The notes below the pieces were generated by a model. It made no database searches and was not told where the DNA came from. It was given only the letters and a program-made list of their open reading frames with translations. Source: Gemmatimonadota bacterium (lineage in GTDB: Bacteria > Gemmatimonadota > Gemmatimonadetes > Palauibacterales > Palauibacteraceae). From it: DNA of 64,000 nucleotides. Shown here one piece after another: positions 1 to 64,000 of the stretch. The stretch spans positions 1,664,846-1,728,845 of the forward strand of contig CP070670.1 in the NCBI GenBank assembly GCA_020351855.1, written 5' to 3'. Within the stretch, counting starts at the first letter, position 1, and every line of letters starts with the position of its first letter. The position numbers and the translations under genes are program-made.

Positions 1-171
1 CTCCTCGTACGGGATGAAGGCCTCCGGTTCGATCTCGCCGGCCAGGGCGCCCAGCCCGGTGCCCAGCACGATCCCGAGCTCGGGGGCGAGATCCGCCCGC
101 TGGCGAATCGCGTCGGCCGCGCCCCGCACCGTCTCCATCGTGATGCCGTCCGTCTGCTTATCGCTGCTCAT
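1..171 (-). CDS. punA: purine nucleoside phosphorylase (PunA-type), 5' fragment only (N-terminal ~57 aa; gene continues beyond window start)
   Basis: Reverse-strand translation from the ATG at 169-171 gives MSSDKQTDGITMETVRGAADAIRQRADLAPELGIVLGTGLGALAGEIEPEAFIPYEE. This matches the PunA N-terminus and its GxxLGSGLG motif. The ATG overlaps the yggS stop codon (ATGA). Confidence 0.6.
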   Translation of the reverse strand, partial: MSSDKQTDGITMETVRGAADAIRQRADLAPELGIVLGTGLGALAGEIEPEAFIPYEE

Positions 172-917
172 TCGGCTCCCGTCCGGTTTGACTCCGCCGA
201 CTCGATCCACTCCGAAGCGTGCTCGCCCGGTCGGGGGCCGACGAGCACCGTCCCGAGCCGGAGGCGCGTGCTTCCCTCTTCAACCGCAATCTCGAAGTCG
301 TTGCTCATTCCCATGGAGAGCACCCGCGCCTCGAACCCCCGCACCTGGCGGCCGCACCGCTCGAACAGCTCCCGCGTCGTCCTGAACACCTGGCGCAGCG
401 CCCGCTCATCGGACGTGAAGGGCGCCATCGTCATCAGGCCGACGACCTCCAGGAGATCGAGCTCGACGATGTGGGGCGCCGCCTCCAGCACCTCGCCCCC
501 CCGGAACCCGCCCTTCGTCTCCTCGCCGGAGACGTTCACCTCGAGCAGCACCTCGAGCCGCTCGCCCCCCGCCCTCTCCACCTCCGCCGCCAGCTTGCGC
601 GCCAGCCGCACGGAGTCCACCGACTCGACGACATCGAACAGCGCGACGGCGCGCCGAGCCTTGTTGCGCTGCAGGTGACCGATCATGTGCCACCGCAGCC
701 CGAGCCGGCCCACCACACCCTGCTTTTCCTCCGCCTCATCCACCCGGTTCTCGCCGATGATCGGCAGACCGGCAGCGGCTACGGCTCGCAGCGCGGAGAC
801 CGGGTGCCCCTTCGTGACCGCAACGACCTCGATGTCGGCGGGTGGCCGTCCCGCCCGGCGGGCGGCGGCGTCGATCCGCGTTCTGACCGCGGCGATCCGT
901 TCTCCCAGGTCACTCAT
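168..917 (-). CDS. yggS: YggS-family pyridoxal-phosphate homeostasis protein (PLPBP)
   Basis: Carries the motifs VAVTKGHP, IGENRVDE and HMIGHLQRNK of the alanine-racemase-N-fold YggS family. The ORF is open to 947, but M11 (MSDLGERIAAV) at 917 fits family N-termini better. Confidence 0.85.
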   Translation of the reverse strand: MSDLGERIAAVRTRIDAAARRAGRPPADIEVVAVTKGHPVSALRAVAAAGLPIIGENRVDEAEEKQGVVGRLGLRWHMIGHLQRNKARRAVALFDVVESVDSVRLARKLAAEVERAGGERLEVLLEVNVSGEETKGGFRGGEVLEAAPHIVELDLLEVVGLMTMAPFTSDERALRQVFRTTRELFERCGRQVRGFEARVLSMGMSNDFEIAVEEGSTRLRLGTVLVGPRPGEHASEWIESAESNRTGAE

Positions 918-1061
918 GCTCACGATCGCGGCCGAAAGTACCCTCACCGTCCTCGCCCGTCGAGGCCGTCCCGCTGCGTCCGGATCCGGGCAGCCCGGCC
1001 TGGCCTGCGGCCCAGCGCCCGGACATTCGAGATTTCGTTCCGGTACCGGCGCACAACGCCA

Positions 1062-1100
1062 AAAAGAAAGAGCCGCCCGCGGCGCGAGCGGCTCTCTCGG
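1062..1100 (-). terminator. rho-independent terminator downstream of tonB
   Basis: On the minus strand, a GC hairpin (agagccgctcgcgccgcgggcggctct) is followed by tttcttttt, immediately 3' of the tonB stop. Confidence 0.6.
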
Positions 1101-1143
1101 GTCGGCGACCGCGGGACCGACGGGCGGTCCCGCCGGCTTTCTC

Positions 1144-1812
1144 CTATCGCACCTCGAACGTAATGGCCTGGGCCACCCAGACCGGCGTCTTCTTGTCGCG
1201 GTTCATGGCCGGCGAGAACTTCATCTTGTCCGCCGTGCCCATCGCCGCCTTGTCCATCGCCTCGTACCCGCTCGTCTTCTGGACCTGCGTCTTCAGCACG
1301 ACGCCGTTCTCGTCGATGTAGATCCAGAGCACGACGGTGCCCTCGATGCCGGCCTCGCGCAGCTGAGACGGGTAGAGCCGCTGGAGCAGCTTCTGGATCT
1401 CGCTGGCGTTCTTCAACTTGGGCGCCACGTCGTAAGGGATGAACGACGGCCGATCCGCCGGGCTTCCCGTCTTCGGCGGCGGCGGGAGATTCTCCACCGG
1501 GTTCGACTCGAAGGTCGTGGGCGCGATCGTCACGTCCTCCGCGATGTCCGCGGCCGCGACCCGTGGCGTGGCAGGACGGGAGATCTGCTCGGGGGGCGGC
1601 GGGATCTGCACTTCCGGCGGCAGCTCGATCGTCTCGATCGCCTCGTCCGACCCCGACAGGTCGGCCGCCTGCAGGTTCGGGAAGAAGGCGAAGAGCGCAA
1701 AGTGCACGGCCACGGCCCCGATGATCCCGTAGGCCAGCCAGTTGGAGGCGTTGCGCTTGAAGGCGTCGTTGGCGGTCTCTTGCACCGATCCTGACCTGGT
1801 GGAATGGGACAT
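1144..1812 (-). CDS. tonB: energy transducer TonB
   Basis: N-terminal TM anchor, Pro-rich spacer (PPEVQIPPPPEQ), and a C-terminal TonB domain (GTVVLWIYIDENGVV...KTSGYEAMDKAA). Confidence 0.85.
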   Translation of the reverse strand: MSHSTRSGSVQETANDAFKRNASNWLAYGIIGAVAVHFALFAFFPNLQAADLSGSDEAIETIELPPEVQIPPPPEQISRPATPRVAAADIAEDVTIAPTTFESNPVENLPPPPKTGSPADRPSFIPYDVAPKLKNASEIQKLLQRLYPSQLREAGIEGTVVLWIYIDENGVVLKTQVQKTSGYEAMDKAAMGTADKMKFSPAMNRDKKTPVWVAQAITFEVR

Positions 1813-1826
1813 CGGCAGAATCCTCC

Positions 1827-2273
1827 CTACCTCCTGGGTCGTTGCAGACGTTGCTCCAGCCGGGTCGCGAAAGTCACCCGCACCGCTCCGGCCGCCTGAA
1901 GCTGCTTTGTAATCGTGTTGATCTTGCTGTAGGGAACGTCCCGGTCGCCGCGCACGGCAATCACGATCTCCCGGTTCTGCGCATAAATGGGACGAACGAC
2001 CCGGGCAATGTCCTCATCGGCGATCGCCTGGTCGTTGATCCACACCTGTCCCACGTTGTCGATCCACAGGTGCAGGATGTTCTTGCGCTTCTCGTCGATC
2101 TTCCTCGTGGCCTCGGCGCTGACCCAGTCGATCTCACGCTTCTTCTCGCGCCGGAAGACCGTCGTCACCATGAAGAAGATCAGCAGCAGGAAGGCGATAT
2201 CCGCCATGGACGAGGACGGAATGTCGCTGCTCGCCCCGGACCTCCGTTTGAAACCGCCCGCCTTCACCGCCAT
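1827..2273 (-). CDS. exbD: biopolymer transport protein ExbD/TolR
   Basis: ExbD signature MADIAFLLLIFFMVTT TM helix and a periplasmic domain. It sits in a tonB-exbB-exbD cluster. Confidence 0.85.
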   Translation of the reverse strand: MAVKAGGFKRRSGASSDIPSSSMADIAFLLLIFFMVTTVFRREKKREIDWVSAEATRKIDEKRKNILHLWIDNVGQVWINDQAIADEDIARVVRPIYAQNREIVIAVRGDRDVPYSKINTITKQLQAAGAVRVTFATRLEQRLQRPRR

Positions 2274-2277
2274 AGCG

Positions 2278-2700
2278 TCATTCTCCTACCATCTGCAGCG
2301 AGATGCGTTCCGCGCCCGCCTTCTTCACCTCGTCGAGCACATTGATCATGTGGCGGTAGGCGGCCGACGGGTCGGTCTTGATCGCCGCGATCAGGTTCTC
2401 GTTCGCCGCCAGCTCCTGCCGCAGGATGCCCTCGACCTGCCGGTACGCCACGATCTGCTCCTGCTCGCTCTCCCCACGCCGCACGGTCACCGAACCGTCC
2501 GGCTGAACGATGAGGAAGAGGATGTTCTTCGCGGAGACCTCCTGCTCCTCCTTCTCCTCCGGCAGGACGATCGGGAGGCCCTTTTCCTCGTTGAACACCG
2601 TGGTGGTGAGGAAAAAGACGAGCAGCAGGAACGCGATGTCCGCCATCGAGGCGGTCGGGATCTCGTCGGAAACGCGCTGCTTTCGGCTGAGAATCGGCAT
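2278..2700 (-). CDS. exbD: biopolymer transport protein ExbD/TolR (second paralog)
   Basis: MADIAFLLLVFFLTTTVF helix. This is a paralog of the adjacent exbD. Confidence 0.85.
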   Translation of the reverse strand: MPILSRKQRVSDEIPTASMADIAFLLLVFFLTTTVFNEEKGLPIVLPEEKEEQEVSAKNILFLIVQPDGSVTVRRGESEQEQIVAYRQVEGILRQELAANENLIAAIKTDPSAAYRHMINVLDEVKKAGAERISLQMVGE

Positions 2701-2771
2701 CGGAGCCCCTCGGAAAACCTAAATCCTGTCTCGCTGTGTGCTCAGTCGCTCACCCCCCGCCAACCAGCGGC

Positions 2772-3392
2772 CTACGCCTCGCCTCCGCCTGGCTCCTCGC
2801 GCTCCGCGCGCGTGTCCAGGGACCAGACCAGGTCGAGAACCGCCTGCGCTCCCTCCTCCATGTCCGCGACGAGCTGGTCGATGCGGGTGACGAAGAAGTT
2901 ATACGCCACGTTCACCGGAATGGCGATTGCCAGGCCGGTGGCCGTGGTGATCAGCGCTACCTTGATACCCCCGGCCACCAGTCCAGGCTCCACCTGCCCG
3001 GCCACCTCGATCGCCTGGAAGGCCAGGATCATCCCGATCACCGTCCCGAGGAAGCCGAGCATCGGCGCGACGTTCGCGATCGTCGCCAGCACCGGAAGCC
3101 CGCGCTCCAGAAAGCCGAGCTCGATCGAGCCGGTCGTCGAGATCGCCTTGGCCACGTCGGACCCGGTATGCCGCTCCTGCACGCGGCGCAGTCCGGCCAG
3201 TAGAATCGCCGCCACCGGCCCCCGCGTGGCCTCGGCCGTCCGGATCGCCTCGCCGAGCCTTCCGCTCCTGCCGAGCGCCTCGATCTCTTCGAGGAGTCGC
3301 TGGGACTCGCGGTGCGCGACCCAGAGGGTCCAACCCTTGGCGATGATGACCCCGAGCGCCACGAGCGAGCACAGGATGAGGGGGTACATCAT
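2772..3392 (-). CDS. exbB: MotA/TolQ/ExbB proton channel
   Basis: MotA/ExbB helices (PMLGFLGTVIGMILAF...GIKVALITTATGLAIAIP). The ORF extends to 3497, but the likely start is Met36/37 (MMYPLILCS) at 3392. Confidence 0.85.
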   Translation of the reverse strand: MMYPLILCSLVALGVIIAKGWTLWVAHRESQRLLEEIEALGRSGRLGEAIRTAEATRGPVAAILLAGLRRVQERHTGSDVAKAISTTGSIELGFLERGLPVLATIANVAPMLGFLGTVIGMILAFQAIEVAGQVEPGLVAGGIKVALITTATGLAIAIPVNVAYNFFVTRIDQLVADMEEGAQAVLDLVWSLDTRAEREEPGGGEA

Positions 3393-3543
3393 GAAGCCGC
3401 CGTCGGAGAACAACGTGAGGAGCTGATAACTGGTGTCGACCTGCTCCAAACTTCCTACCTCCCGAAGGGGCCATGGCCGCGTCCTGTCGGACGCCACGCG
3501 CTACGAAACAGGCGGCAAATATTACCCTGCGGGCCAGATCGCG

Positions 3544-4563
3544 TCAAACGGCGAGGCCGGGACCCCGGCCGGCCCCCGCACGCGGCTCTTCGGCCGCCCC
3601 AGGCTCCTCCGCCGCGCCCTCCACCGCGCCCTCGACGTCAGGCGGCGCGACCCGTTCCTCCACCGCGCCCTCGCCCCCCGGCCCGGCCCCCTCGGCCCCC
3701 GCCCCGGAGGGCTCCGTCGGGGGTAGCACCGGTCCCCTCCCCCGTCCCGCCGGTACGAGGTCTCTCCAGCGTGCGCCCTCCGCGCTCCCGGCGGCCGTCA
3801 GCGAGCGCCCGCGGGACAGGTGGGCCCGCAGGCGATCCTGGTCCAGATCGCGGAAGAGCTGGCCGCCGGCGGCGAGCGACACGCGGCTCGTCTCCTCCGA
3901 TACCACCACCACGAAGGCATCCGTCTCCTCCGAGAGGCCGATCGCGGCCCGGTGGCGCATGCCCAGCGACTTGTCGCGAACCGGAAACTGGGTCAGCGGG
4001 AGGGGTGCTCCGGCCGCGATGATCTTGTCTCCGCGCACGATCACCGCCCCGTCGTGCAGCGGGGAGTACGGCGTGAAGATCGTCGCGAGGAGATCGGCCG
4101 ACACATCCGCTTCGAAGCGGGTGCCCCGGTCCGCATACTCGCCGAGCCCGACCTCGCGCTCGACCGCGATGAGCCCCCCGATCTTGGCGCGCGACAGGCG
4201 CTCCGTCGCCTTGACGATCTCCTCGACGACCTCGCTCTCCTCGAACCGCCCGAGGAAGCTCCACAGGCGGCTCCGCCCGAGCTGGGCGAGGGCGTTTCGC
4301 AGCTCCGGCTGGAACACCACGATCAGGGCGAACACGCCGTAGGTGAAGGCCTGCGACAGGATGGCGGTGATCAGTCCGAGCTCCAGGAGCTGGGCCACCA
4401 CGTACACGGCGACCAGCAGCACGAGGCCCACCAGGATCTGGAAGGCCCGCGTGCCGGTCCACAAGACGAGGATGCGGTAGATGAGGTAGGAGACGATCAG
4501 GATCTCGATCGCGTCCTTCCAGTCGAGCTGGAGGAAGCCCAGGTACTCCGACAGGGTGCTCAT
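3544..4563 (-). CDS. cdaA: diadenylate cyclase CdaA (c-di-AMP synthase) with C-terminal Ala/Gly/Glu/Pro-rich tail
   Basis: Three N-terminal TM helices and the DAC domain motifs TPYSPLHDGAVIVRGDKIIAAGAPLPL and RHRAAIGLSEETDAFVVVVSEETSRVSLA. The folP-cdaA synteny is conserved. Confidence 0.85.
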   Translation of the reverse strand: MSTLSEYLGFLQLDWKDAIEILIVSYLIYRILVLWTGTRAFQILVGLVLLVAVYVVAQLLELGLITAILSQAFTYGVFALIVVFQPELRNALAQLGRSRLWSFLGRFEESEVVEEIVKATERLSRAKIGGLIAVEREVGLGEYADRGTRFEADVSADLLATIFTPYSPLHDGAVIVRGDKIIAAGAPLPLTQFPVRDKSLGMRHRAAIGLSEETDAFVVVVSEETSRVSLAAGGQLFRDLDQDRLRAHLSRGRSLTAAGSAEGARWRDLVPAGRGRGPVLPPTEPSGAGAEGAGPGGEGAVEERVAPPDVEGAVEGAAEEPGAAEEPRAGAGRGPGLAV

Positions 4564-5465
4564 CGTGGGGCACCTGCGGGTGCGTCTTCGGCTGCGCCGG
4601 CACGGCGAATCGCCTCGGCGAGGTCCAGGGCCCGCCGGGCCGGGCCCACATCGTGCACCCTGAACAAACGCGCACCCCGCTCCAGCGCGACGACGCAGGC
4701 TCCGATCGTCGCCTCGAGCCGCTCGTGCACGGGAAGATCGAGCAGCATGCCGATGAACGACTTACGGGACGGGCCCACCATGATCGGGACGTCGAGGGAG
4801 CCGAACTTGCCGACCTCCGCCAGCAGACGCAGGCTGCCCTCGGGCGACTTGCCGAAGCCGATGCCCGGATCCACGACGAGCTGCTTCCTGGAGCAGCCGG
4901 CCGAGACCGCCGCGTCGATCGAGCGCTCGAGCGAGGCCCGCACCTCCGCGATCAGGTCGGCGTACTCCACGTCCCGCTGCATGGTGCGCGGATCGCCCCG
5001 CCGGTGCATGAGCACGAGGCCGGCCCCCGACTCGGCCGCCAGCCGCCCGATCCGGGGCTCGACCTCCAGCCCCGACACGTCGTTGATCACCGCGGCGCCC
5101 AACTCCAGCGCCCGCTCCGCAACGATCGCCTTCGTCGTATCCACGGAGAGCGGCACGGCCAGCGACCTCCGCAGGCGCTCGAGGACGGGCGCCAGACGAT
5201 CCCACTCCTCGTCGGCCGGAACGGCCGGCGCCCCCGGCCGCGTCGATTCCGCACCGATGTCGATGAGATCCGCGCCCTCGGCGGCCAGCGAGAGGGCGCG
5301 TTCCTCGGCCGCGGCCGGCTCGAGGTAGACGCCCCCATCGGAGAAGGAATCGGGCGTGACGTTCAGGACGCCGACGACGACCGGTCGCCCGAGATCGACC
5401 GTTCGGCCCCGGATGTGCCAGACGGCGGGGTCGCCAGCGGCCGGCTCCGGGGCCCAACCGGGCAT
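4560..5465 (-). CDS. folP: dihydropteroate synthase
   Basis: Pterin-binding domain (VGVLNVTPDSFSDGG...IDIGAESTRPG...VDPGIGFGK). The start was taken at MPGWAPEP (ATG at 5463-5465), because the ORF upstream of that would run into the ftsH 3' end. Confidence 0.85.
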   Translation of the reverse strand: MPGWAPEPAAGDPAVWHIRGRTVDLGRPVVVGVLNVTPDSFSDGGVYLEPAAAEERALSLAAEGADLIDIGAESTRPGAPAVPADEEWDRLAPVLERLRRSLAVPLSVDTTKAIVAERALELGAAVINDVSGLEVEPRIGRLAAESGAGLVLMHRRGDPRTMQRDVEYADLIAEVRASLERSIDAAVSAGCSRKQLVVDPGIGFGKSPEGSLRLLAEVGKFGSLDVPIMVGPSRKSFIGMLLDLPVHERLEATIGACVVALERGARLFRVHDVGPARRALDLAEAIRRAGAAEDAPAGAPR

Positions 5466-5484
5466 CGTCAGTCGCGCGCCGGGC

Positions 5485-7482
<1,998 letters not shown>

Positions 7483-7518
7483 CCGTACGATCCGATCTAT
7501 TCGAAATCCGTCACCCGG

Positions 7519-8106
7519 CTACTCGGCCAGGCTCGCTATGAACGGGAGGTGGCGAAAGTCCTCCGCATGATCCAAGCCGTACCCCACCAGGAACTCCAGC
7601 GGCGCATCGAAACCGACCCAGCGCGGCTCCAGCGCGAGCCGGCGGGCGATGTGCTTGTGAAGCAGCGCGCAGATCTCCAGGGACTTGGGCTGCCTGGCCT
7701 GCAGCGCCTCGATCATCAGGCTCAAGGTGTTCCCGCTGTCGACGATGTCCTCCACCAAGATGACGTTTCGGCCGGCGAGGGGGGCCGCGGGATCGTACAG
7801 CAGCTGCACATCGCCCGATGAGGTCGTCCCCGCGCCGTAGCTCGAGGCCACGAGAAAATCGACCTGCAGCGGACGGCCGATGTGGCGCACGAGGTCGCTG
7901 AGGAAGATGAAGGATCCCTTCAGCAGGCCCAGGACCAGCAGGTCATCCTCCCCCTCGTAACAGGAGGTGATCTCCCGGCCGATGCGCGCGACCTCCTTGG
8001 CGATCTGCTGCGGCGTGTAGACGATCCGCCGGATGGGACGACCGCCCGTTCGTCGATCGACGTCCAGGTCCGCCTCCCCGTGGCGCATGGCCGTGGTTTC
8101 CGTCAT
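7519..8106 (-). CDS. hpt: hypoxanthine phosphoribosyltransferase
   Basis: PRTase motif VILVEDIVDSGNTL. The start is the ATG at 8104-8106, which overlaps the tilS stop (ATGA). This is the classic tilS-hpt-ftsH synteny. Confidence 0.85.
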   Translation of the reverse strand: MTETTAMRHGEADLDVDRRTGGRPIRRIVYTPQQIAKEVARIGREITSCYEGEDDLLVLGLLKGSFIFLSDLVRHIGRPLQVDFLVASSYGAGTTSSGDVQLLYDPAAPLAGRNVILVEDIVDSGNTLSLMIEALQARQPKSLEICALLHKHIARRLALEPRWVGFDAPLEFLVGYGLDHAEDFRHLPFIASLAE

Positions 8107-9566
8107 CCGCGCTCCTGCCTCTCCTCGATGTCGATGATCAGCGGTCCCGCGTTCCCCTCCGGTCCTTCCGCCGCCGGGTCGGATGCCGCGCGGGCCACCC
8201 GCCACACCCAGAACACGCGGCCGGCCCGGTCCGCCACGACCGGGATGCTGCGCCGTTCGGATAGCGGCACCCGGCGATCCACGAACAGCCGCTTCAGCTT
8301 GCGGGTCCCTCCCCGCAGCCTGATCCGGTCGCCCGGCAACCACGCCCGGACTTCGAGCGGAAACCGCACCTCCTCGGCCCGCAGCTCCAAGGGGCTTTCC
8401 ACCTCCGGAACGGGAGGTGAAGGTTCACCCGCTTCGCCGCGCTCGGACTCCTGGCGGTCCGTGTCAACTACGCCACCCGGCACGCCGGGCCCGCGTCCAC
8501 CGGCTTCGCGTTCCCGCCGCCAGCGCACGCGGAAGTGACGGCCGCCCAGCTCGATCTCGCCCTCGCCGGGCGCTTCGTCCGTGATCCGCAGCACCGTCCT
8601 CGCCTCCCCGGGCGAGACCGGGCCCAGCCACAGCAAACCGAACTCGCGGCGCAACTCCAGGCCACCACCCACGTCCACGGACGCTCCGCTACGCCCGCCT
8701 CTGATAAACTCGACCGCCGCGCGCGTTCCTCCCCGCGACAGCCGTACGCCGAGCTTTTCCGCCAGGTGGGCGAGCGCCCTCGCCTGCACGACCGGATGAT
8801 ACCGGACAAGGACGGCTCGCTCAAACCCCATTCCCCGGTCGCTTGTCCTAACTTCTGCTCCGCAAAGCGCTTGCTTCGCCTGGACCAACAGCGCCCGATC
8901 CGCCCGGCGGGCGGACGCGGCGAGCCGGACCAGCCGCACCCGCACCGGTGCGTCCCATGCCGCCTCAAGAGCTGGAAGCACCCGGGTGCGAATGACGACC
9001 CGCTTCCAGCGCGGATCGGTGTTCGATGGATCGGTCAGGTAGGCGATCCCGCGCTCCGACAGGTAGGACTCCAGCTCCTCCCGCCAGAAGGGGAGCAGCG
9101 GGCGGGCGATGATGCCCCGCATCTCCGGTATCCCGGCCAGCCCCCGAATTCCGGTTCCCCTGAGGATCCGGAACAGGACGGTCTCGGCCTGATCGTCCGC
9201 ATGATGGGCCGTCGCGATCCGGTCAGCCGAGATCTCGGCGGCCGTCGCGTGCAGAAACGCGTAGCGGGCGGCGCGGAGCGCGGCCTGGCGGGGCGGCAGT
9301 GGATGAAAGGGATGGCCGACGTGGCAGCGGACGCCGAGCTGCTCGGTCCACGCCGCCACCTGCCGCGCCTCTTCCGCGCTGTCGGATCGAATCGCGTGGT
9401 CGAAGTGGGCCGCGACCAGCTCCCAGCGATGATCAGCGGCGAGGGCGCGGATCAGATGGAGGAGAGCAACGGAATCGGGTCCGCCGGAGATCGCCAGCAG
9501 GATCCGGCTTCCGGGGGGTAGCAGGCGGGAGCGACGCGCGAGATGCGCCGCAAGGCGGTCTTCGAT
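8103..9566 (-). CDS. tilS: tRNA(Ile)-lysidine synthetase; 5' end uncertain (no canonical start upstream of the PP-loop)
   Basis: The ORF track starts at an internal GTG (9359), but the same frame is open up to a stop at 9576-9578. It encodes ...RILLAISGGPDSVALLHLIRALAADHRWELVAAHFDHAIRSDSAEEARQVAAW, which contains the PP-loop SGGxDS. No ATG/GTG/TTG lies in that stretch, so the 5' coordinate here is an approximate ATC/CTG position. Confidence 0.8.
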   Translation of the reverse strand: MEDRLAAHLARRSRLLPPGSRILLAISGGPDSVALLHLIRALAADHRWELVAAHFDHAIRSDSAEEARQVAAWTEQLGVRCHVGHPFHPLPPRQAALRAARYAFLHATAAEISADRIATAHHADDQAETVLFRILRGTGIRGLAGIPEMRGIIARPLLPFWREELESYLSERGIAYLTDPSNTDPRWKRVVIRTRVLPALEAAWDAPVRVRLVRLAASARRADRALLVQAKQALCGAEVRTSDRGMGFERAVLVRYHPVVQARALAHLAEKLGVRLSRGGTRAAVEFIRGGRSGASVDVGGGLELRREFGLLWLGPVSPGEARTVLRITDEAPGEGEIELGGRHFRVRWRREREAGGRGPGVPGGVVDTDRQESERGEAGEPSPPVPEVESPLELRAEEVRFPLEVRAWLPGDRIRLRGGTRKLKRLFVDRRVPLSERRSIPVVADRAGRVFWVWRVARAASDPAAEGPEGNAGPLIIDIEERQERG

Positions 9567-9838
9567 GGGCGCGGTCTACTCTCTTCCGCTTCGGAGGCCC
9601 GGGATCCTCTCTCGCCAGCGGCTGGCCGAGCGATGGAAGGCGAGGCGCTCAGGCACCGGGACGCCGAAGCGACTCGCCGGCAGGGAGGCGCTGGTCCCCT
9701 CCGGCTCGGGCGACGGGGCGGTCTCGCCCTCGAGCGAGGATTGGGCAAGCTCCTCCTTGGCCGTCGGATCGACGCGGGCATCGTGCCCCAGCACGTAGGT
9801 GCGCACGGCCCGCCTGACGTCGATCCTCCCCGGCACGC

Positions 9839-10396
9839 TCACACCTCCATGACCTCCTCCTCTTTCTTCGCGAGGAGGCTGTCGATCGTCGCGACGTGCT
9901 TGTCGGTCAGATCCTGCAGTTCGTGGAGGCGACGATGCAGTTCGTCTTCGCCGATCTCGCCCTCCCGCTTCATCGTCTCCAGGTCCTTCTTGGCCACGTG
10001 GCGGACGTGGCGCACGGACACCCGCCCTTCCTCGGCCATCCGGTGCAGCACCTTGACCATTTCCAGCCGTCGCTCCTCGGTCAGGGGGGGCACGGGCACG
10101 CGGATGATGTTGCCGTCCACGGAAGGATTGAGGCCGAGGTCGGCCGACTGGATCGCTGTCGCGATGCTGCCGGCAACGCTGGCGTCGTAAGGATGGACCA
10201 CGAGCAACTGAGGCTCCGGGACGGTCACGTTGGCGAGCTGATTGATCGGCATGACGGACCCGTACGCGTCGACCCGGACCGTCTCGAGGATCATCGGGGT
10301 GGCCTTGCCGGTCCGCACGCTCGTGAACTCGCGCCGCACGGCCTCGATCGCCTTGTCCATGGAAGCCGAAGCCTCTCGCATCTTCTCCCCGGCCAT
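9839..10396 (-). CDS. frr: ribosome recycling factor
   Basis: RRF family throughout (RVPVPPLTEERRLEMVK...). Start taken at MAGEK (ATG at 10394-10396). Confidence 0.9.
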   Translation of the reverse strand: MAGEKMREASASMDKAIEAVRREFTSVRTGKATPMILETVRVDAYGSVMPINQLANVTVPEPQLLVVHPYDASVAGSIATAIQSADLGLNPSVDGNIIRVPVPPLTEERRLEMVKVLHRMAEEGRVSVRHVRHVAKKDLETMKREGEIGEDELHRRLHELQDLTDKHVATIDSLLAKKEEEVMEV

Positions 10397-10439
10397 CCTT
10401 CTCCCTCCTTCCGTTCCTCGGCCCACCCGCCGGGTGGGA

Positions 10440-11162
10440 TCACGCCACGATCGTGCCGATCCGGTCGCCGCACAGCGCGTTGAGGATCGCCCCGGGGCGG
10501 CGGATGTTGAGCACGATGACCGGCAGATCGTTCTCCTTGCACAGGGACACGGCCGCCGCGTCCATCACCCCGAGTTCGCGCGTCATCACCTCGAGGTACG
10601 AGATGCGCGGTATGAACTCGGCATCCGGGTGGGCCTCCGGGTCGGCCGTGTAGACGCCGTCGACCTTGGTGGCCTTCAGGATGACATCGGCCTCCACCTC
10701 GATCGCCCGCAGGACGGCTGCCGTGTCGGTCGAAAAATAGGGGTTTCCGGTGCCGCCCGCGAAGATCACCACGCGTCCCTTTTCGAGGTGCCGCAGGGCG
10801 CGCCGGCGAATGTAGGGCTCGGCCAGTTCATCCATGCGGATCGCGCTCATCACGCGGGTGTCGATCCCGCTGCGCTCCAGCATGTCCTGCAGGGCCAGCG
10901 CGTTGATGATGGTGGCGAGCATCCCCATGTAGTCGGCGCTGACCCGGTCCATGCCCCGACTGCTCGCGACCGTGCCCCGCACGATGTTCCCGCCCCCCAC
11001 GACCACGCCGAGCTTGACCCCGGCTTCGTGCACCTTGCCGATCTCGCGGGTGAGGTCCTCGATCACGGGCGGCTCGATGCCGAACCCCCGGTCCCCGGCG
11101 AGCGACTCGCCGGAGAGCTTCACCCCCGCGCGGCGGTACTTGAGGGTGTTCGGCTCGCTCAT
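10440..11162 (-). CDS. pyrH: uridylate kinase
   Basis: Amino-acid kinase fold ([11 protein letters not shown]...[15 protein letters not shown]). Confidence 0.9.
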
Positions 11163-11181
11163 CAGCGGGCGACCGGCCGAC

Positions 11182-12039
11182 TCACTCGGTGACGTCGAAG
11201 CGGGCGAAGCGCGTGACTGCCACGTCGGCCCCCGCCTCCTTCAGGAGATCCGAGATCTTCCGATCCGGGTCCTTGACGAACGGCTGCCAGAGGAGGGCGG
11301 CCTGCTCGTAGAACTTCCGCATCCGTCCCTCCACGATCTTCTCGGCGATCTCGGGAGGCTTGCCCTCCGCCGTCGCCTGTTCGATCAGCACGCGACGCTC
11401 ACGCTCCCGCTCCTCCTCAGGGATGTCGTCGGGCGAGATGCCGGCCGGTCGGCTGGCGGCGATATGCATGGCCAGATCCCGCGCCAGGGCCGTGAGATCG
11501 GTCGACTCGCCCGCTCCCTCCAGCTCGACCAGCACACCGATGCGGTTTCCGAAGTGAACGTAGCTGGCCAGCGTGCCTCCCGGCGTCGGCTCGAAGCGGA
11601 CGAAGCGCGTCAGGGCAAGGTTCTCGCCGATCCTGGCGCGCAGGTCGTCGAGCTCCGTGCCAAGGGGCGCCTCCGGCGGCAGGTCCAGCAGCTCCTCGCC
11701 GGGTCGAGGCTCCCCGGTCGGAGCGTGCGCGAGGGCCGTCTCGGCCGCTCGATTCGCGAAGGCGAGAAAATCGTCGTTCCGCGCCACGAAGTCGGTCTCG
11801 CTCGCCACCTCGACCATCGCGACGGCTCCTGTCGCCTCATCGCGGGCGATCGCCACGGTGCCCTCGCTGACGTCGCGGTGCGAACGCTTCGCCGCCTTGG
11901 CCGCGCCGCTCTTCCGCAGAATGTCGATCGCCTGCTCCTCGTCGCCGCCCGCCTCCTGCAGGGCACGCTTGCAGTCCATCATGCCGGCCCCCGTCCTCTC
12001 GCGGAGGGCCTTGACCGCTGCAGCCGTGATCTCGCTCAT
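11182..12039 (-). CDS. tsf: translation elongation factor Ts
   Basis: UBA-like N-terminus ([24 protein letters not shown]) and an EF-Ts dimerisation domain. It sits in the rpsB-tsf-pyrH-frr order. Confidence 0.9.
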
Positions 12040-12154
12040 CCTCTTCTATCCTTCCACTCTCTCATCCATTGACCCCACATCGATCTTCGGGCGGCGCCCC
12101 ACGGCGACACCCCGCCCCGGAAATGCATCCACGTGGCCGCACGCCGACGAAAAA

Positions 12155-12183
12155 AAAGGCCACCGCGCGGTGGCCTTTGCGGC
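12155..12183 (-). terminator. rho-independent terminator downstream of rpsB
   Basis: On the minus strand, ggccaccgcgcggtggcc is followed by ttttttttcg, just after the rpsB stop and before tsf. Confidence 0.6.
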
Positions 12184-13203
12184 TCATGTGCCCGCCCCGC
12201 GCTCCGATTCACCTCCGGACGGCTCCGGGGACACGGCCACGGCCTCCCCCGAGGATTCCTCGGCAGCCTCCGGGGCCGCCTTGGCGGCCGCTTCCTCGGC
12301 AGCCTCCGGGGCCGCCTCCGCCGACGGCCCGTCCTCGGAAGGCTTTTCCGTCTCGGCGTCTGCCAGGTGTAGCCGCTGCGCGATCACCTCCGGCTTCGGG
12401 CGCCGGCGGGGGCGGGGCTTCCGTCGCTTGCGGCGCACCGTCTTCTCGTCCCTCGCGGTCATGTCGGAGGAGTAGGTGTATGCCTCCTCCTCGTCCTCCG
12501 CGACCGCCACCAGCTGGGGAGCCTCTCGCGCCGCCTGCTCGAGCGCGTCGGCAATCACCCGCGTGATCAGCGACACCGAGCGGATCGCGTCGTCGTTGCC
12601 CGCGATCGGGATGGTGATCACGTCCGGGTCCGCGTTCGTGTCGGCGATGGCCACCACCGGGATGCCCAGGCGGTTGGCCTCGCGGACCGCAATCTCCTCT
12701 TTCTTCGCGTCGACCACGAAGACGACGCCGGGTAGCCGGGACATCTCCTTGATCCCGGACAGGTACCGCTCGAGCTTCTCGCGCTCGCGCCCGAGCAGCA
12801 GCTGTTCCTTCTTCGTGTAGAAGTCGAACGCCCCTTCGTCCGAGCCGCGCTCCAGCTCCTTGAGACGCGAGATGTTCTTCTTGATCGTCTGGAAGTTCGT
12901 CAGCATGCCGCCCATCCAGCGCTCGGTCACGTAGAAGGCACCGGCCCGCTCCGCCTCGGCCCTGACGATCTCCTTGAGCTGTGGCTTCGTGCAGACGAAA
13001 AGCACGGATCGGCCGGCAAGCACCGTCTCGCGGATCAGCTCCCGGGCACGCCGGATCTCGTTCAGCGTCTTCTTCAGATCGATGATGTAGATCCCGCCGC
13101 GCTCCGCGAAGATGTACCGCTTCATCTTCGGGTTCCAGCGGTGCGTCTGGTGCCCGAAATGAACACCCGCCTGCAGCAGATCCTTCAGACCGACATCCGG
13201 CAT
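12184..13203 (-). CDS. rpsB: 30S ribosomal protein S2 with ~90-aa low-complexity (Pro/Ala/Glu/Arg-rich) C-terminal extension
   Basis: S2 signature LLQAGVHFGHQTHRWNPKM. Start at MPDVGLKD (ATG at 13201-13203). The tail RRKRRKPRPRRRPKPE...AAPEAAEEAAAKAAPEAAEE lies beyond the canonical S2 fold. Confidence 0.9.
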   Translation of the reverse strand: MPDVGLKDLLQAGVHFGHQTHRWNPKMKRYIFAERGGIYIIDLKKTLNEIRRARELIRETVLAGRSVLFVCTKPQLKEIVRAEAERAGAFYVTERWMGGMLTNFQTIKKNISRLKELERGSDEGAFDFYTKKEQLLLGREREKLERYLSGIKEMSRLPGVVFVVDAKKEEIAVREANRLGIPVVAIADTNADPDVITIPIAGNDDAIRSVSLITRVIADALEQAAREAPQLVAVAEDEEEAYTYSSDMTARDEKTVRRKRRKPRPRRRPKPEVIAQRLHLADAETEKPSEDGPSAEAAPEAAEEAAAKAAPEAAEESSGEAVAVSPEPSGGESERGAGT

Positions 13204-13249
13204 GCGATTGGCGACTCCTACGTCCATATGGTGTGCAACGCCTTCGGCG

Positions 13250-13642
13250 CTACCGCTTCGAGAACTGGAAGCGCTTGCGCGCCTTCGGCTGTCCAGGCTT
13301 CTTGCGCTCTACGCTTCGCGGGTCCCGCGTCAGCAGACCGTGCGAGCGCAGCGTGGACCGCCGATCCGGGTCGTGGGCGACAAGGGCCCGGGCAACGGCG
13401 AGCTGAACGGCTCCGGCCTGGCCGGTTTGGCCGCCCCCCCGCACGCGGACCAGCAGATCATACGATCCGTCGGCGTCGACGACGCCGAGCGGACGCGCCA
13501 CGACGTCCCGGTGCCTCGGCATCGGAAAGTATTCCTCGATCGTGCGGCCGTTCACCTCCCACCGGCCCGTCCCGGGCCTCAGGGTGACCCGCGCTACCGC
13601 GGACTTGCGGCGGCCGACCGCCTGTACGGGCGTATCCGTCAA
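13250..13642 (-). CDS. rpsI: 30S ribosomal protein S9
   Basis: S9 family with the C-terminal KARKRFQFSKR. Confidence 0.9.
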   Translation of the reverse strand: MTDTPVQAVGRRKSAVARVTLRPGTGRWEVNGRTIEEYFPMPRHRDVVARPLGVVDADGSYDLLVRVRGGGQTGQAGAVQLAVARALVAHDPDRRSTLRSHGLLTRDPRSVERKKPGQPKARKRFQFSKR

Positions 13643-13679
13643 TCTTCCTCCTCGATCGTCACGTCGCGGGCCTCGGGCC

Positions 13680-14108
13680 TCAGATCTCCAGAGGCTCGGG
13701 CTGCTGGGCCTCGTGCGGATGCTCCGGACCCGCGTACACCTTCAGCTTGTCCAGCATCGCCCGGCCGAGAGCGTTCTTCGGCAGCATACCCTTGACGGCG
13801 AGCCTGATGACCCGGTCGGGATGGCGCTCCCGCATCCGGCGGAACGGAATCTGCCGGTCGCCGCCCATGTACCCGCTGTGACGGAAGTACGTCTTCTGCG
13901 CCGCCTTCCGGCCCGTGAGCCGGACCTCCTTCGCGTTGACGACGATCACGAAGTCCCCGACGTCCAGGTGAGGACTGAAGGTCGGCTTGTGCTTGCCTCG
14001 CAATATGGTCGCGATTGAGGACGCGAGACGGCCCAGCACCTGGTCCTTGGCATCGACCACGTACCAGCGCCGCTCGATCTCGCCCGCCTTGACCGCGTAC
14101 GTCTTCAT
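13680..14108 (-). CDS. rplM: 50S ribosomal protein L13
   Basis: L13 family ([33 protein letters not shown]). This is the rplM-rpsI operon. Confidence 0.9.
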
Positions 14109-14171
14109 TCCGAATCGTATTTCCGCACCACTCCGGAGCCGTCCCCGGTCGTGGCATCACGGTGAAAAAAG

Positions 14172-14205
14172 GAGCCGCCCGTCACGGACGGCTCGCGGCG
14201 AATCT
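14172..14205 (-). terminator. rho-independent terminator downstream of sigma factor gene
   Basis: On the minus strand, gagccgtccgtgacgggcggctc is followed by cttttttcacc, 3' of the sigma-factor stop. Confidence 0.55.
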
Positions 14206-14277
14206 CTCGCAGCCCCGAAGTCTATTTTTTTCAACCGGAAGTGTCAACCCGAGCCGCCCGCGCCCAAGACCACCACC

Positions 14278-15075
14278 CTAGAGCCTGAAGCTCTCCAGCT
14301 CCCGCCCCAGGAGACCGCATCGCAGCCGCCTCAAGGCCCGCTCGCGAATCTGCCTTACGCGCTCGCGTGAGACTCCCAGCCGCGCCCCGACCTCGCGGAG
14401 ATCCAGGGGTTCGCCGTCGTCGAGGCCGAAGCACAGCCGCAGCACCGTCGCCTCGCGTTCATCGAGCAGCTCCATGCCGGCCTGCAGAACATCTCGCAGC
14501 GCCCGGCGGTCGACCCGACCGGCCGGATCGCTACCGCCCGTCTGCCGCGCCAACAGCTCACCGAGGGGCGCCCCGCCGGCCCGCCGTGCCGTGCCGGCCG
14601 GACCATCGAGGGAGAGATAGCGAACCCCGAACGGACGCCGAGGATCCCCAGCCGGACCCCGATCGAGCCCCGCCTTCGGCGCCGGGACCCTCACGATCGA
14701 GGCGTGCTCTCGAATCGCGCCGATCATCGACTGCCGGATCCACCATACGGCGTAGCTGGTGAAGCGCACGCCCCTTCGCTCATCGAACCGCTCGGCCGCC
14801 TGGAGGAGCCCCACGTTCCCCTCCGTCACCAGTTCCTCGAGCGGGACCCCGACGTGGCGGTAGCGCTTTGCCACGGAGACGACGAACCGCAGGTTCCCGG
14901 TGACCAGCCGCTCCAGCGCGGCCCGGTCTCCGGCCCGGACGCGCCGAGCCAGGGCGACCTCCTCCCCAGGCTCGAGAAGGGGGTGTCGGCTGATCTCCTC
15001 CAGATAGAGGGCGAACGAATCCCGGGGCGCACCGGGACGCACCGGTCCCGACGCCCGGAACGGCGTGAAGGCCAT
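14278..15075 (-). CDS. RNA polymerase sigma factor, sigma-70 family (group 3-like, ~265 aa)
   Basis: Region 2 (NLRFVVSVAKRY...EGNVGLLQAAERFD...RFTSYAVWWIRQSM) and a region 4 helix-turn-helix (LREVGARLGVSRERVRQIRERALRRLR). Confidence 0.85.
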   Translation of the reverse strand: MAFTPFRASGPVRPGAPRDSFALYLEEISRHPLLEPGEEVALARRVRAGDRAALERLVTGNLRFVVSVAKRYRHVGVPLEELVTEGNVGLLQAAERFDERRGVRFTSYAVWWIRQSMIGAIREHASIVRVPAPKAGLDRGPAGDPRRPFGVRYLSLDGPAGTARRAGGAPLGELLARQTGGSDPAGRVDRRALRDVLQAGMELLDEREATVLRLCFGLDDGEPLDLREVGARLGVSRERVRQIRERALRRLRCGLLGRELESFRL

Positions 15076-15141
15076 AGGCGACTCTGTAGCTGAGAGGGTT
15101 CCGGTCGGGAGAAGCGATGCCGCCGCCCCGGGCGGTCTCTG

Positions 15142-15930
15142 CTAGCGAATGAGGTTCAGCAGCCGGTCCCAGCGGATCTCGGTGAGCCACGGGAACGGCA
15201 CGATCTCCTGCCGATCGTACGAATAGTAGATGATCAGGGGCTTCCCCTTGATGGCATCGGCCGGCACGAATCCCCAGTAGCGAGAATCCTCCGAGTTGTC
15301 ACGGTTGTCACCCATGACGAAGTAGCGGCCTTCGGGCACGGCGATCGGGCCCCAGTTGTCGCGGGTCGGACGATACTCTCCCTGATGCCGGCCGTCCCGC
15401 ACAAGGTAGCTCCGCTGCCAGCGGAACTGCGGACTGTACGGGTCCTCGAACGGCCGCGAATGCTGGGCATAGGGCTCTTCGAGCACCTCCCCGTTCAGGT
15501 GGAGCACGCCCTCGGCCATGTGCAGCGTGTCGCCCGGGATCCCGACGATCCGCTTGACGTAGTTCGTCCGCTCGGGCTGGCCGGCCGCCGAGGGCGGCTC
15601 GAACACGACGATGTCGCCTCGCTCCGGCGCGTCGAACGCCGGCAGCCTCGCGGCGGTGCCGGGTATCTCGGCACCGTAGACCATCTTGTTGACCAGCAGG
15701 AAATCGCCGACCAGCAGCGTGCTCTCCATCGACGCGGTGGGGATCTGGAAGGCCTCCACGACGAAGGCGCGCACGACGAGGAAGAGGACGAACGCCACGA
15801 GGATCGACTTCGTCCACTCCCAAACCCACCGGACTCCGCCGGGCTTCGAGGCCGGCGCGCTCGCCACCGCATCCTCGCCGCCCGCCCGGCGCTTCTCTGT
15901 CGGTCCAGCCTGCTGTCGTGTCGTCGCCAT
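15142..15930 (-). CDS. lepB: signal peptidase I
   Basis: S26 catalytic boxes (IPTASMESTL ... GDNRDNSEDSRYWGFV). Start at MATTRQQ (ATG at 15928-15930). Confidence 0.85.
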   Translation of the reverse strand: MATTRQQAGPTEKRRAGGEDAVASAPASKPGGVRWVWEWTKSILVAFVLFLVVRAFVVEAFQIPTASMESTLLVGDFLLVNKMVYGAEIPGTAARLPAFDAPERGDIVVFEPPSAAGQPERTNYVKRIVGIPGDTLHMAEGVLHLNGEVLEEPYAQHSRPFEDPYSPQFRWQRSYLVRDGRHQGEYRPTRDNWGPIAVPEGRYFVMGDNRDNSEDSRYWGFVPADAIKGKPLIIYYSYDRQEIVPFPWLTEIRWDRLLNLIR

Positions 15931-16090
15931 GCATCCCTCGGTTGACCGTAGCATCTGCGTTACACGCGGCCGGCAGCACCCGTTCCGCTCACCAGCATAC
16001 GCAGGCCCGCGTACCGAACCAGCGCGCGTTCACGGGCAGAATGTATGTGGCACCCTCAAGCTTTGCTCATCCGGAGACTCCGATCCCCGA

Positions 16091-17641
16091 TCACCAGGTC
16101 ACGTCGATCTGGGCACGCTGCAGGCGGCCGCTGTAGTCGACGTAGGCCACCTTCGTCTCGGAGTAGAAGTCGTAAACTTCCCAGCCGCCTTCCCGGTGGC
16201 CGTTGCCCGTTTGCTTGACTCCTCCGAACGGCAGGTGCGCCTCCGCCCCGATCGTCGGGGCGTTCACGTAGGTGATGCCCGTATCCAGCGCCTCGATCGC
16301 ACGGAAGGAGGCTTCCACGTCCCGCGTGTAGATCGAGGACGACAGCCCGTAGATCACCCCGTTGTTGATCTCGATCGCCTCGTCCAGGGTCCGGAACCGC
16401 ACGACCGAGAGCACCGGCCCGAAGATCTCCTCCTGCTCGACGCGCATCCCCGGCCGCACGCCGGTCAGGATGGTCGGCTCGTAGAAGAAGCCCTCAGCCA
16501 GGTCCGCGGCCTCGGGGACCGCGCCGCCGCACGCGACCTCGGCGCCCTCGCCTCGCGCGATGTCGACGTATTCCTGCACCTTCCGTACCGCATCCTCGTG
16601 GATGAGCGGGCCTACATCCGTCTCGGACTCCAGGCCATCGCCCAGGCGGAGTGCCTTCGTCTCCGCGATCAGACGCTCCAGGAAGGCGTCATGGATCTCC
16701 TCATGGAGGAGCAGCCGGCTCGTGGCCGTGCAGCGCTGGCCCGTCGTGCCGAACGCACCCCACAGAACGCCCTCGATCGCCAGATCCGTGTCCGCGTCGG
16801 GGAGCACGATCTGGGCGTTCTTGCCTCCCATCTCGAGAGAGCACCGCTTGTGCATCCTCCCGCATGTCTCGCCGATGGCGCTGCCGATCTCCGTGGAGCC
16901 GGTGAACGAGATCCCGGCGATCTCCGGATGATCGACCATCGCCTGGCCCGCCGCCCGCCCGGCGCCGTGCACGAGCTGGATGCAGCGCGGCGGCACACCG
17001 GCTTCCAGGAGGGCTTCGACGAACAGGTGCGCGGAGTGGGGAACGACGGCCGCAGGCTTGAACACCACGGCGTTCCCGCACAGCAGGGCCGGAAAGATCT
17101 TCCAGCTCGGAATCGCCACCGGGAAGTTGAACGGAGTGATCACGCCGAATACGCCGATGGGCCGACGAAAGCTCATGGCCCACTTGTCGCGGAGCTCGGA
17201 GGGAACCGTGTGGCCGAACAGGCGGCGGCCCTCGCTCGAGGCGTAGTACCCCGTATCGATCGCCTCCTGGACGTCACCCCGCGTCTCGTCCAGGACCTTG
17301 CCCATCTCCCGGGTCGCGGCGCGAGCGATCTCTTCCTTGTCGCTCGTCAGGCAGTCGGCCGCGTGCCGCAGGATCTCGCCGCGCTCGGGCGCCGGCACCG
17401 CCCGCCACTCTCGGAAACCCTCGCGGGCGGAGGCGACGGCCAGCTCCACATCAGCCGGGCCGGAGAGCGGAAAGTGGCCGATAAGGTCCGAGGCTCGGGC
17501 AGGGTTCCGGTTCTCGTAAAAGGCCCGCGTCTCGGGTTCCCTCCACTCGCCGTCGATGAAGTTGAGAAAGCGGGGGGCATCCTCGCCGGCTCCCCTCTCG
17601 CCGGCCGCTCCGGCCGCGGGCTCCGCGACTCTCGTGCTCAT
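16091..17641 (-). CDS. NAD(P)-dependent aldehyde dehydrogenase
   Basis: ALDH superfamily with the catalytic Glu in LEMGGKN and the catalytic Cys in GQRCTA. Confidence 0.9.
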   Translation of the reverse strand: MSTRVAEPAAGAAGERGAGEDAPRFLNFIDGEWREPETRAFYENRNPARASDLIGHFPLSGPADVELAVASAREGFREWRAVPAPERGEILRHAADCLTSDKEEIARAATREMGKVLDETRGDVQEAIDTGYYASSEGRRLFGHTVPSELRDKWAMSFRRPIGVFGVITPFNFPVAIPSWKIFPALLCGNAVVFKPAAVVPHSAHLFVEALLEAGVPPRCIQLVHGAGRAAGQAMVDHPEIAGISFTGSTEIGSAIGETCGRMHKRCSLEMGGKNAQIVLPDADTDLAIEGVLWGAFGTTGQRCTATSRLLLHEEIHDAFLERLIAETKALRLGDGLESETDVGPLIHEDAVRKVQEYVDIARGEGAEVACGGAVPEAADLAEGFFYEPTILTGVRPGMRVEQEEIFGPVLSVVRFRTLDEAIEINNGVIYGLSSSIYTRDVEASFRAIEALDTGITYVNAPTIGAEAHLPFGGVKQTGNGHREGGWEVYDFYSETKVAYVDYSGRLQRAQIDVTW

Positions 17642-17734
17642 CGGTCCAACCTTTCTCCGTATGGTTCCACCTATGCTCTCGTGTCGTCCGTGTCGTCCCC
17701 GGAGCCTGCTCCTCGCGGCTCCGGCAATCCTGCC

Positions 17735-18388
17735 TCAGGGCTCCGCGAGCCGAATGACCAGCTCGGCGGCTTCGATGGTCACGCTCTCGATCTCGGGCGG
17801 GATCTCCACGTTCATCGCGCGCGGGTCGCCCGGCGCCGTGGAGAAACCCAGCTGGGTGATCATCCCGGGGATGAGCAGCGGCGGAATCGGAAACAGTCCC
17901 GCCTGCAGGCTCAGGATCGCGAGCTCTCCCCGGGCGGGCCCCCTCACGCGAGGCTGGAGGCGAGCCGTGACGCGAGCCGTGTCTCCGATGAACCCCTGCA
18001 GGCGGGCGGCGGCCTCCGAATCCATGGAGGCCGCGAGCTTCTCCAGGTCGAGCAGGGCGCTCACGTCGACTGTGGAGTCCTGTAGCGACGCGAGCGGCTC
18101 GCTGATCCCGGCGGGCAGCCTCGGCGCGACCCGGAACAGGACGAGGCTCTGCACCTCGGCCTCCGTCAGCCGCACCTCCCCCGCCCTCCCCGCCTCGAAC
18201 AGCGCCCGGAGCCTCTCCTCCGCATCGGCGGCCAGCTCCTCGCTGGGCTCGGCGACGAGCACGACCTCGGCGGACCGGCCGCTCCACCACTGCTGGATCT
18301 CGGGCCCATACAACCAGGCCGCACCCCCGGCGAGGGCGAGCAGCGTAAGGCAGCCGATCCCGGAAAGACAACTCCGAATCGTCCTCAA
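17735..18388 (-). CDS. hypothetical secreted/membrane-anchored protein
   Basis: N-terminal signal/anchor (CLSGIGCLTLLALAGGAAWL). Its ATG overlaps the thpR stop (ATGA at 18385-18388), and it has no recognisable domain. Confidence 0.5.
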   Translation of the reverse strand: MRTIRSCLSGIGCLTLLALAGGAAWLYGPEIQQWWSGRSAEVVLVAEPSEELAADAEERLRALFEAGRAGEVRLTEAEVQSLVLFRVAPRLPAGISEPLASLQDSTVDVSALLDLEKLAASMDSEAAARLQGFIGDTARVTARLQPRVRGPARGELAILSLQAGLFPIPPLLIPGMITQLGFSTAPGDPRAMNVEIPPEIESVTIEAAELVIRLAEP

Positions 18389-18966
18389 TCCCGCCTCCCT
18401 TCATCCCGTGACTCTCCGGCCAGGGCAGCCGACGCGAGCACCTCGTACTCCGCTCCCGAAGGCCGGAGATGGCTTCGCATGAGATCGACCCGTCGCACCC
18501 ACCAGGATGCGGAGACCGCCGCGCGTCGCACCAGCGCATCGAGCGCCGGCCCATCGATCCGCTGGCCGCGGCGGGTCCGGCCCAACGTGAGGTGCGCTCT
18601 AAAGGGGCGATCCTCGCGCCCGATCCCGACCGTCTCCAGTTGCTCCTCCAGATCCCGCTGCAAGGCCGAGAGCGCCTCGCCCGCCGCCAGACCGAGCCAT
18701 ATGACCCGGGGGCGTCGGAGGCTCGGGAAGGCTCCCGGGACGGTGATCTGTGCCTCGAACGGACGGTGCCCTGCCGCGACCTCACGCACGACCCGCTCGA
18801 CCTCCGCTGCCCGCCCCTCCCCGACCTCGCCAATGAAGCTCAGCGTGAGGTGGATGTTGAGCAGCGGCACCCACCGAACGCCGGGTAGACTTCGGAGATC
18901 CCGCGTGCCTGCGTCGACGCGCTCGCGGACGCGATCGGGCAGATTGATCGCCACGAAGAGCCTCAC
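18385..18966 (-). CDS. thpR: RNA 2',3'-cyclic phosphodiesterase (2H phosphoesterase, LigT/ThpR)
   Basis: Two H-x-T-x motifs (HLTLSFIG, HLTLGR). The probable start is the GTG at 18966 (VRLFVAINLP); the ORF is open to 19053. Confidence 0.8.
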   Translation of the reverse strand: MRLFVAINLPDRVRERVDAGTRDLRSLPGVRWVPLLNIHLTLSFIGEVGEGRAAEVERVVREVAAGHRPFEAQITVPGAFPSLRRPRVIWLGLAAGEALSALQRDLEEQLETVGIGREDRPFRAHLTLGRTRRGQRIDGPALDALVRRAAVSASWWVRRVDLMRSHLRPSGAEYEVLASAALAGESRDEGRRD

Positions 18967-19092
18967 CTTGCCGCCCCGTTCACAATTCGGAGGTAACCTG
19001 CCGTACCGAGGGCGAGCGGAGCAAGGTCGCCCCTTCCCACGCACGCTCCGCACGCCTTGCTTGCTGGAGGCGGCGACGGCCTATTGAGCACC

Positions 19093-19572
19093 ATGAGCAC
19101 CTTCGAGATCGACGTCGGGAAGAGCGAGCTCTCCTTCGCCGCCGGGCACTTCATTACGTACGGGGGCGGCCGCTGCGAGCGACTGCACGGCCACAACTAC
19201 CGGGTGGGGGTGCGGATCCGCGGCGCGCTGAACGAGGACGGACTGGTCTACGACTTCGTGGCCCTGAAGCAGCGAGTCACGGCGCTCGTGGCCGATCTGG
19301 ATCACAAGATGCTCGTTCAGACCGCAAACCGGACACTGGTGGTGGAGTGCGATGAGCAGCGGGTTCGGGTCGTGCACGGCGAGCACACCTACGTCTTCCC
19401 GCGACGCGACGTCGTCCTGCTGCCGATCGAGAACACGACGGCCGAGCTGCTTGCCGAGCACCTGGCGGGGCTCCTGGTGGAGGAGATCGGCGGACGCCCC
19501 AACCTCGAGACGATCGAGGTCGAGGTCGAGGAATCTCCCGGCCAGTCCGCCACCTTCCGGCAGTCCCTCTAG
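19093..19572 (+). CDS. queD: 6-carboxy-5,6,7,8-tetrahydropterin synthase (QueD/PTPS family)
   Basis: PTPS motif CERLHGHNY. Start at MSTFEIDV (ATG at 19093). Confidence 0.85.
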   Translation: MSTFEIDVGKSELSFAAGHFITYGGGRCERLHGHNYRVGVRIRGALNEDGLVYDFVALKQRVTALVADLDHKMLVQTANRTLVVECDEQRVRVVHGEHTYVFPRRDVVLLPIENTTAELLAEHLAGLLVEEIGGRPNLETIEVEVEESPGQSATFRQSL

Positions 19573-19622
19573 AGACCGACACCCGCTCGGAGCGACGGGA
19601 CCGGGTAGGCCGGCGAGGCCGC

Positions 19623-21362
19623 GTGGACGAGATGGCATGGGCCGTGGCGGCGGTCGGCGACCTGCCGTTCCTGCGCGAGATGATCGCGATCTTCGCCGTC
19701 GGCAGCGCCCTCGTCTACATCGCACACCGGCTGAAGCTGGTCCCCATCGTCGGCTTCCTCCTGACCGGCGTGATCATTGGCCCCTACGCGCTCGGTCTGG
19801 TCCGCGACATCGACCTCATCGAGAGCACCGCCGAGGTGGGCGTCATCCTGCTCCTGTTCACGATCGGGGTGGAGTTCAGCCTGGAGAAGCTGTTCCGGAT
19901 CCGTCGGTACATCGTGCTCGGCGGGGGACTACAGGTGGGCGTCACGGTCGGTCTCGTGGCCCTGCTTCTGGCCGGGCTCGGGATCGACTGGCGTCACGGC
20001 ATCTACACGGGCTACCTCGTAGCCCTCAGCAGCACGGCGATCGTTCTCAAGCTCCTGCACGAGCGCGCCCGCATCGACACGCCGACGGGCCAGATCTCGC
20101 TCGGCATCCTCATCTTCCAGGACCTGTCGATCGTCATCATGGTCCTCACGATCCCGATACTCGGGAGCGGCGGTGGCTCGCCGGGAGCGATCGCGCTCGC
20201 CCTCCTCGAGGGCATCCTCATCATCGCCCTCGTGGTGGAGGGCGCCCGGCGCATCGTCCCGCCGGTCCTCGATCGGGTCGCCCACCTGCGGAGCCCCGAG
20301 CTGTTCCTCCTGGTCGTGGTCGTCATCTGCTTCGGCATCGCATGGCTGGCGAGCCTGGCGGGCGTCAGCCTGGCCCTCGGGGCCTTCCTGGCCGGGCTGG
20401 CGGTCAGCGGGAGCCGCTTCCGGGAGCACGCCGTGGGGGAGATCCTCCCCCTGCGAACCGTATTCAACGCGGTCTTCTTCGTATCCGTGGGGATGCTCCT
20501 GGACCTCCGCGTCGTCGCGCAGGAGCCGCTGCTTCTGCTGAGCGCCGTGGCTGGCGTGTTCCTGATCAAGAGCGTTCTGACCGCCGCCAGCGTGCGGGCG
20601 CTCCGCTATCCGTCCTGGACCGCGGCTGCCGTCGGCCTCGCCCTGGCGCAGATCGGCGAGTTTTCCCTGGTGCTCCACGACACCGGCCGCGAATACGGTC
20701 TCTCGCCAGCCGGACTCGGCGAGACCGGGGAGCAGGTCTTCCTTGCCGTGGCCGTCCTGCTCATGATCGCGACGCCGTTCCTCACTCAGGTGCAGCCGTC
20801 CGGCCGCCGCCTGCGCGGCCGTGGCGGGGCGCCGGCCCCGCCGACCGGAGGCGAGGCCCGGCCCGACGCGGCAGCGTCACGGCTGCGCGATCACATCATC
20901 ATCGGCGGCTTCGGGTTGACCGGCCGCTACCTCGAGCGGCTGTGCCGGACCTTCGAGCTTCCCTACTGCATCGTGGACCTCAACCCGGTGTCCGCGCTCG
21001 AGGCGGAGGCGCACGGCGTGCCTTTCCTGTACGGCGACCTGGCCCGGCCCGAGCTGCTGGATCAGGCCGGGGTGCGCGAAGCGAGGCTGCTCGTGGTGGC
21101 GATCAACGATGCCGACGCATCCTCCCGCATCGTGCAACGGGCGCGCCTCGCCAACCCCTCCCTGCCCATCATCGCGCGGGTCCGCTACGTCGTCGAGGCG
21201 AGTGGGGCACAGGATATGGGCGCCGACGCAGTGGTCGCCGAGGAGCTCGAGACCGCCCTCGTGATCGTGCAGCAGGTCGCCCGCCAGTGCGGCATCCCCG
21301 AGGAAGAGGCACGCCGGCAGGCCGAGCGGCTGCGCGCGCTGGGAGACGACCTGGCCGTCTAG
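19623..21362 (+). CDS. monovalent cation:proton antiporter-2 (CPA2, Kef-type) with C-terminal RCK/TrkA-N domain
   Basis: An Na+/H+-exchanger membrane domain of about 12 TM helices, followed by a Rossmann domain (HIIIGGFGLTGRYLERLC...LLVVAINDA). Confidence 0.85.
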   Translation: MDEMAWAVAAVGDLPFLREMIAIFAVGSALVYIAHRLKLVPIVGFLLTGVIIGPYALGLVRDIDLIESTAEVGVILLLFTIGVEFSLEKLFRIRRYIVLGGGLQVGVTVGLVALLLAGLGIDWRHGIYTGYLVALSSTAIVLKLLHERARIDTPTGQISLGILIFQDLSIVIMVLTIPILGSGGGSPGAIALALLEGILIIALVVEGARRIVPPVLDRVAHLRSPELFLLVVVVICFGIAWLASLAGVSLALGAFLAGLAVSGSRFREHAVGEILPLRTVFNAVFFVSVGMLLDLRVVAQEPLLLLSAVAGVFLIKSVLTAASVRALRYPSWTAAAVGLALAQIGEFSLVLHDTGREYGLSPAGLGETGEQVFLAVAVLLMIATPFLTQVQPSGRRLRGRGGAPAPPTGGEARPDAAASRLRDHIIIGGFGLTGRYLERLCRTFELPYCIVDLNPVSALEAEAHGVPFLYGDLARPELLDQAGVREARLLVVAINDADASSRIVQRARLANPSLPIIARVRYVVEASGAQDMGADAVVAEELETALVIVQQVARQCGIPEEEARRQAERLRALGDDLAV

Positions 21363-22912
21363 CCCTCCAGCCGCCGCCCGCGCCGAGGGAGGGTCCGGCA
21401 CGGCACGCGGTAGGCTGCCGCCTCCGCGACGTCCGCCGCGGCGATCCGCTCCCTCCCGGCAAGGTCCGCAATCGTGCGCGCCACGCGGAGAATCCGGTGG
21501 GAGCCACGCGCGCTCAAACCGAAGCGCTCGTGTGCGGCGCGCAGGCACCCCTCGGCCTCGGAGTCTAGACAGGCGTCCACACTGAGGCGGCCAACTCCGA
21601 GCTCTGCATTGCAGGCGACGCCGCGGCGCGAGGCACGGGCGCGAGCCTCGCGCACCCGCTTGCGCACCCGCGCGCTGGCCTCCCCCGCCGCCGTCGCACG
21701 CAGGTCGGACCAGGCAGGGACCGGGATCTCGAGTTGCAGATCGATCCGATCGAGCAGCGGCCCGCTCACCCGCCGCAGATAACGCCGCACCGTCAAGCCT
21801 CCGCATGTGCAGGGACTCTCTTCGTGCTCCGAGACGGACGAGTGGCCGCACGGACAGGGATTCATTGCGGCCACGAGCATGAAGCGGGCGGGAAACCTGA
21901 CGGCGCATCGCGCCCGCACGATGTGCACGACCCCTGCCTCCAGAGGCTGTCGCAGCACATCGAGCGCTCGACGTCTGAACTCCGGGAGCTCGTCCAGGAA
22001 GAGAACGCCACGGTGGGCCAGCGACACCTCGCCCGGTCTCGGGATGGCGCCGCCGCCAATCAGTCCGGAATCGCTGATCGTGTGATGCGGGGCCCGAAAG
22101 GGCCGCGTGGAGACGAACCCGCCGCTGGGCAGGAGGCCGGCGACGCTGTGGATCGCGGTCACTTCTAGGCCTTCGGACGGCCTCATGGCAGGAAGGAGCC
22201 CCGGAAGGCACCGCGCCAGCATGGTCTTGCCGCCCCCCGGCGGACCGCGCAGCAGCAGGTTGTGACCTCCGGCTGCAGCGATCTCCAGGGCGCGCTTCGC
22301 CGCAGCCTGCCCCCGGACGTCGCCTAGATCGGGTCCGGCATCCCCTTCAGCGGGCGGCTGCGGCGGCCAACGGATCCGGGAAGCCTCCTGAAGCGCGCGC
22401 TCCGACCGCAGGAATCCGATGACATCTCCGAGGGAAGCTGCGCCCAGCACCGCAAGGCCGCGGACCATGCGCGCCTCACCCAGGTTCCCGGCGGGAACGA
22501 TCAGCCCCTCGACGTCACCGGCTGCGGCGGCGTGAAGGGCAATGGGCAGCACGCCCCGGACCGGCCGCAGGTCGCCCGCCAGGCTGAGTTCGCCCAGCAT
22601 CGCGATCCGGCCCGCCCGGTCGCCGGGCACCGAACCGGACGCGGCAAGGATGCCCACGAGGATCGGCAGATCGAACGCGGCCCCGTGCTTGCGCACGTCC
22701 GCGGGGGCGAGGTTCACCGTGATGCGCAGGCCAGGCACGTGCAGGCCGAGCTGGACCGCCGCGGCGCGTATGCGCTCCCTTCCCTCCCGCACGGCGCTCT
22801 CGGGCAACCCGACAACCTGGATGAGCGGAGTGCCGCGCGTGATCGACACCTCGACCCTGACGCGGACGACATCCAGGCCGACCAGCGCGGCCGAGGGCAC
22901 CGTCTGGAGCAT
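21359..22912 (-). CDS. comM: YifB/ComM family Mg-chelatase-like AAA+ ATPase
   Basis: ChlI-N domain, Walker A GPPGGGKTMLARCLPGLLP, VLFLDELPEF, and the C-terminal Mg_chelatase_C region. Confidence 0.85.
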   Translation of the reverse strand: MLQTVPSAALVGLDVVRVRVEVSITRGTPLIQVVGLPESAVREGRERIRAAAVQLGLHVPGLRITVNLAPADVRKHGAAFDLPILVGILAASGSVPGDRAGRIAMLGELSLAGDLRPVRGVLPIALHAAAAGDVEGLIVPAGNLGEARMVRGLAVLGAASLGDVIGFLRSERALQEASRIRWPPQPPAEGDAGPDLGDVRGQAAAKRALEIAAAGGHNLLLRGPPGGGKTMLARCLPGLLPAMRPSEGLEVTAIHSVAGLLPSGGFVSTRPFRAPHHTISDSGLIGGGAIPRPGEVSLAHRGVLFLDELPEFRRRALDVLRQPLEAGVVHIVRARCAVRFPARFMLVAAMNPCPCGHSSVSEHEESPCTCGGLTVRRYLRRVSGPLLDRIDLQLEIPVPAWSDLRATAAGEASARVRKRVREARARASRRGVACNAELGVGRLSVDACLDSEAEGCLRAAHERFGLSARGSHRILRVARTIADLAGRERIAAADVAEAAAYRVPCRTLPRRGRRLEG

Positions 22913-23069
22913 GCTGCAGGATCGTCGCGAAGCTCAACGGGGGGTCAAGCCTCGCGGAACCGCTCGACAAGCTGGGCGACGGTCGGCTCCGCCCCGGCAG
23001 TTCGGGGCGGCAGCCCGTCGGCTCACGCCGGTCCCGCGCGCCGCCCGGCCGGTGGCTCGGCCATGATCT

Positions 23070-23597
23070 TCAGATGGATCGCAGCCCCTTGTAGTGCTCG
23101 ATCGCCTGCCGGATCCAGTCGTGTGCCACCTTCTTCGGGTGCCAGCCGAGAAGCGCCGTCTCCTTCCCCTCGAGGTCCTTGTAGACCTCGAAGAAGTACT
23201 GCACCTCCGTGAGCAGATGGTCGGGCAGGTTGGAGAGGTCGGCGATCTCGTCGAACCGTGGATCGTGAGCCGGCACGGTGAGGACCTTCTCATCGAAGCC
23301 CTTCTCGTCGCGCATCTCGAGAACGCCGATCGGACGGGCCTGCAGCACGCAACCGGTGAACGTCGGATCCGTGACGAGGACCAGCACGTCCAGCGCATCG
23401 CCGTCCTTGGACAAGGTGCCAGGGATGAATCCGTAGTCTCCCGGGTAGTACACGGGCGAGTAAAGCACCCGATCGAGGCGAAACACCTGCTCGGCCGGAT
23501 CGTACTCGATCTTGTTTCGGGTACCCTTGGGGATCTCGACGATGACGTTGACGATCTCCGGGGCCTCGTCGCCGGGAGGCATCTGATAGAAGTCCAT
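23070..23597 (-). CDS. ppa: inorganic pyrophosphatase (soluble, family I)
   Basis: Family I PPase motifs (NVIVEIPKGTRNKIEYD...DGDALDVLVL). Start at MDFYQMPPG (ATG at 23595-23597); upstream of that the ORF is low complexity. Confidence 0.85.
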   Translation of the reverse strand: MDFYQMPPGDEAPEIVNVIVEIPKGTRNKIEYDPAEQVFRLDRVLYSPVYYPGDYGFIPGTLSKDGDALDVLVLVTDPTFTGCVLQARPIGVLEMRDEKGFDEKVLTVPAHDPRFDEIADLSNLPDHLLTEVQYFFEVYKDLEGKETALLGWHPKKVAHDWIRQAIEHYKGLRSI

Positions 23598-23893
23598 GGC
23601 GCCTGCTCCGCTCGCTCCGTGAGGTGGACTCCGACGTCCCTTGGCGGACCTCGCGCGGCAGCCCGATCGTCCTCCTGGACCTCGGAATCCGGACGCGGCC
23701 CGCCGTGTAGACACGGTAAGGTAGCATCCGCCTGCTCCCGATACGAAGAGGCGCCATGCTTGTCCCGGATCGCTTGAACGGAGAGCTTCAGGAAACCACG
23801 CGGCGGCGAAACGACACGCGTGCCCTGGAGGGCGCGTCGCCACTTGACTTGCCGCCCGGGAGGTCCGCCCGTGCCCGTCCAGACGAGGTCGAC

Positions 23894-24688
23894 ATGACGC
23901 CGGCCGCCGCCGCGCGGCTGGAGCTGCTCTCCTGGTCCGAGACCGCGGAGCGGTTCCGGCGCGACCCCCGGCTGATCCTCCCCGTCGGCACCTGCCTGCA
24001 GCACGGTCCGCATCTGCCCTTGGGAGCAGACTCGATCATCATAACCAGCCTGGCGGAGGCCGTCGCCGCAAGATACGGGGTGCTCCTCGCACCGACGCTC
24101 CCTTACGGCGCGGCGTCGCCACGCGACGCCGAGTACGCCGGAACCGCCAGCCTGTCCGGCAAGACGCTGCACCGAGTGCTGAACGAGCTCGTCAGCTGCT
24201 GGGAGGCGCAGGGCATGGAGGAGCTGGTGCTGATGACGGGGCACGGTTACGGACCCCATCTGTACGCCCTGGGGACGGTGGTGAGCGAGACTGCACGGAT
24301 CCGGTCCGTCGACCTCCACGCAATCGATCTCTCCGGGTTTCTGTCCCGGCCGCACACCCGGGAGCACGCGGGAGAACTCGCCACCTCGTTGCTGCTCCAC
24401 CTCCGACCGGAGCTTGTCCGCAAGGAGGCGATGCGGGATGCCGAGCTGGGTGAGCGAAACGTGCGGAAGCTGATGGCAGGCGAGGAGCCCATGCCGGCGC
24501 CCGGGTCGCACGGGGTAGTGGGGAGACCCTCGCTCGGCTCGGCCGGGGCGGGGCGGGCGATCTTCGAGTACCTGGTGGACCATATCGGACGCGGACTCTT
24601 CGGACCCGTATCGCGGAACGAGGCAACCGATCCGCTGGCCGCACAAACCGGCATGTCGCGGAGGAAGGGAGGACAGGATGTGGCTTGA
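23894..24688 (+). CDS. creatininase-family amidohydrolase
   Basis: Creatininase-family metal site (LPVGTCLQHGPHLPLGADSII ... LMTGHG). Start at MTPAAAARLE (ATG at 23894). Confidence 0.7.
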   Translation: MTPAAAARLELLSWSETAERFRRDPRLILPVGTCLQHGPHLPLGADSIIITSLAEAVAARYGVLLAPTLPYGAASPRDAEYAGTASLSGKTLHRVLNELVSCWEAQGMEELVLMTGHGYGPHLYALGTVVSETARIRSVDLHAIDLSGFLSRPHTREHAGELATSLLLHLRPELVRKEAMRDAELGERNVRKLMAGEEPMPAPGSHGVVGRPSLGSAGAGRAIFEYLVDHIGRGLFGPVSRNEATDPLAAQTGMSRRKGGQDVA

Positions 24689-25403
24689 TGGCACCGTCGC
24701 GGTGAACCCGGCCGTCGCCTTCGCTCGCGCCCCGCTCCTGGTCGCCTTGGCCGTCCTTCTCCCAGGACGTGAGCTGCCGGCACAGGCGGGAGACGAGTTG
24801 GACTCCGGCACGTACGAGATCCTGATGAACGGCCAGGTCGTCGGCCTTGAGCGGTTCGTGGTCCAGAACGACGGCACCGTTATCCGGGCGGCCGGACGCG
24901 TGAGCGCCAGCGCGGTCGGCGCCGCCATCCTGACCGGTGAGGTTCGGGTGCAGCTCGATCAGGAGTACCGCCCCGACCGCTACGAGCTGAAGCCGTCCAA
25001 TGGCGCGCTCGTCTCGGTGATCGGCCTCCGTCGAGGGGGCAGGTTGCGCCTTCAGACGGAATCGGATGCCGGCGAGCGCGTCAAGGAGTTCGTGGCGCCC
25101 GATGACCTCGTCGTCCTGGAGCGCGGCATCGCGCACCACTACTTCTTGTTGCTGGGGCTTGTGCGGGGGGCTGCGGATGGGGATCGGGTTTCCCTTGTCG
25201 TACCGTCGGAAGGTCGGCAGTTTCGTGCCACGGTTCGGGACGAGGGAGAGGAATCGATCCCGTTCGGCGGCGGGACCCTCCAGGCCCGCAGATACGCGCT
25301 CGAAGGAGAGGGAGAGAGACATGCCGTCTGGGCGGCGGCAGACGGCCGCGTTCTCCGGGTGGAGGTCCCTGGATCGGGTTGGGCCGCCCAGCGGCTTCCC
25401 TGA
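24678..25403 (+). CDS. hypothetical secreted protein
   Basis: Signal peptide (LLVALAVLLPGRELPAQA). It overlaps the preceding gene by 11 nt and has no recognisable domain. Confidence 0.45.
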   Translation: MWLDGTVAVNPAVAFARAPLLVALAVLLPGRELPAQAGDELDSGTYEILMNGQVVGLERFVVQNDGTVIRAAGRVSASAVGAAILTGEVRVQLDQEYRPDRYELKPSNGALVSVIGLRRGGRLRLQTESDAGERVKEFVAPDDLVVLERGIAHHYFLLLGLVRGAADGDRVSLVVPSEGRQFRATVRDEGEESIPFGGGTLQARRYALEGEGERHAVWAAADGRVLRVEVPGSGWAAQRLP

Positions 25404-25424
25404 CAGATGAAGGAGGCGTGAGGC

Positions 25425-26114
25425 ATGACTGAGGAGCCGGCACGCGACGACCGAGCCCAGGCGTTCCCCCCCCTTCCCGCGCGCATCGCACAGGTCTTCT
25501 TCTCACCGGGCGCACTCTTCGACCGGCTCAAGGTACGGCCGGCCTGGATCGGCGCGCTCGTCACGCTCGTCGTCATCAGCCTGCTCGCCAACATCCTCGT
25601 TCCGGAGGAGCTGATCCGACAGCTCGTCATGGAGCAGCTGCCGGATGATGCCGAGCCCGCCCAGGTGGCGAGCGCCATGCGGTTGGCAGGTTTCTTCCGG
25701 TATGTCGGACCGGTCGTCCTCACGCCCGTGCTCGCAGCGGCCGTGTCAGGAATCGTGCTCTTGGTCTGGAACCTCATTCTGGGTGGTGAGGCGTCGTTCG
25801 GGCAGGCGATGAGCGTGACCGCGCACACCCTGTTCATCCCCACGCTCGGCGGTCTGCTCACGATCCCGCTGATGATCGCGGCCAACGACGCGACGGTGGC
25901 CCTGAGCCTGGACCTCCTGCTTCCGGGACTCGACGAGGAGAGCTACGCTTTCCAATTCCTGCACGGACTCAACTTCTTCGGCCTGTGGGCCTGCGTGGTG
26001 CTCGGCATCGGCGTGAGCCGTCTCTACTCAAAGACCGCCGCTCGCTCCGCGGCTCTGGCGTTGGTCTCCCTGTACGTGATCTTCAAGGCCGCGTCCGCCG
26101 CTCTGTTCGGCTGA
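25425..26114 (+). CDS. Yip1-family integral membrane protein
   Basis: A 5-TM Yip1/DUF1282-like architecture with a short cytoplasmic N-terminus. Confidence 0.6.
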   Translation: MTEEPARDDRAQAFPPLPARIAQVFFSPGALFDRLKVRPAWIGALVTLVVISLLANILVPEELIRQLVMEQLPDDAEPAQVASAMRLAGFFRYVGPVVLTPVLAAAVSGIVLLVWNLILGGEASFGQAMSVTAHTLFIPTLGGLLTIPLMIAANDATVALSLDLLLPGLDEESYAFQFLHGLNFFGLWACVVLGIGVSRLYSKTAARSAALALVSLYVIFKAASAALFG

Positions 26115-26203
26115 GGACCTGAAACCGGGGAGGGGTGGGCGGCGTAAGAGAGTTCGGGCGGCAAATCCATTGTCAGACGCGCAGATAGAGGAGCCGTAGC
26201 GGC

Positions 26204-27490
26204 ATGAGCCGGGGCAGGAAAATCCTGATCGGTGCCGGGGTGGTCGGCCTCGTCGGCATCCTGGCGGCGAGAGCCGTGCTTGCGGGCGGCGAGGACGCGG
26301 TCGCCGTGCGCGCGGAGAAGGTGGAGCGGCGCGACCTCGTCGCCAAGGTGCGGGCGAGCGGCCACATCGAGCCCAAGCGGTCGGTGGACATCAGCGCGGA
26401 CATCTCCGGGCGGGTCGTGGAACTGCCGGTCGAGGAGGGGCAGAGCGTCCGCGAGGGCGATCTCCTGCTGATCATCGATCCCACCCAATACGAGGCGGCC
26501 GTGCAGCGCGCCGAGGCGGCGCTGGCCGAGGCGCGGGCGCGGGAAGTCCAGGCGCGGACCGACTACGAACAGGCGCAGCGGGACGCCGACCGCCTCAGCC
26601 AGCTCAAGGAGCGCACGGAGGATCTCGTGACGGACCAGGAGGTCGAGCAGGCCGTGACCCTGGCCGAAGTCAAGAGGTCCCTGTGGGCCGCCGCCGAGCA
26701 CGGCGTGGCGATGGCGCGCGCTGCGGTCGACGAGGCGCGGGACCGCCTCGACAAGACGGTCATTCGGGCTCCGATGAGCGGCCGGATCACGCGTCTTGCC
26801 GTCGAGAAGGGCGAGACGGCGATCGTCGGCACGATGAACAATCCCGGCAGCCTCCTCCTGACAGTGGCGGATCTCTCCGAGATGGAGGCCGTCATCGAGG
26901 TCGACGAGACGGACGTGCCGGAGGTCTCCATCGGGGATTCCGCGGCGGTGGAGATCGACGCGTTTCCGAACGAGCGTTTTACCGGCCGGGTCACGAAGAT
27001 CGGCAACAGCTCGATCCGGCCGATCGGGTCGGTGGGGACGACAACGGGGGAGCAGGCGATCGACTTCGAGGTCCGGATTGCCCTCGATGCGCCTCCGGAA
27101 GGCATCCGGCCGGATCTCTCGGCGACGGCCGACGTGGTGACCGCCATCCGGGAGACGGTGCTGTCGATCCCGATCATCGCCCTCACCCTCATCGATGAGA
27201 ACGACTTCGAGCTGCTGGAAAATGAGCTGATGGCAAGCGATTCGGCCGCCATAGCAGGACGGGACGCCTCGCAGATCGAGGGCGTCTACGTGGTGGGCGA
27301 GGACAACGTGGTACGCTTCAGACCGGTCGAGATCGGCATCACCGGGGACAATTACTTCGAGGTTCTTTCGGGCCTCGAGGAGGGGGAGACGGTCGTCTCC
27401 GGCACCTATCAGGCGATCCGTGAGCTGCGCGACGGCAGCTTGATCGAGGTCGAGGAGGACGACGCGAATCGCCGCGGCCGCGGCAGCTGA
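26204..27490 (+). CDS. efflux transporter periplasmic adaptor subunit (HlyD/MacA family)
   Basis: N-terminal TM segment, a coiled-coil hairpin, a lipoyl/beta-barrel region (VIRAPMSGRITRL), and a membrane-proximal domain. Confidence 0.85.
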   Translation: MSRGRKILIGAGVVGLVGILAARAVLAGGEDAVAVRAEKVERRDLVAKVRASGHIEPKRSVDISADISGRVVELPVEEGQSVREGDLLLIIDPTQYEAAVQRAEAALAEARAREVQARTDYEQAQRDADRLSQLKERTEDLVTDQEVEQAVTLAEVKRSLWAAAEHGVAMARAAVDEARDRLDKTVIRAPMSGRITRLAVEKGETAIVGTMNNPGSLLLTVADLSEMEAVIEVDETDVPEVSIGDSAAVEIDAFPNERFTGRVTKIGNSSIRPIGSVGTTTGEQAIDFEVRIALDAPPEGIRPDLSATADVVTAIRETVLSIPIIALTLIDENDFELLENELMASDSAAIAGRDASQIEGVYVVGEDNVVRFRPVEIGITGDNYFEVLSGLEEGETVVSGTYQAIRELRDGSLIEVEEDDANRRGRGS

Positions 27491-27496
27491 GGCGTC

Positions 27497-28243
27497 ATGG
27501 AAGGTTCCAGCCAGCCGATCATCATCACGCGAGGCCTCCGCAAGGAGTACGACATGGGCGCGGAGACCGTCTACGCGCTGCGCGGGGTCGACATCGAGAT
27601 CCAGCGCAACGAGTTCATCGCGGTGATGGGTCCGTCCGGCTCCGGCAAGTCCACCTTGATGAACCTGATTGGCTGCCTCGACACCCCTACGGCGGGCGAG
27701 TACGTGCTCAACGGGACGCCCGTGCAGGATCTGGACGATGACGACCTCGCGCGGATCCGGAACGAGGAGATCGGCTTCGTCTTCCAGACCTTCAACCTTC
27801 TCGCCCGGGCCACCGCGTTGCACAACGTCGAGCTCCCGCTCATCTACGCCGGCGTCAAGGCCGCCGAGCGCCGGGATCGTGCTGCGGCAGCCCTCGATCG
27901 GGTCGGCCTCGGCGACCGCATGGATCACCGTCCGAACGAGCTGTCGGGCGGCCAGAAGCAGCGCGTGGCCATCGCTCGCTCCCTCGTCAACCAGCCGTCC
28001 ATCCTCCTGGCCGACGAGCCGACGGGCAATCTGGACTCGGCGACCTCGGCCGACATCATGCGGCTGTTCGTCGAGCTGCACCGCCACGGGCAGACGATCA
28101 TCATGGTAACCCACGAGCACGATATCGCGAGCTTCGCCGGCCGGATCGTCACGCTGGTCGACGGTATGGTCGCGTCGTACGACGCCAAGCTCGGGCCCAC
28201 GCCGGCGTCGGTGATGACGGCCTCGGCGGCGACAACGCCATGA
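27497..28243 (+). CDS. ABC transporter ATP-binding protein (MacB/LolD-type)
   Basis: Walker [10 protein letters not shown], signature [13 protein letters not shown], Walker [13 protein letters not shown]. Confidence 0.9.
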
Positions 28244-28285
28244 GGCGCAGCGCGGGTTGAAACAGGCTCGCAGCGACAGGACAAC

Positions 28286-29530
28286 ATGAGCATCGCCGAG
28301 GCGCTTCGCGTGGCCCTGAGCCAGATTTGGGCTCACAAGCTCAAGTCTCTCTTCTCGCTCATCGGCGTGGTGATCGGCATCACCTTCCTTATCGCCGTGA
28401 TCACCGTGGTCGAGGGCATGAATCGGTACGTCCAAGAGGACTTCGCCGGATCCCTGTTCGGGGTCAACTCCTTCTCCATCGTGCAACGCCCCACCGTGCA
28501 GACCGGCAACTACTCGGCAGAGGAGCTGCGCCGCCTGGCCCGCAACCGTGACGTCGACCTCGACGACGTCGAGGCCGTCCGGCGGGCCGTGCCTGACGCC
28601 CGGTACATCGCATGGCGGAACGCCAGCCGGATGGACGAGGTCTGGTACGGCGAGCGCCGCCGTCGAAACATCCGGGTGATCGGCGGTTCCGAGCAGTACC
28701 AGGCCATTCAGGGATGGGAGATCGACCGGGGCCGTGGGCTGACCCCGCTCGACCAGCAGCGGGCGCTCAAGGTCGCCGTGATCGGGCCCGCGATCGCCGA
28801 AAAGCTCTTCCCCAACGGAGCGGCTCTCGGCAAGCGGATCCGGCTCCAGGCGCACCGCTTCGAGGTCGTCGGGGTTTTCGAGCGCAAAGGAGGGTTGTTC
28901 GGCAACGCCTGGGACGCCGCCGTGCTGGTCCCCTACGAAACCTTCAACCAGACGTTGAGCACCAAGCGGGACCGCGTACGCGAGATCTCGGTCAAGGCCA
29001 ACAACCAGCGCGAGATGTTGGCGGCGATGGATGCGGTCGAGGAGGCGCTGCGCATCCGGCGCGGCCTCCGGCCCGGAGAGGAGAACGACTTCCACTTCCA
29101 GACGTCGTCGGGGCTGCTCAGCGCCTGGGAGACCATCAACAACATCCTGCTCGCCGCCGTCCCCGGCCTCGTGTCGGTCTCGCTGGTCGTCGGCGGCATC
29201 GTGATCATGAACATCATGCTCGTGTCCGTGACCCAGCGGACGCGCGAGATCGGCGTGCGCAAGGCGATGGGCGCCCGGCAGCGGGACATCATGCTGCAGT
29301 TCCTGGCAGAGTCGTCCATCGTTTCGCTGGTCGGGGCAGCGCTCGGGATCGGGCTCGGCCTCGGATTGGGGAAGCTCGTCGAGCGGCTCAGTCCGCTGCC
29401 GGCCTCCATCCCGCCTTGGGCCCTGGCCATGGCCATCGGGCTCGGTCTCCTCGTCGGGCTGTCCTCGGGCATCTACCCGGCGCGTAGGGCCTCGCGCCTC
29501 AACCCGATCGATGCGCTGCGCTACGAGTAG
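28286..29530 (+). CDS. ABC transporter permease (FtsX/MacB-type, 4 TM with large periplasmic domain)
   Basis: MacB_PCD-like periplasmic domain and a C-terminal FtsX domain (REIGVRKAMGARQRDIMLQFLAES). Confidence 0.85.
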   Translation: MSIAEALRVALSQIWAHKLKSLFSLIGVVIGITFLIAVITVVEGMNRYVQEDFAGSLFGVNSFSIVQRPTVQTGNYSAEELRRLARNRDVDLDDVEAVRRAVPDARYIAWRNASRMDEVWYGERRRRNIRVIGGSEQYQAIQGWEIDRGRGLTPLDQQRALKVAVIGPAIAEKLFPNGAALGKRIRLQAHRFEVVGVFERKGGLFGNAWDAAVLVPYETFNQTLSTKRDRVREISVKANNQREMLAAMDAVEEALRIRRGLRPGEENDFHFQTSSGLLSAWETINNILLAAVPGLVSVSLVVGGIVIMNIMLVSVTQRTREIGVRKAMGARQRDIMLQFLAESSIVSLVGAALGIGLGLGLGKLVERLSPLPASIPPWALAMAIGLGLLVGLSSGIYPARRASRLNPIDALRYE

Positions 29531-29638
29531 GCCGGTGCAGCACAGGCCCCGATTCCGATCGGCGGCGTGCGCAGCGGCTGGCCGCGCACCGGCGGCGCGG
29601 ACACGCCAGGCGGCGGAGGAGCGGGAAGGAGACGGCGG

Positions 29639-30919
29639 ATGAGCTGGATCACGGCCCTGGACGAAGGGGTCCGCATCGCGCTGGCCGCGCTGCGCGCGAA
29701 CAAGGTGCGCAGCGGCCTCACGATCCTCGGCGTGACGATCGGCGTGATGGTCGTCATGGTCATCGCGGCGATGATCCAGGGCATCAACGGAAGCTTCACG
29801 GAGGCGATCTCGTCCCGCGGGATCACCACCTTCTACGTCGTCCATGCGCAGTTCGGGATCGAGGTCAACACGGGGTACGAGGAGGAGGAGTCCGACTTCA
29901 TGAAGAACCCGCCCCTCGACCCGGCCTGGGCGCGCGAGCTGGCCCGCCTGCCCGAGATCCAGGATGTCTGGGAGTACGCGGATCTCTCGCAGTCGGGCTT
30001 CGAGGCCCGAAGCGGAGAAGAGCGCGCCGAGATCGCTCTCGTGGCGGTCACGGACTCCTATCTCGAGTTCGACAATGGCGACCTGACGGACGGGCGCTGG
30101 TTCACGACGACCGAGAACTACCGTGCCCGCAACGTAGCAGTCATCGACTCCGCCACGGCGCTGGACCTGTTCGGGGGGCGCGATCCGATCGGAGAGGACC
30201 TCGTGGTCTCCAGCCCCGGCATCGGCTTCACGGGAGCGAGCAACGCACCGTTCCGGGTCGTGGGCGTGTACCGTCCGCCGGCGAACCTGTTCGCCGGCCT
30301 GGCCACCCACTACGTGTTCATCCCCTTCCCGACGGCCTACCGGGACCTGGACATCTGGGAACGGCTCATCGGTTTCGCCGTGCGTCCGGAGGCCGGCGTG
30401 CCGCTGCAGACCGCTCTGGACGCCGTCGAGGCGCGACTCCGGGAGCTCCGGGGCCTTTCGCCAGGGGAAGAGTCGAACTTCGCCCTGATCACCCAGGACG
30501 AGGTGATGAACCTGTGGAACCAGCTGACCGGCGTGCTGTTCACCGTGATGGTGGCGCTGTCGAGCGTCGGCCTGATGGTGGGCGGAGTGGGCGTCATCGG
30601 GATCATGATGATCTCGGTGACGGAGCGGACACGGGAGATCGGCCTGCGGAAGTCCATGGGCGCGAGAAGGCGCGACATCCTGTGGCAGTTCCTCGTCGAA
30701 GCCTCGACGCTGACGCTGATCGGCGGCTTCTGTGGCCTGTTCTTGGGCGGCGCGATCGTCTGGGGCGTGAACCGCTGGACGCCCGTTCCGGCGGAAGCGC
30801 CGATCTGGGCCGTCCTGGTGGCCCTGGCCGCCTCCGCCCTGACCGGGATCGGCTTCGGACTGTTCCCCGCGTCGCGCGGCGCACGCCTCGACCCCGTCGA
30901 GGCGCTCCGGTACGAGTGA
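29639..30919 (+). CDS. ABC transporter permease (second FtsX/MacB-type paralog)
   Basis: Same architecture as the first permease (REIGLRKSMGARRRDILWQFLVEAS). Start at MSWITALDEG (ATG at 29639), preceded by a ggaagga RBS. Confidence 0.85.
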   Translation: MSWITALDEGVRIALAALRANKVRSGLTILGVTIGVMVVMVIAAMIQGINGSFTEAISSRGITTFYVVHAQFGIEVNTGYEEEESDFMKNPPLDPAWARELARLPEIQDVWEYADLSQSGFEARSGEERAEIALVAVTDSYLEFDNGDLTDGRWFTTTENYRARNVAVIDSATALDLFGGRDPIGEDLVVSSPGIGFTGASNAPFRVVGVYRPPANLFAGLATHYVFIPFPTAYRDLDIWERLIGFAVRPEAGVPLQTALDAVEARLRELRGLSPGEESNFALITQDEVMNLWNQLTGVLFTVMVALSSVGLMVGGVGVIGIMMISVTERTREIGLRKSMGARRRDILWQFLVEASTLTLIGGFCGLFLGGAIVWGVNRWTPVPAEAPIWAVLVALAASALTGIGFGLFPASRGARLDPVEALRYE

Positions 30920-30932
30920 GGCGGGGCGGCCT

Positions 30933-31670
30933 TTGACCTCGCAGGCCTCCAAGGTCGATGTGCTGGCGATCGCCGCCCACCGCGACGACGCCGAGCTGAC
31001 CTGTGGCGGCACGCTCGTGCGCTGCGCCGAGCAGGGCTACCGAACCGGTGTCCTCGACCTCACGGAGGGCGAAACGGGCACGCGGGGCTCCCCGGAGCTG
31101 CGGGCCGGCGAGGCCGCCCGAGCAAGCGAGGCGTTGGGCCTGAGCGTCCGAAGGAACGCCCTTCTCCCGGATGCCGGCCTGGCCAACGACCGGGAAAGCC
31201 GGGAGCGCGTAGTGGCGGTGCTGCGCGAGCTCCGTCCGCAGGTCGTGATCCTGCCCTTCCGACGCGGTCGTCATCCCGACCATCGGATCGCCTCCGAGCT
31301 CGGGCGCGACGCCTGCTTCCTAGCCGGCCTGAAGCGATACGCGCCGGCGGCCGGCGAGGCGCACCGGCCCCGCAAGCTCCTGTACGCCCTCAGCTTCCGT
31401 GAAGACCCCGTGAAGCCCACCTTCGTCGTACGACTCGAGGAGGCGCATTTTCAGCGGAAGATGGAGGCCATCCGCTGTTACGCTTCCCAGTTCGACGCAG
31501 CGGAGTCGGCAGGCGAGATCTTCCCCACCGGCCAGCCCTTGTACGAGCTTGTCGAGGTTCAGGGTCGGCACTACGGCTCGCTGATCCGCTCCCCTTTCGG
31601 TGAGCCGTTCTTCACCGAGGAGACGGTGCGAGTGGATGACATCATCGAGCTGAAGGTGAGGTCACTCTAG
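30933..31670 (+). CDS. PIG-L/LmbE-family N-acetylglucosaminyl deacetylase (BshB-like)
   Basis: LmbE motifs VLAIAAHRDDAEL and HPDH. Confidence 0.8.
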   Translation: MTSQASKVDVLAIAAHRDDAELTCGGTLVRCAEQGYRTGVLDLTEGETGTRGSPELRAGEAARASEALGLSVRRNALLPDAGLANDRESRERVVAVLRELRPQVVILPFRRGRHPDHRIASELGRDACFLAGLKRYAPAAGEAHRPRKLLYALSFREDPVKPTFVVRLEEAHFQRKMEAIRCYASQFDAAESAGEIFPTGQPLYELVEVQGRHYGSLIRSPFGEPFFTEETVRVDDIIELKVRSL

Positions 31671-31688
31671 CCCCACCGGGCTCGCCGA

Positions 31689-32033
31689 TCAGCCGCAGGT
31701 CACCTCGACGAGAAGACGCTTCCAGCTGGGCACGCTTTCATCGCCCACGCGCAGCAGCCGAACGCGAGTCTGCCCGCCGCGCCGCATCCACGGTCCGAGC
31801 CACGAACCGATCTCATTCGGCAGGTGACCGACCACGTCCCCGGCAAGCAGATGGACCCAGACGGTCTCCATCCCTGCACCGGGTGGATCCGGCACCAACA
31901 CGAGCGGCTCGCCCGAGCGGATCCGGGGCAGGTGGCGCATCCGGCCGCCGAAGGGGAGGCCGTGCACGGTCGAGCGAAACACGCGAGCGGCGCGTGGCGG
32001 AAGCGGAATCCCTGCAGCGGACATGCCGAACAT
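31689..32033 (-). CDS. hypothetical protein, possible HIRAN-like domain
   Basis: GEPLVLVPDPP...VGHLPNEIGSWL resembles the HIRAN core (GExLxLxxEPxNxxDxNAIxVxxxxGxxVGxLP). GC3 is coding-like. The start is uncertain (ORF open to 32279), and the match is weak. Confidence 0.35.
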   Translation of the reverse strand: MFGMSAAGIPLPPRAARVFRSTVHGLPFGGRMRHLPRIRSGEPLVLVPDPPGAGMETVWVHLLAGDVVGHLPNEIGSWLGPWMRRGGQTRVRLLRVGDESVPSWKRLLVEVTCG

Positions 32034-32247
32034 GGACCTCTGCGAGCCTGTGGTTGGCGGAGCGCCGGCGACCGATCTCGGAACTCCAGCGTGCGGCAGC
32101 AGCCTCAAGCTAGGGCAGCGTCCGAGGGTCGTAAACCCGGATCCCGGCTGTACGGGACGCCTCGGACAGCCGAGCGGCGGAGTCGAATCGCCGCCCAGGT
32201 CGATCCCGCTTGGGGAACCCGAGACCTGGCGACGGATATCGTAGCGC

Positions 32248-33447
32248 ATGACGAGCATGCAGGCGGACCCGAAGCCCATCTACCTGGACCACGCGGCCAC
32301 CTCACCCCTTCGACCGGAGGTGTGGGGCGCCATGGATGCCGTGCGATCCTGCGCCTTCAACCCGGTCAGCCCGCACGCCTTCGGGCGCCGAGCGCACGAG
32401 TGCCTGGAGGACGCCCGGGCGGCGCTGGGCGAGCTTCTGGGATGCTCGCGACACGCTCTCACCTTCACGGGCGGTGGCACCGAGTCCGACAATCTGGCGA
32501 TCCTCGGCTTCGCCAGGGCGAACCTCGACCGCGGGCCCTGCCTCATCCTGTCGGCGATCGAGCACATGGCCTGCCTGGAGGCGGCGAAGCGGGCAGAGAT
32601 CGAGGGCGCAGAGGTGCGGCTCCTACCGGTGGATCGTCATGCCAACGTGCGCCTCGATGCGCTCCAGACCGCACTGGAGGAAAGCGCAGGAAGGCCGACG
32701 CTCGTGTCCATCATGTGGGCCAACAACGAGGTCGGATCGGTCCAGCCGATGGCGGAGATCGCCCGTCTGGCGAGGCAGCACGGCGCGCTGCTGCACACGG
32801 ACGCCGTCCAGGCGCTCGGCAAGGAGGACATCTCGCTCGCCCGCCTCCCGGTGGACCTCCTGACCGCGACCGCCCACAAGTTGGGCGGGCCGGTCGGGAT
32901 CGGCCTGCTTTATCGCCGCGAAGGCGTGGCGCTGCAGCCCCTCACCTTTGGCGGGAGCCAGGAGGGTCGCCTGTGGCCGGGCACCCAGAACCCGCTCGCA
33001 GCGGCCGGGCTGGCCTGTGCCGTCCAGCTCGCCGTTCGCGAGCAGGCGGACCATGCGAAGCGGTGGTCGCGCCTGAGAGACGATCTGGCGGCTCGCCTCC
33101 GGCAGGGAATCCCGGGCCTCGTCGTGCACGCCGAGGGAGCCGATCACCGACTTCCCAACCTGCTCAGCGTCGGCATCCGGGGCTGTGACCCTGGCGCCCT
33201 CCTCCTCGCCCTCGATCTGGAGGGCATCGCCGTATCGGGCGGATCGGCCTGCAGCAGCGGCTCCGCGAAGGGATCTCATGTCCTGGCCGCGATGGGGGTG
33301 AGCAGAGAAGAGGAGTATGCGACCGTGCGCTTCAGCTTCGGGCCCGGCAACTCCGCTCGAGAGGTGGAGCGGGCAGCCGCGTCCATGGTCCGCGCAACGA
33401 GCCGGATCCTGGCCGGCACGAGAAACCGGGCAGCGAGCGATGCCTGA
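32248..33447 (+). CDS. iscS: cysteine desulfurase (NifS/IscS family)
   Basis: Class V aminotransferase with the PLP-lysine region TATAHKLGGPVGIGLLY and the active-site Cys in SGGSACSSGS. Confidence 0.9.
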   Translation: MTSMQADPKPIYLDHAATSPLRPEVWGAMDAVRSCAFNPVSPHAFGRRAHECLEDARAALGELLGCSRHALTFTGGGTESDNLAILGFARANLDRGPCLILSAIEHMACLEAAKRAEIEGAEVRLLPVDRHANVRLDALQTALEESAGRPTLVSIMWANNEVGSVQPMAEIARLARQHGALLHTDAVQALGKEDISLARLPVDLLTATAHKLGGPVGIGLLYRREGVALQPLTFGGSQEGRLWPGTQNPLAAAGLACAVQLAVREQADHAKRWSRLRDDLAARLRQGIPGLVVHAEGADHRLPNLLSVGIRGCDPGALLLALDLEGIAVSGGSACSSGSAKGSHVLAAMGVSREEEYATVRFSFGPGNSAREVERAAASMVRATSRILAGTRNRAASDA

Positions 33448-34588
33448 CAGCCGGCCGGGCGCGAGCGGCAGGCCGGCCAGCGGCCCCGGCCACCGCAACG
33501 CGGGAGATCGGTCGGGCTCCCCGGCCTCGGTGCTCGTCGCCATGTCGGGCGGTGTGGATTCCAGCGTCGCGGCCGCACTGCTCGCCGAGCGGGGATACCG
33601 GGTCACGGGCGTGACCATGAAGACCTTCTGCTACGGTGACGTGCCCGGACCGGCCCGGACCTGCTGCGGTCTGGAGGGCATCTCGGACGCGAAGGCGGTC
33701 GCGGCCCGGCTCGGCATCGCCCATGCGGTGCTGGACGTGGAGGCGGATTTCGCTCGGGACGTGATCGCCGACTTCGTTTCGGAGTATGCGGCCGGCCGCA
33801 CCCCGATCCCCTGCGTCCGCTGCAACAGCTTCACGAAGTTTCGCGATCTGGCAGCACGCGCCGACCTCCTCGGCTGCGACTACCTGGCTACCGGGCACTA
33901 CGCGCGGACCGTCCGGGACGACGGCACGATGCGGCTGTGCCGGGCGCAGGACGAACGGAAGGACCAGACCTACTTCCTGTGGGGCATTCCGGCCGAAGTG
34001 CTTACCCGTCTGTTCCTGCCGATCGGCGACATGGACAAGGCGACGGTTCGGCAAACGGCGAGCGCGCTCGGCCTGAGCACGGCCGACAAGCCGGAGTCCT
34101 TCGAGATCTGCTTCGTGCCCGACAACGACTACGCCGGGGTGCTGCTCCGATACCTGGGCGAGGACCACCCGGCGCTGTCACCGGGACCCATCCTGTTCGA
34201 GGACGGCCGGCCGGCGGGAGAACACCAGGGTTATGCCCGCTTCACGGTCGGTCAACGCCGGGGATTGCCCGGAGGCTCCGGCGAGCCGATGTACGTCGTG
34301 GAGATCCGGCCCGAGGGACGTGCCGTCGTGATCGGCCCCGCCTCCTCGCTCGCTCGCACACGCGTCGTGGCTTCGCGCGCCAACTGGCTGGCCGGGCCGC
34401 CCGATCCGGGCGATGAGGTCGGGGTGCGAATCCGGCACGGGGCGCCCATCGTCGAGGCGCGGATACTGGAGCGGGGCGACCGGCACTTCTCGATCGAGCT
34501 CGGCCTCCCCCAGCGAGCGATCACGCCCGGGCAGAGCGCCGTCCTCTACCGCGGAGAGATCGTTCTGGGAGGTGGAGTCATCCTCTGA
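33440..34588 (+). CDS. mnmA: tRNA-specific 2-thiouridylase
   Basis: PP-loop VLVAMSGGVDSSVAA and the catalytic Cys residues (CCGLE...CVRCN). The ATG at 33440 overlaps the iscS stop by 8 nt. Confidence 0.9.
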   Translation: MPDSRPGASGRPASGPGHRNAGDRSGSPASVLVAMSGGVDSSVAAALLAERGYRVTGVTMKTFCYGDVPGPARTCCGLEGISDAKAVAARLGIAHAVLDVEADFARDVIADFVSEYAAGRTPIPCVRCNSFTKFRDLAARADLLGCDYLATGHYARTVRDDGTMRLCRAQDERKDQTYFLWGIPAEVLTRLFLPIGDMDKATVRQTASALGLSTADKPESFEICFVPDNDYAGVLLRYLGEDHPALSPGPILFEDGRPAGEHQGYARFTVGQRRGLPGGSGEPMYVVEIRPEGRAVVIGPASSLARTRVVASRANWLAGPPDPGDEVGVRIRHGAPIVEARILERGDRHFSIELGLPQRAITPGQSAVLYRGEIVLGGGVIL

Positions 34589-34636
34589 TCGGTTGGCGGC
34601 ATGGCTAGAATGGCGGCCGGCACGGCACAGCGCGGG

Positions 34637-34684
34637 CCCGCGCCCGCTCAGTACCGCAGCCCCGCGCCCGCTCAGTACCGCAGC
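34637..34684. repeat. 24-bp tandem direct duplication spanning the dnaJ stop codon
   Basis: ccgcgcccgctcagtaccgcagcc occurs twice in tandem. The second copy encodes the dnaJ C-terminus ...EGLRY* on the minus strand. Confidence 0.7.
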
Positions 34685-35781
34685 CCCTCGACCTCCGCCA
34701 GCTCCTCGGCCGCCCGGCGCCCCTTTTCCGATAGCGTCGACGGCGCCTCGATGCGGACCTTGACCAGCTGATCGCCGCGCACTCCCCCCTTCTCGATCCC
34801 GTGGCCGCGGATCCGGAAGGTGGTCCCGCCCTGCGTCCCGGGGGGGATCCTGAGCACGATCTTCTTGTTGTCGACGGTGCGCACGCGTATGCGAGAGCCC
34901 AACATCGCCTGGGCGACGTTGAGGGGCACCTCGCAGATCACGTTCAGGCCTTCCCGCTCGAAGAACGGATCATCCTTGACGTGGAACTTGATGATCAGGT
35001 CCCCTGCCTTGCCGCCGCTCGGCCCGCGCTCCCCCTGACCCGGAATTCGGACCTTCGAACCCGTCTCCACTCCCTCGGGAACCGTCACGCTGATCTTCCG
35101 CCGGGAGCGGACCTCGCCCCGGCCAGCGCACGTTGGGCAGGGCGGATCCGGGATCCTGCCTCTCGCCAGGCAGTTCGGACAGGGCCGCTGAACGGAGAAC
35201 GTCCCCTGACCGAAGGTCACCCGACCCGTTCCCCTGCACTCGGGGCAATCGCGCAGGTGCCCTCCCGGCGCCACCCCCTCACCCTCGCAGGTCGCGCATG
35301 ACTCGACGATCGGGACGGTCACGTTCACCTTTCCACCACGCGCAGCCATCCGGAATGGGACCTCGACCAGATACTCGACGTTCTGACCGCGGCTCTCCCG
35401 CTCCGGCTTGCGGGCCGCACGCCGTCCGAAATCGAAGATCGAGCTGAACAGATCGCCGAGCCCGCCCGTGTCGCCCAGGTCCTCGAACCGGAACGCACCG
35501 GGCCGGGCTCCCGGCCGCGGCCCGCCGGGAGCCCCGAACCCGAAGCCGCCAAGCCCCCCGAACCGACGCATCTGATCGTACTTCTTTCGCTGCTCGTCGT
35601 CGGACAGTACGCGGTAGGCCTCGGAGATCTCCTTGAAGCGCTCCGCCGCGCCAGGGTCATCCGGGTGCGTGTCGGGGTGATGCTGCTTGGCGAGCTTCCG
35701 ATACGCTTTCTTGATCTGGTCGGCGCCGGCTTTCTCCCCGACCCCGAGGATCTCGTAGTAGTCCTTGGTGCGCGTTGCCAT
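34672..35781 (-). CDS. dnaJ: molecular chaperone DnaJ
   Basis: J-domain (KDYYEILGV...HPD), G/F-rich region, and four CxxCxGxG zinc-finger repeats. Confidence 0.95.
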   Translation of the reverse strand: MATRTKDYYEILGVGEKAGADQIKKAYRKLAKQHHPDTHPDDPGAAERFKEISEAYRVLSDDEQRKKYDQMRRFGGLGGFGFGAPGGPRPGARPGAFRFEDLGDTGGLGDLFSSIFDFGRRAARKPERESRGQNVEYLVEVPFRMAARGGKVNVTVPIVESCATCEGEGVAPGGHLRDCPECRGTGRVTFGQGTFSVQRPCPNCLARGRIPDPPCPTCAGRGEVRSRRKISVTVPEGVETGSKVRIPGQGERGPSGGKAGDLIIKFHVKDDPFFEREGLNVICEVPLNVAQAMLGSRIRVRTVDNKKIVLRIPPGTQGGTTFRIRGHGIEKGGVRGDQLVKVRIEAPSTLSEKGRRAAEELAEVEGLRY

Positions 35782-36416
35782 CAGTCGCCGGGGGAACCGG
35801 CTGTCCCGCTCGAGGGCTCCGTCGAGGGCTCGGCATACTTCATCACCTCGACGCGCGCCGGACGGACGAGGATCTGCCCGAAGGTGTACCCGTCGAGAAG
35901 AACGGCGCTCACGACATCGTCCTTCGCCGGATCGTCGGTGGGACGAACGGACAGTGCCTCGTGCAGGTTGGGATCGAACGGCTGGCCGGCCGCATCGATG
36001 CGCTCCAGGCCTTCGTCACCGAGCTCTTTGCGCATCTTCTGCTCCACGAGCCCCACGCCCTCGAGCAGCGAGTCCACGGTGGCGTCCGAGGCCGCGTGCG
36101 CCACCCGGCTGAGATCGTCCAGGACGTCCAGCAGTCCCCGAACGAGATCCGCCTGCGACCGCCTCCGCATCTCCGTCAGCTCCCTGCGGGTTCGCTTGCG
36201 GTAGTTTTCGAACTCGGCGGCAAGCCTTAGGTGACGGTCCTGGAGTTCTTCCAGATCCCGGATGAGACCGTCCTCCCTCGCCTCTCTCTCGGCCATCTCC
36301 TGCTCGGCCACCAGCACCTCGTCGTGCCCGACGACAGCATCGTCCCCCGAGTCAGACTCGTCCTGCCGCCTCTCCTCGCCGTCGGTCACTTCCTCGATTC
36401 TCTGCTCATCCGTCAT
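35781..36416 (-). CDS. grpE: nucleotide exchange factor GrpE
   Basis: GrpE coiled-coil (RLAAEFENYRKRTRRE) and a C-terminal beta domain. Its stop shares 1 nt with the dnaJ start. Confidence 0.9.
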   Translation of the reverse strand: MTDEQRIEEVTDGEERRQDESDSGDDAVVGHDEVLVAEQEMAEREAREDGLIRDLEELQDRHLRLAAEFENYRKRTRRELTEMRRRSQADLVRGLLDVLDDLSRVAHAASDATVDSLLEGVGLVEQKMRKELGDEGLERIDAAGQPFDPNLHEALSVRPTDDPAKDDVVSAVLLDGYTFGQILVRPARVEVMKYAEPSTEPSSGTAGSPGD

Positions 36417-36521
36417 CGTTAATCGCTCGTCTCCGTTTGGCTCCCGAGCCCGCCTCCGCCACCCCGGACATCTTCGAGCCCGAGGGGAGGCTCTGCCAGG
36501 CCGGACCCCGGAAGCACCGCG

Positions 36522-37223
36522 TCACCCCGTCGCCGGACAGCACCGACGGACCTCGTCGAGTGTCGCCTGGACCGCCTGCTTCCGCACCTCTCGTCGGCCA
36601 CCGGCAAAACGGAAACGACGAGAAGCCTCGCGCGGGCCGGCGGAGGCGATCCACACGGTCCCGACTGGCTTCTCGACCGTGCCACCCCCGGGACCGGCGA
36701 TACCTGTAACCGCGACAGCCAAGCTCGTTCCCGACCGCCGCTGCAGGCCCCGGGCCATCTCCAACGCGACCTCCTCCGAGACGGCGCCAAAGCGCCGAAG
36801 TGCCTCCGGCCGGACACCGAGCCACTCCATCTTCGCAGCATCATCGTAGGCCACGATGCCGCCCCAATATGCCGTGGACGCGCCCGCAATGGACGTCAGG
36901 GCCGCCCCGACCCAGCCCCCGGTGCAGCTCTCGGCCGACGAGACGGTCATGCCCGCACGCCGCAGACGCTCGATCACTACGGCAGCCAGAGAGTCTTCAC
37001 CCACCCCGTAGACCCGCTCCGCGAACGCCTCCCGAACATGCAGGACCAGATCTTCCAGAATCTCCTCCGGCCCACGGATGGCCAGATCGAGCAGGTAGCC
37101 ACGAGGCCGCAGATCGATCGATCCCTGCCGAGGCGACAGCGCATCCAGCACGCGGTAGGCTTCAGCCGCGGTCACGTCGGCCAGACGTACCAACCGCAGG
37201 GGTGACGCCGAGGATCGGGTCAA
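36522..37223 (-). CDS. CinA-family protein (C-terminal PncC-like nicotinamide-nucleotide amidase domain) with ~70-aa N-terminal extension
   Basis: CinA C-terminal domain motifs SAESCTGGWVGAALT and YWGGIVAYDDAAK. Confidence 0.75.
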   Translation of the reverse strand: MTRSSASPLRLVRLADVTAAEAYRVLDALSPRQGSIDLRPRGYLLDLAIRGPEEILEDLVLHVREAFAERVYGVGEDSLAAVVIERLRRAGMTVSSAESCTGGWVGAALTSIAGASTAYWGGIVAYDDAAKMEWLGVRPEALRRFGAVSEEVALEMARGLQRRSGTSLAVAVTGIAGPGGGTVEKPVGTVWIASAGPREASRRFRFAGGRREVRKQAVQATLDEVRRCCPATG

Positions 37224-37257
37224 GAGATCCTTCGCTGCGACTCCGGCGCCTGTCCGC

Positions 37258-37896
37258 TCACGGCTCCTGGCCGGCGAATATGTGACTGAATGCGGTCAGA
37301 TAGGTAACCAGGGACACGATCGTCAGCGCGAGTGCAACGGTGAGGCTCAGGCTCGTGAACCACTCGTGAACAAGCTGAAAGCCCCCCCAGAAGGAGCCTG
37401 ACCAGCCGTTGGCGCGCGCTCCCGTCTGAAGGGCGACGAGCAGGATCGCCGATCCAACGAAGATGTTCTGTGCCAGCGCCTTCCGCTTGCCCACCGGACT
37501 GGCCGGCACGACGCTTCCTCGCCGCGCCGCAGCGAGCCTGAGCGTGGTGACGATCACCTCGCGACCCAGCAGCACGAACAGGACCCAGAGCGGAAGTCCG
37601 CCGTACATTGGAATCGGAAGCACTTCCGGTCGCACGAGTCCGATCCAGTACAGCGGTAGAAGGGTAGCCACCACGAGCAGCTTGTCGGCGATCGGATCGA
37701 CCAACTTGCCGAAGTTCGTGATCTGACCGCGGCGGCGGGCCAGCTGACCGTCCCACAAGTCGGACAGTCCCGCGAGCACGAAGACAAGGAACGCCAACAG
37801 CCTCGAGTGAAGCGAGGGGCCAAGCAGGAGAAGCGCCACGATCGGCGCGAGCGCCACCCGGACGGACGTGATCGTGTTGGGAAGATTGAAGGGCAT
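37258..37896 (-). CDS. pgsA: CDP-diacylglycerol--glycerol-3-phosphate 3-phosphatidyltransferase
   Basis: CDP-alcohol phosphatidyltransferase motif (DLWDGQLARRRGQITNFGKLVDPIADK). Confidence 0.85.
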   Translation of the reverse strand: MPFNLPNTITSVRVALAPIVALLLLGPSLHSRLLAFLVFVLAGLSDLWDGQLARRRGQITNFGKLVDPIADKLLVVATLLPLYWIGLVRPEVLPIPMYGGLPLWVLFVLLGREVIVTTLRLAAARRGSVVPASPVGKRKALAQNIFVGSAILLVALQTGARANGWSGSFWGGFQLVHEWFTSLSLTVALALTIVSLVTYLTAFSHIFAGQEP

Positions 37897-37934
37897 TCAG
37901 ATGCCGACCGGCCTGCTGGCCGCCGCTTGGATCG

Positions 37935-38264
37935 CTAGCTTCCTTCCGCCGCCCTCGGGCCCATGAGTTGTCGCTCCATGCTCTCCAGCATCGCCGCGGC
38001 CCGCTTCCGAAGCAGCGGGCGCTCCTCCCAGGCCAGGTAGTCCCTCAACAGCAGGACGTTGTCCACGTTCGGGTGCGCACGAAGGTACCCCAGGGCCGCG
38101 AGGCGCCTCAGCGGGTGGGAGCTGAACAGCCCCCTCCGGTGACGCATCATCTGGTCGCGGGCCAGCACGACGCCGATGAGCGTCGCCGCTGCCGCCCCGA
38201 GCACCACGAGCCCCGTCACCTTGAGGGCGCGCGTGGGCACCCGCTCGGTCTTCACCACCAGCAC
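37935..38264 (-). CDS. hypothetical small membrane protein
   Basis: One TM helix (VTGLVVLGAAAATLIGVVLA). It is packed tightly between the recR stop (38266) and pgsA. No domain recognised. Confidence 0.4.
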   Translation of the reverse strand: MLVVKTERVPTRALKVTGLVVLGAAAATLIGVVLARDQMMRHRRGLFSSHPLRRLAALGYLRAHPNVDNVLLLRDYLAWEERPLLRKRAAAMLESMERQLMGPRAAEGS

Positions 38265-38265
38265 G

Positions 38266-38853
38266 TCACATATCCCTCCGTCCGGCGAACGCTTCGGCTA
38301 TGGTTACCCCGTCCGCGTATTCCAGGTCTCCACCCACCGGCAACCCCCGCGCGAGGCGAGTGATCCGCACGCCTTCGAGCGGCGAGATGAGCCGGTGCAG
38401 ATACGTCGCCGTCGCCTCGCCCTCCACGCTCGGATTGGTCGCCACGATCACCTCGCGAACCCCGGCACGCAGCCGCTCGATGAGCGGCGAGACGTTCAGC
38501 TGCTCCGGCCCGATGCCGTCGAGCGGCGATAGCCGGCCGCCCAGCACGTGATAGAGCCCACGGTAGTTGCCCGATTTTTCGATTGCCGCGATGTCCGAGG
38601 CCTCCTCCACGACACAGAGCTGCTCCGTGCTGCGGCGGGGGTCCGCACAGTACTCGCACGGATCCCGATCGCTGAGGTTGGCGCAGCGGCCGCAGGTGCG
38701 TACCTCCTCCGCCACGCGGACCAGCGCCCCGGCCAGGCGCCTCGCTTCCGCCGGGGAGTTCTTGAGCAGGTAGTACGTGAGGCGTTGTGCCGTCTTCCGA
38801 CCGATGCCGGGAAGGCGGCCAAACTCCGTGATCAGCTCTTCGATGGCGGGCAC
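38266..38853 (-). CDS. recR: recombination protein RecR
   Basis: HhH N-terminus (LPGIGRKTAQRL), C4 zinc finger (CGRCANLSDRDPCEYC), and a Toprim domain. Confidence 0.95.
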   Translation of the reverse strand: MPAIEELITEFGRLPGIGRKTAQRLTYYLLKNSPAEARRLAGALVRVAEEVRTCGRCANLSDRDPCEYCADPRRSTEQLCVVEEASDIAAIEKSGNYRGLYHVLGGRLSPLDGIGPEQLNVSPLIERLRAGVREVIVATNPSVEGEATATYLHRLISPLEGVRITRLARGLPVGGDLEYADGVTIAEAFAGRRDM

Positions 38854-38908
38854 CAGGGCTCCTCATCGGGCGCCCGTCGGACGCTCGGGCCTTCGATCCT
38901 TCCCCCCA

Positions 38909-39244
38909 TCAGCTTCCGAAAAGGCCCGCAAGGTTAGAAAGCGGGAGCCCACCCGCCGCCTCCTTCATCTCTTTTTCCAGCTTCTCCCGCGCCCGCCGCT
39001 GCACCTCCGACACGGCCGCCAGGACGAGGTCTTCCAGCATCTCGATATCGGCGGGATCCACGACGGCCGGATCGAGCCGGATGCGGCGAACGTTGCCGCG
39101 ACCATCCGCGTGCACCTCCACCATCCCTCCGCCGCTCGTCGCGGTCAGGGTCTCCTTCTCCAGACGATCGTTCAAGTCGGCCAGTCTGGACTGCATCTGT
39201 TGGCCGAGCTGGAATAGCTGCTGCAGGTTCCCTAGGCTATCCAC
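38909..39244 (-). CDS. ybaB: nucleoid-associated protein YbaB/EbfC
   Basis: YbaB family (GGGMVEVHADGRGNVRRIRLDP). This is the dnaX-ybaB-recR synteny. Confidence 0.9.
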   Translation of the reverse strand: MDSLGNLQQLFQLGQQMQSRLADLNDRLEKETLTATSGGGMVEVHADGRGNVRRIRLDPAVVDPADIEMLEDLVLAAVSEVQRRAREKLEKEMKEAAGGLPLSNLAGLFGS

Positions 39245-41045
39245 CTGGTCGCTCCTTGAGGGTGAGGTCCAGCTTTTCTACCGCCTCGCGAAGCGCGGGA
39301 TCCAGCGCCACCATCTCTTCCACGCGCTGCTTACGGCTGGTTCGCGCGGTGAGACGCTCGCTCTTTCCGCTCTCCTCCAGGCAGATCGAGAACTCGTCGG
39401 GATTCGAGCCGAGTCGCTCGGCGAGCGCCTCCCGCAGCCATCCGGACCGCGCGCCGTCCGACAGGAAGGCCTCCAGATCGGCCCGCAGGCCCGGTGGGAC
39501 CTCCAGGACGAGCGTCCGGCCGTCGAGGCGAACGGGACGGACGCCGCGCAGGGCCAGCGCCTGACCGCCCTGCGCCTTGGCGACCGACAGCGACGTCTTC
39601 CAGAGCTCGCGCAGGGAGCCGAGCTTCGTCGCGACGACCGTCGCCGGGCCGCCCTCGGGCGCGCCGGCGCGACCGCCTGCGGGGGGGCGCGAGGAACCCT
39701 GGATCTCCCGACGGGAGCCGGCGTCCCGCGACACCGGCCGCGGGCCGGCGCTCCGGGACCCCGCCCCGCGGCCCGCGGGCCGGGCCTCCGCAGGCGGTCT
39801 GGCCTCCGCAGCCGGTCTGGCCTCCCCACCCCGCGCTCCACCCCCATGCCCGGCATCCGCCCCCGAGTGCCTCTCCTCTGGCTTCTCCCCGGCGGAACCG
39901 GCTGCCCGGAGCAGCGCCTCGAGCTCGACGCTCGAGTCCATCGCGGCGAGGCGGAGGAGCAGGACCTCCAGCTGCACACGTTCGTGACCGCCCCTGCCCA
40001 ACCCCCCGCGAGACTCGAAGTCCGTCACCGCCACGAGAAGTCTGAGGAGATCCACCTCCTCGAACCGGGCAGCGAGATCGAGGAACCGCTGGCGGCTCTC
40101 CGGAAGGATGTCCAGGGTCCGGCTTTCCGGGTCAGCCCGCAGGATGAGAAGGGCCCGCAGCGTCTCCGCCAGTCCGCGCACGAACTCGGAGGCATCGTGA
40201 CCATCGTCCAGCAGCGCCTGCACGAATGGAAAGACGGCCGCGCGGTCCCGCCGAGCTACGGCCTCCATGAACTCGATGTACCGTTCCTCGTCCACCAGGC
40301 CGAGCATGCGCCGGACCTCATCCGCCTCCACGCTACGGCCCAGGGAAAGGACCTGGTCGAGCAGCGAGAGCGCATCCCGCACTCCACCCTCGGCCCGTCG
40401 CGCGATGGACAGGAGCGCGGCCTCCTCGGCTTCGATCTCCTCCCGGTCCATCACCTCACGCAGCCGAGCGACGATCTCGGCCACGGAAACCCGACGGAAG
40501 TCGAAGCGCTGGCAGCGGGAGAGCACCGGGGCAGCGGTATGACGGATCTTGTGCGGCTCGGTGGTGGCGAATACGAAGATCACGCGCGGCGGAGGCTCCT
40601 CGAGGATCTTCAGCAGCGCGTTCCAAGCCTCGCGGGTGAGCATGTGGGCTTCGTCGACGATGTAGACCTTGAAGCGGTCCTCGCCTGACGGGGCGTACAT
40701 CGCCCGCTCACGCAGGTCTCTCGCATCGTCCACGCCGCGGTGGGACGCCGCATCGATCTCGACCACATCCAGGGAGGCCTGGCCGGCCCAGATACGCTGG
40801 CACGACCGGCACGTCCCGCACGGCTCACCGTCCTGCGTCGATTCGCAGTTCAGGGCCATCGCCAGGAGACGGGCGGCCGTCGTCTTCCCCACCCCGCGCG
40901 GCCCGCAGAACAGATAGGCGTGCGCCACCCGTCCGCCTTCCACCGCGGACCGAATGGTGGCACTCACGTGCTGCTGGCCTACGAGCTCGTTGAACTGGCG
41001 TGGTCGGTGCTTTCTGGCGAGAGCGGTGTGGTGCATCGGCCTCAA
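39237..41045 (-). CDS. dnaX: DNA polymerase III subunits gamma/tau
   Basis: AAA+ clamp-loader N-terminus (YLFCGPRGVGKTTAARLLA), a zinc module (CGTCRSCQ), an SRC region, and a long Pro/Ala/Arg-rich linker. Confidence 0.95.
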   Translation of the reverse strand: MRPMHHTALARKHRPRQFNELVGQQHVSATIRSAVEGGRVAHAYLFCGPRGVGKTTAARLLAMALNCESTQDGEPCGTCRSCQRIWAGQASLDVVEIDAASHRGVDDARDLRERAMYAPSGEDRFKVYIVDEAHMLTREAWNALLKILEEPPPRVIFVFATTEPHKIRHTAAPVLSRCQRFDFRRVSVAEIVARLREVMDREEIEAEEAALLSIARRAEGGVRDALSLLDQVLSLGRSVEADEVRRMLGLVDEERYIEFMEAVARRDRAAVFPFVQALLDDGHDASEFVRGLAETLRALLILRADPESRTLDILPESRQRFLDLAARFEEVDLLRLLVAVTDFESRGGLGRGGHERVQLEVLLLRLAAMDSSVELEALLRAAGSAGEKPEERHSGADAGHGGGARGGEARPAAEARPPAEARPAGRGAGSRSAGPRPVSRDAGSRREIQGSSRPPAGGRAGAPEGGPATVVATKLGSLRELWKTSLSVAKAQGGQALALRGVRPVRLDGRTLVLEVPPGLRADLEAFLSDGARSGWLREALAERLGSNPDEFSICLEESGKSERLTARTSRKQRVEEMVALDPALREAVEKLDLTLKERPGG

Positions 41046-41097
41046 GCTATGGGTGCATCCGGTAGGTCGAAAGACGCCCGAATCGGACGGTACGACG

Positions 41098-41200
41098 AAA
41101 ACCCCAGGCGAACCGTGGCGACGCTCCCACGCTTACCGCTGCTGCCTTCGCGGCCCTGACGGAGTTCACGCGCTCGCGCCCCACGGGCCTGGGGAAGCGC
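41098..41200 (-). ncRNA. ffs: signal recognition particle RNA (small/4.5S-type SRP RNA), candidate
   Basis: The minus-strand transcript is GCGCUUCCCCAGGCCCGUGGGG...GUCAGGGCCGCGAAGGCAGCAGCGGUAAGCG...CCACGGUUCGCCUGGGGUUU. It carries the conserved domain IV core (GUCAGG-NCC-GNGAAGG-NAGCAGC). The terminal complementarity CCCCAGGC/GCCUGGGG and CCGUGG/CCACGG closes a long hairpin. It lies immediately upstream of dnaX, which is the usual ffs position. Confidence 0.7.
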
Positions 41201-41243
41201 CAAGCTAGGCTCGGGGATGAGCCAGATCAACTCTGGCAGATGA

Positions 41244-41621
41244 TCAGCCGTCCTCTCCGAAGAACGCGTTGCGGATATGCTGGACCGCCGGATCCCGCCC
41301 GTCCTCGAACTGAACGCCTACGGCGTCAAAACGGAATTCCTTGCCCGCACCCGGATGCTGCCGGATCCATGCGGCGGCGGCCCGCCGGACCTCCCTGCGC
41401 TTCACTCGATCGATCGCCTCGAGCGGATCCTGCGGACCGGCGCGCCGAGCCTTCACCTCCACGAACGCCACGACGTCGCCCTCCTGCGCGACGACGTCCA
41501 GCTCGCGCCGTCCGGACCGCCAGTTCCGATCCAGGATCCTCAGGCCGAGCGCCCTGAGGTACTGGACCGCGATCTCTTCACCACGCTCCGCCAAGCGTCT
41601 CGCCTGCTGCGAGAGCCCTAC
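41244..41621 (-). CDS. yraN: YraN-family (UPF0102) putative endonuclease
   Basis: YraN core GEEIAVQYLRALGLRILDRNWRSGRRELDVVAQEGDVVAFVEVKAR. The likely start is a GTG near 41621, since the ORF upstream of that overlaps the aroF 3' end. Confidence 0.75.
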   Translation of the reverse strand, partial: VGLSQQARRLAERGEEIAVQYLRALGLRILDRNWRSGRRELDVVAQEGDVVAFVEVKARRAGPQDPLEAIDRVKRREVRRAAAAWIRQHPGAGKEFRFDAVGVQFEDGRDPAVQHIRNAFFGEDG

Positions 41622-41646
41622 CCTCCCGCCGGACAACGGAGCCGGC

Positions 41647-42699
41647 TCAGGCTCCTGCAACAGCGGCGGCCAGCGCCGGCTCCGCCAGGTCGCGGCCGAT
41701 CGCGCGCGCAATCAGCCTGAGCTGCGACATCAGCGTGTCGAACTGCTCCGGCGTCAGCGACTGCGCTCCGTCCGACACGGCCTCGGCCGGATTCGGGTGG
41801 ACCTCCACCATCACGCCGTCGGCACCGGCCGCGACCGCGGCCCGAGCGAGCGGCGGTACCTTGCCTCGACTTCCCGTACCGTGGCTCGGATCCGCGATGA
41901 TCGGCAGGTGCGAGAGCTCCTTGATCGTCGGGATAGCCGTCAGGTCGAGGAGATTCCGGGCATGCGGGTCGAAGGAACGGATGCCCCGCTCGCAGAGGAT
42001 GACACGGCCCTCACCCTCGAGCAGGACGTACTCCGCGGCAAGCAGCAACTCTTCGACCGAGGCACCCATGCCCCGCTTCAGCAGCACCGGCCGGTCCGCA
42101 CGCCCTGCCGCCCTCAGCAGCGGGTAGTTCTGCATGTTACGGGCGCCGATCTGGAGGATGTCGACGTGCTCCGCCACGGCCTGGACGCTATCGGCATCCA
42201 GCACCTCGGTCACGACGGCCAGCCCCGATTCCCGGCCCGCGACCGCCAGCATGCGAAGTCCCTCCTCTCCGAGGCCCTGGAACGAGTACGGAGAGGACCT
42301 CGGCTTGAAGGCTCCGCCGCGCAGCACGGTCGCTCCGGCCGCGCGGACGCGCCGCGCCGTATCGACGATCTGTTCCTCCGACTCCACGGCGCACGGCCCG
42401 GCGATGACGACGACCTCACGGGCACCGAGCCGAACCCCATTCGGAAGGCGAATGACCGTGCTGTCGGGATGCCAGTCGCGACTGGCTTTCCGGTACGGCG
42501 GCGAGATATGGATCACGCGGAAGACGCCGGGCAGGGCATACAGGCGGCCGGGATCCACCCGACCGTCGTTGCCAATGAGAGCGATGGCGGTGCGCCTCCG
42601 GCCCGGGATCGGCTCGGCTTCGTACCCCATCGCTTCCACGGCGCGCACGACGGCGGCGACATTCTCCTCGCTCGCACCGTGCTTCATCACGATCAACAT
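41647..42699 (-). CDS. aroF: 3-deoxy-7-phosphoheptulonate (DAHP) synthase, class I-beta, with N-terminal ferredoxin-like regulatory domain
   Basis: DAHP synthetase I/KDSA TIM barrel (VIAGPCAVESEEQ...GAFKPRSSPYSFQGLG...KRGMGAS...ADPSHG), with an N-terminal ~70-aa regulatory domain as in Thermotoga-type enzymes. Confidence 0.85.
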   Translation of the reverse strand: MLIVMKHGASEENVAAVVRAVEAMGYEAEPIPGRRRTAIALIGNDGRVDPGRLYALPGVFRVIHISPPYRKASRDWHPDSTVIRLPNGVRLGAREVVVIAGPCAVESEEQIVDTARRVRAAGATVLRGGAFKPRSSPYSFQGLGEEGLRMLAVAGRESGLAVVTEVLDADSVQAVAEHVDILQIGARNMQNYPLLRAAGRADRPVLLKRGMGASVEELLLAAEYVLLEGEGRVILCERGIRSFDPHARNLLDLTAIPTIKELSHLPIIADPSHGTGSRGKVPPLARAAVAAGADGVMVEVHPNPAEAVSDGAQSLTPEQFDTLMSQLRLIARAIGRDLAEPALAAAVAGA

Positions 42700-42814
42700 C
42701 GCTTAGGACTCCGTCTGGGTGCCGGCGACCGGAGGCAAACTCGGGCTCGGGCCCGGACAACTTCTAGCGACAGAGCGGCGAGCACAAATCTCGCCCCTCG
42801 CGCTCACAAACGAA

Positions 42815-43594
42815 TCAAGGCTCGCTGCTCCACCCATCGCCATCCGCCACGACCCGGACCTCGCCGCCATACCCTGCCGCAGCCAGCAAACCGGCGACAT
42901 CGTGGTCCATGCGGAAGCGCGGATACACATGCGTAACCCACAGGAGGTCCGGTCGTGCCATGCCAGCCAGTGCAGCCAGTCGGCGGGGCGACAGATGGTT
43001 GGCCCCGACATCCGCATCCGCCAGGGAACATTCGGCGATCAACACATCGACTCCGGCGAGGAAGGCTCCCAGCGTCCGCGTCTCTCCCTCAGGAAGCCCC
43101 GTGTCTCCGGTGTAGGCGATCGCCGTCCGCCCCCCGGTGATGCGCACCGCGTGGCTCTCCTCGGTATGAGCCGTCGGATGGACCGACAGCTCGAGGTCGC
43201 CCCCGAGCTCGAAGGACGCCCGTCCGTACTCCTGGATGTGGACGGCGAATCCCGGATCCACAACGAAGTCGCCGACGGCAGCGGCGAGCCTCGAGAACAG
43301 CCGGCGCGTGCCGGGCGGGCCCCATACCGTCAACGGGCGCTCTCGTGGCGCATCCAGGCCGTGCTTCAGGCTGAAGAAGAGGCCGGGTACCGCACCGATG
43401 TGATCGACATGGAAATGCGTGAGGATCAGGTCGGTGACATCCCGCCACGGAAGGCCCAGACGGGCGACGCCCTGGACGGCCCCGGGACCACAGTCCACGA
43501 GGACCTTCGAACCCCGCTCCTCCAGATAGAAGCAGGAGCCCCCACGGTCCCCCTCGGGGATCACCGTACCGGTCCCAACGGCCACCAGGCGCAT
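42815..43594 (-). CDS. MBL-fold metallo-hydrolase (RNase Z/ElaC-like)
   Basis: Metallo-beta-lactamase motif ILTHFHVDHIGAVPGL, with further His/Asp ligands downstream. Confidence 0.8.
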   Translation of the reverse strand: MRLVAVGTGTVIPEGDRGGSCFYLEERGSKVLVDCGPGAVQGVARLGLPWRDVTDLILTHFHVDHIGAVPGLFFSLKHGLDAPRERPLTVWGPPGTRRLFSRLAAAVGDFVVDPGFAVHIQEYGRASFELGGDLELSVHPTAHTEESHAVRITGGRTAIAYTGDTGLPEGETRTLGAFLAGVDVLIAECSLADADVGANHLSPRRLAALAGMARPDLLWVTHVYPRFRMDHDVAGLLAAAGYGGEVRVVADGDGWSSEP

Positions 43595-43629
43595 CCGCTA
43601 GCTCACCCGCACGTCGTCGGTCCCATCGC

Positions 43630-46600
43630 TCAGGCAACCTGACCGCTGGGCAGATCGCCGAACTCCACGCCCACGATGGAGGAGACGCCGGGCTCCTGCA
43701 TGGTCACGCCGTAGATCCAGTCGGCCGCCTCGATGGTCCGGGGGTTGTGGGTGATCACGACGAATTGCGTGTCGTTCTTGAACTCCTCCAGCATGCGAAC
43801 GAACCGACCGATGTTCGCCTCGTCCAGCGGCGCATCGACCTCGTCCATCACACAGAACGGGCTGGGCTTCGCCAGGTAGATCGCGAAGAGCAGCGACAGC
43901 GCCGTCAACGCTCTCTCCCCTCCGGAGAGCAGGTGGATCCGCTGCGTGCGCTTGCCTCCGGGACTGGCCGAGATCTCGATCGGCGAATCGAGCGGGTCCT
44001 CGCTGTCCAGCCACAGATCACACTCACCGCCCTCGAACAGCGTGCCGAAGGTGCGTTGGAAGTTCTCGCGAATCTGGTCGAACGTGGCGAGGAACGACTC
44101 GGCAGCCGCCCGGTTAATCCGTCGGATCGACGTCTGGAGATCATCACGGGCTTTCGTCAGGTCCTCCCTCTGCGCCTCCAGGAAGGCGAGCCGCTCGCTC
44201 TCTTCCTCATACTCCCGCGCAGCCAGGGGATTGACCGGGCCCAGCTTCCGAATGCGGGCCCGCAGCTCCTCCAAGTCGCGCGCCCACTCGTCAAGCGTGC
44301 CCTCGGACGGCCTCTCGACCCCCTCGGCCAGGCTCTCAAAGTCCTTCGCCCACTCCGCCTCGAGCCGCTCCCGAATGCTGGATCGGCGCGCCCTCTGCTC
44401 CGCGAGATCGAGTTCCAGCGCGTGGCGCGTCTCGGCATGCTCCCGCTCGGCCCTTCGCGCTTCCCTGACCCGTGCCTCCTCCTCGTCGACCTCCGCACGC
44501 AGCTGCCCCAGACCCTGGTCGGCCCGCACGAGAAGCGGTTCGTTCCCGGAGCGCTCCACGAGGAGCGCTGCCATGCCCTCTTCACGCTCCGCCGCGCTCC
44601 GAAGAAGCGCCGCGGCAAGCCCATTCCTCTCCTCACGCTCTGCTTCCAGCCGCTTCCGTAGCGCACCGACCTCATCCCGCCGCACCTCCACCTGCCGGAG
44701 ACGCTCCAGCTTGGCCGCGGCTTCGGATTCCAGCCTCGCGAGGTCGAGCTGCAGCTCGTGCAGCTCCGTGCGGCCGGCCTCCCAGTCCGTGGTCGCCCGC
44801 CGGGCTCGCTCTTGCGCCTCTCCAGCGGCCGCCTCTGCTGCAGCCTCCTCTTCCCGCAGGCCGCTGAGCGCGCCCTCGCGGTCCCCCTGATCCCCGTCGT
44901 AGCCATCGACGGCCCCGGCCAGCTCGCCGATCCGGCCCGTCACCGCCCTCTCCTCGGAAAGCAGGCTGTCGACGCGGGCAGCCGCCGCTTCCCTCCGAAC
45001 GTCAGCTTCCTGGAGGGCTGCCCGGGCAATGTCCAGTTCGCCCGACGCGGACTCGACCTCACCCTCCCGCTCGGCCAGCCCGTCGTTCGCGGACGCGAGC
45101 TCGGACCGAAGCTGGGCCAGCTCCTGCTCTGCCTCGCCGACCTGACCCTCGAGCGTGTCGATCTCCGCACGCAGCTCGAGAGAGCCGCCGGCCCCGGGCC
45201 TGCCGACCCGCACCGCACCGAGGCGGTCCTGCCCACTGCCGTCGCGCAGCACCCATGCCCGGTCGGCGGGAGCGAAGCTCTCGGCAGCCCGCACCGTACC
45301 GAGAAGCGCAGCCGCCCAGTCGCCGGCCGGATCCCGAACCGCGATCTCGTTCAGCACGCTGCCCTCGTGCACCGCCTCCGTAGCGGGCTGCGGGCTGAGG
45401 GGCAGCAGGAGGAGGCCGCCCTCGTCCTCGCTCTGCTCGAGCCAGCGCTGCACGGCGGCGACAACCTTCCAATCCTTCACGAGGAGGGCGTGCAGATAGG
45501 GCCCGAGGTGAGCCTCGACGGCCGTCGACAGGTGGGCAGGGACATCCAGGTAATCAACGAGCGGACCGAGCACCCCCTTGACCCCCTCGGACCCCCGGCC
45601 CGCACCCAACAAACGCCGCACCGTCGCCGGCTGGCCGCCGCCGGACGCCAGCAACGCGCGGAGGCTCGAGAGACGAGCCTTTATCCCGGAAAGACTGCCC
45701 TCGGCCTCGGCGACGCGATCCCTGACGCCGCGCCAACGAGCCCGCACTTCGGCTAACTCGCCCCGCACCCGGGTTAGCTCCGCCTCGAGCCCGGCGTACC
45801 GCTCCGCCGCCCGCTGCGCCTCGGCCCTGGCGTCTTCCAGCTCCTCCTCGGCCGCGCCTCTGCTCTCCTCGATTCCAAGCAGCAGCTCCCGGCGCCGCTC
45901 GAGCTCCCTGATACGCTCTTCGTGCCTCTGCTCCTCGACAGCCCGGTCCGCAGACAGCTCTGCGATCTGCCGGCTCGCCTCGCGGTGGCGGTTTAGCGCC
46001 TCCTCCACAGCCGTGACAGCCCGCTTCTTGTCGCCCTCGAGCCGCTCCACCTCCGCCACGAGGCCGGCCTCCAGCTCGCCCGTCTCCTCGAGGCGGCTCC
46101 GGGAGGCCTCGCTCTCCGCCTTCAGCCGCTCGAGCTCCGAGCTCAGCGATGCGCTCCGTCCAGCCACCTCGGCGAGCTCCTCCTCGATGGCCTCGAGGCG
46201 GGCGTCGTTCGTGGACGCCCGTTCGGCCTCGACCAGGCCCTCCGACTCCATTCGGTTCAGGCGCTCGCGAACCCGAGCCAGCTGCTCCGCGAGCGCGCTC
46301 CTGTTCCTGCCGTCCTCGGTGAGCCTGAGACGCAGGGTTTCCAGCTCTGCCTCTCGCGCGTGCAGACCGGCCTCCTCGCCTGGGGCCGCTTTGCGGAGGC
46401 CCTCGAGCTCGCCCGTCGCGGCGCCGATCCGGGATTCGATGTCGGCCAGCCGCTCGGCGGCCACTGCGATCTCGAGCTGCAGCAAACGCTCCCTGTACCG
46501 GACATACCGATCCGCTCGCCCGCGCTGGCGGGCGAGCGAGCGCACCTTCGCCTGCACCTCTCCGATCAGGTCATCCAGTCGCTGCAGATCGGCCGTCGCC

Positions 46601-47148
46601 GCCTCGAGCCGGCGGAGCGCCGTCCGGCGACGGTCCTTGTAGCGGCCAATCTCAGCGGCTTCCTCGAAGAGGGCCCTGCGCTCCTCGGCTCGATCGCTGA
46701 GAATCGCATCGATCATCCGCGCTTCAATGATCGAGTAGGCGTTGGCCCCCAGTCCCGTGTCCCGACAGAGATCCAGGATGTCCCGCAGCCGGCAGGAGGC
46801 GCCGTTCAAGCTGTAGTCACTCTCCCCGCCGCGGTACACGGTCCGGCCGATCGCCACCTCCGAGTACGGCACGGCCAGCTTGCCGTCCTCGTTTGACAGG
46901 ATCAGGGAGACCTCCGCCCGATGGATGGCCTTCCGTTGCTCCGTACCGCCGAAGATCGCCTCGTCCATGCGGCTTCCACGGATGACGGTCGGACGCTGCT
47001 CGCCGAGCACCCAGCGAATCGCGTCGGAGATGTTCGACTTCCCGCATCCGTTGGGTCCGACGACCGCCGTGATGCCCTCGTGAAAATCGAGGGCGGTGCG
47101 GTCGGCAAAGGACTTGAAGCCGTGGAGGGTGAGGGACTTGATCTTCAA
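43630..47148 (-). CDS. smc: chromosome segregation protein SMC
   Basis: N-terminal Walker A VVGPNGCGKSNISDAIRWVLGEQ, long coiled coils, a hinge, and C-terminal LSGGERALTALSLLFAI with Walker B FCVMDEVDAPLD. Confidence 0.95.
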   Translation of the reverse strand: MKIKSLTLHGFKSFADRTALDFHEGITAVVGPNGCGKSNISDAIRWVLGEQRPTVIRGSRMDEAIFGGTEQRKAIHRAEVSLILSNEDGKLAVPYSEVAIGRTVYRGGESDYSLNGASCRLRDILDLCRDTGLGANAYSIIEARMIDAILSDRAEERRALFEEAAEIGRYKDRRRTALRRLEAATADLQRLDDLIGEVQAKVRSLARQRGRADRYVRYRERLLQLEIAVAAERLADIESRIGAATGELEGLRKAAPGEEAGLHAREAELETLRLRLTEDGRNRSALAEQLARVRERLNRMESEGLVEAERASTNDARLEAIEEELAEVAGRSASLSSELERLKAESEASRSRLEETGELEAGLVAEVERLEGDKKRAVTAVEEALNRHREASRQIAELSADRAVEEQRHEERIRELERRRELLLGIEESRGAAEEELEDARAEAQRAAERYAGLEAELTRVRGELAEVRARWRGVRDRVAEAEGSLSGIKARLSSLRALLASGGGQPATVRRLLGAGRGSEGVKGVLGPLVDYLDVPAHLSTAVEAHLGPYLHALLVKDWKVVAAVQRWLEQSEDEGGLLLLPLSPQPATEAVHEGSVLNEIAVRDPAGDWAAALLGTVRAAESFAPADRAWVLRDGSGQDRLGAVRVGRPGAGGSLELRAEIDTLEGQVGEAEQELAQLRSELASANDGLAEREGEVESASGELDIARAALQEADVRREAAAARVDSLLSEERAVTGRIGELAGAVDGYDGDQGDREGALSGLREEEAAAEAAAGEAQERARRATTDWEAGRTELHELQLDLARLESEAAAKLERLRQVEVRRDEVGALRKRLEAEREERNGLAAALLRSAAEREEGMAALLVERSGNEPLLVRADQGLGQLRAEVDEEEARVREARRAEREHAETRHALELDLAEQRARRSSIRERLEAEWAKDFESLAEGVERPSEGTLDEWARDLEELRARIRKLGPVNPLAAREYEEESERLAFLEAQREDLTKARDDLQTSIRRINRAAAESFLATFDQIRENFQRTFGTLFEGGECDLWLDSEDPLDSPIEISASPGGKRTQRIHLLSGGERALTALSLLFAIYLAKPSPFCVMDEVDAPLDEANIGRFVRMLEEFKNDTQFVVITHNPRTIEAADWIYGVTMQEPGVSSIVGVEFGDLPSGQVA

Positions 47149-48593
47149 CGTGGCTCTCCTCGTCTCGTCACAAGTTCAGCGTCCACGCCAGCAGCTCGCA
47201 GAAGGTCGCGCATCGCCGAGGCGGCAGCGGCTTTCTCGTATGCGCCGGCGTAAACCTGATATACCGTATCACCCTCCGCCACCAGCGGGATCGTGTAGGT
47301 CGGGATTCGCCTGCCCGTCAAAGCCTCGCTGGCCGCCCGCGCCGCCGTCCGGTCCGCGTGCACGGAGACCAGATACGCCAGGGCGGCCGGACGCACGTCC
47401 CAGTCGCTGGCCGCCTCTTTTAGTCCGCGCCGCGTGAGCTCGCCCATGAGCTCGAACGCCCGATCGCGCGTCGGCAGCGCACCCGCGTAGATCCGTTGGT
47501 AGACCGTCCCGCGGACCGGCGTCGGGGCAACGAACACGACCAGGGATCCATCCGCCAGCCGCCTTGCTTGCGCCATGGCATCGGAGAGGGAGGCGTAGCT
47601 CGCCAAGAGAACGGAGTACCCCAGCGCCGGGCCCCCCGTGCGGTCCGCCACGGCCGTCGCCGCCCCCACTTGACCCGGCCCCGGCGCAGCGCGCGGAGCC
47701 GGCCGACCGGCCTCGGTCCGCCCCCCGGTGGGTAGGGCCTCTGCCGCCCTTCCCTCGGTCCCGCTGCGCTCCGGGTCCGTGGGAAGCTCCGTCGCCACTC
47801 CCGGCATCGGCTCGGCCTCCAGGGACGCCCGCGCAGCCACGTACCGGGCGAGAAGCCACCACCCTCCCAGCAGGCCGACGAGCGCGGCCCCGGCAAGCCC
47901 GATGCGGGAGAGCGGCAGGCGCTGCTTGATGCGATGGCGACGCCAGCGCGAAAGCGCCGGGGAATCCGCAGCCGGGAGGTCCGACGCCGGGGAATCCGCA
48001 GCCGGGAGATCCGACGCCGGGGAATCCGCAGCCGGGAGATCCGACGCCACGGACGGCCGCGTGGCGGGCTCGCCCATCTCGGCCTCCCGGACCGCCCCCG
48101 TCCCGTCGGCACGCACCTCGCGGTCCGGGGACGGTGGAGAGGCCCCGAGCTCCAGCACCGCGTCGAACCACTCGGCCGGCAAGCCCGCAAGGTCGCGCGG
48201 GACGACGAGCAGCAGCGTGCCGCTGGCGGCGCGCACCCGCTCGATGAGGGCCCGGATACCGGGCGACGGCGGGATCGCGCCGGATCCCCCTGCCGGAAGG
48301 TACAGAAACGGCCTGCCGCTCGGACGCCGCACCGCCTCGGTGAGCCCCACCCGACCTGCAAGCACCTCGCAGAGCCCTGGAGCGCCCACGGCGCCCAGGC
48401 TCTCATCGAGCCGACGTCCCGCGGAGCCCACACCCGTCACCAAGGTGCGGCCGCGACCTGCGGCCAGCTCGGTCGCTAGAGCGCTCACGACGTCTGAAAG
48501 CCCGGCGCCATCAACGGCCTGCACGGCCACAACTCGCGCCTCGGCGGCCAGCGCCAGAAGCACGCCCGATCGGGCCGAATGCTCGGTACTCAC
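47145..48593 (-). CDS. membrane protein with degenerate MinD/ParA-like (pseudo-ATPase) N-terminal domain, internal decapeptide repeat, TM segment and two C-terminal SPOR domains
   Basis: The N-terminus aligns in pattern to the MinD/ParA P-loop fold, but Walker A KGGxGKT is replaced by DGAGLSD and Walker A' D-x-D by GVG. The LYLPAGG region is retained. Three copies of SDLPAADSPA follow, then a TM helix (IGLAGAALVGLLGGWWLLA) and two SPOR-like domains (YSVLLASYASLSDAMAQARRL...; YLVSVHADRTAARAA...YQVYAGAY). The stop overlaps the smc start (ATGA). Confidence 0.7.
   Translation of the reverse strand: MSTEHSARSGVLLALAAEARVVAVQAVDGAGLSDVVSALATELAAGRGRTLVTGVGSAGRRLDESLGAVGAPGLCEVLAGRVGLTEAVRRPSGRPFLYLPAGGSGAIPPSPGIRALIERVRAASGTLLLVVPRDLAGLPAEWFDAVLELGASPPSPDREVRADGTGAVREAEMGEPATRPSVASDLPAADSPASDLPAADSPASDLPAADSPALSRWRRHRIKQRLPLSRIGLAGAALVGLLGGWWLLARYVAARASLEAEPMPGVATELPTDPERSGTEGRAAEALPTGGRTEAGRPAPRAAPGPGQVGAATAVADRTGGPALGYSVLLASYASLSDAMAQARRLADGSLVVFVAPTPVRGTVYQRIYAGALPTRDRAFELMGELTRRGLKEAASDWDVRPAALAYLVSVHADRTAARAASEALTGRRIPTYTIPLVAEGDTVYQVYAGAYEKAAAASAMRDLLRAAGVDAELVTRRGEPR
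47948..48037. repeat. perfect 3 x 30-bp tandem repeat inside the SPOR-protein CDS
   Basis: The unit ccggggaatccgcagccgggagRtccgacg occurs three times head to tail and encodes SDLPAADSPA x3 on the minus strand. Confidence 0.85.
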
Positions 48594-48617
48594 ACCATCA
48601 ACCTAAGGCGAGCGAGG

Positions 48618-50237
48618 TTAGAATTCTCCCTCCATCCCCGCCGTCAGCTCGATCACCCAGGCGTCCAGACCACGCTCTCGTCGCAGCTGCCGAGCCGCGG
48701 CGTCGGCCCTCTCCCGGGCCGGGTACGGCCCGACGAGCGCCCGATACCACAGCTCGCCGGCGTCGTCCCGGCGTCGCTGGACCGCCGTCGGATATCCGCT
48801 ACGCGCCAGGGTGCCTACGAGCTCGATCACGCCCGACGCAGTGCGAGCGGCCAGAACGACCGCGTAGTACCCGGCGGCGGGCGCGGCCAGCATGGCGGCG
48901 AGCGAGTCCGTGCCGCCACGGCCATCCTCCGCCGGAGTCCTCGCGCTCGCAGCATCCTCGCCCGCCCCACCGGCATCCGGGGGCGCTGCCCGCCCCGGAC
49001 CCTCATCGGTCGCGTCCGCGGTCTCGTAATCCGGTGCGGCTTCCGCCGTGTCAGCCGGCCGCCGTCCTGCGCCGTCGGCTACCCGGACAGCGTCCGGCCT
49101 CCAGCGCACGGGAAGCCACCACGCATCGACGGGTCCATCGACGGACTCCAGCTGGACGGCGGTGCGGGCACCCCGGTCCACCCGCGCGAGGAACAGCGAG
49201 TCCTCCCGCACCCCCAGGATCTCTCCCGTGGGCAGTGCGAGCGGGAGGTCGGCCCGCCATTCGAAGGGCAGGCGAACGGCGGGTGCGCCGCTCAGAGACA
49301 CGAGGAAGACGCCCTCCACGGTCGCCGCCAGCAGCGCCTGGCCGAACACGCCCGGTCGCAGCTCGGAGATCTCCGCGCCGAGCCGAGCCAGCTCCCGCCG
49401 ATTGCCGCTGATCCGGTTCACCGCGTCGATCCGGCCGCCCGAGCGGGCGGCGTAGATCTCGTGGGAGGACCCGGAGAGGGCCAGCGCCGTTACCCCCCGC
49501 CGAAACTCCCAGCGATTCTCGACCTCGAGATCCGGAACGCGGACGACCACGAGCTCTTCGGCAGCGCCCGAGGGGAACACGACACTGCGCGAGAACGCGG
49601 TGAGGAGTCCGGGAGGGCGCACATCCAGTGACGCCTGCGCCACGACGTCCGAACCCTCTCCGAGCACGAGCACGACAGCCTCCCCGTCGCGCCGGCCAAG
49701 CGCCAGGGCCGCGCCATCGGGCAGCGGCCCGGCCCACTCCACCGGCACGGGCGACACATGCGTTCGTGATCCGGCGGCATCCGTTATCGTGATCTCCGTC
49801 TGCTCCCAGAAGGCTACCGCGCCGCGGAACGAGCTCCATCCAGCCTCCGGTGCGACCTCGATCCCGGCGGCCCGCGGCTGCCCCAGGTCCCAGCGATAGG
49901 CGGCGCCCCCGGGGGCCCGGAGCACGAGGGTCTGATCGCCGCTCGCCCGCGCAACTTCCACCGCCGGCAGCGGGCTCTCCCGGCGCCAGAGGCGCAGCGA
50001 CGGATCGACGGCCGCCCGCAACTCGGGCCGGCCTCCCGCCCACCCGAGCACCATCAGGCCAGCCTCAGCCATCCAGTCGCCCACGACGAGGCGCTCCTCA
50101 AGCTCGACGGAATCGCCAGTGCCGCTCCCGGAAGGCCGATCGCACGAGAGAAGCCACAGGGAAGAGGCGCTTGCCAGCAGGATCGGGATCGCCGGCCGGA
50201 GCCGCCCTCGCGACATGGCCGACCCGCGCGGCCTCAC
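48618..50237 (-). CDS. putative lipoprotein with C-terminal SPOR domain
   Basis: Signal peptide and lipobox (ILLASASSLWLLSC), a large beta-rich periplasmic region of unknown fold, an acidic linker, and a C-terminal SPOR domain (YYAVVLAARTASGVIELVGTLARSGYPTAVQRRRDDAGELWYRALVGPYPARERADAAARQLR). It overlaps the rsfS stop by 4 nt if the first ATG is used. Confidence 0.7.
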   Translation of the reverse strand: MRPRGSAMSRGRLRPAIPILLASASSLWLLSCDRPSGSGTGDSVELEERLVVGDWMAEAGLMVLGWAGGRPELRAAVDPSLRLWRRESPLPAVEVARASGDQTLVLRAPGGAAYRWDLGQPRAAGIEVAPEAGWSSFRGAVAFWEQTEITITDAAGSRTHVSPVPVEWAGPLPDGAALALGRRDGEAVVLVLGEGSDVVAQASLDVRPPGLLTAFSRSVVFPSGAAEELVVVRVPDLEVENRWEFRRGVTALALSGSSHEIYAARSGGRIDAVNRISGNRRELARLGAEISELRPGVFGQALLAATVEGVFLVSLSGAPAVRLPFEWRADLPLALPTGEILGVREDSLFLARVDRGARTAVQLESVDGPVDAWWLPVRWRPDAVRVADGAGRRPADTAEAAPDYETADATDEGPGRAAPPDAGGAGEDAASARTPAEDGRGGTDSLAAMLAAPAAGYYAVVLAARTASGVIELVGTLARSGYPTAVQRRRDDAGELWYRALVGPYPARERADAAARQLRRERGLDAWVIELTAGMEGEF

Positions 50238-50647
50238 AGATCCTCCAGCGAAGCGCGGGGCGCATCACCCCACAGTCTCTCGAGCTGGTAGAAGTCCCTC
50301 ACGTCGGGAAGAAAGACGTGCAGCACCACGTTGATGAAGTCCATGAGGATCCACCGCCCGGCCGAGCGGCCCTCGATGCCGGCCGCCCGGATGCCTCCCT
50401 CGCGGGCCCGCTCCAGCGCGTTGTCCGCGATCGCCCGGGCGTGAACGTCCGAGTCGCCCGAAACGATGAGGAAGTAATCGGTCGCATCGGACAGTTGCCG
50501 CAGGTCGAGCACGACTGCATTCCGCGCATTGCGCTGCAGAACGGCCCTTGTCAGGTACGACAGCTCGGCGGGAACCTCGCCCGGGCTCCCGACGAGCGCC
50601 GCGAGACGCCGCGCCAGGGGATCCGGGGCCGGGCCGTGATCTAGCAA
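50234..50647 (-). CDS. rsfS: ribosome silencing factor RsfS (Iojap)
   Basis: RsfS/Iojap core DLRQLSDATDYFLIVSGDSDVHARAIADNALE...WILMDFINVVLHVFLPDVRDFYQLERLW. Confidence 0.85.
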   Translation of the reverse strand: MLDHGPAPDPLARRLAALVGSPGEVPAELSYLTRAVLQRNARNAVVLDLRQLSDATDYFLIVSGDSDVHARAIADNALERAREGGIRAAGIEGRSAGRWILMDFINVVLHVFLPDVRDFYQLERLWGDAPRASLEDL

Positions 50648-50666
50648 GCCCGGCTCACCCCACGGT

Positions 50667-51116
50667 TCACTCCTCGGCGACCACCCAAACCGTCAGCTCA
50701 GGCCGCACGTCGGCATGGAGACGGACGGGCACGCGGAAGACGCCGAGCTCCTTGATCGGCTCGTCCAGCATGATGTCGCGACGATCGATCACGACGCCAT
50801 CTCGGGCCAGCTGCTCCGCAATGTCCACGCTCGTCACCGAGCCGAACAGTCGGCCCTCCTCGCCTGCCCTGACCTTGAAGGACACGGACCGCCCCTCGAG
50901 CTCCGCCGCCAGGCCTTCCGCCCGCTCCTTCTCGCGCTCGACGCTCACGCGCGCCTGGCGCCTCTCGTTTTCCAGGCGGCGCACGTTTCCCTCGGAGGCC
51001 GCGTACGCCAGTCCCTGTGGAATCAGGTAGTTGCGGGCGTAGCCGGCCTTCACATCGACGATCTCGCCAGCGCGGCCAAGATCCGTCACATCCTGCCTGA
51101 GTATCACTCGAGTCAT
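50667..51116 (-). CDS. rplI: 50S ribosomal protein L9
   Basis: L9 N-terminal domain (RVILRQDVTDLGRAGEIVDVKAGYARNYLIPQGLA) and C-terminal domain. Confidence 0.9.
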   Translation of the reverse strand: MTRVILRQDVTDLGRAGEIVDVKAGYARNYLIPQGLAYAASEGNVRRLENERRQARVSVEREKERAEGLAAELEGRSVSFKVRAGEEGRLFGSVTSVDIAEQLARDGVVIDRRDIMLDEPIKELGVFRVPVRLHADVRPELTVWVVAEE

Positions 51117-51139
51117 CGCATCAACACCGTTTCAAATGC

Positions 51140-52081
51140 CTAGGTACTACCGCGGGTCCCTTCGGATCCGCCGAAACGGGACCTGAGGTGGAGCCACGTG
51201 TCGCTGACGCCCAGGACGAGCGCCAGGCCCAGCGCGATCGGGTAGAACAGAAGGGCCAGCAGGGCCCATAGCACGCCCGCCCAGGAGGAGACCGCCACGG
51301 CCGGTATCATCCAGGCCAGGACCGCCGCTCCGCGCACAATGTACAGCCCGCCCATGAAAGCCAGGGCGTTCTGCCCGATGCGGGATGCCAGCTCCCCGAT
51401 GGGCAGCAGGAAGAGCAGCAGCCCTCCGATCAGAATCCAGATGAAGTGATCGCTGAAGCCGAAGTCTCGCAGCGGACCGACCGCCCCTTCGGTGCCCGCA
51501 AGGCGAGCGGTGACGTACCAAGCCACGCACAGGGCCGCGATCGTCGCGAGCGCGAGTAGAGACGGATAGAGGACGATCTGCAGTTCGACCATCTCGGCCA
51601 CGGCGGCGGAGACGGATCCGATGAGGCTGTCCGACCTCGATCCGGCAAGCCAGCTCGCGACCACCCGCGAGGTCCAGCGGAGCTCGGAAGCCACCCACCA
51701 GTCGATCCGTCCGAGTGCGCCCGGCCGAACCAAACCGAACAGCGCCAATACCGCGATGCCGGAGGCCACGGCCCCGATGGAGCGGAGCGCCAGGCGAAGC
51801 CGAGGCCACCGAAGGGTGATGAGGATGAAGGCCCCCGCGGTGATCAGGGCCCAGGCGCGCTCCGCGTACCAGAGACCCGACTGCTCGCCCGCCGGTTGGA
51901 AGATCAGCCACACCAGGAGCCCGGCGACCAGGACGGGAAGCAGTCTCCCCGGTCGGAAGGCAAGCAGCAGCACGGCAAGCGGCAGGGAAACCAGGAGGAG
52001 CGGGCTTATGGGCGAGAGCAGCGCCACGGCCAGCAGGAGGGCCGCGACGCGCGTGAGCCCCCAGCGCCGCGAGTGCTCCAC
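51140..52081 (-). CDS. DUF2232 (YybS-like) polytopic membrane protein
   Basis: About 8 TM helices. It sits between rpsR and rplI, as yybS does in Firmicutes, but no GdpP homolog follows it. Confidence 0.6.
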   Translation of the reverse strand: MEHSRRWGLTRVAALLLAVALLSPISPLLLVSLPLAVLLLAFRPGRLLPVLVAGLLVWLIFQPAGEQSGLWYAERAWALITAGAFILITLRWPRLRLALRSIGAVASGIAVLALFGLVRPGALGRIDWWVASELRWTSRVVASWLAGSRSDSLIGSVSAAVAEMVELQIVLYPSLLALATIAALCVAWYVTARLAGTEGAVGPLRDFGFSDHFIWILIGGLLLFLLPIGELASRIGQNALAFMGGLYIVRGAAVLAWMIPAVAVSSWAGVLWALLALLFYPIALGLALVLGVSDTWLHLRSRFGGSEGTRGST

Positions 52082-52096
52082 GGTCAGTCGGCCCGC

Positions 52097-52315
52097 TCAG
52101 TGGTAGTCGCGAATATAGGGGAGCAGGGCGAGGTACCTGGCGCGCTTGATCGCGAGAGCGATCTGCCGCTGGTGGCGGGCGCAGGAACCTGTTGCCCGCC
52201 GCGGCAGGATCTTGCCGCGATCGGTCACGAATCGGCTCAGCACATGTTCATCCTTGTAATCCACCTGTGCGATCCTGCGCTCGCACAGCTTGCATACCTT
52301 CTTCAATCTAGCCAT
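52097..52315 (-). CDS. rpsR: 30S ribosomal protein S18
   Basis: S18 family ([60 protein letters not shown]). Confidence 0.9.
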
Positions 52316-52326
52316 CCGACGCGCTC

Positions 52327-52866
52327 CTATTCTTCGCCGACTTCCGGCTCGCTCTCGCTGCCGACCGGGGGGGGCTGCCTCACGCGAGAGCCACGGCTGC
52401 GCTCGCCATCCTCGTCTTCGTCTTCATCCTCGTCCTCGTCCTCGTCCTCATCTTCGTCCTCGTCCTCGTCCTCATCTTCGTCCTCGTCTTCGTCCTCGTC
52501 TTCATCGTCCACGGATCGGCGTCCCCGCCGCTCCGCCCGCTCATCGCCCTCCCTCCGCATGGAGGGCGGGAAAGGCAGCTCGCCTTCCGAGAGGACGATC
52601 AGGTAGCGCAGGAGGCTCTCATCAAGCTTGAGGAGTCGCTCGAAATCCGCGAGCGAGGCGGGCTTCGCCTCGAACTGCGCAACGACGTAGTACCCGTTGC
52701 GCTCCTTGTCGATCGGATAGGCGAGCTGGCGCTTGCCCCAGTGCTCGACGGCCGAGATCTGCCCGGACTCATCGGTGAGGCGGCCGTGAAAGGTCTGCAG
52801 CTTGGACTCGATCTCCTCGGCGGTGAGCGAGGAGCGGAAGATGTATACGATCTCGTACTTGTTCAT
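52327..52866 (-). CDS. rpsF: 30S ribosomal protein S6 with long acidic (Asp/Glu)n C-terminal tail
   Basis: S6 fold ([10 protein letters not shown]...[16 protein letters not shown]). The tail is (DE)n of about 40 residues, encoded by the hexanucleotide repeat at 52408-52512. Confidence 0.9.
52408..52512. repeat. (gaggac/gaagac)n hexanucleotide microsatellite encoding the S6 poly-Asp/Glu tail
   Basis: About 17 near-identical 6-nt units on the coding strand. This is not a CRISPR: there are no spacers and it is in-frame coding. Confidence 0.8.
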
Positions 52867-53015
52867 CGGTCTCTCCTTCGGTCTGCGTCGGCCCCGGCGG
52901 TCCGGAGCAGGAGGACTATACGTCTCGTGTCTCTGTGGGCCCGCCGCTGCGACGGGTGGGCCAAGCTATCCCGGGCTCGGCCCTGCATCAAGGCTGAGGC
53001 GGCCCGATCAGCCGG

Positions 53016-55142
53016 TCATCCGAGCAGCCGAAGCACGTCCGCAAGCCACCCCAGATCCCCACCGGGCAGGGGGAGGGCACCGCGGGCTCCGTGCACGCGA
53101 GCAAACCAGGGGGCCAGCACGAGCGCCACGACGCTGATCAGCTTGATCACGATGTTCATGGAGGGCCCGGAGGTGTCCTTGAACGGGTCGCCGACCGTGT
53201 CGCCGACCACCGCGGCCTTGTGGGGTTCGGACCCCTTCCCGCCGTAGGCGCCCGCCTCGATGTACTTCTTGGCATTGTCCCATGCGCCGCCGGCGTTCGC
53301 CATGAAGAGGGCCAACAGCACCCCGCTGACCGTGGCACCGGCCAGCAGCCCCCCGAGCGCTTCGGGGCCCAGGAAGTACCCCACCACGATCGGCACGAGG
53401 ATGGCCGTCAGGCCGGGCACGATCATCTCTCGCAGGGCAGCCCGGGTGGAGATATCCACGCAGCGGGCCGAATCGGGCTTCGCCGTGCCATCCATCAGGC
53501 CGACGATCTCGCGAAACTGACGCCGCACCTCCTCAACCATCCCTGCAGCGGCGCGTCCGACGGCGGTCATCGTCAGCGCAGCAATGAAGTACGGCGTCGC
53601 GCCCCCGATGAAGAGGCCGATCACGACCAGCGGGTTCACGAGGTCGATCCCCGCATCCTGAAGTCCCACGGTGTTGGCGTACGCCGAGTACAGCGCCAGC
53701 GCCGTGAGGGCGGCAGAGCCGATCGCAAAGCCCTTGCCGATCGCGGCCGTCGTGTTGCCCAGCGCGTCGAGCTCGTCGGTGATGGCGCGAACGGCCGGTC
53801 CGAGACCGCTCATCTCGCTGATGCCACCCGCATTGTCGGCGATCGGGCCGTAGGCGTCCACAGCCATCGTAACGCCGACCGTCGCCAGCATGCCGACCGC
53901 GGCGATCCCGATCCCGTAAAGACCCGAGAATTGGTAGGACAGGAAGATCGCCAGCGCGATGAGGATCACGGGCACCGCCGTCGATTCCATTCCGACAGCC
54001 AGCCCCCGAATGATGTTCGTCGCCGAACCCGTCTGTGAGGCGTCGGCGATCTTCCGGATCGGCTTTCCGGCCGTGTAGTACTCGGTCGATAGTCCGATGA
54101 AGATCCCGACGAGCGAGCCGAAGAGCATCGCCCAGAAGGGGCCGGCACGTCCATCGATCAGCGTCCAGGCGACGCCCTGGGAGCCGGCGAAGACATCGAG
54201 ATCGACCGTGATGAACCAAGAGACGGCCCAGAACAGCACGGCCGAGATGAACGTGGTGTTCCGCAGGGCAGCGGCCGGGTTCGCGCGCTCGAGCACCCGC
54301 ATGGCAAGTACTCCGACGACGCTAGCCAGCAGACCCGCCATGACCAGCAGGATCGGCAGCGAGATGGCGGCAAGACGCTGCGCGTCCATGATGAGCGGGC
54401 TAGTGGCGCCGATGACGATCGTGGCAACGACCGAGCCGACGTACGACTCGAAGATGTCCGCCCCCATCCCGGCCACGTCACCCACGTTGTCGCCTACGTT
54501 GTCGGCGATCGTCGCCGGGTTCCGGGGGTCGTCCTCCGGAATCCCCGCCTCGACCTTCCCTACCAGGTCCGCACCGACGTCAGCGGCTTTCGTGTATATC
54601 CCGCCGCCCACGCGGGCAAACAGGGCGATCGAGGAAGCACCCATCGCGAAGCCGCTGATGATCTCCGCGAACGGGACGAAGCCGTTGCTCGCCGGCGGGA
54701 AGATGAGCAGCACCGCGCCGATACCGACCAGCCCCAGGCTGGCGACCGAGAGCCCCATCACGGCTCCGCCGCTGAACGCCACGCGGAGCGCCTTGCCGCG
54801 CCCGTCCGTGCGGGCCGCCTCCGTGGTTCGGACATTGGCGCGGGTCGCCGCCTGCATCCCGAAGAAGCCCGCGAGGATCGAGCTGGCCGCGCCGAAGACG
54901 TACGCTGCCGCCGTACGCGATCCGATCACCAGGAGGAGGAGGAGCGCGATGAGCAGGACGAACGGGATGAGGACCGAGTACTCCCGCTTAAGGAACGCCA
55001 TCGCGCCGGCGTAGATGGACGCGGTCAGCTCGCGCATGGTGTCCGTGCCCGTCGGCTGCTGGCGCACGTACGCGTACAGCGCCCACGCGCAGAACAGCCC
55101 GATCAAGCCCAATCCGACCGCCCACTGGGTGTATTCGATCAC
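53016..55142 (-). CDS. hppA: membrane-bound proton/sodium-translocating pyrophosphatase (V-PPase)
   Basis: About 16 TM helices, with the hallmark [22 protein letters not shown] and [21 protein letters not shown] motifs. Confidence 0.95.
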
Positions 55143-55165
55143 TTACAAGCTCCTTTCGAGTATCC

Positions 55166-55753
55166 TCACTCGGTTCCAGCCGGCTCTACCGACCGGTTGA
55201 ACCGGCTCATCGCCAGGTCGATGCCCTCCATCATCCAGCACTGCACGGCCTCCTGCATCTCCGGGAACGCGAGCAGGATGGTCTCCTCCTCCGTGCCCCC
55301 CGGCGGGGCCAGAACCCAGTCCGCGAGGTCGATTCGCGAATCGGGCGGGCGTCCGACCCCGATCCTCAGCCTGGCGTATCCTCGCGTCCCGAGCGCCTGC
55401 TCGAGGGAAGCCAGACCGTTATGTCCGCCTGCCGACCCCTGGGCCCGGATACGAAAGGATCCGGGAGGCAGCGAGACGTCGTCTACCAGGACGAGGAGGT
55501 CATCGACTCGCAGGTCCCCGACGTCCCGCAGATGTTCGATGACGCGGCCGCTGCGGTTCACGTAGGTAAGAGGCTTCAGGACCCGAACCGTCTCACTGTT
55601 GACAAGGCCACCCGTCGCGGCGGCCGGTCCCTCCACCTCGTACGGGGGCAGGGACCAGGAGACGCACAGCCTGTCGGCGAGCCACCAACCGACGTTGTGC
55701 CGTGTGTCCCTGTAGCGCGGGCCCGGATTACCCAGGGCAAGGAACGTCTTCAA
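55166..55753 (-). CDS. pth: peptidyl-tRNA hydrolase
   Basis: Pth motifs LKTFLALGNPGPRY ... VNRSGRV ... HNG. The probable start is the TTG at 55751-55753. The ORF track extends it to 56044, but that Gly/Arg-rich stretch overlaps rplY. Confidence 0.85.
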   Translation of the reverse strand: MKTFLALGNPGPRYRDTRHNVGWWLADRLCVSWSLPPYEVEGPAAATGGLVNSETVRVLKPLTYVNRSGRVIEHLRDVGDLRVDDLLVLVDDVSLPPGSFRIRAQGSAGGHNGLASLEQALGTRGYARLRIGVGRPPDSRIDLADWVLAPPGGTEEETILLAFPEMQEAVQCWMMEGIDLAMSRFNRSVEPAGTE

Positions 55754-55776
55754 GATCTGGGGAGGGCGCGCCTGGT

Positions 55777-56451
55777 CTAGGAGTCCTCGTCCTCGTCCCC
55801 GGGCTCCGCCTCCCGCTCGGCCTCCGCCTCGCCGACAAGCTCCGGCTCGAACTCCTCCTCCAGCTCTTCCTCGGGCTCTTCGATCTTCAGGATGGTCGGC
55901 GGGATCACCGCGCACACCAGGGCATCCGGATCGTCGAGCACCGTGATCTCCCCCGCGCTGACGTCGGATACCTGAAACGAGTCGCCGATCTCCAGGGCGG
56001 ACACGTCGATCCCGAAGCTCTCCGGAATGTCGGTGGGAAGGCACGAAATCTGGATCTCGTACCGGTGCTGCTGGAGGATGCCACCCTCGTTCTTGACCCC
56101 GACGGGTTCGCCCGTCAGGTGCAGGGGAATCGCGACCTTGATCTCCTCGTCCACGTTGATCCGAAAGAAGTCGACATGCAGGATCGAGGGCCTCCAGGGA
56201 TGACGCTGCACCTCCCGGATCAGCACCTTGTGCGCCGGAGATCCGTCGACCTCGAGATCGATCAGCGTGCTTCCGGCGCTGATCCGGCTGAGCAGCGTTG
56301 TCAGCTCGTGCTCGTCGATCCGCAGGTTCTCCGGCTCGAAGCCGTGCCCGTACATGGTCGCCGGCACGGAACCCGCCCGGCGCAGGCGGCGGGCTCTGCC
56401 CTTACCCAGCTCAATCCTCTTCTGTGCCTTTAACTTGACTTGCTTCGTCAT
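55777..56451 (-). CDS. rplY: 50S ribosomal protein L25 / general stress protein Ctc with acidic C-terminal tail
   Basis: L25 N-terminal beta-barrel and Ctc C-domain, followed by a Glu/Asp-rich tail (EEPEEELEEEFEPE...GDEDEDS). Confidence 0.9.
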   Translation of the reverse strand: MTKQVKLKAQKRIELGKGRARRLRRAGSVPATMYGHGFEPENLRIDEHELTTLLSRISAGSTLIDLEVDGSPAHKVLIREVQRHPWRPSILHVDFFRINVDEEIKVAIPLHLTGEPVGVKNEGGILQQHRYEIQISCLPTDIPESFGIDVSALEIGDSFQVSDVSAGEITVLDDPDALVCAVIPPTILKIEEPEEELEEEFEPELVGEAEAEREAEPGDEDEDS

Positions 56452-56497
56452 CGCTCGTCTATGTCCTCTCGTACGATCGCTTTCCCTGCCGCCAGCG

Positions 56498-57463
56498 TCA
56501 GACGAACAGGGAGCTCACCGAGCGGTTGTAATGCGTGCTCTCGATCGCCCGGGCGAGCAGGCCCGCAACGGACAGGATGTTCAGGTTGCTCAGCGACTCG
56601 CGAGCGGCGTCGGACACCCGGATCGTGTCCGTGACCGTGATCTCGGCAATCTCCAGCTTGCGGAGCCGCTCGACGGCCGGCCCGGAGAACAGGGCATGTG
56701 TGGCAAGCACGTAGATTTCCCTTGCTCCGTGCTCCTTCAGCGCCTGCACCGTACCGGCCATCGTGCCCGCCGTGTCGATCATGTCGTCCGTGATCAGGCA
56801 GCGCTTGCCGGCCACGTCCCCCACCACGTTCACCACCTGCGCCACGTTGGCGGTCGGACGCCGCTTGTCGATGATCACTATGTCGGCACCCAGACGCTTG
56901 GCATAACCCCGCGTCATCTTGGCGGCGCCGACGTCGGCGGCGACGACAACCACGTCACCCTCCAGGTCCCGATAGTGCTCCATGAATACCGGCGCCGCGT
57001 AGAGGTGGTCCACCGGGATGTCGAAGAAGCCCTGGAGCTGATGCTGGTGGAAGTCGATGCTGAGCAGCCGATCAGCCCCAGCCGCCGTGATGAGGTTCGC
57101 CATCAGCTTGGCTGCGATCGAGACCCGCGGTTGGTCCTTTCGATCCTGTCGCCCGTAGCCGTAGTACGGCACGACCGCGGTCACTCTCGCCGCCGAGGCG
57201 CGCTTCGCGGCATCGATGAGAATGAGCAGCTCCAGAATGTTCGCGGCGGGCGGTGCCGTCGGCTGGATCAGAAAGACATCCCGCCCCCGGACGTTCTCGT
57301 TGATCCGTACGAAGATCTCCCCGTCCGCGAAGCGCTTGATCGTCACGTCGCACAGGGGCCTGTCCAGCTCGGCCGCAATACGCTCCGCCAGGCCGCGGTT
57401 CGCGGTCCCCGAGAGCAGCATCAGCGGACTCGCGGTCGCCGAAAGCTCCGCCATTCTTCCCAT
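56498..57463 (-). CDS. prs: ribose-phosphate pyrophosphokinase
   Basis: PRPP synthetase motifs (GYGRQDRK; PRPP-binding loop DDMIDTAGT). M4 at 57454 is an alternative start. This is the pth-rplY-prs synteny. Confidence 0.9.
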   Translation of the reverse strand: MGRMAELSATASPLMLLSGTANRGLAERIAAELDRPLCDVTIKRFADGEIFVRINENVRGRDVFLIQPTAPPAANILELLILIDAAKRASAARVTAVVPYYGYGRQDRKDQPRVSIAAKLMANLITAAGADRLLSIDFHQHQLQGFFDIPVDHLYAAPVFMEHYRDLEGDVVVVAADVGAAKMTRGYAKRLGADIVIIDKRRPTANVAQVVNVVGDVAGKRCLITDDMIDTAGTMAGTVQALKEHGAREIYVLATHALFSGPAVERLRKLEIAEITVTDTIRVSDAARESLSNLNILSVAGLLARAIESTHYNRSVSSLFV

Positions 57464-57550
57464 CGGTCAGTGTGGAAACCGGCAGTCGCCCTCAGCGGCG
57501 ATAGCCGGAAGGCAGTGAGCCCAGGACTATAAACGACGATTCGTGAGGGG

Positions 57551-58648
57551 TCAACCGGCCTGCGCCGGCACCGTCCCCTGCCCCGGCACGGTCCCCTGCC
57601 CCGGGTTCACATACAGGACCTGAGTAGGAAACGCAAACTCGATCCCCTCCTCCTCGAACTTCCGATGGATCTCCAGGTTGATCCTCTGCTGGATGTCCAG
57701 ATACTCCACGTAATTGGGGCTCAGTACGTAGTACACGGCCTCGATGTTCAGCGCGTAGGCGCCGTACTCCTTGAAGTGAGCCCGGTCGAAGCGGACTCCC
57801 TCCTCCGCTTCGATGGCCTCCCGCACCATGCCGGGAATGCGCGCGAGCTTCTCCCTCGGCGTGTCGTAGGTCACTCCCAGCGAGAAGGCGGCGCGGCGCT
57901 CGTACATGCGGCCGAAATTCTGGATCCGGCTCCCGAGCAGGTCGCTGTTGGTAAACACCAACTGTTCGCCCGACAGGCTCCGCAGTCGCGTCGTCTTGAT
58001 GCCGATGTTCTCGACGGCGCCGGTATACTCGCCGATGCGGAGGAAGTCCCCGATCACGAACGGCTTGTCGAAGACGATCGAGAGGGACGCGAACAGATCA
58101 CCGAGAATGCTCTGTACGGCCAGGGCCACGGCGATTCCGCCGATGCCCAGGCTCGCAACCAGCGCCGTGACGTCCACCGCGAGGTTGTCGAGCGCGAGCA
58201 GGAGCACGAGGGCCCAGATCACGACGCGCCCGATGTAGCCGATGGCGGTCACCCCGGTCGCGCTCGCCGGATCCACCTCGATCGTCCTCTTGCGATAGAT
58301 CTCCACGGCCGCCGCGAATCCGCCGGCAAGCCAGATTCCGACCTGGAGGATGGCGGCGATGAACGCCGCGTGACGGAGGACCAGGCTCAGGCGCTCCGGA
58401 AGGATCAGAGAGAGGCTGCCGGCATAAACCGCCACCAGCAGCAGTATGCCGGCCTTCGTCTTCCCGAGGATCTCGGCGACGAGGTCGTCGACCTCCGTCC
58501 GCGTGCGGTGCGTGAGTGCCGCCAGACGACGGGCTCCCACTTTCGCGAACACGCTTGCCGCCAGGTAGACCGCGACGGCAATGCCCGCAGCGGCAAGCCA
58601 GCGGCCGATCGGGTTGCCCCACCACGTGATATCCAGGAACTCGCTCAT
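57551..58648 (-). CDS. mechanosensitive ion channel family protein (MscS-like)
   Basis: N-terminal TM helices, the MscS pore helix region (LVASLGIGGIAVALAVQSILGDLFASLSIVFDKPFVIGDF), and a C-terminal beta domain. Start at MSEFLDITWW (ATG at 58646-58648) overlaps the stop of the upstream paralog. Confidence 0.85.
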   Translation of the reverse strand: MSEFLDITWWGNPIGRWLAAAGIAVAVYLAASVFAKVGARRLAALTHRTRTEVDDLVAEILGKTKAGILLLVAVYAGSLSLILPERLSLVLRHAAFIAAILQVGIWLAGGFAAAVEIYRKRTIEVDPASATGVTAIGYIGRVVIWALVLLLALDNLAVDVTALVASLGIGGIAVALAVQSILGDLFASLSIVFDKPFVIGDFLRIGEYTGAVENIGIKTTRLRSLSGEQLVFTNSDLLGSRIQNFGRMYERRAAFSLGVTYDTPREKLARIPGMVREAIEAEEGVRFDRAHFKEYGAYALNIEAVYYVLSPNYVEYLDIQQRINLEIHRKFEEEGIEFAFPTQVLYVNPGQGTVPGQGTVPAQAG

Positions 58649-59733
58649 TCTCGGTCCTCCGGCAGGCGAGATGCGTTCCGAATCGGAAACGCATCCGGCA
58701 CATGAAGCGTCCGGATCGGAAACGGGATGATGATCCCCTCCTTGGCGAAGCGGGCGTGCACGCGCTTGATGCACTCGTGCTGGATCCGCGGCCGGTCGGC
58801 GAACTCGTTCACCTGCACGCCCAACGTGAGATCCACGCTCGATTCCCCGAAGCCGGTGAAGCGGACGAACGGCTCCTCGTCGAGGGTCGCTCCGGGCACC
58901 TCCTCACCCATCTCCCGCAGGACCGCCAGGGCCACCCGCTCGACATGCCGCAGATCGCTGTCGTAGTGCACTCCCACCTTCACCCGCGCCCACAGCCGGC
59001 GGGAGGGGAGGTTGTAGTTGATGATGATCGAGTCGCCCAGCCGGCTGTTGGGCACGATCACTTCGTGGTCCTCCCAGAGCGACTTGATCGTCGTGTTCCT
59101 CCACTTCACGTCGATCACGTAGCCCTCCTCGCCGGAGTCGAGGCGCAGGTAGTCGCCCCGACGAACCTGGCCGCTCGCCACCACCTGAAAGCCGGCGAAC
59201 AGGGTCGCCAGGGTCGGCTGCAGGGCGAGCGCGACCGCCAGGCCGCCGATGCCGAGGCCCGTCACGAGCGGCGTCACGGAGACGCCGATGTTCTGCAGGA
59301 TGAGGAGGGTGCCCCCGACGAGAACGACCAGCTTGACGATGTTCGAAGCCAACGAGGCGGCGGGAAGCGTGCTGTGCATGCGGTGCGCGTAGTGCTGCAC
59401 GAGATCGCCGAGCATCCGCGCCACCACCACCGTCACCGAGATGAGGACGAGAATGACCAGCGTCTGGTTGAGCAGACGGCTCACGTTCGGCGAGAGGGGC
59501 AACATCTCGAGGGCCGCATACGCGCCCGCGGCCCCGAACCAGAGGATCGGGGCGTGTCGCAGCGCATCCACGATCACATCGTCCCATCGCGACTTGGATA
59601 GCTTGCTCCACTCGCGCAGACGCCGCAGGAACACGCGCTCGATCAGGAGCCCGAAGAGGGCGCCGACGAGGATGAAGGTCAGGGGCAGTCCCCAGGTCCC
59701 GATCTGGTCGAGGGTCCAACGGAACTCCGGCAT
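58645..59733 (-). CDS. mechanosensitive ion channel family protein (MscS-like, second paralog)
   Basis: Same fold (LVTGLGIGGLAVALALQPTLATLFAGFQVVASGQVRRGDYL). It is translationally coupled (ATGA) to the downstream paralog. Confidence 0.85.
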   Translation of the reverse strand: MPEFRWTLDQIGTWGLPLTFILVGALFGLLIERVFLRRLREWSKLSKSRWDDVIVDALRHAPILWFGAAGAYAALEMLPLSPNVSRLLNQTLVILVLISVTVVVARMLGDLVQHYAHRMHSTLPAASLASNIVKLVVLVGGTLLILQNIGVSVTPLVTGLGIGGLAVALALQPTLATLFAGFQVVASGQVRRGDYLRLDSGEEGYVIDVKWRNTTIKSLWEDHEVIVPNSRLGDSIIINYNLPSRRLWARVKVGVHYDSDLRHVERVALAVLREMGEEVPGATLDEEPFVRFTGFGESSVDLTLGVQVNEFADRPRIQHECIKRVHARFAKEGIIIPFPIRTLHVPDAFPIRNASRLPEDRE

Positions 59734-59770
59734 GCTCAGATCATCCTCTCGGGCTCTTGCCCGGCACGGG

Positions 59771-62392
59771 TCACGGGACGCCTCCCGACGACCCGTCGCG
59801 GCCGGCGGACGAGGTGCCCGCCGACAGGAGAGCGTTGAACAGGAGCTTGAAGGTGCCGCGGGGTTGACCGCGGAAGTACGGCCTGAAGCCGATCAGGATG
59901 ACCCGGCCGCGGCCGACGGACGTGCTCAGCATAGCCGGGCGGCCGGCGAGGTGTTGTTCGGCTCCACGCTCCCAGCCGCTGAGAAGGAGGTCCGTGGCCG
60001 CGTAGCGGGCCGTGACCGTCACTTCCGGCCGCTGCCCGCGGTCTTCCGCCCCGGCCAGGGGAACGACCTCGAATGCCCGGCTTCGCACGAAAGAGGCCGC
60101 CGTCTCCTCCGCCATCCCGAAACCGCCCGCATCGGCCGGATCCACAGCGAGGCGCAGGAGGCTTCCCGGAACGGAGAGGGTCTCCGCGGGGACCTCGCGC
60201 AAGGCGTTCCTCACGGGAAGACCGAACTGCTCGATCGCGAAATCGGCGGCGCCGTCCACCGCGATCAGGGTACCGCCTCCCTCGACCCATCGCTTGAGCT
60301 GCAGCGCCCCCTCGAGACCCAACCCGCCGGTGTATTCGTCGGGCATGGTGCCGGCCAGGTGCCCGTGCAGCGCATCATCCGCCGCCTGGTGGGGAAGGAG
60401 GATCGCATCGAACCTCGAGAGGTCGGCCTCGCGGATGTCCGCGTCGCTCAGCCTCTCGTAGGCATAGCCGTATCGCTCGAGTACCCAGCGGGCCCAACCC
60501 TCGTCCATGCTGGGGACCCAGCTGCGGTAGACGCCGATCCGGGGAGCCGCGAGCTCGACCAACTCCCCTTCGCCCAAGCCCGCTCCGATGGCGGAGAAGT
60601 CGAGGCCCGACGCCGCGGCCAGGGGACGAAGCTCCTCCGGACTCGCCTCGACGATGAACGTGCCGGGGAGCAGTTCGCGGTCTCCGACCCGGCGCGCGGA
60701 CCGGAGGCGCCAAATCCGGCGCCCGGCCTCCAGCAGGCGGTTGACCGCCGCGTACGCCTGATTCTGCTGGGGCGACAGGGCGTACCGGGCGCCCGTTCCG
60801 CCGACGCGGCCCGGCGGGAGCGCCGGCTCCTCGACCTCCTCGAGGGCGATCTCCACCGGTCCCTCGACCCGGTCGACCCCCACCCCCATCTGAAGGGGAA
60901 GCGTCCAGCCGGCCAGATCGTAGGGAGTGTCGGGAGGGCCGCCCGGATACCGCTCCTCGGCCGGGTACTCCTGCGGCTCGAGCAGATCCACGAGGTGCGC
61001 GCGGAACGGCTGGGCGGCGAGCAGCACGTAGGTGCCGCGAGGATAGTCCTCGCCGCCCGCCGAGAAGGGTCGGGTCGCGCGATGCACGCGGAGGCCGCCG
61101 AGCTTCAGGATCCGGATGAGCTCCAGCGCCTCCCCGGGATCGCGCTGCCGCTCCGGCACGATCAGATAGGCGAACGGGCCTCGGGCACCCTTGGCCCGCG
61201 CGTCGCGACCCATCCGGTGCATATCGTACAGCCAGCTCTCGCGCATGCTCGCCGCCACCTGCAGAACGCCCAACGATGCGGTCTCGAAGTACTCCACGGC
61301 GTCCCGGATCCGCCACCAGCCGCCGCGCCACGGGTGCGGGTACCAGACGCTCGGACGGTCCGCCGACATCCCGCCCCGGAAGGTGCGGGGGATGGAATCG
61401 GGTTCGTAGTACTTGGGCGTTGCGTAACGATGCAGGGCGACCTCGGTGAGAATGCCGATCTGGTTGTGGAAATAGGGGGTGGTGCGGACTCCGCCGTTCC
61501 ACCACTGGGTATAGCGTAGCCGCGAAACGGCGCCCGGCTTTCCCTCCTGGGCGAACCGCTGCTGCATCGCTGTCCCGACCAGGTTCACCCCGGCGATCAC
61601 CAGAGGCGGAATGCGCGGGTTGACCGGATCCGCGAATGGCGGGACGAAGATGCGAGCCGGAAACGGACCCGTCTGATGGTGATTCACGACGATCTGTGGG
61701 ATCCACCGCTCCCAGAGCTGGCGGGCCACCGCCCGGGTCTCCGGCTGCTGCATCATGAACCAGTCCCGGTTGTTGTCGTGCCCCGAGTACTTCTGGTAAA
61801 GGACGGGAAGCTCCGCCGTCTCGAACGGCGTTCCCAGGTTGCGCCTGTACCACTCGGCCACGAGGTCGAGGCCGTCCGGGTTCATGACCGGCATCAGAAG
61901 GAGGATGACCTCCTCGCGGATCCGCCGGAGCTCGGGATCCTCGCCGGTCACCATGCGATAGGCGAAGGCAGGCGAGAATTGGGCGCCCGCGACTTCGGTG
62001 GCATGGATGCCCGCATCGATCCACACGACGACCCTGCCCTCCCCGGCGAGCTCGCGCGCCTCGGAATCCTCGAGAGAGCCGTCCGCCAGTTGCCGCGCGA
62101 TCCCTTCAAACCGCTCGAGGGAACGCATGTTCGCCTCACTCGAGATCGTAGCAAGCAGAAGGGGACGCCCCTCCGCGCTCACGCCGATCTCCTCCACGCG
62201 AATGCGGTCCGACGCCGCATCCAGGGCCTCGAAGTAGCCGCGAATCTGCTCGTAATCGGCAAGCCTGTAGTCCTCGCCGGGTTCCCAGCCGATCACCGAC
62301 GCGGGAGTGGGGACCTGGGCGGAAAGCGGCACGGGGACCTGCACCCACAGGCACGCCAGCACGGCTGCCGCTGCAATCCTCACCGACCTCAT
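59771..62392 (-). CDS. secreted M14-family zinc carboxypeptidase-like protein (~873 aa)
   Basis: Signal peptide (MRSVRIAAAAVLACLWVQVPVPLSAQ). An M14-like zinc site (WIDAGIHATEVAGAQ ... NPDG ... HDNNRDW ... NHHQ). Large C-terminal extension. Start at the ATG at 62390-62392, since the ORF upstream of that is low complexity. Confidence 0.75.
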   Translation of the reverse strand: MRSVRIAAAAVLACLWVQVPVPLSAQVPTPASVIGWEPGEDYRLADYEQIRGYFEALDAASDRIRVEEIGVSAEGRPLLLATISSEANMRSLERFEGIARQLADGSLEDSEARELAGEGRVVVWIDAGIHATEVAGAQFSPAFAYRMVTGEDPELRRIREEVILLLMPVMNPDGLDLVAEWYRRNLGTPFETAELPVLYQKYSGHDNNRDWFMMQQPETRAVARQLWERWIPQIVVNHHQTGPFPARIFVPPFADPVNPRIPPLVIAGVNLVGTAMQQRFAQEGKPGAVSRLRYTQWWNGGVRTTPYFHNQIGILTEVALHRYATPKYYEPDSIPRTFRGGMSADRPSVWYPHPWRGGWWRIRDAVEYFETASLGVLQVAASMRESWLYDMHRMGRDARAKGARGPFAYLIVPERQRDPGEALELIRILKLGGLRVHRATRPFSAGGEDYPRGTYVLLAAQPFRAHLVDLLEPQEYPAEERYPGGPPDTPYDLAGWTLPLQMGVGVDRVEGPVEIALEEVEEPALPPGRVGGTGARYALSPQQNQAYAAVNRLLEAGRRIWRLRSARRVGDRELLPGTFIVEASPEELRPLAAASGLDFSAIGAGLGEGELVELAAPRIGVYRSWVPSMDEGWARWVLERYGYAYERLSDADIREADLSRFDAILLPHQAADDALHGHLAGTMPDEYTGGLGLEGALQLKRWVEGGGTLIAVDGAADFAIEQFGLPVRNALREVPAETLSVPGSLLRLAVDPADAGGFGMAEETAASFVRSRAFEVVPLAGAEDRGQRPEVTVTARYAATDLLLSGWERGAEQHLAGRPAMLSTSVGRGRVILIGFRPYFRGQPRGTFKLLFNALLSAGTSSAGRDGSSGGVP

Positions 62393-62502
62393 GTCGCTCC
62401 TTGCTTCGAACGCTGCCGAGGACCTTCCCGATCTCGACGATCTCGTAGCACCTGGTTGATGCGCGCGCAACGTAGAGCGATCATGCAGCACGGCCAACTC
62501 CA

Positions 62503-62508
62503 GGAGGT
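62503..62508 (+). promoter_or_regulatory. Shine-Dalgarno (aggagg) for the downstream dehydrogenase gene
   Basis: aggagg lies 8 nt upstream of the ATG at 62516. Confidence 0.6.
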
Positions 62509-62515
62509 CTTGATC

Positions 62516-63808
62516 ATGCGACGATCCCTGTTCGTAAGCGCGCTGCTCGGTACCCCTCTCCTCTGCTTGCCTGCGGGAGGCGGGCTTGCTGCCCAGGATG
62601 CGCTCTGTGACCCGGACAACGGCGGGCTGGATCTCCCACCCGGCTTCTGCGCGCGGGTCGTGGCCGATTCCGTCGGGCGGGCCCGCCATCTGGTCGTCAC
62701 CCCCGACGGGGATCTTCTCGTCGCCCTGCGAAGGGGGCGGGGGAATGGGCAGAGCGGAGGGCTCCTCGCGCTGCGCGACAACGACGGGGACGGACGAGCC
62801 GACGTCATGGAGCGCTTCGGCGAGAGCAGCGCGACGGGGATCGCACTGCGGGACGGCTTCATCTATTTCGCGGCCGACGATGCCATCCTCCGCTACCCGT
62901 ACAGGCCCGGGACGCTCGGTCCGGCCGGACCGCCGGACACCATTGTCGCGGCGTTGCCCTCCGAGCGCTCGCACGCGGCCAAGTCTGCCGCCCTGGACGC
63001 TGACGGCAACCTGTTCGTCAACGTCGGCTCGCCGTCGAACGCATGCCAGGTCGAGGACCGGGTGGCCGGCGCTCCCGGCCAGGACCCGTGCCCCGAGCTA
63101 GCCACTCGAGCAGGAATCTGGCGCTTTGACGCCGGGCGCACGGACCAGGCGCAGGCTGACGGAGAGCGGTACGCGACGGGCCTACGACACACCTTCGCCC
63201 TGGCCATCGCGCCGTGGGGAGACCTGTACGGCGTCCAGCACGGCCGGGACCAGCTCCACCAGAACTGGCCGGAGCTGTTCACCGAAGAACAGGGCGCCTA
63301 CAAGCCCTCCGAGGAGCTCGTGCGGATCGAGCGGGGAGACGACTTCGGCTGGCCCTACTGCTACCACGACCCGCAACTCAACCGACGGGTCCTCGCGCCG
63401 GAGTACGGGGGCGACGGCGAGGCGGGCGGGCGCTGCACGGGGATGAAGGAGCCCGCGTTCGCCTTCCCAGCCCATTGGGCCCCGGAGGCGATCCTGTTCT
63501 ATACCGCCGACCAGTTCCCTGAGAGATACCGTGGAGGCGCGTTCATCTCGTTCCACGGCTCCTGGAATCGGGATCCGCTCCCGCAGGAGGGGTACAACGT
63601 GGTCTTCCTGCCGTTCGAGAACGGCCGTCCGGTCGCCACGTACGAGGTCTTCGCCGATGGCTTTGCCGGCCCCGACGTGAGCCCCCGCGGGGCGCGGCAC
63701 CGTCCGACCGGACTGGCCGTCGGGCCGGACGGCGCGCTGTACCTCGCCGACGACAAGGGAGGCCGCATCTGGCGCATCCTGTTCGTCGGAAGCAGGCGGT
63801 TCATGTAG
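62516..63808 (+). CDS. secreted PQQ-dependent sugar dehydrogenase-like beta-propeller (sorbosone/glucose dehydrogenase family)
   Basis: Signal peptide (MRRSLFVSALLGTPLLCLPAGGG) and SGDH-family features (GLAVGPDGALYLADDKGGRIWRI; repeated propeller blades). Confidence 0.7.
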   Translation: MRRSLFVSALLGTPLLCLPAGGGLAAQDALCDPDNGGLDLPPGFCARVVADSVGRARHLVVTPDGDLLVALRRGRGNGQSGGLLALRDNDGDGRADVMERFGESSATGIALRDGFIYFAADDAILRYPYRPGTLGPAGPPDTIVAALPSERSHAAKSAALDADGNLFVNVGSPSNACQVEDRVAGAPGQDPCPELATRAGIWRFDAGRTDQAQADGERYATGLRHTFALAIAPWGDLYGVQHGRDQLHQNWPELFTEEQGAYKPSEELVRIERGDDFGWPYCYHDPQLNRRVLAPEYGGDGEAGGRCTGMKEPAFAFPAHWAPEAILFYTADQFPERYRGGAFISFHGSWNRDPLPQEGYNVVFLPFENGRPVATYEVFADGFAGPDVSPRGARHRPTGLAVGPDGALYLADDKGGRIWRILFVGSRRFM

Positions 63809-63852
63809 CCTGCCGAGCCCGCCGGCGTTGGATCGGTCCCCCGCGGGGCGCT

Positions 63853-64000
63853 CAGTTCTCCATATCGAGCGCCCGCAAGAGGAAGGACCAGCGATCCGTC
63901 GCCTCGGCGATCCGCTTGTCGGTCGGTTTCCCGGCGCCGTGACCGGCCTTCGTCTCGATGCGGATCAGCGCGGGGCTGGCGCAGGATTGTACCTCCTGGA
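63853..64000 (-). CDS. S9 prolyl oligopeptidase family peptidase, 3' fragment only (gene continues beyond window end)
   Basis: Minus-strand translation ends ...IETKAGHGAGKPTDKRIAEATDRWSFLLRALDMEN*. This matches the conserved C-terminus of prolyl endopeptidases (AGHGAGKP...). Confidence 0.55.

Follow-up and report, generated by a model that had tools for sequence, protein, structure and literature searches.

Gene X, which lies directly before smc in a 64,000-nt window of a Gemmatimonadota genome, is best explained as encoding a bitopic inner-membrane protein that is specific to Gemmatimonadota, falls in the functional class of FtsN, DamX and DedD, and joins a catalytically dead, BY-kinase-like cytoplasmic domain to two SPOR domains. 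By the window we mean the whole stretch of DNA that was analysed; coordinates are positions within it, and all features described here lie on the minus strand. We tentatively propose, at slightly below an even chance, that X is a septal SPOR protein with a dead BY-kinase-fold scaffold, and that its likeliest partner is the chromosome machinery, which would tie the nucleoid to the septum.

The gene (47145..48593) has a GTG start codon, a TGA stop codon and a 482-aa membrane protein product. The initial annotation had called this open reading frame, and it is genuine: a word search returns 37 homologs, and an exhaustive search (E<=1e-10) yields a family of at least 146 cluster representatives at 50% identity. 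The named members of the family all belong to Gemmatimonadota.

Five-part architecture of X

The protein consists of an N-domain, a cytoplasmic linker, an RWRRHR motif with a TM helix, a periplasmic linker and two SPOR domains. The architecture first read from the sequence, with a cytoplasmic domain of SIMIBI fold that is catalytically dead, a single TM helix and a pair of SPOR domains in the periplasm, is upheld here, and the strings then quoted, VDGAGLSD (residues 27-34), GRGRTLVTGVGSAGRRLDESLG and FLYLPAGG, are all present in the translation.

The N-domain is followed by a disordered, Tyr-free cytoplasmic linker (residues 151-213, 47955..48143; pLDDT below 50) whose length varies greatly between homologs. 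The linker contains a 30-bp tandem repeat in 3.1 copies (47955..48048; TRF, 98% matches) that encodes ASDLPAADSP three times. On the cytoplasmic side of the membrane is a conserved basic juxtamembrane motif, RWRRHR (residues 216-221, 47931..47948), with W217 and H220 invariant in alignment A1. The TM helix, IGLAGAALVGLLGGWWLLARYVAA (residues 231-254, 47832..47903), is the only one found by AF2, which models a helix at 228-259, and by a hydropathy scan; its W245 and W246 are invariant in the homolog alignment. Residues 214-230, before the helix, carry seven positive charges (six Arg and one Lys), and the net charge after the helix is negative. The N-termini of orthologs are charged and are not signal peptides. 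Because of this positive-inside pattern and the lack of signal peptides in orthologs, we assign X an N-in topology. A signal peptide at the hydrophobic N-terminus of X itself (GVLLALAAEA) was considered and rejected, as this segment is modelled as a helix of the kinase fold and ortholog N-termini are highly charged.

Beyond the membrane, a periplasmic linker (residues 255-320, 47634..47831) is disordered, with pLDDT below 50 at 263-305, and leads to SPOR domain 1 (residues 321-402, 47388..47633) and SPOR domain 2 (residues 403-482, 47148..47387), the latter with a conserved RRGEPR end. Both exceed the Pfam PF05036 cut-off of 21 bits (22.9 and 28.4 bits, respectively), and the match on the whole protein reaches 39.8 bits (E 5.7e-10). 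In the AF2 model, SPOR domain 1 has a beta-alpha-beta-beta-alpha(-beta) topology with pLDDT above 90. SPOR domains bind denuded septal glycans. By analogy, we infer that the SPOR pair of X binds septal glycans as well; it would recognize the denuded strands made by amidases at the constricting septum, and X would become concentrated there.

The smc junction and the proposed role of X

Downstream of X is smc (43630..47148), encoding an 1172-aa protein with Pfam matches to SMC_N (3.6e-67) and SMC_hinge. At the junction (47145..47160), the smc start codon TTG (47146..47148) overlaps the X stop codon TGA (47145..47147), and a Shine-Dalgarno-like AGGAG (47156..47160) lies within the last X codons, with a 7-nt spacer to the TTG. 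A stop/start overlap had been noted before as ATGA, but the sequence reads TTGA. The 4-nt NTGA overlap recurs in 19 of the 21 orthologous loci, those of L024 and L026, the members that have diverged furthest, among them. Since the stop of X overlaps the start of smc, with AGGAG in the last X codons, in nearly all relatives, X and SMC are probably produced together. Such an overlap indicates co-expression, not physical interaction.

Upstream, the stop codon of a gene for a predicted 539-aa SPOR lipoprotein (48618..50237; lipobox LLSC, C-terminal SPOR 1.3e-9 in Pfam) lies 24 nt from the start of X, and rsfS (50234..50647; Pfam RsfS 3e-27) opens the conserved run rsfS - SPOR - X - smc. The initial annotation had suggested looking for orthologous operons of this kind, and the run is present in 21/21 loci, where the contig reaches; a search with the full-length X alignment returned 17 loci, every one from a MAG. 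The upstream SPOR gene is present at 21 loci, is missing in L024 and is replaced in L026 by a gene for a 1084-aa beta-propeller protein. At every locus where the contig reaches, smc directly follows the SPOR-bearing form of X. The wider region, rpsF ... rplI - rsfS - SPOR - X - smc - MBL - DAHP synthase - yraN - dnaX - ybaB, is syntenic across the phylum, and therefore the adjacency of X to smc could be frozen housekeeping synteny. SPOR-less variants and variants with a long acidic linker were rejected as X orthologs; they are paralogs in unrelated contexts.

We put forward as a hypothesis that the likeliest partner of the N-domain is SMC-ScpAB or ParB, whereby nucleoid organisation or clearance would be tied to septum closure. 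The basis of this candidate X-SMC link is the conserved gene order and the start/stop overlap. It is unlikely, in our estimate, that X goes so far as to act as a physical or regulatory tether from SMC condensin (or ParB) to the constricting septum, as a dead-kinase scaffold whose outer part reads septal peptidoglycan and whose inner part positions or clears the chromosome; were that so, X would belong to the system by which Gemmatimonadota coordinate the nucleoid with division or select the division site.

A serious competing explanation, though one that we still place on the improbable side, is that X is a SPOR protein of the ordinary divisome kind, analogous to FtsN, DamX or DedD, whose N-domain self-assembles or binds divisome components, for instance FtsA or FtsZ, and whose adjacency to smc is inherited housekeeping synteny that has nothing functional to do with the chromosome. 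X matches these three proteins in its topology and C-terminal SPOR, and one of its orthologs carries the JGI name 'cell division septation protein DedD'. The synteny extends over the whole 15-kb neighbourhood and not the X-smc pair alone, and paralogs with unrelated neighbours combine the module of N-domain and TM helix with different periplasmic parts, so that the domain itself is not SMC-specific. However, the 4-nt overlap between X and smc persists where the upstream SPOR gene has been lost or replaced (L024 and L026), and the smc linkage is confined to the SPOR-bearing subfamily, as the SPOR-less paralogs are located elsewhere and do not adjoin smc; we count both as evidence for a specific X-smc linkage. 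Moreover, the NCBIfam DedD, DamX and FtsN models do not match X, and the DedD model, which has a cut-off of 150, gives no more than 14.6 bits for the neighbouring gene.

Fold and lost catalytic motifs of the N-domain

The N-domain (residues 1-150, 48144..48593) is cytoplasmic and has a truncated BY-kinase/MinD (SIMIBI) fold with five beta-strands and an N-terminal helix. When residues 1-175 are searched against the PDB with phmmer, the only plausible matches are BY-kinases (BceF 2.3e-3, Wzc 0.098, CapB 1.4), and the X family profile finds BceF (1.6e-4), MinD (3.6e-4), Wzc (4.4e-4) and FleN (0.017). The profile also matches P0157, P0117 and P0159 at 2e-12 to 6e-22, and these proteins score up to 1e-32 on TIGR01007. 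An AlphaFold model of residues 1-151 has a pLDDT of 86 and a pTM of 0.83, and every one of its top 50 Foldseek matches is a BY-kinase or MinD (E about 4e-6, TMq 0.6-0.75). NCBIfam gives weak BY-kinase matches to X far under their cut-offs (TIGR01005, 17.3 bits against 411.7; EpsG, 15.1 against 313.8), and single-sequence Pfam scans of the N-domain and 18 homologs give no meaningful match. A profile match to PurE was rejected, as it covers only the generic Rossmann-like N-terminal half. Judged by sequence and by predicted model, the SIMIBI likeness is more than compositional. The initial annotation had recognized a MinD/ParA/BY-kinase SIMIBI pattern and called for profile and fold searches; these return significant similarity to the SIMIBI fold, but by sequence and by structure the BY-kinases are nearer relatives than MinD/ParA.

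Compared to the 200-260 aa of solved kinase domains, the N-domain is C-terminally truncated to about 150 aa, stopping about 20 residues past the Walker-B strand. Because the C-terminal third of the kinase fold is absent, it is uncertain whether the domain can form rings as in Wzc or CapB. The best-conserved block, LDESLG..PGLCEVLAGRVGLTEAV..FLYLPAGG (residues 62-103, 48285..48410), is common to BY-kinases and MinD, aligns to BceF, Wzc and MinD, and has D63, G73, L74, G80, L84, F96, Y98, L99, P100 and G102 as invariant columns. Most of the conserved N-domain positions are structural (Gly, Pro and Leu), and we identified no obvious partner-binding surface. The N-domain alignment contains no stretch of 7-10 conserved residues.

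The catalytic motifs have been lost throughout. In the alignment to Wzc and BceF, Walker A is replaced by a degenerate P-loop, VDGAGLSD (residues 27-34, 48492..48515), one residue shorter than that of Wzc. In phmmer, L31 aligns with Wzc residue 540, which is the Lys of Walker A and was Met in the K540M mutant that was crystallised; S32 aligns with T541. The replacement of Lys by Leu within DGAGLSD had been proposed from the sequence, and the alignment bears it out. None of the 183 aligned family sequences contains GxxxxGK[ST] or GK[ST], so that Walker A is degenerate across the orthologs as well, a point that the initial annotation had marked for checking. The MinD/ParA deviant Walker A, KGGxGK[ST], is also absent from X. 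In place of Walker A' (hhhhDxDxR) is the strand and loop RTLVTGVG (residues 49-56, 48426..48449), read in X as LVTGVGSAG; the D-x-D is G53-V-G55, as had been claimed. The equivalent of the Walker B strand (hhhhDxxP) is TLLLVVPRD (residues 126-134, 48192..48218), where LLLVVPRD has no acidic residue at the aligned position. The Tyr-rich C-terminal cluster is missing too, X being free of Tyr from residue 99 up to the TM helix. The N-domain is thus catalytically dead, with every catalytic motif and the Tyr tail lost, and yet it is under purifying selection: its dN/dS is 0.30, compared to values of 0.21-0.31 in the SPOR domains and 0.50-0.63 in the linkers, the periplasmic linker being the highest at 0.63. 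Most likely, by analogy with EcpK and HfsB, the domain serves as a phosphorylation-independent scaffold that would oligomerise, dock a partner, or both.

A dead kinase fold may instead bind nucleotide at a non-canonical site and act as a switch rather than as an inert scaffold, which we consider improbable. The fold is predicted with high confidence around the P-loop position, the homolog P0025 has GAGKPKAS there, and the most distant family members retain DxD-like Walker A' strings (VDADLR, ADGDLR). In the clade of the window, however, neither Walker A' nor Walker B has kept its acidic residues. The loop of X falls one residue below P-loop length with its Lys and Thr replaced, the Leu-Ser pair shared by the closest homologs differs in more distant members, and the fold is without its C-terminal third.

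We also give little credence to the proposal that X is a BY pseudokinase scaffolding a polysaccharide co-polymerase, organising exopolysaccharide or capsule export at the septum, even though all of its nearest relatives by structure and sequence are polysaccharide BY-kinases, known BY pseudokinases work in this way (PMC12004946) and the septum is where CpsC/CpsD acts (PMC4574921). Wzx/Wzy, PCP and OPX genes are absent from the window neighbourhood and from all orthologous loci examined, and where a Wzz/PCP periplasmic domain would be, X carries SPOR domains and a TM helix of its own.

That the N-terminal region is a functionless, pseudogene-like remnant and that the SPOR part alone matters is suggested by the loss of all catalytic motifs, but is already contradicted, and is the least probable reading: the dN/dS of the N-domain equals that of the SPOR domains and is lower than that of the linkers, its AF2 confidence is high and at least 146 clusters at 50% identity retain it. 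Because of this purifying selection, the domain is not a recent pseudogene, an alternative that the initial annotation had raised and that the absence of the Walker-A Lys in all 183 sequences likewise contradicts.

Novelty and comparison with known systems

We found no description in the literature of a SPOR and BY-kinase-like fusion, or of the coupling of such a fusion to smc. The initial remark that no described family of this kind was known holds for the fusion and its smc context, but not for the dead BY-kinase-like class, which was already known (PMC12004946). What is new is the fusion and its genomic context only; BY pseudokinases and bitopic SPOR proteins are each known. So far, BY pseudokinases are known only as polysaccharide co-polymerase scaffolds, and the X family would widen the class to include a protein that binds septal peptidoglycan. 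Neither Pfam nor NCBIfam has a family for the N-domain, an annotation gap that merits filling. The family, with its at least 146 clusters at 50% identity, offers a testable candidate for a coupling between chromosome organisation and cytokinesis, and X is a lead in an abundant, poorly studied phylum. Gemmatimonadota divide with FtsZ, and Min, MipZ, PomZ, MapZ and SsgAB are reported missing (PMC11271474).

Like X, the proteobacterial proteins FtsN, DamX and DedD pass the membrane once in an N-in orientation, continue in the periplasm with a disordered linker and have at the C-terminus a SPOR domain directed to denuded glycans of the septum. X differs from them by having two SPOR domains, by its coupling to smc and by a folded 150-aa BY-kinase-like cytoplasmic domain where they have a short peptide or unstructured region. 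The SPOR lipoprotein encoded beside X may be compared with RlpA.

The similarity of X to MinD/ParA is one of fold. X is without the deviant Walker A, about 126 of its residues align with MinD compared to about 147 with BY-kinases, it is anchored by a TM helix and not by the C-terminal amphipathic helix of MinD, and it lacks MinC or MinE partners. The Min system is reported absent from Gemmatimonadota (PMC11271474). The active BY-kinases Wzc, Etk, VpsO, CapB and BceF have defining catalytic features that are all absent from X, which also lacks their Wzz-type periplasmic domain; its domain order is opposite to that of Wzc, whose kinase is C-terminal, after TM2.

Among BY pseudokinases, EcpK (Myxococcus) and HfsB (Caulobacter) are presumed phosphorylation-independent scaffolds that, like X, have a BY-kinase fold from which Walker A, A', B and the Tyr-rich tail have all been lost (PMC12004946). 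They are soluble or PCP-2-fused, are encoded in Wzx/Wzy polysaccharide clusters and dock the PCP-2 C-terminal tail (PMC12004946). In contrast, the N-domain of X is shorter (about 150 aa), precedes its own TM helix and SPOR domains, and is encoded in an rsfS-smc context.

Functionally, the nearest precedent for what X is proposed to do is the membrane-tethered, septal BY-kinase fold of the CpsC/CpsD-ParB(-RocS) system, in which CpsD, a BY-kinase of Streptococcus pneumoniae, binds to ParB and links the segregation of chromosomes with constriction (PMC4574921). Unlike the catalytically dead X, CpsD is an autokinase that is active and signals by its phosphorylation state; it is tethered through the separate protein CpsC and is encoded in a capsule operon, not beside smc (PMC4574921).

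The gene encoding X and its junction with smc

The 482-aa protein encoded directly upstream of smc, hereafter X, is the product of an ORF at 47145..48593 on the minus strand, with a GTG start and a TGA stop. X and smc (43630..47148, minus strand) share the string TTGA, in which the TGA that ends X overlaps the TTG that starts smc; the initial annotation had given this overlap as ATGA, and the sequence strings it quoted are all found in the translation of X. The codons for the conserved C-terminal RRGEPR of X contain an AGGAG, 7 nt before the smc TTG. The coding sequence for the invariant RRGE(P)R is CGAGGAGAG (47156..47160, with equivalents in the relative loci L001-L021), and because it also serves as a Shine-Dalgarno-like AGGAG 7 nt 5′ of the smc start, this stretch of the protein may be constrained twice, as coding sequence and as a translational signal.

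A predicted 539-aa lipoprotein (48618..50237, minus strand) is encoded 24 nt from X; it has an LLSC lipobox within MSRGRLRPAIPILLASASSLWLLSC, about 400 aa with no Pfam match and a C-terminal SPOR domain. Upstream of it are rsfS (50234..50647, minus strand) and then rplI (50667..51116). The rsfS and lipoprotein genes overlap by 4 nt (50234..50237) if the longest-ORF start is used; an internal ATG 21 nt downstream yields a more typical lipoprotein signal peptide, and the overlap is therefore uncertain. At 52327..52866 (minus strand), rpsF encodes a ribosomal protein S6 whose long acidic C-terminal (DE)n tail comes from a microsatellite-like GAC/GAG run.

The order DUF2232 - rplI - (insert) - rsfS - SPOR lipoprotein - X - smc is kept in 21/21 fetched orthologous loci, as far as the contig extends. 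It persists down to 50% SMC identity. A 4-nt NTGA overlap joins the X stop to the smc start in 19 of 21 loci having both genes, among them the most divergent members tested, L024 and L026, where the ORF after X begins M[RK]L[QR]TLRLHGFKSF and is SMC. The SPOR lipoprotein is absent from L024, where X directly follows rsfS, and is replaced in L026 by a 1084-aa PD40/Tricorn beta-propeller protein. (L026 also encodes a single 212-aa product assigned to both the S6 and S18 Pfam families.) The three SPOR-less paralogs examined, P0153, P0072 and P0139, adjoin unrelated genes. Consequently, conservation centers on the X-smc junction, a feature specific to the SPOR-bearing subfamily. The wider neighborhood, smc - MBL - DAHP synthase - yraN - dnaX - ybaB, is likewise syntenic, so part of the X-smc conservation may be generic.

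Domain layout and topology

Against Pfam, the sole match to whole X is SPOR (E 5.7e-10). When scanned separately, residues 318-400 (22.9 bits) and 403-482 (28.4 bits) both exceed the gathering score of 21, and X therefore has the two SPOR domains first read from its sequence. An AlphaFold2 model built on a 32-sequence alignment contains an N-terminal domain (residues about 15-150, pLDDT > 90), disordered stretches at 158-225 and 263-305 with a helix at 228-259 between them, and two modules of beta-alpha-beta-beta-alpha-beta topology (326-402 and 405-476). Seven positively charged residues (six Arg, one Lys) precede the helix, in SRWRRHRIKQRLPLSR, and the segment on its other side is net negative. 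In the modeled structure, hydrophobic residues 10-19 form the fold's N-terminal helix; a signal peptide there is ruled out because the N-termini of orthologs are highly charged. Together, the charge pattern and the lack of a signal peptide place the N-terminus inside and the SPOR domains in the periplasm.

Linker length is hypervariable across relatives, from almost nothing (0) to about 800 residues. In the disordered cytoplasmic linker of X, a near-perfect tandem array of a 30-bp unit (3.1 copies, 98% matches, 47955..48048, minus strand) encodes ASDLPAADSP three times and looks like a recent expansion.

A degenerate BY-kinase domain under selection

X matches NCBIfam weakly and through BY-kinase models only (eps_transp_fam 1.1e-3, EpsG 9.9e-3), and a phmmer search of the PDB with its N-terminal region ranks BceF (2.3e-3), Wzc and CapB. 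A profile built from 18 N-domains matches BceF (1.6e-4), E. coli MinD (3.6e-4), Wzc (4.4e-4), FleN (0.017) and Soj (0.38). Run exhaustively with HMMER against 1.84 billion representatives, the same profile recovers 146 clusters at E<=1e-10, and 2120 when the threshold is relaxed to E<=1e-3; its strong matches include P0117 (5.8e-22), P0157 (2.1e-12) and P0159 (3.2e-12), all polysaccharide tyrosine autokinase family proteins by NCBIfam. P0157 has a Wzz-type N-terminal half and exceeds the TIGR01007 cut-off (1.2e-32, 113 bits), and distant SPOR-bearing members of the family, such as P0171 (3e-6), match the Wzc model directly. The top 50 Foldseek matches to a stand-alone model of residues 1-151 (pLDDT 86, pTM 0.83) are all BY-kinases or MinD. 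The sequence and structure matches thus establish a real homology to BY-kinases, closer than to MinD/ParA: the SIMIBI-type similarity proposed initially holds, but its nearest branch is BY-kinase. Neither Pfam nor NCBIfam has a family for this domain.

The catalytic motifs are lost. Aligned with Lys540 and Thr541 of Wzc, X has L31 and S32, in a loop one residue shorter, and Walker A′ reads G-V-G instead of D-x-D; the Leu in place of Lys and the G-V-G had been noted in the initial annotation. The Walker-B strand, LLLVVPRD, lacks an acidic residue at the corresponding position, and there is no Tyr between residue 99 and the membrane. Alignments end shortly past this strand (Wzc 542-629 of 720; MinD 2-123 of 260), X matches only about 147 residues of solved kinase domains, which have 203-259, and the C-terminal third of the kinase fold is missing. 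Judged by sequence, this is a catalytically dead, truncated BY-kinase-fold domain. DxD-like Walker A′ strings persist in the most distant family members (VDADLR, ADGDLR, VDLDLE), which suggests that the family descended by degrees from an ancestor resembling a kinase. In P0157 (534 aa, from a Logan contig; Wzz plus BY-kinase), Walker A′ (DADLR) and Walker B (DAPP) are intact, but Walker A, GTGPDEGAT, lacks the Lys; this protein could be a transitional form linking active BY-kinases to the fully degenerate family.

In pairwise comparisons of 11 orthologs, dN/dS reaches 0.50-0.63 in the linkers, against 0.30 in the N-domain and 0.21 and 0.31 in the two SPOR domains; with dS near saturation, these values are rough. 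GK[ST] occurs at the P-loop position in 0/183 aligned sequences (182 homologs and the window protein), so no ortholog retains the Walker A Lys. The family is maintained, and X is not a recent pseudogene. Its most conserved block, LD..LG...PGL.EVL.G...L.EV....F.YLP.G, is common to BY-kinases and MinD. The N-domain is joined to SPOR in 115/182 members, and to a TM helix without SPOR in 52/182, some of them fragments; all members with an organism name are Gemmatimonadota MAGs. Paralogs build other architectures on the dead N-domain. In P0072, P0105 and P0106 (L023) it is followed by an ~800-aa acidic linker, a TM helix and then a periplasmic domain with Cys residues (GCPLLMSAREEA...); the product of a neighboring gene ends in this Cys domain too. 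In P0092, a J-domain (DnaJ) is fused N-terminally to the dead N-domain and TM helix.

Proposed function and relation to known systems

SPOR domains bind septal glycans denuded by amidases, and X would therefore be expected at constricting septa, accumulating there as FtsN, DamX and DedD do. The BY pseudokinases EcpK and HfsB are presumed to work without phosphorylation, as scaffolds to which partner peptides dock and which may assemble into rings (PMC12004946); by analogy, such a scaffold is the likeliest role for the N-domain of X. The co-translation signal with SMC suggests the chromosome-organizing machinery as its candidate partner, as does the precedent of CpsD, a BY-kinase located at the septum, which binds ParB and ties chromosome segregation to constriction (PMC4574921). 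Gemmatimonadota divide by FtsZ-based fission, according to a 2024 study; their genomes seem to lack Min, MipZ, PomZ, MapZ and SsgAB, and the phylum is without genetic tools (PMC11271474).

How X is built and oriented, that its catalytic motifs are lost, that its N-domain is under selection and that its overlap with smc is conserved are direct observations; the architecture is well established and shared across the phylum, but the functional claim is circumstantial. We tentatively favor X as a septal scaffold coupled to SMC, within which a direct tether to SMC or ParB is unlikely. The main rival, a credible possibility, is that X is the phylum's FtsN/DamX-like divisome component and its place beside smc is historical. 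X has the SPOR domain and bitopic topology of FtsN, DamX and DedD but does not match their NCBIfam models.

Public records name relatives of X 'SPOR domain-containing protein', 'hypothetical protein' or 'DedD', and we found no description of a SPOR and BY-kinase-like fusion in the literature. X lacks every catalytic feature that defines BY-kinases, and differs in genomic context from the EcpK/HfsB class. It unites a SPOR division protein with a BY pseudokinase; both kinds are known, and their combination seems to be new.

Follow-up and report, generated by a model that had tools for sequence, protein, structure and literature searches.

What are two genes for SPOR-domain proteins doing directly upstream of smc in a member of the Gemmatimonadota? 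In the 64-kb stretch of DNA analysed here (the window), a gene for a predicted SPOR lipoprotein (SPOR-1) is followed by one for a membrane-spanning SPOR protein (SPOR-2) and then by smc. Soils, sediments and sponges harbour Gemmatimonadota in abundance; to our knowledge, the cell biology of the phylum is essentially unstudied. The two genes before smc are a lineage-specific variation on known cell-division proteins, and are uncharacterised. We favour the explanation, which we judge about as likely to be right as wrong, that they encode a pair of envelope proteins, conserved in and specific to the Gemmatimonadota, which are anchored to peptidoglycan and expressed together with the condensin SMC.

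The genes from rpsF through that of an MBL-fold hydrolase lie on one strand, with inter-gene spacing of -4 to 35 nt (Table 1). smc encodes a canonical bacterial SMC (TIGR02168, 886 bits against a cutoff of 567), with SMC_N at residues 3-1156 and the hinge at residues 524-630. The original prediction had placed a 4-nt overlap of SPOR-2 with smc at 47145-47148, and the sequence agrees; the gap between the two SPOR genes is 24 nt (48617-48594), one less than the 25 it had counted. The Shine-Dalgarno sequences of SPOR-1 and smc sit within the preceding genes. Public gene calls start SPOR-1 at ATG 50216 (532 aa, P0001), leaving a 17-nt gap to rsfS. We favour GTG 50237 as the start, because a GGAGGA Shine-Dalgarno sequence (50246-50241) lies 3 nt upstream and because the resulting N-terminus, MRPRGS, is like those of homologues that open with MRRPSG or MRRTSG. 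The 4-nt overlap between rsfS and SPOR-1 holds only with the GTG start.

Table 1. Genes, junctions and protein features around the SPOR-1-SPOR-2-smc cluster (window positions; protein features are predictions)
Feature	Position	Strand	Details
rpsF	52866-52327	-	PF01250
rpsR	52315-52097	-	PF01084
DUF2232 gene	52081-51140	-	
rplI	51116-50667	-	
rsfS (ribosome silencing factor)	50647-50234	-	PF02410/TIGR00090, 98.8 bits
rsfS stop/SPOR-1 start overlap, GTGA	50234-50237	-	TGA 50236-50234, GTG 50237-50235
SPOR-1 gene	50237-48618	-	539 aa, predicted lipoprotein; 532 aa if start is ATG 50216
SPOR-1 signal peptide ending in lipobox L-L-S-C	50142-50237	-	Cys32 codon 50144-50142; +2 residue Asp
SPOR-1 beta-propeller, aa ~57-379, ~320 aa	49101-50069	-	AF2 and Foldseek
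SPOR-1 disordered acidic linker, aa ~383-449	48891-49091	-	Ala/Gly/Pro-rich; pLDDT <50
SPOR-1 SPOR domain, aa 455-529	48651-48875	-	PF05036, 38.7 bits, E=1.3e-9
SPOR-2 gene	48593-47145	-	482 aa, bitopic membrane protein
SPOR-2 cytoplasmic degenerate MinD/BY-kinase-like domain, aa ~10-150	48144-48566	-	
SPOR-2 linker, 3x tandem repeat	47955-48048	-	
SPOR-2 RWRRHR motif and TM helix, aa ~231-249	47847-47903	-	
SPOR-2 two periplasmic SPOR domains, aa 326-476	47166-47618	-	PF05036
smc Shine-Dalgarno sequence GAGGAG	47156-47161	-	7 nt upstream of smc TTG
SPOR-2 stop/smc start overlap, TTGA (4 nt)	47145-47148	-	TGA 47147-45, TTG 47148-46
smc	47148-43630	-	1172 aa; TIGR02168, SMC_N and SMC_hinge Pfam
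MBL-fold hydrolase gene	43594-42815	-	Pfam Lactamase_B_2; 35 nt 3' of smc
DAHP synthase gene	42699-41647	-	

A single transcript from rpsF to smc is plausible, being consistent with the spacing (gaps of at most 35 nt) and with a terminator scan, in which no terminator-like site fell between genes and all matches were intragenic and no commoner than in shuffles. In a scan for the sigma-70 consensus, 0 sites were found where 1.0 was expected; for this phylum that outcome carries no information and leaves room for internal promoters. Rfam searches of the 41-56 kb region revealed no r-protein leader or other regulatory RNA; the sole match there was the SRP RNA at 41099-41194. PADLOC matched SPOR-1, SPOR-2 and the MBL gene to no defence system.

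SPOR-1 is predicted to comprise, in order, a signal peptide with a lipobox, a flexible tether, a beta-propeller, an acidic disordered linker and a C-terminal SPOR domain (AF2 model, pLDDT 76, pTM 0.65). Its homologues number 27 close ones and 231 cluster representatives at E<=1e-10. Lipoprotein signal peptides end in a lipobox of consensus [LVI][ASTVI][GAS]C; that of SPOR-1 ends in ...SLWLLSC32, with a Leu that is one of the less usual residues at -2. Almost all aligned homologues have the Cys, and most of the full-length distant family members have a lipobox-like [AGS]C. The signal peptide and lipobox together mark SPOR-1 as a lipoprotein, as the original prediction had held from its LLSC motif.

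That prediction had seen no obvious domain in the periplasmic region, a description now superseded, and had offered a beta-propeller as a guess, on which AF2 and Foldseek agree; the rest of the region is predicted to be the disordered linker. The modelled propeller has pLDDT values mostly above 90, and contains 30 strands of at least 3 residues and 2 short ones. These ~32 strands fall between residues 52 and 371, and a DSSP-based count suggests that they probably form eight four-stranded blades (8, or 7). Foldseek returned more than 1,500 propeller matches in the PDB at E<=1e-3 (best E about 3e-10), with WD40, YVTN, cd1-NirS, BamB and AztD propellers at E about 1e-10 to 1e-9. The propeller matched no Pfam family, and sequence-profile searches of the PDB and Pfam gave only sub-threshold propeller matches. 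Two motifs, S-x-S-S-H-x-[IL]-Y and W-R-x-D-L-P-L-x-L-P, are invariant in the propellers of the homologues. The linker differs in length between homologues, and its alignment columns are gapped and poorly conserved.

The naming of SPOR-2 as a pseudo-ATPase is borne out by the folds nearest to its N-terminal domain, which are those of Wzc/CapB and MinD, and by the lack of a Walker A motif. The best Foldseek matches are Wzc, CapB, VpsO, Etk and MinD (E 1.6e-5 to 1e-3 over 120-160 columns); profile searches of the PDB found BceF, Wzc, MinD and FleN (E 6e-4 to 6e-3), and NCBIfam gave weak TIGR01005/EpsG matches. The match to the MinD/ParA/BY-kinase fold spans ~150 aa only, indicating a truncated domain. 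The Walker A position reads VDGAGLSD, which is not conserved across the family, and GxxGxGK[ST] occurs neither in the SPOR-2 of the window nor in seven diverse homologues, deep branches included. Because the domain is truncated to ~150 aa and is without Walker A, its sequence identifies it as a P-loop-less MinD/BY-kinase-like fold that is predicted to be neither an ATPase nor a kinase. The RWRRHR cluster before the TM helix fits an N-in orientation.

The claim that both proteins carry SPOR domains stands up to a profile search: PF05036, whose curated (gathering) cutoff is 21 bits, scores 38.7 bits in SPOR-1 and 39.8 bits (E=5.7e-10, two stretches) in SPOR-2, and homologues of both score similarly. 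The beta-alpha-beta-beta-alpha-beta (RNP-like) order is present in the models of the SPOR-1 domain and of both SPOR-2 domains (AF2 pLDDT 80-97); in SPOR-1, DSSP gives E449-457, H460-472, E477-483, E489-498, H501-515 and E520-524 (532-aa numbering). The one highly conserved ligand-contact residue of SPOR domains is a Gln (RlpA Q270/FtsN Q251), which contacts the glycan in solved complexes and is required for septal localisation of FtsN (PMC6895207). The corresponding position (strand 1, profile position 8) is occupied by Val460 in SPOR-1 and by Leu/Val in the two SPOR-2 domains; the Gln is kept in five of seven deep-branching homologues. Without this residue, the SPOR domains of the window proteins may bind glycans more weakly or differently. 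Peptidoglycan binding and septal localisation are expected of SPOR-1 and SPOR-2 by analogy with the SPOR family. The E. coli SPOR proteins work at the septum, and two of them, DamX and DedD, have a stimulating effect on class A PBPs (PMC6895207, PMC7642682); denuded septal glycans are the ligand of all SPOR domains characterised (PMC6895207; bioRxiv 10.1101/2022.07.01.498525).

How widely is the arrangement shared? SPOR-1 and SPOR-2 were found in Gemmatimonadota only (41 species genomes and metagenome contigs); the genome scan used two exact peptide patterns, so that a cultured genus missing from the 41 matches does not necessarily lack the genes. Thirty distant family members that were looked up came exclusively from Gemmatimonadota MAGs, none from a cultured strain. 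The order SPOR-1-SPOR-2-smc is present in all 41 species loci and in further metagenome loci. The proposed pairing of SPOR genes with smc is likewise upheld by comparison of the smc neighbourhood in relatives: it is kept in 53 of 53 related loci, spanning deep Gemmatimonadota diversity. In two lineages (L049, L052) SPOR-2 is missing and SPOR-1 directly precedes smc; at all other loci examined SPOR-1 lies immediately 5' of SPOR-2. The SPOR-2/smc junction was measured in 44 loci and is -4 nt in 17 and +4 to +9 nt in 23 (together 40/44), the spacing being 85 nt at most. A possible 4-nt overlap joins SPOR-1 to SPOR-2 in 25/43 loci. In one locus (L037) the two are joined in a 1,043-aa ORF. We rejected its interpretation as a Rosetta-stone fusion, because a real fusion would misplace both the N-terminal domain of SPOR-2 and its SPOR domains with respect to the membrane; the joined ORF more probably reflects the loss of a stop codon or an indel in the assembly.

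The flanks of the cluster vary and its core is constant. Downstream of smc lies an MBL, DAHPS or S8 peptidase gene; the MBL gene accompanies the cluster in most loci and is missing in L049, L052 and L053. Upstream of SPOR-1 lies rsfS, an opposite-strand gene or a Tricorn/Omp85 gene. The link between rsfS and SPOR-1 is thus only in part as originally proposed: given the GTG start, the two overlap by 4 nt in the window, but their adjacency is broken in seven loci. In L017 a 909-aa opposite-strand gene separates them, so that SPOR-1 must, at least in that arrangement, have a promoter of its own. In L020, L048, L049, L051 and L052 a Tricorn/PD40+Omp85 gene of 1,070-1,160 aa precedes SPOR-1, and in L053 this module is split into two neighbouring genes. 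Judged by gene order, the ribosomal-protein/rsfS block stands outside the conserved unit, its position beside SPOR-1 being particular to the lineage. Close relatives share the gene order of a region of ~20 kb that surrounds the cluster (prs, rplY, pth, H+-PPase ... dnaX, ybaB, recR), and the conservation of the cluster is therefore partly a matter of simple descent.

The explanation that we favour would work as follows. SPOR-1 would be a lipid-anchored periplasmic protein whose propeller serves as a protein-binding platform; a disordered linker of ~65 residues would connect the propeller to a SPOR domain holding the protein on cell-wall glycan strands, with the division site as the most likely place. 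SPOR-2 would be the inner-membrane partner of SPOR-1, its catalytically dead MinD/BY-kinase-like domain, TM helix and two SPOR domains forming an interaction module rather than an enzyme. We infer this partnership, and the co-transcription of the two genes, from their arrangement. The start/stop overlaps, together with Shine-Dalgarno sequences inside preceding genes, suggest that SPOR-1, SPOR-2 and smc form a translationally coupled unit, and coupling would keep the output of the envelope/division module in constant proportion to that of the chromosome-compaction machine. The dispensability of SPOR-2 in two lineages, the replacement of the canonical Gln and the partly inherited order of the region weigh against this explanation.

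The same adjacency could be inherited synteny without functional coupling, a reading that we consider rather unlikely. The ancestor of the phylum would simply have had ordinary wall-remodelling or division genes next to smc; any co-expression would be mechanistically meaningless, and each gene may have its own promoter. The shared order of the surrounding ~20 kb makes adjacency weak evidence, and the loss of SPOR-2 in two lineages left smc visibly unchanged. Elsewhere smc adjoins unrelated housekeeping genes, as in the rnc-smc-ftsY arrangement of Bacillus subtilis. However, the flanks have been rearranged repeatedly whereas SPOR-1-(SPOR-2)-smc has never been interrupted, and the junctions of -4 to +9 nt have the spacing typical of translational coupling.

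The neighbours of SPOR-1 in deep-branching lineages raise another possibility, a role in outer-membrane biogenesis or tethering, which appears distinctly improbable. SPOR-1 would be a BamB-like propeller lipoprotein working with an Omp85-family protein, and its SPOR domain a general peptidoglycan anchor, a functional analogue of Pal/Lpp-type tethers, and not a septal signal. A propeller with a lipid anchor is the architecture of BamB, which is itself among the fold matches (7tt2_B), and the loss of the canonical Gln in the clade of the window could mean an altered specificity. The PD40/Tricorn+Omp85 gene lies directly 5' of SPOR-1 in these deep-branching loci, overlapping it by 4 nt in L052, and lolA is nearby. 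Yet the gap between the Tricorn/Omp85 gene and SPOR-1 is usually 62-210 nt, wider than those within SPOR-SPOR-smc, and a search throughout the 64-kb window found no homologue of either Omp85 or Tricorn. Two relatives have PQQ_2/BamB Pfam matches (PF13360), but these are weak and sub-threshold, at 13-15 bits against a cutoff of 27.6, and the SPOR-1 of the window has none. The binding of denuded septal glycans by all SPOR domains characterised also speaks against a general anchor.

Very unlikely, finally, is a septum-chromosome link, in which SPOR-2, attached to the septal wall by its SPOR domains, would use its dead MinD/ParA-like domain to bind SMC-ScpAB, ParB or DNA and in this way couple chromosome clearance to constriction: SPOR-2 does span the membrane with a MinD/ParA/BY-kinase-class domain on the DNA side and is closely joined to smc (by the 4-nt overlap here, and within -4 to +9 nt in most measurable loci), but this domain is truncated (~150 aa versus ~250 for MinD), its best fold matches are BY-kinases and not ParA, smc occurs without SPOR-2 in two lineages, and the nucleotide-binding motif that ParA/MinD proteins need in order to dimerise and to bind DNA or membranes is absent from it. 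We give as little credence to an extended version, in which the SPOR-2 tether and the SPOR-1 propeller would form an outer envelope-to-nucleoid module coupling clearance to constriction; if true, it would be a division-segregation checkpoint device of a kind described in no phylum.

The locus offers two conserved candidates for the division or envelope machinery of Gemmatimonadota, a propeller-SPOR lipoprotein and a pseudo-ATPase SPOR protein. The former represents a family of about 230 clusters at 50% identity, with a propeller that has no Pfam family. If the linkage to smc is functional, as in the explanation that we favour, it would show condensin and wall-bound division proteins being produced together in nature, and would provide a handle on the coordination of segregation and constriction outside the model phyla. 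If the order is merely inherited, the gain is one of annotation: a new domain family, a corrected start and SPOR domains without the canonical Gln. Literature searches (SPOR and Gemmatimonadetes; SPOR, propeller and lipoprotein; SPOR, smc and operon) gave nothing relevant, nor did one for smc-zipA-ligA as a precedent. No publication describing a SPOR-smc operon was found, in keeping with the view of the original prediction that the arrangement is unusual.

Among known SPOR proteins, SPOR-1 resembles RlpA in having a lipid anchor, a functional N-terminal domain, a flexible linker and a single C-terminal SPOR domain. RlpA, however, is an outer-membrane lipoprotein with a DPBB lytic-transglycosylase domain, in place of which SPOR-1 has the propeller of ~320 aa; DPBB/RlpA families did not match SPOR-1 in Pfam or NCBIfam at E<=0.1. 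The equivalent of RlpA Q270 is a Val in SPOR-1. The gene context also differs, rlpA lying in mrdAB-rlpA in E. coli and SPOR-1 beside smc. The best PDB sequence match to the SPOR domain of SPOR-1 is DedD (6ztg, E=0.017). NF008641, the NCBIfam equivalog for DedD, reaches 14.6 bits where the cutoff is 150, in an alignment that covers the SPOR part alone. The JGI annotation labels some homologues 'DedD'. E. coli DedD, DamX and FtsN are bitopic, in contrast to the lipoprotein SPOR-1, and share with SPOR-2 a cytoplasmic N-terminus, one TM helix, a periplasmic linker and a C-terminal SPOR domain; SPOR-2 differs from them in its two SPOR domains and in a folded MinD/BY-kinase-like cytoplasmic domain that is absent from the E. 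coli proteins.

Outside the SPOR family, SPOR-1 resembles BamB, TolB and YVTN/PQQ-type propellers in being a periplasmic propeller, lipid-anchored and probably a platform for protein interaction. SPOR-1 differs from the BamB type in belonging to none of its sequence families, in its additional SPOR domain and in its restriction to Gemmatimonadota. The N-terminal domain of SPOR-2 has its fold in common with BY-kinases (Wzc, CapB, Etk, VpsO, BceF) and with MinD/FleN, all SIMIBI P-loop NTPases, and shares with them the motif region 'GL..vL.G...l.e......l.yLPaG'. The topology of SPOR-2 is inverted with respect to Wzc: the cytoplasmic domain is N-terminal and is followed by the TM helix and then by the periplasmic SPOR domains.

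The minus strand of the window carries genes without a break from 52.9 to 41.6 kb, rpsF through the DAHP synthase gene (see the table). The original prediction was that two neighbouring SPOR-domain genes lie in this run, a lipoprotein gene (SPOR-1) and a pseudo-ATPase gene (SPOR-2) leading into smc. Both pass the curated Pfam cutoff, and by these profile scores the matches are not chance. The 4-nt overlaps described at the two ends of the pair are present. At the upstream end (GTGA, 50237-50234), the rsfS TGA overlaps the SPOR-1 GTG, assuming that start; at the downstream end (TTGA, 47148-47145), the SPOR-2 TGA overlaps the smc TTG, with GAGGAG (47161-47156) inside SPOR-2, 7 nt ahead of that TTG. 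The gap between the SPOR genes is short as claimed, its length being 24 nt rather than 25. In public calls SPOR-1 starts at ATG 50216 (P0001, 532 aa), which would make a 17-nt gap with rsfS and no overlap. The GTG start is favoured because GGAGGA (50246-50241) lies 3 nt 5' of it and the longer N-terminus, MRPRGS..., resembles homologues starting MRRPSG or MRRTSG. No terminator-like hairpin was found between genes of the run; the five matches in 15 kb are all intragenic (shuffled expectation, 4.2).

Genes of the run and predicted segments of the two SPOR proteins (SPOR-1 segments in 532-aa numbering)
Feature	Position	Strand	Evidence or remark
rpsF	52866-52327	-	
rpsR	52315-52097	-	
DUF2232 membrane-protein gene	52081-51140	-	
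rplI	51116-50667	-	
rsfS	50647-50234	-	
SPOR-1, 539-aa ORF	50237-48618	-	Pfam SPOR 38.7 bits, cutoff 21
SPOR-1 disordered tether	before aa ~50	-	AlphaFold2
SPOR-1 all-beta domain	aa ~50-372	-	AlphaFold2, pLDDT mostly >90
SPOR-1 disordered acidic linker	aa 376-442	-	AlphaFold2
SPOR-1 SPOR domain, beta-alpha-beta-beta-alpha-beta	aa 449-524	-	AlphaFold2
SPOR-2, 482-aa ORF	48593-47145	-	Pfam SPOR 39.8 bits, two stretches, cutoff 21
SPOR-2 alpha/beta N-domain	aa ~10-150	-	model, confidently folded
SPOR-2 disordered linker with 30-nt tandem repeat	repeat 47955-48048	-	model and repeat search
SPOR-2 long helix, hydrophobic core	aa ~231-249	-	model
SPOR-2 second disordered stretch	between helix and SPOR domains	-	model
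SPOR-2 two SPOR domains	aa 326-388 and 400-476	-	model
smc	47148-43630	-	TIGR02168 886 bits, cutoff 567
MBL-fold gene	43594-42815	-	35 nt 3' of smc
DAHP synthase	42699-41647	-	

Other genes of the run have features of their own. Ribosomal protein S6, encoded by rpsF, has an acidic C-terminal extension of ~85 aa including a long (D/E)n run, encoded by a hexamer/dodecamer tandem repeat (52409-52503), and is long in relatives too (197-229 aa). The DUF2232 gene lies between rpsR and rplI, and neither ssb nor priB is found between rpsF and rpsR, an order constant in all related loci. The MBL-fold gene, which comes after smc in most related loci, matches the anti-Pycsar Apyc1 family weakly and below threshold (26.6 bits, cutoff 50) and has no PADLOC hit. 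Downstream of the DAHP synthase/UPF0102 region comes a bacterial small SRP RNA (RF00169, 41099-41194, minus strand; 49.4 bits, gathering score 40), which precedes dnaX-ybaB-recR in syntenic loci.

Comparative genomics of the smc neighbourhood, in which ten window proteins were mapped onto all fetched loci and gene calls of further contigs were read, places the SPOR gene or genes ahead of smc in every sampled Gemmatimonadota locus. SPOR-1, SPOR-2 and smc follow one another uninterrupted wherever the locus is long enough to tell, except in L049 and L052, which are without SPOR-2 and have SPOR-1 directly ahead of smc, at distances of 59 and 93 nt. Between SPOR-2 and smc, 17 loci have a 4-nt overlap (-4 nt), 23 a spacing of +4 to +9 nt and another four 40-85 nt; SPOR-1 could overlap SPOR-2 by 4 nt in 25 of 43. 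In one complete-chromosome MAG (OZ220691.1, 9887-13018 of locus L037) the two read as a single 1,043-aa ORF; a working fusion is hard to reconcile with the membrane topology, and loss of a stop codon or an indel in the assembly is the likelier cause.

The flanks vary. Between rsfS and SPOR-1 lies a 909-aa opposite-strand gene in L017, and a gene of 1,070-1,160 aa encoding Tricorn/PD40 propellers and an Omp85 barrel in L020, L048, L049 (4640-7873), L051 and L052; in L053 this module is called as two adjacent genes. The combination is unusual in itself. These loci, which come from deep-branching Gemmatimonadota, often have a DegV/Dak2 gene before rsfS, and lolA lies a few genes downstream. On the 3' side of smc, L049 and L052 have no MBL gene and L053 has an S8 peptidase gene in its place; L046 and L048 have no DAHP synthase gene. 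Since the flanks vary while SPOR-1-(SPOR-2)-smc stays, the latter is the conserved core, and its junction with rsfS and the ribosomal block, as seen in the window, is lineage-specific. The proposal of one transcript from rpsF into smc is thereby weakened as a general statement, while the narrower one, a tie between the SPOR genes and smc, is strengthened. Close relatives are collinear over about 20 kb, so part of the conservation is explained by descent; that the arrangement is inherited synteny without functional meaning is a rival though unlikely explanation.

SPOR-1 was expected to be a lipoprotein with an LLSC lipobox, and L-L-S-C indeed closes its N-terminus at Cys32. The Cys, in [AGS]-C-[GD] context, is nearly invariant among 17 aligned homologues (30-55% identity), and most full-length distant members also have the lipobox. 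The +2 residue is Asp33 (50141-50139) in the window protein and Gly in nearly all homologues; in E. coli, Asp at this position is an inner-membrane retention signal, which may not hold in Gemmatimonadota. In the AlphaFold2 model built from the 17-homologue alignment (mean pLDDT 76, pTM 0.65), DSSP assigns the all-beta domain 30 strands three or more residues long and two short ones, suggesting a propeller of eight four-stranded blades, or seven. Foldseek matched the model to more than 1,500 propellers in the PDB, the top matches including WD40 proteins, the archaeal YVTN propeller 1l0q, cd1 nitrite reductase, AztD and BamB (E 3e-10 to 4e-9, identity 9-14%). No Pfam or NCBIfam family covers the domain, and a profile search of PDB sequences gave propeller matches only below threshold. 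The periplasmic region first described as having no obvious domain is thus a propeller of an uncurated family, as the accompanying guess had it. The family has the invariant motifs S-x-S-S-H-x-[IL]-Y and W-R-x-D-L-P-L-x-L-P and a blade motif of 'SPDGxxLYV' type. A BamB-like role at the outer membrane would suit the Omp85/PD40 neighbour and lolA of the deep lineages, but SPOR-1 misses the BamB family threshold and the 64-kb window has no Tricorn/PD40-Omp85 homologue, and we regard such a role as improbable.

The N-domain of SPOR-2 most resembles the tyrosine-kinase domains of bacterial Wzc, CapB, VpsO and Etk, and then MinD, in structure (E 1.6e-5 to 1e-3) and, in an independent sequence profile, BceF, Wzc, MinD and FleN (E 6e-4 to 6e-3). 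It is truncated, at ~150 aa against ~250 for MinD. Opposite the MinD P-loop GKGGVGKT the family has non-conserved, non-glycine residues (VDGAGLSD in the window), and no Walker A-like string occurs anywhere in seven diverse homologues; the label 'pseudo-ATPase' is therefore correct. Deep branches are among the seven, and the family's dead state goes back to its ancestor. The linker repeat (3.1 copies, 98% matches), encoding SDLPAADSPA three times on the cytoplasmic side, is absent from all aligned homologues and is therefore a recent expansion. An invariant W-R-R-H-R cluster ahead of the hydrophobic helix core fits a predicted N-in orientation. That this cytoplasmic domain physically tethers septum to chromosome is very improbable.

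In solved SPOR-glycan complexes the sole highly conserved contact residue is a first-strand Gln (RlpA Q270, FtsN Q251), also preferred at position 8 of the profile HMM; Q251 is one of five FtsN residues whose mutation lowers septal localisation (PMC6895207). This canonical Gln is lost in all three SPOR domains of the window. Position 8 of SPOR-1 is Val460 (codon 48860-48858; Pfam coordinates, aa 455 being profile position 3), the HMMER alignment with DedD sets the DedD Gln opposite the adjoining Val, and the column is Val or Ile throughout the 17-sequence alignment. The SPOR-2 equivalents, read by eye from the strand pattern, are Leu (aa ~328) and Val (aa ~407). Gln does stand at position 8 in five of seven deep-branching SPOR-1 homologues, which indicates that the family was ancestrally canonical and the window's clade diverged. 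SPOR fold and profile membership stand; ligand specificity is putative.

Both families were found in a single phylum only. Word-seeded searches gave 27 SPOR-1 and 37 SPOR-2 homologues, every named one a Gemmatimonadota MAG, and no cultured host was found among the homologues surveyed. An exhaustive SPOR-1 profile search of 1.84 billion representatives gave 231 proteins at E<=1e-10, of which 59 reached E<=1e-30. The lipobox, two propeller motifs and C-terminal SPOR persist in full-length members down to E ~1e-18, and every named one of thirty distant members looked up is a Gemmatimonadota or 'Gemmatimonadales' MAG. When one genome of each GTDB species was scanned with two exact peptide patterns, an approach that under-samples divergent lineages, 41 species were found, all Gemmatimonadota, among them Candidatus Palauibacter, which is marine and sponge-associated; Palauibacterales forms an order of its own (PMC10469786).

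The original observation is thus confirmed and its interpretation partly supported. We consider it plausible, at about even confidence, that a lipid-anchored SPOR-1 propeller and an inner-membrane SPOR-2 partner act in constriction of the septal wall or the envelope and are translationally coupled to smc. SPOR-1 would be a periplasmic platform held to the wall by its SPOR domain, and SPOR-2 would carry its two SPOR domains in the periplasm and, on the cytoplasmic face, a MinD/BY-kinase-like domain serving for interaction rather than catalysis. The two would work as E. coli SPOR proteins do, of which DamX and DedD stimulate class A PBPs (PMC7642682), and coupling to smc would fix their co-production with condensin.

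Judged by domain content, SPOR-1 and SPOR-2 are SPOR-domain envelope or division proteins with new partner domains; SPOR is the only curated family to which either belongs. We found no description in the literature of SPOR proteins in Gemmatimonadota, a propeller-SPOR lipoprotein or a SPOR-smc operon. For division specialists, the main draw, and worth a look, is the pseudo-ATPase-SPOR protein joined to smc. SPOR-1 is laid out as RlpA is, a lipoprotein with a functional domain and a SPOR domain, but it has no DPBB domain and hence is not RlpA; nor is it DedD (14.6 bits, cutoff 150). SPOR-2 is like DamX, DedD and FtsN in topology, and differs from them by its second SPOR domain and its dead P-loop domain.
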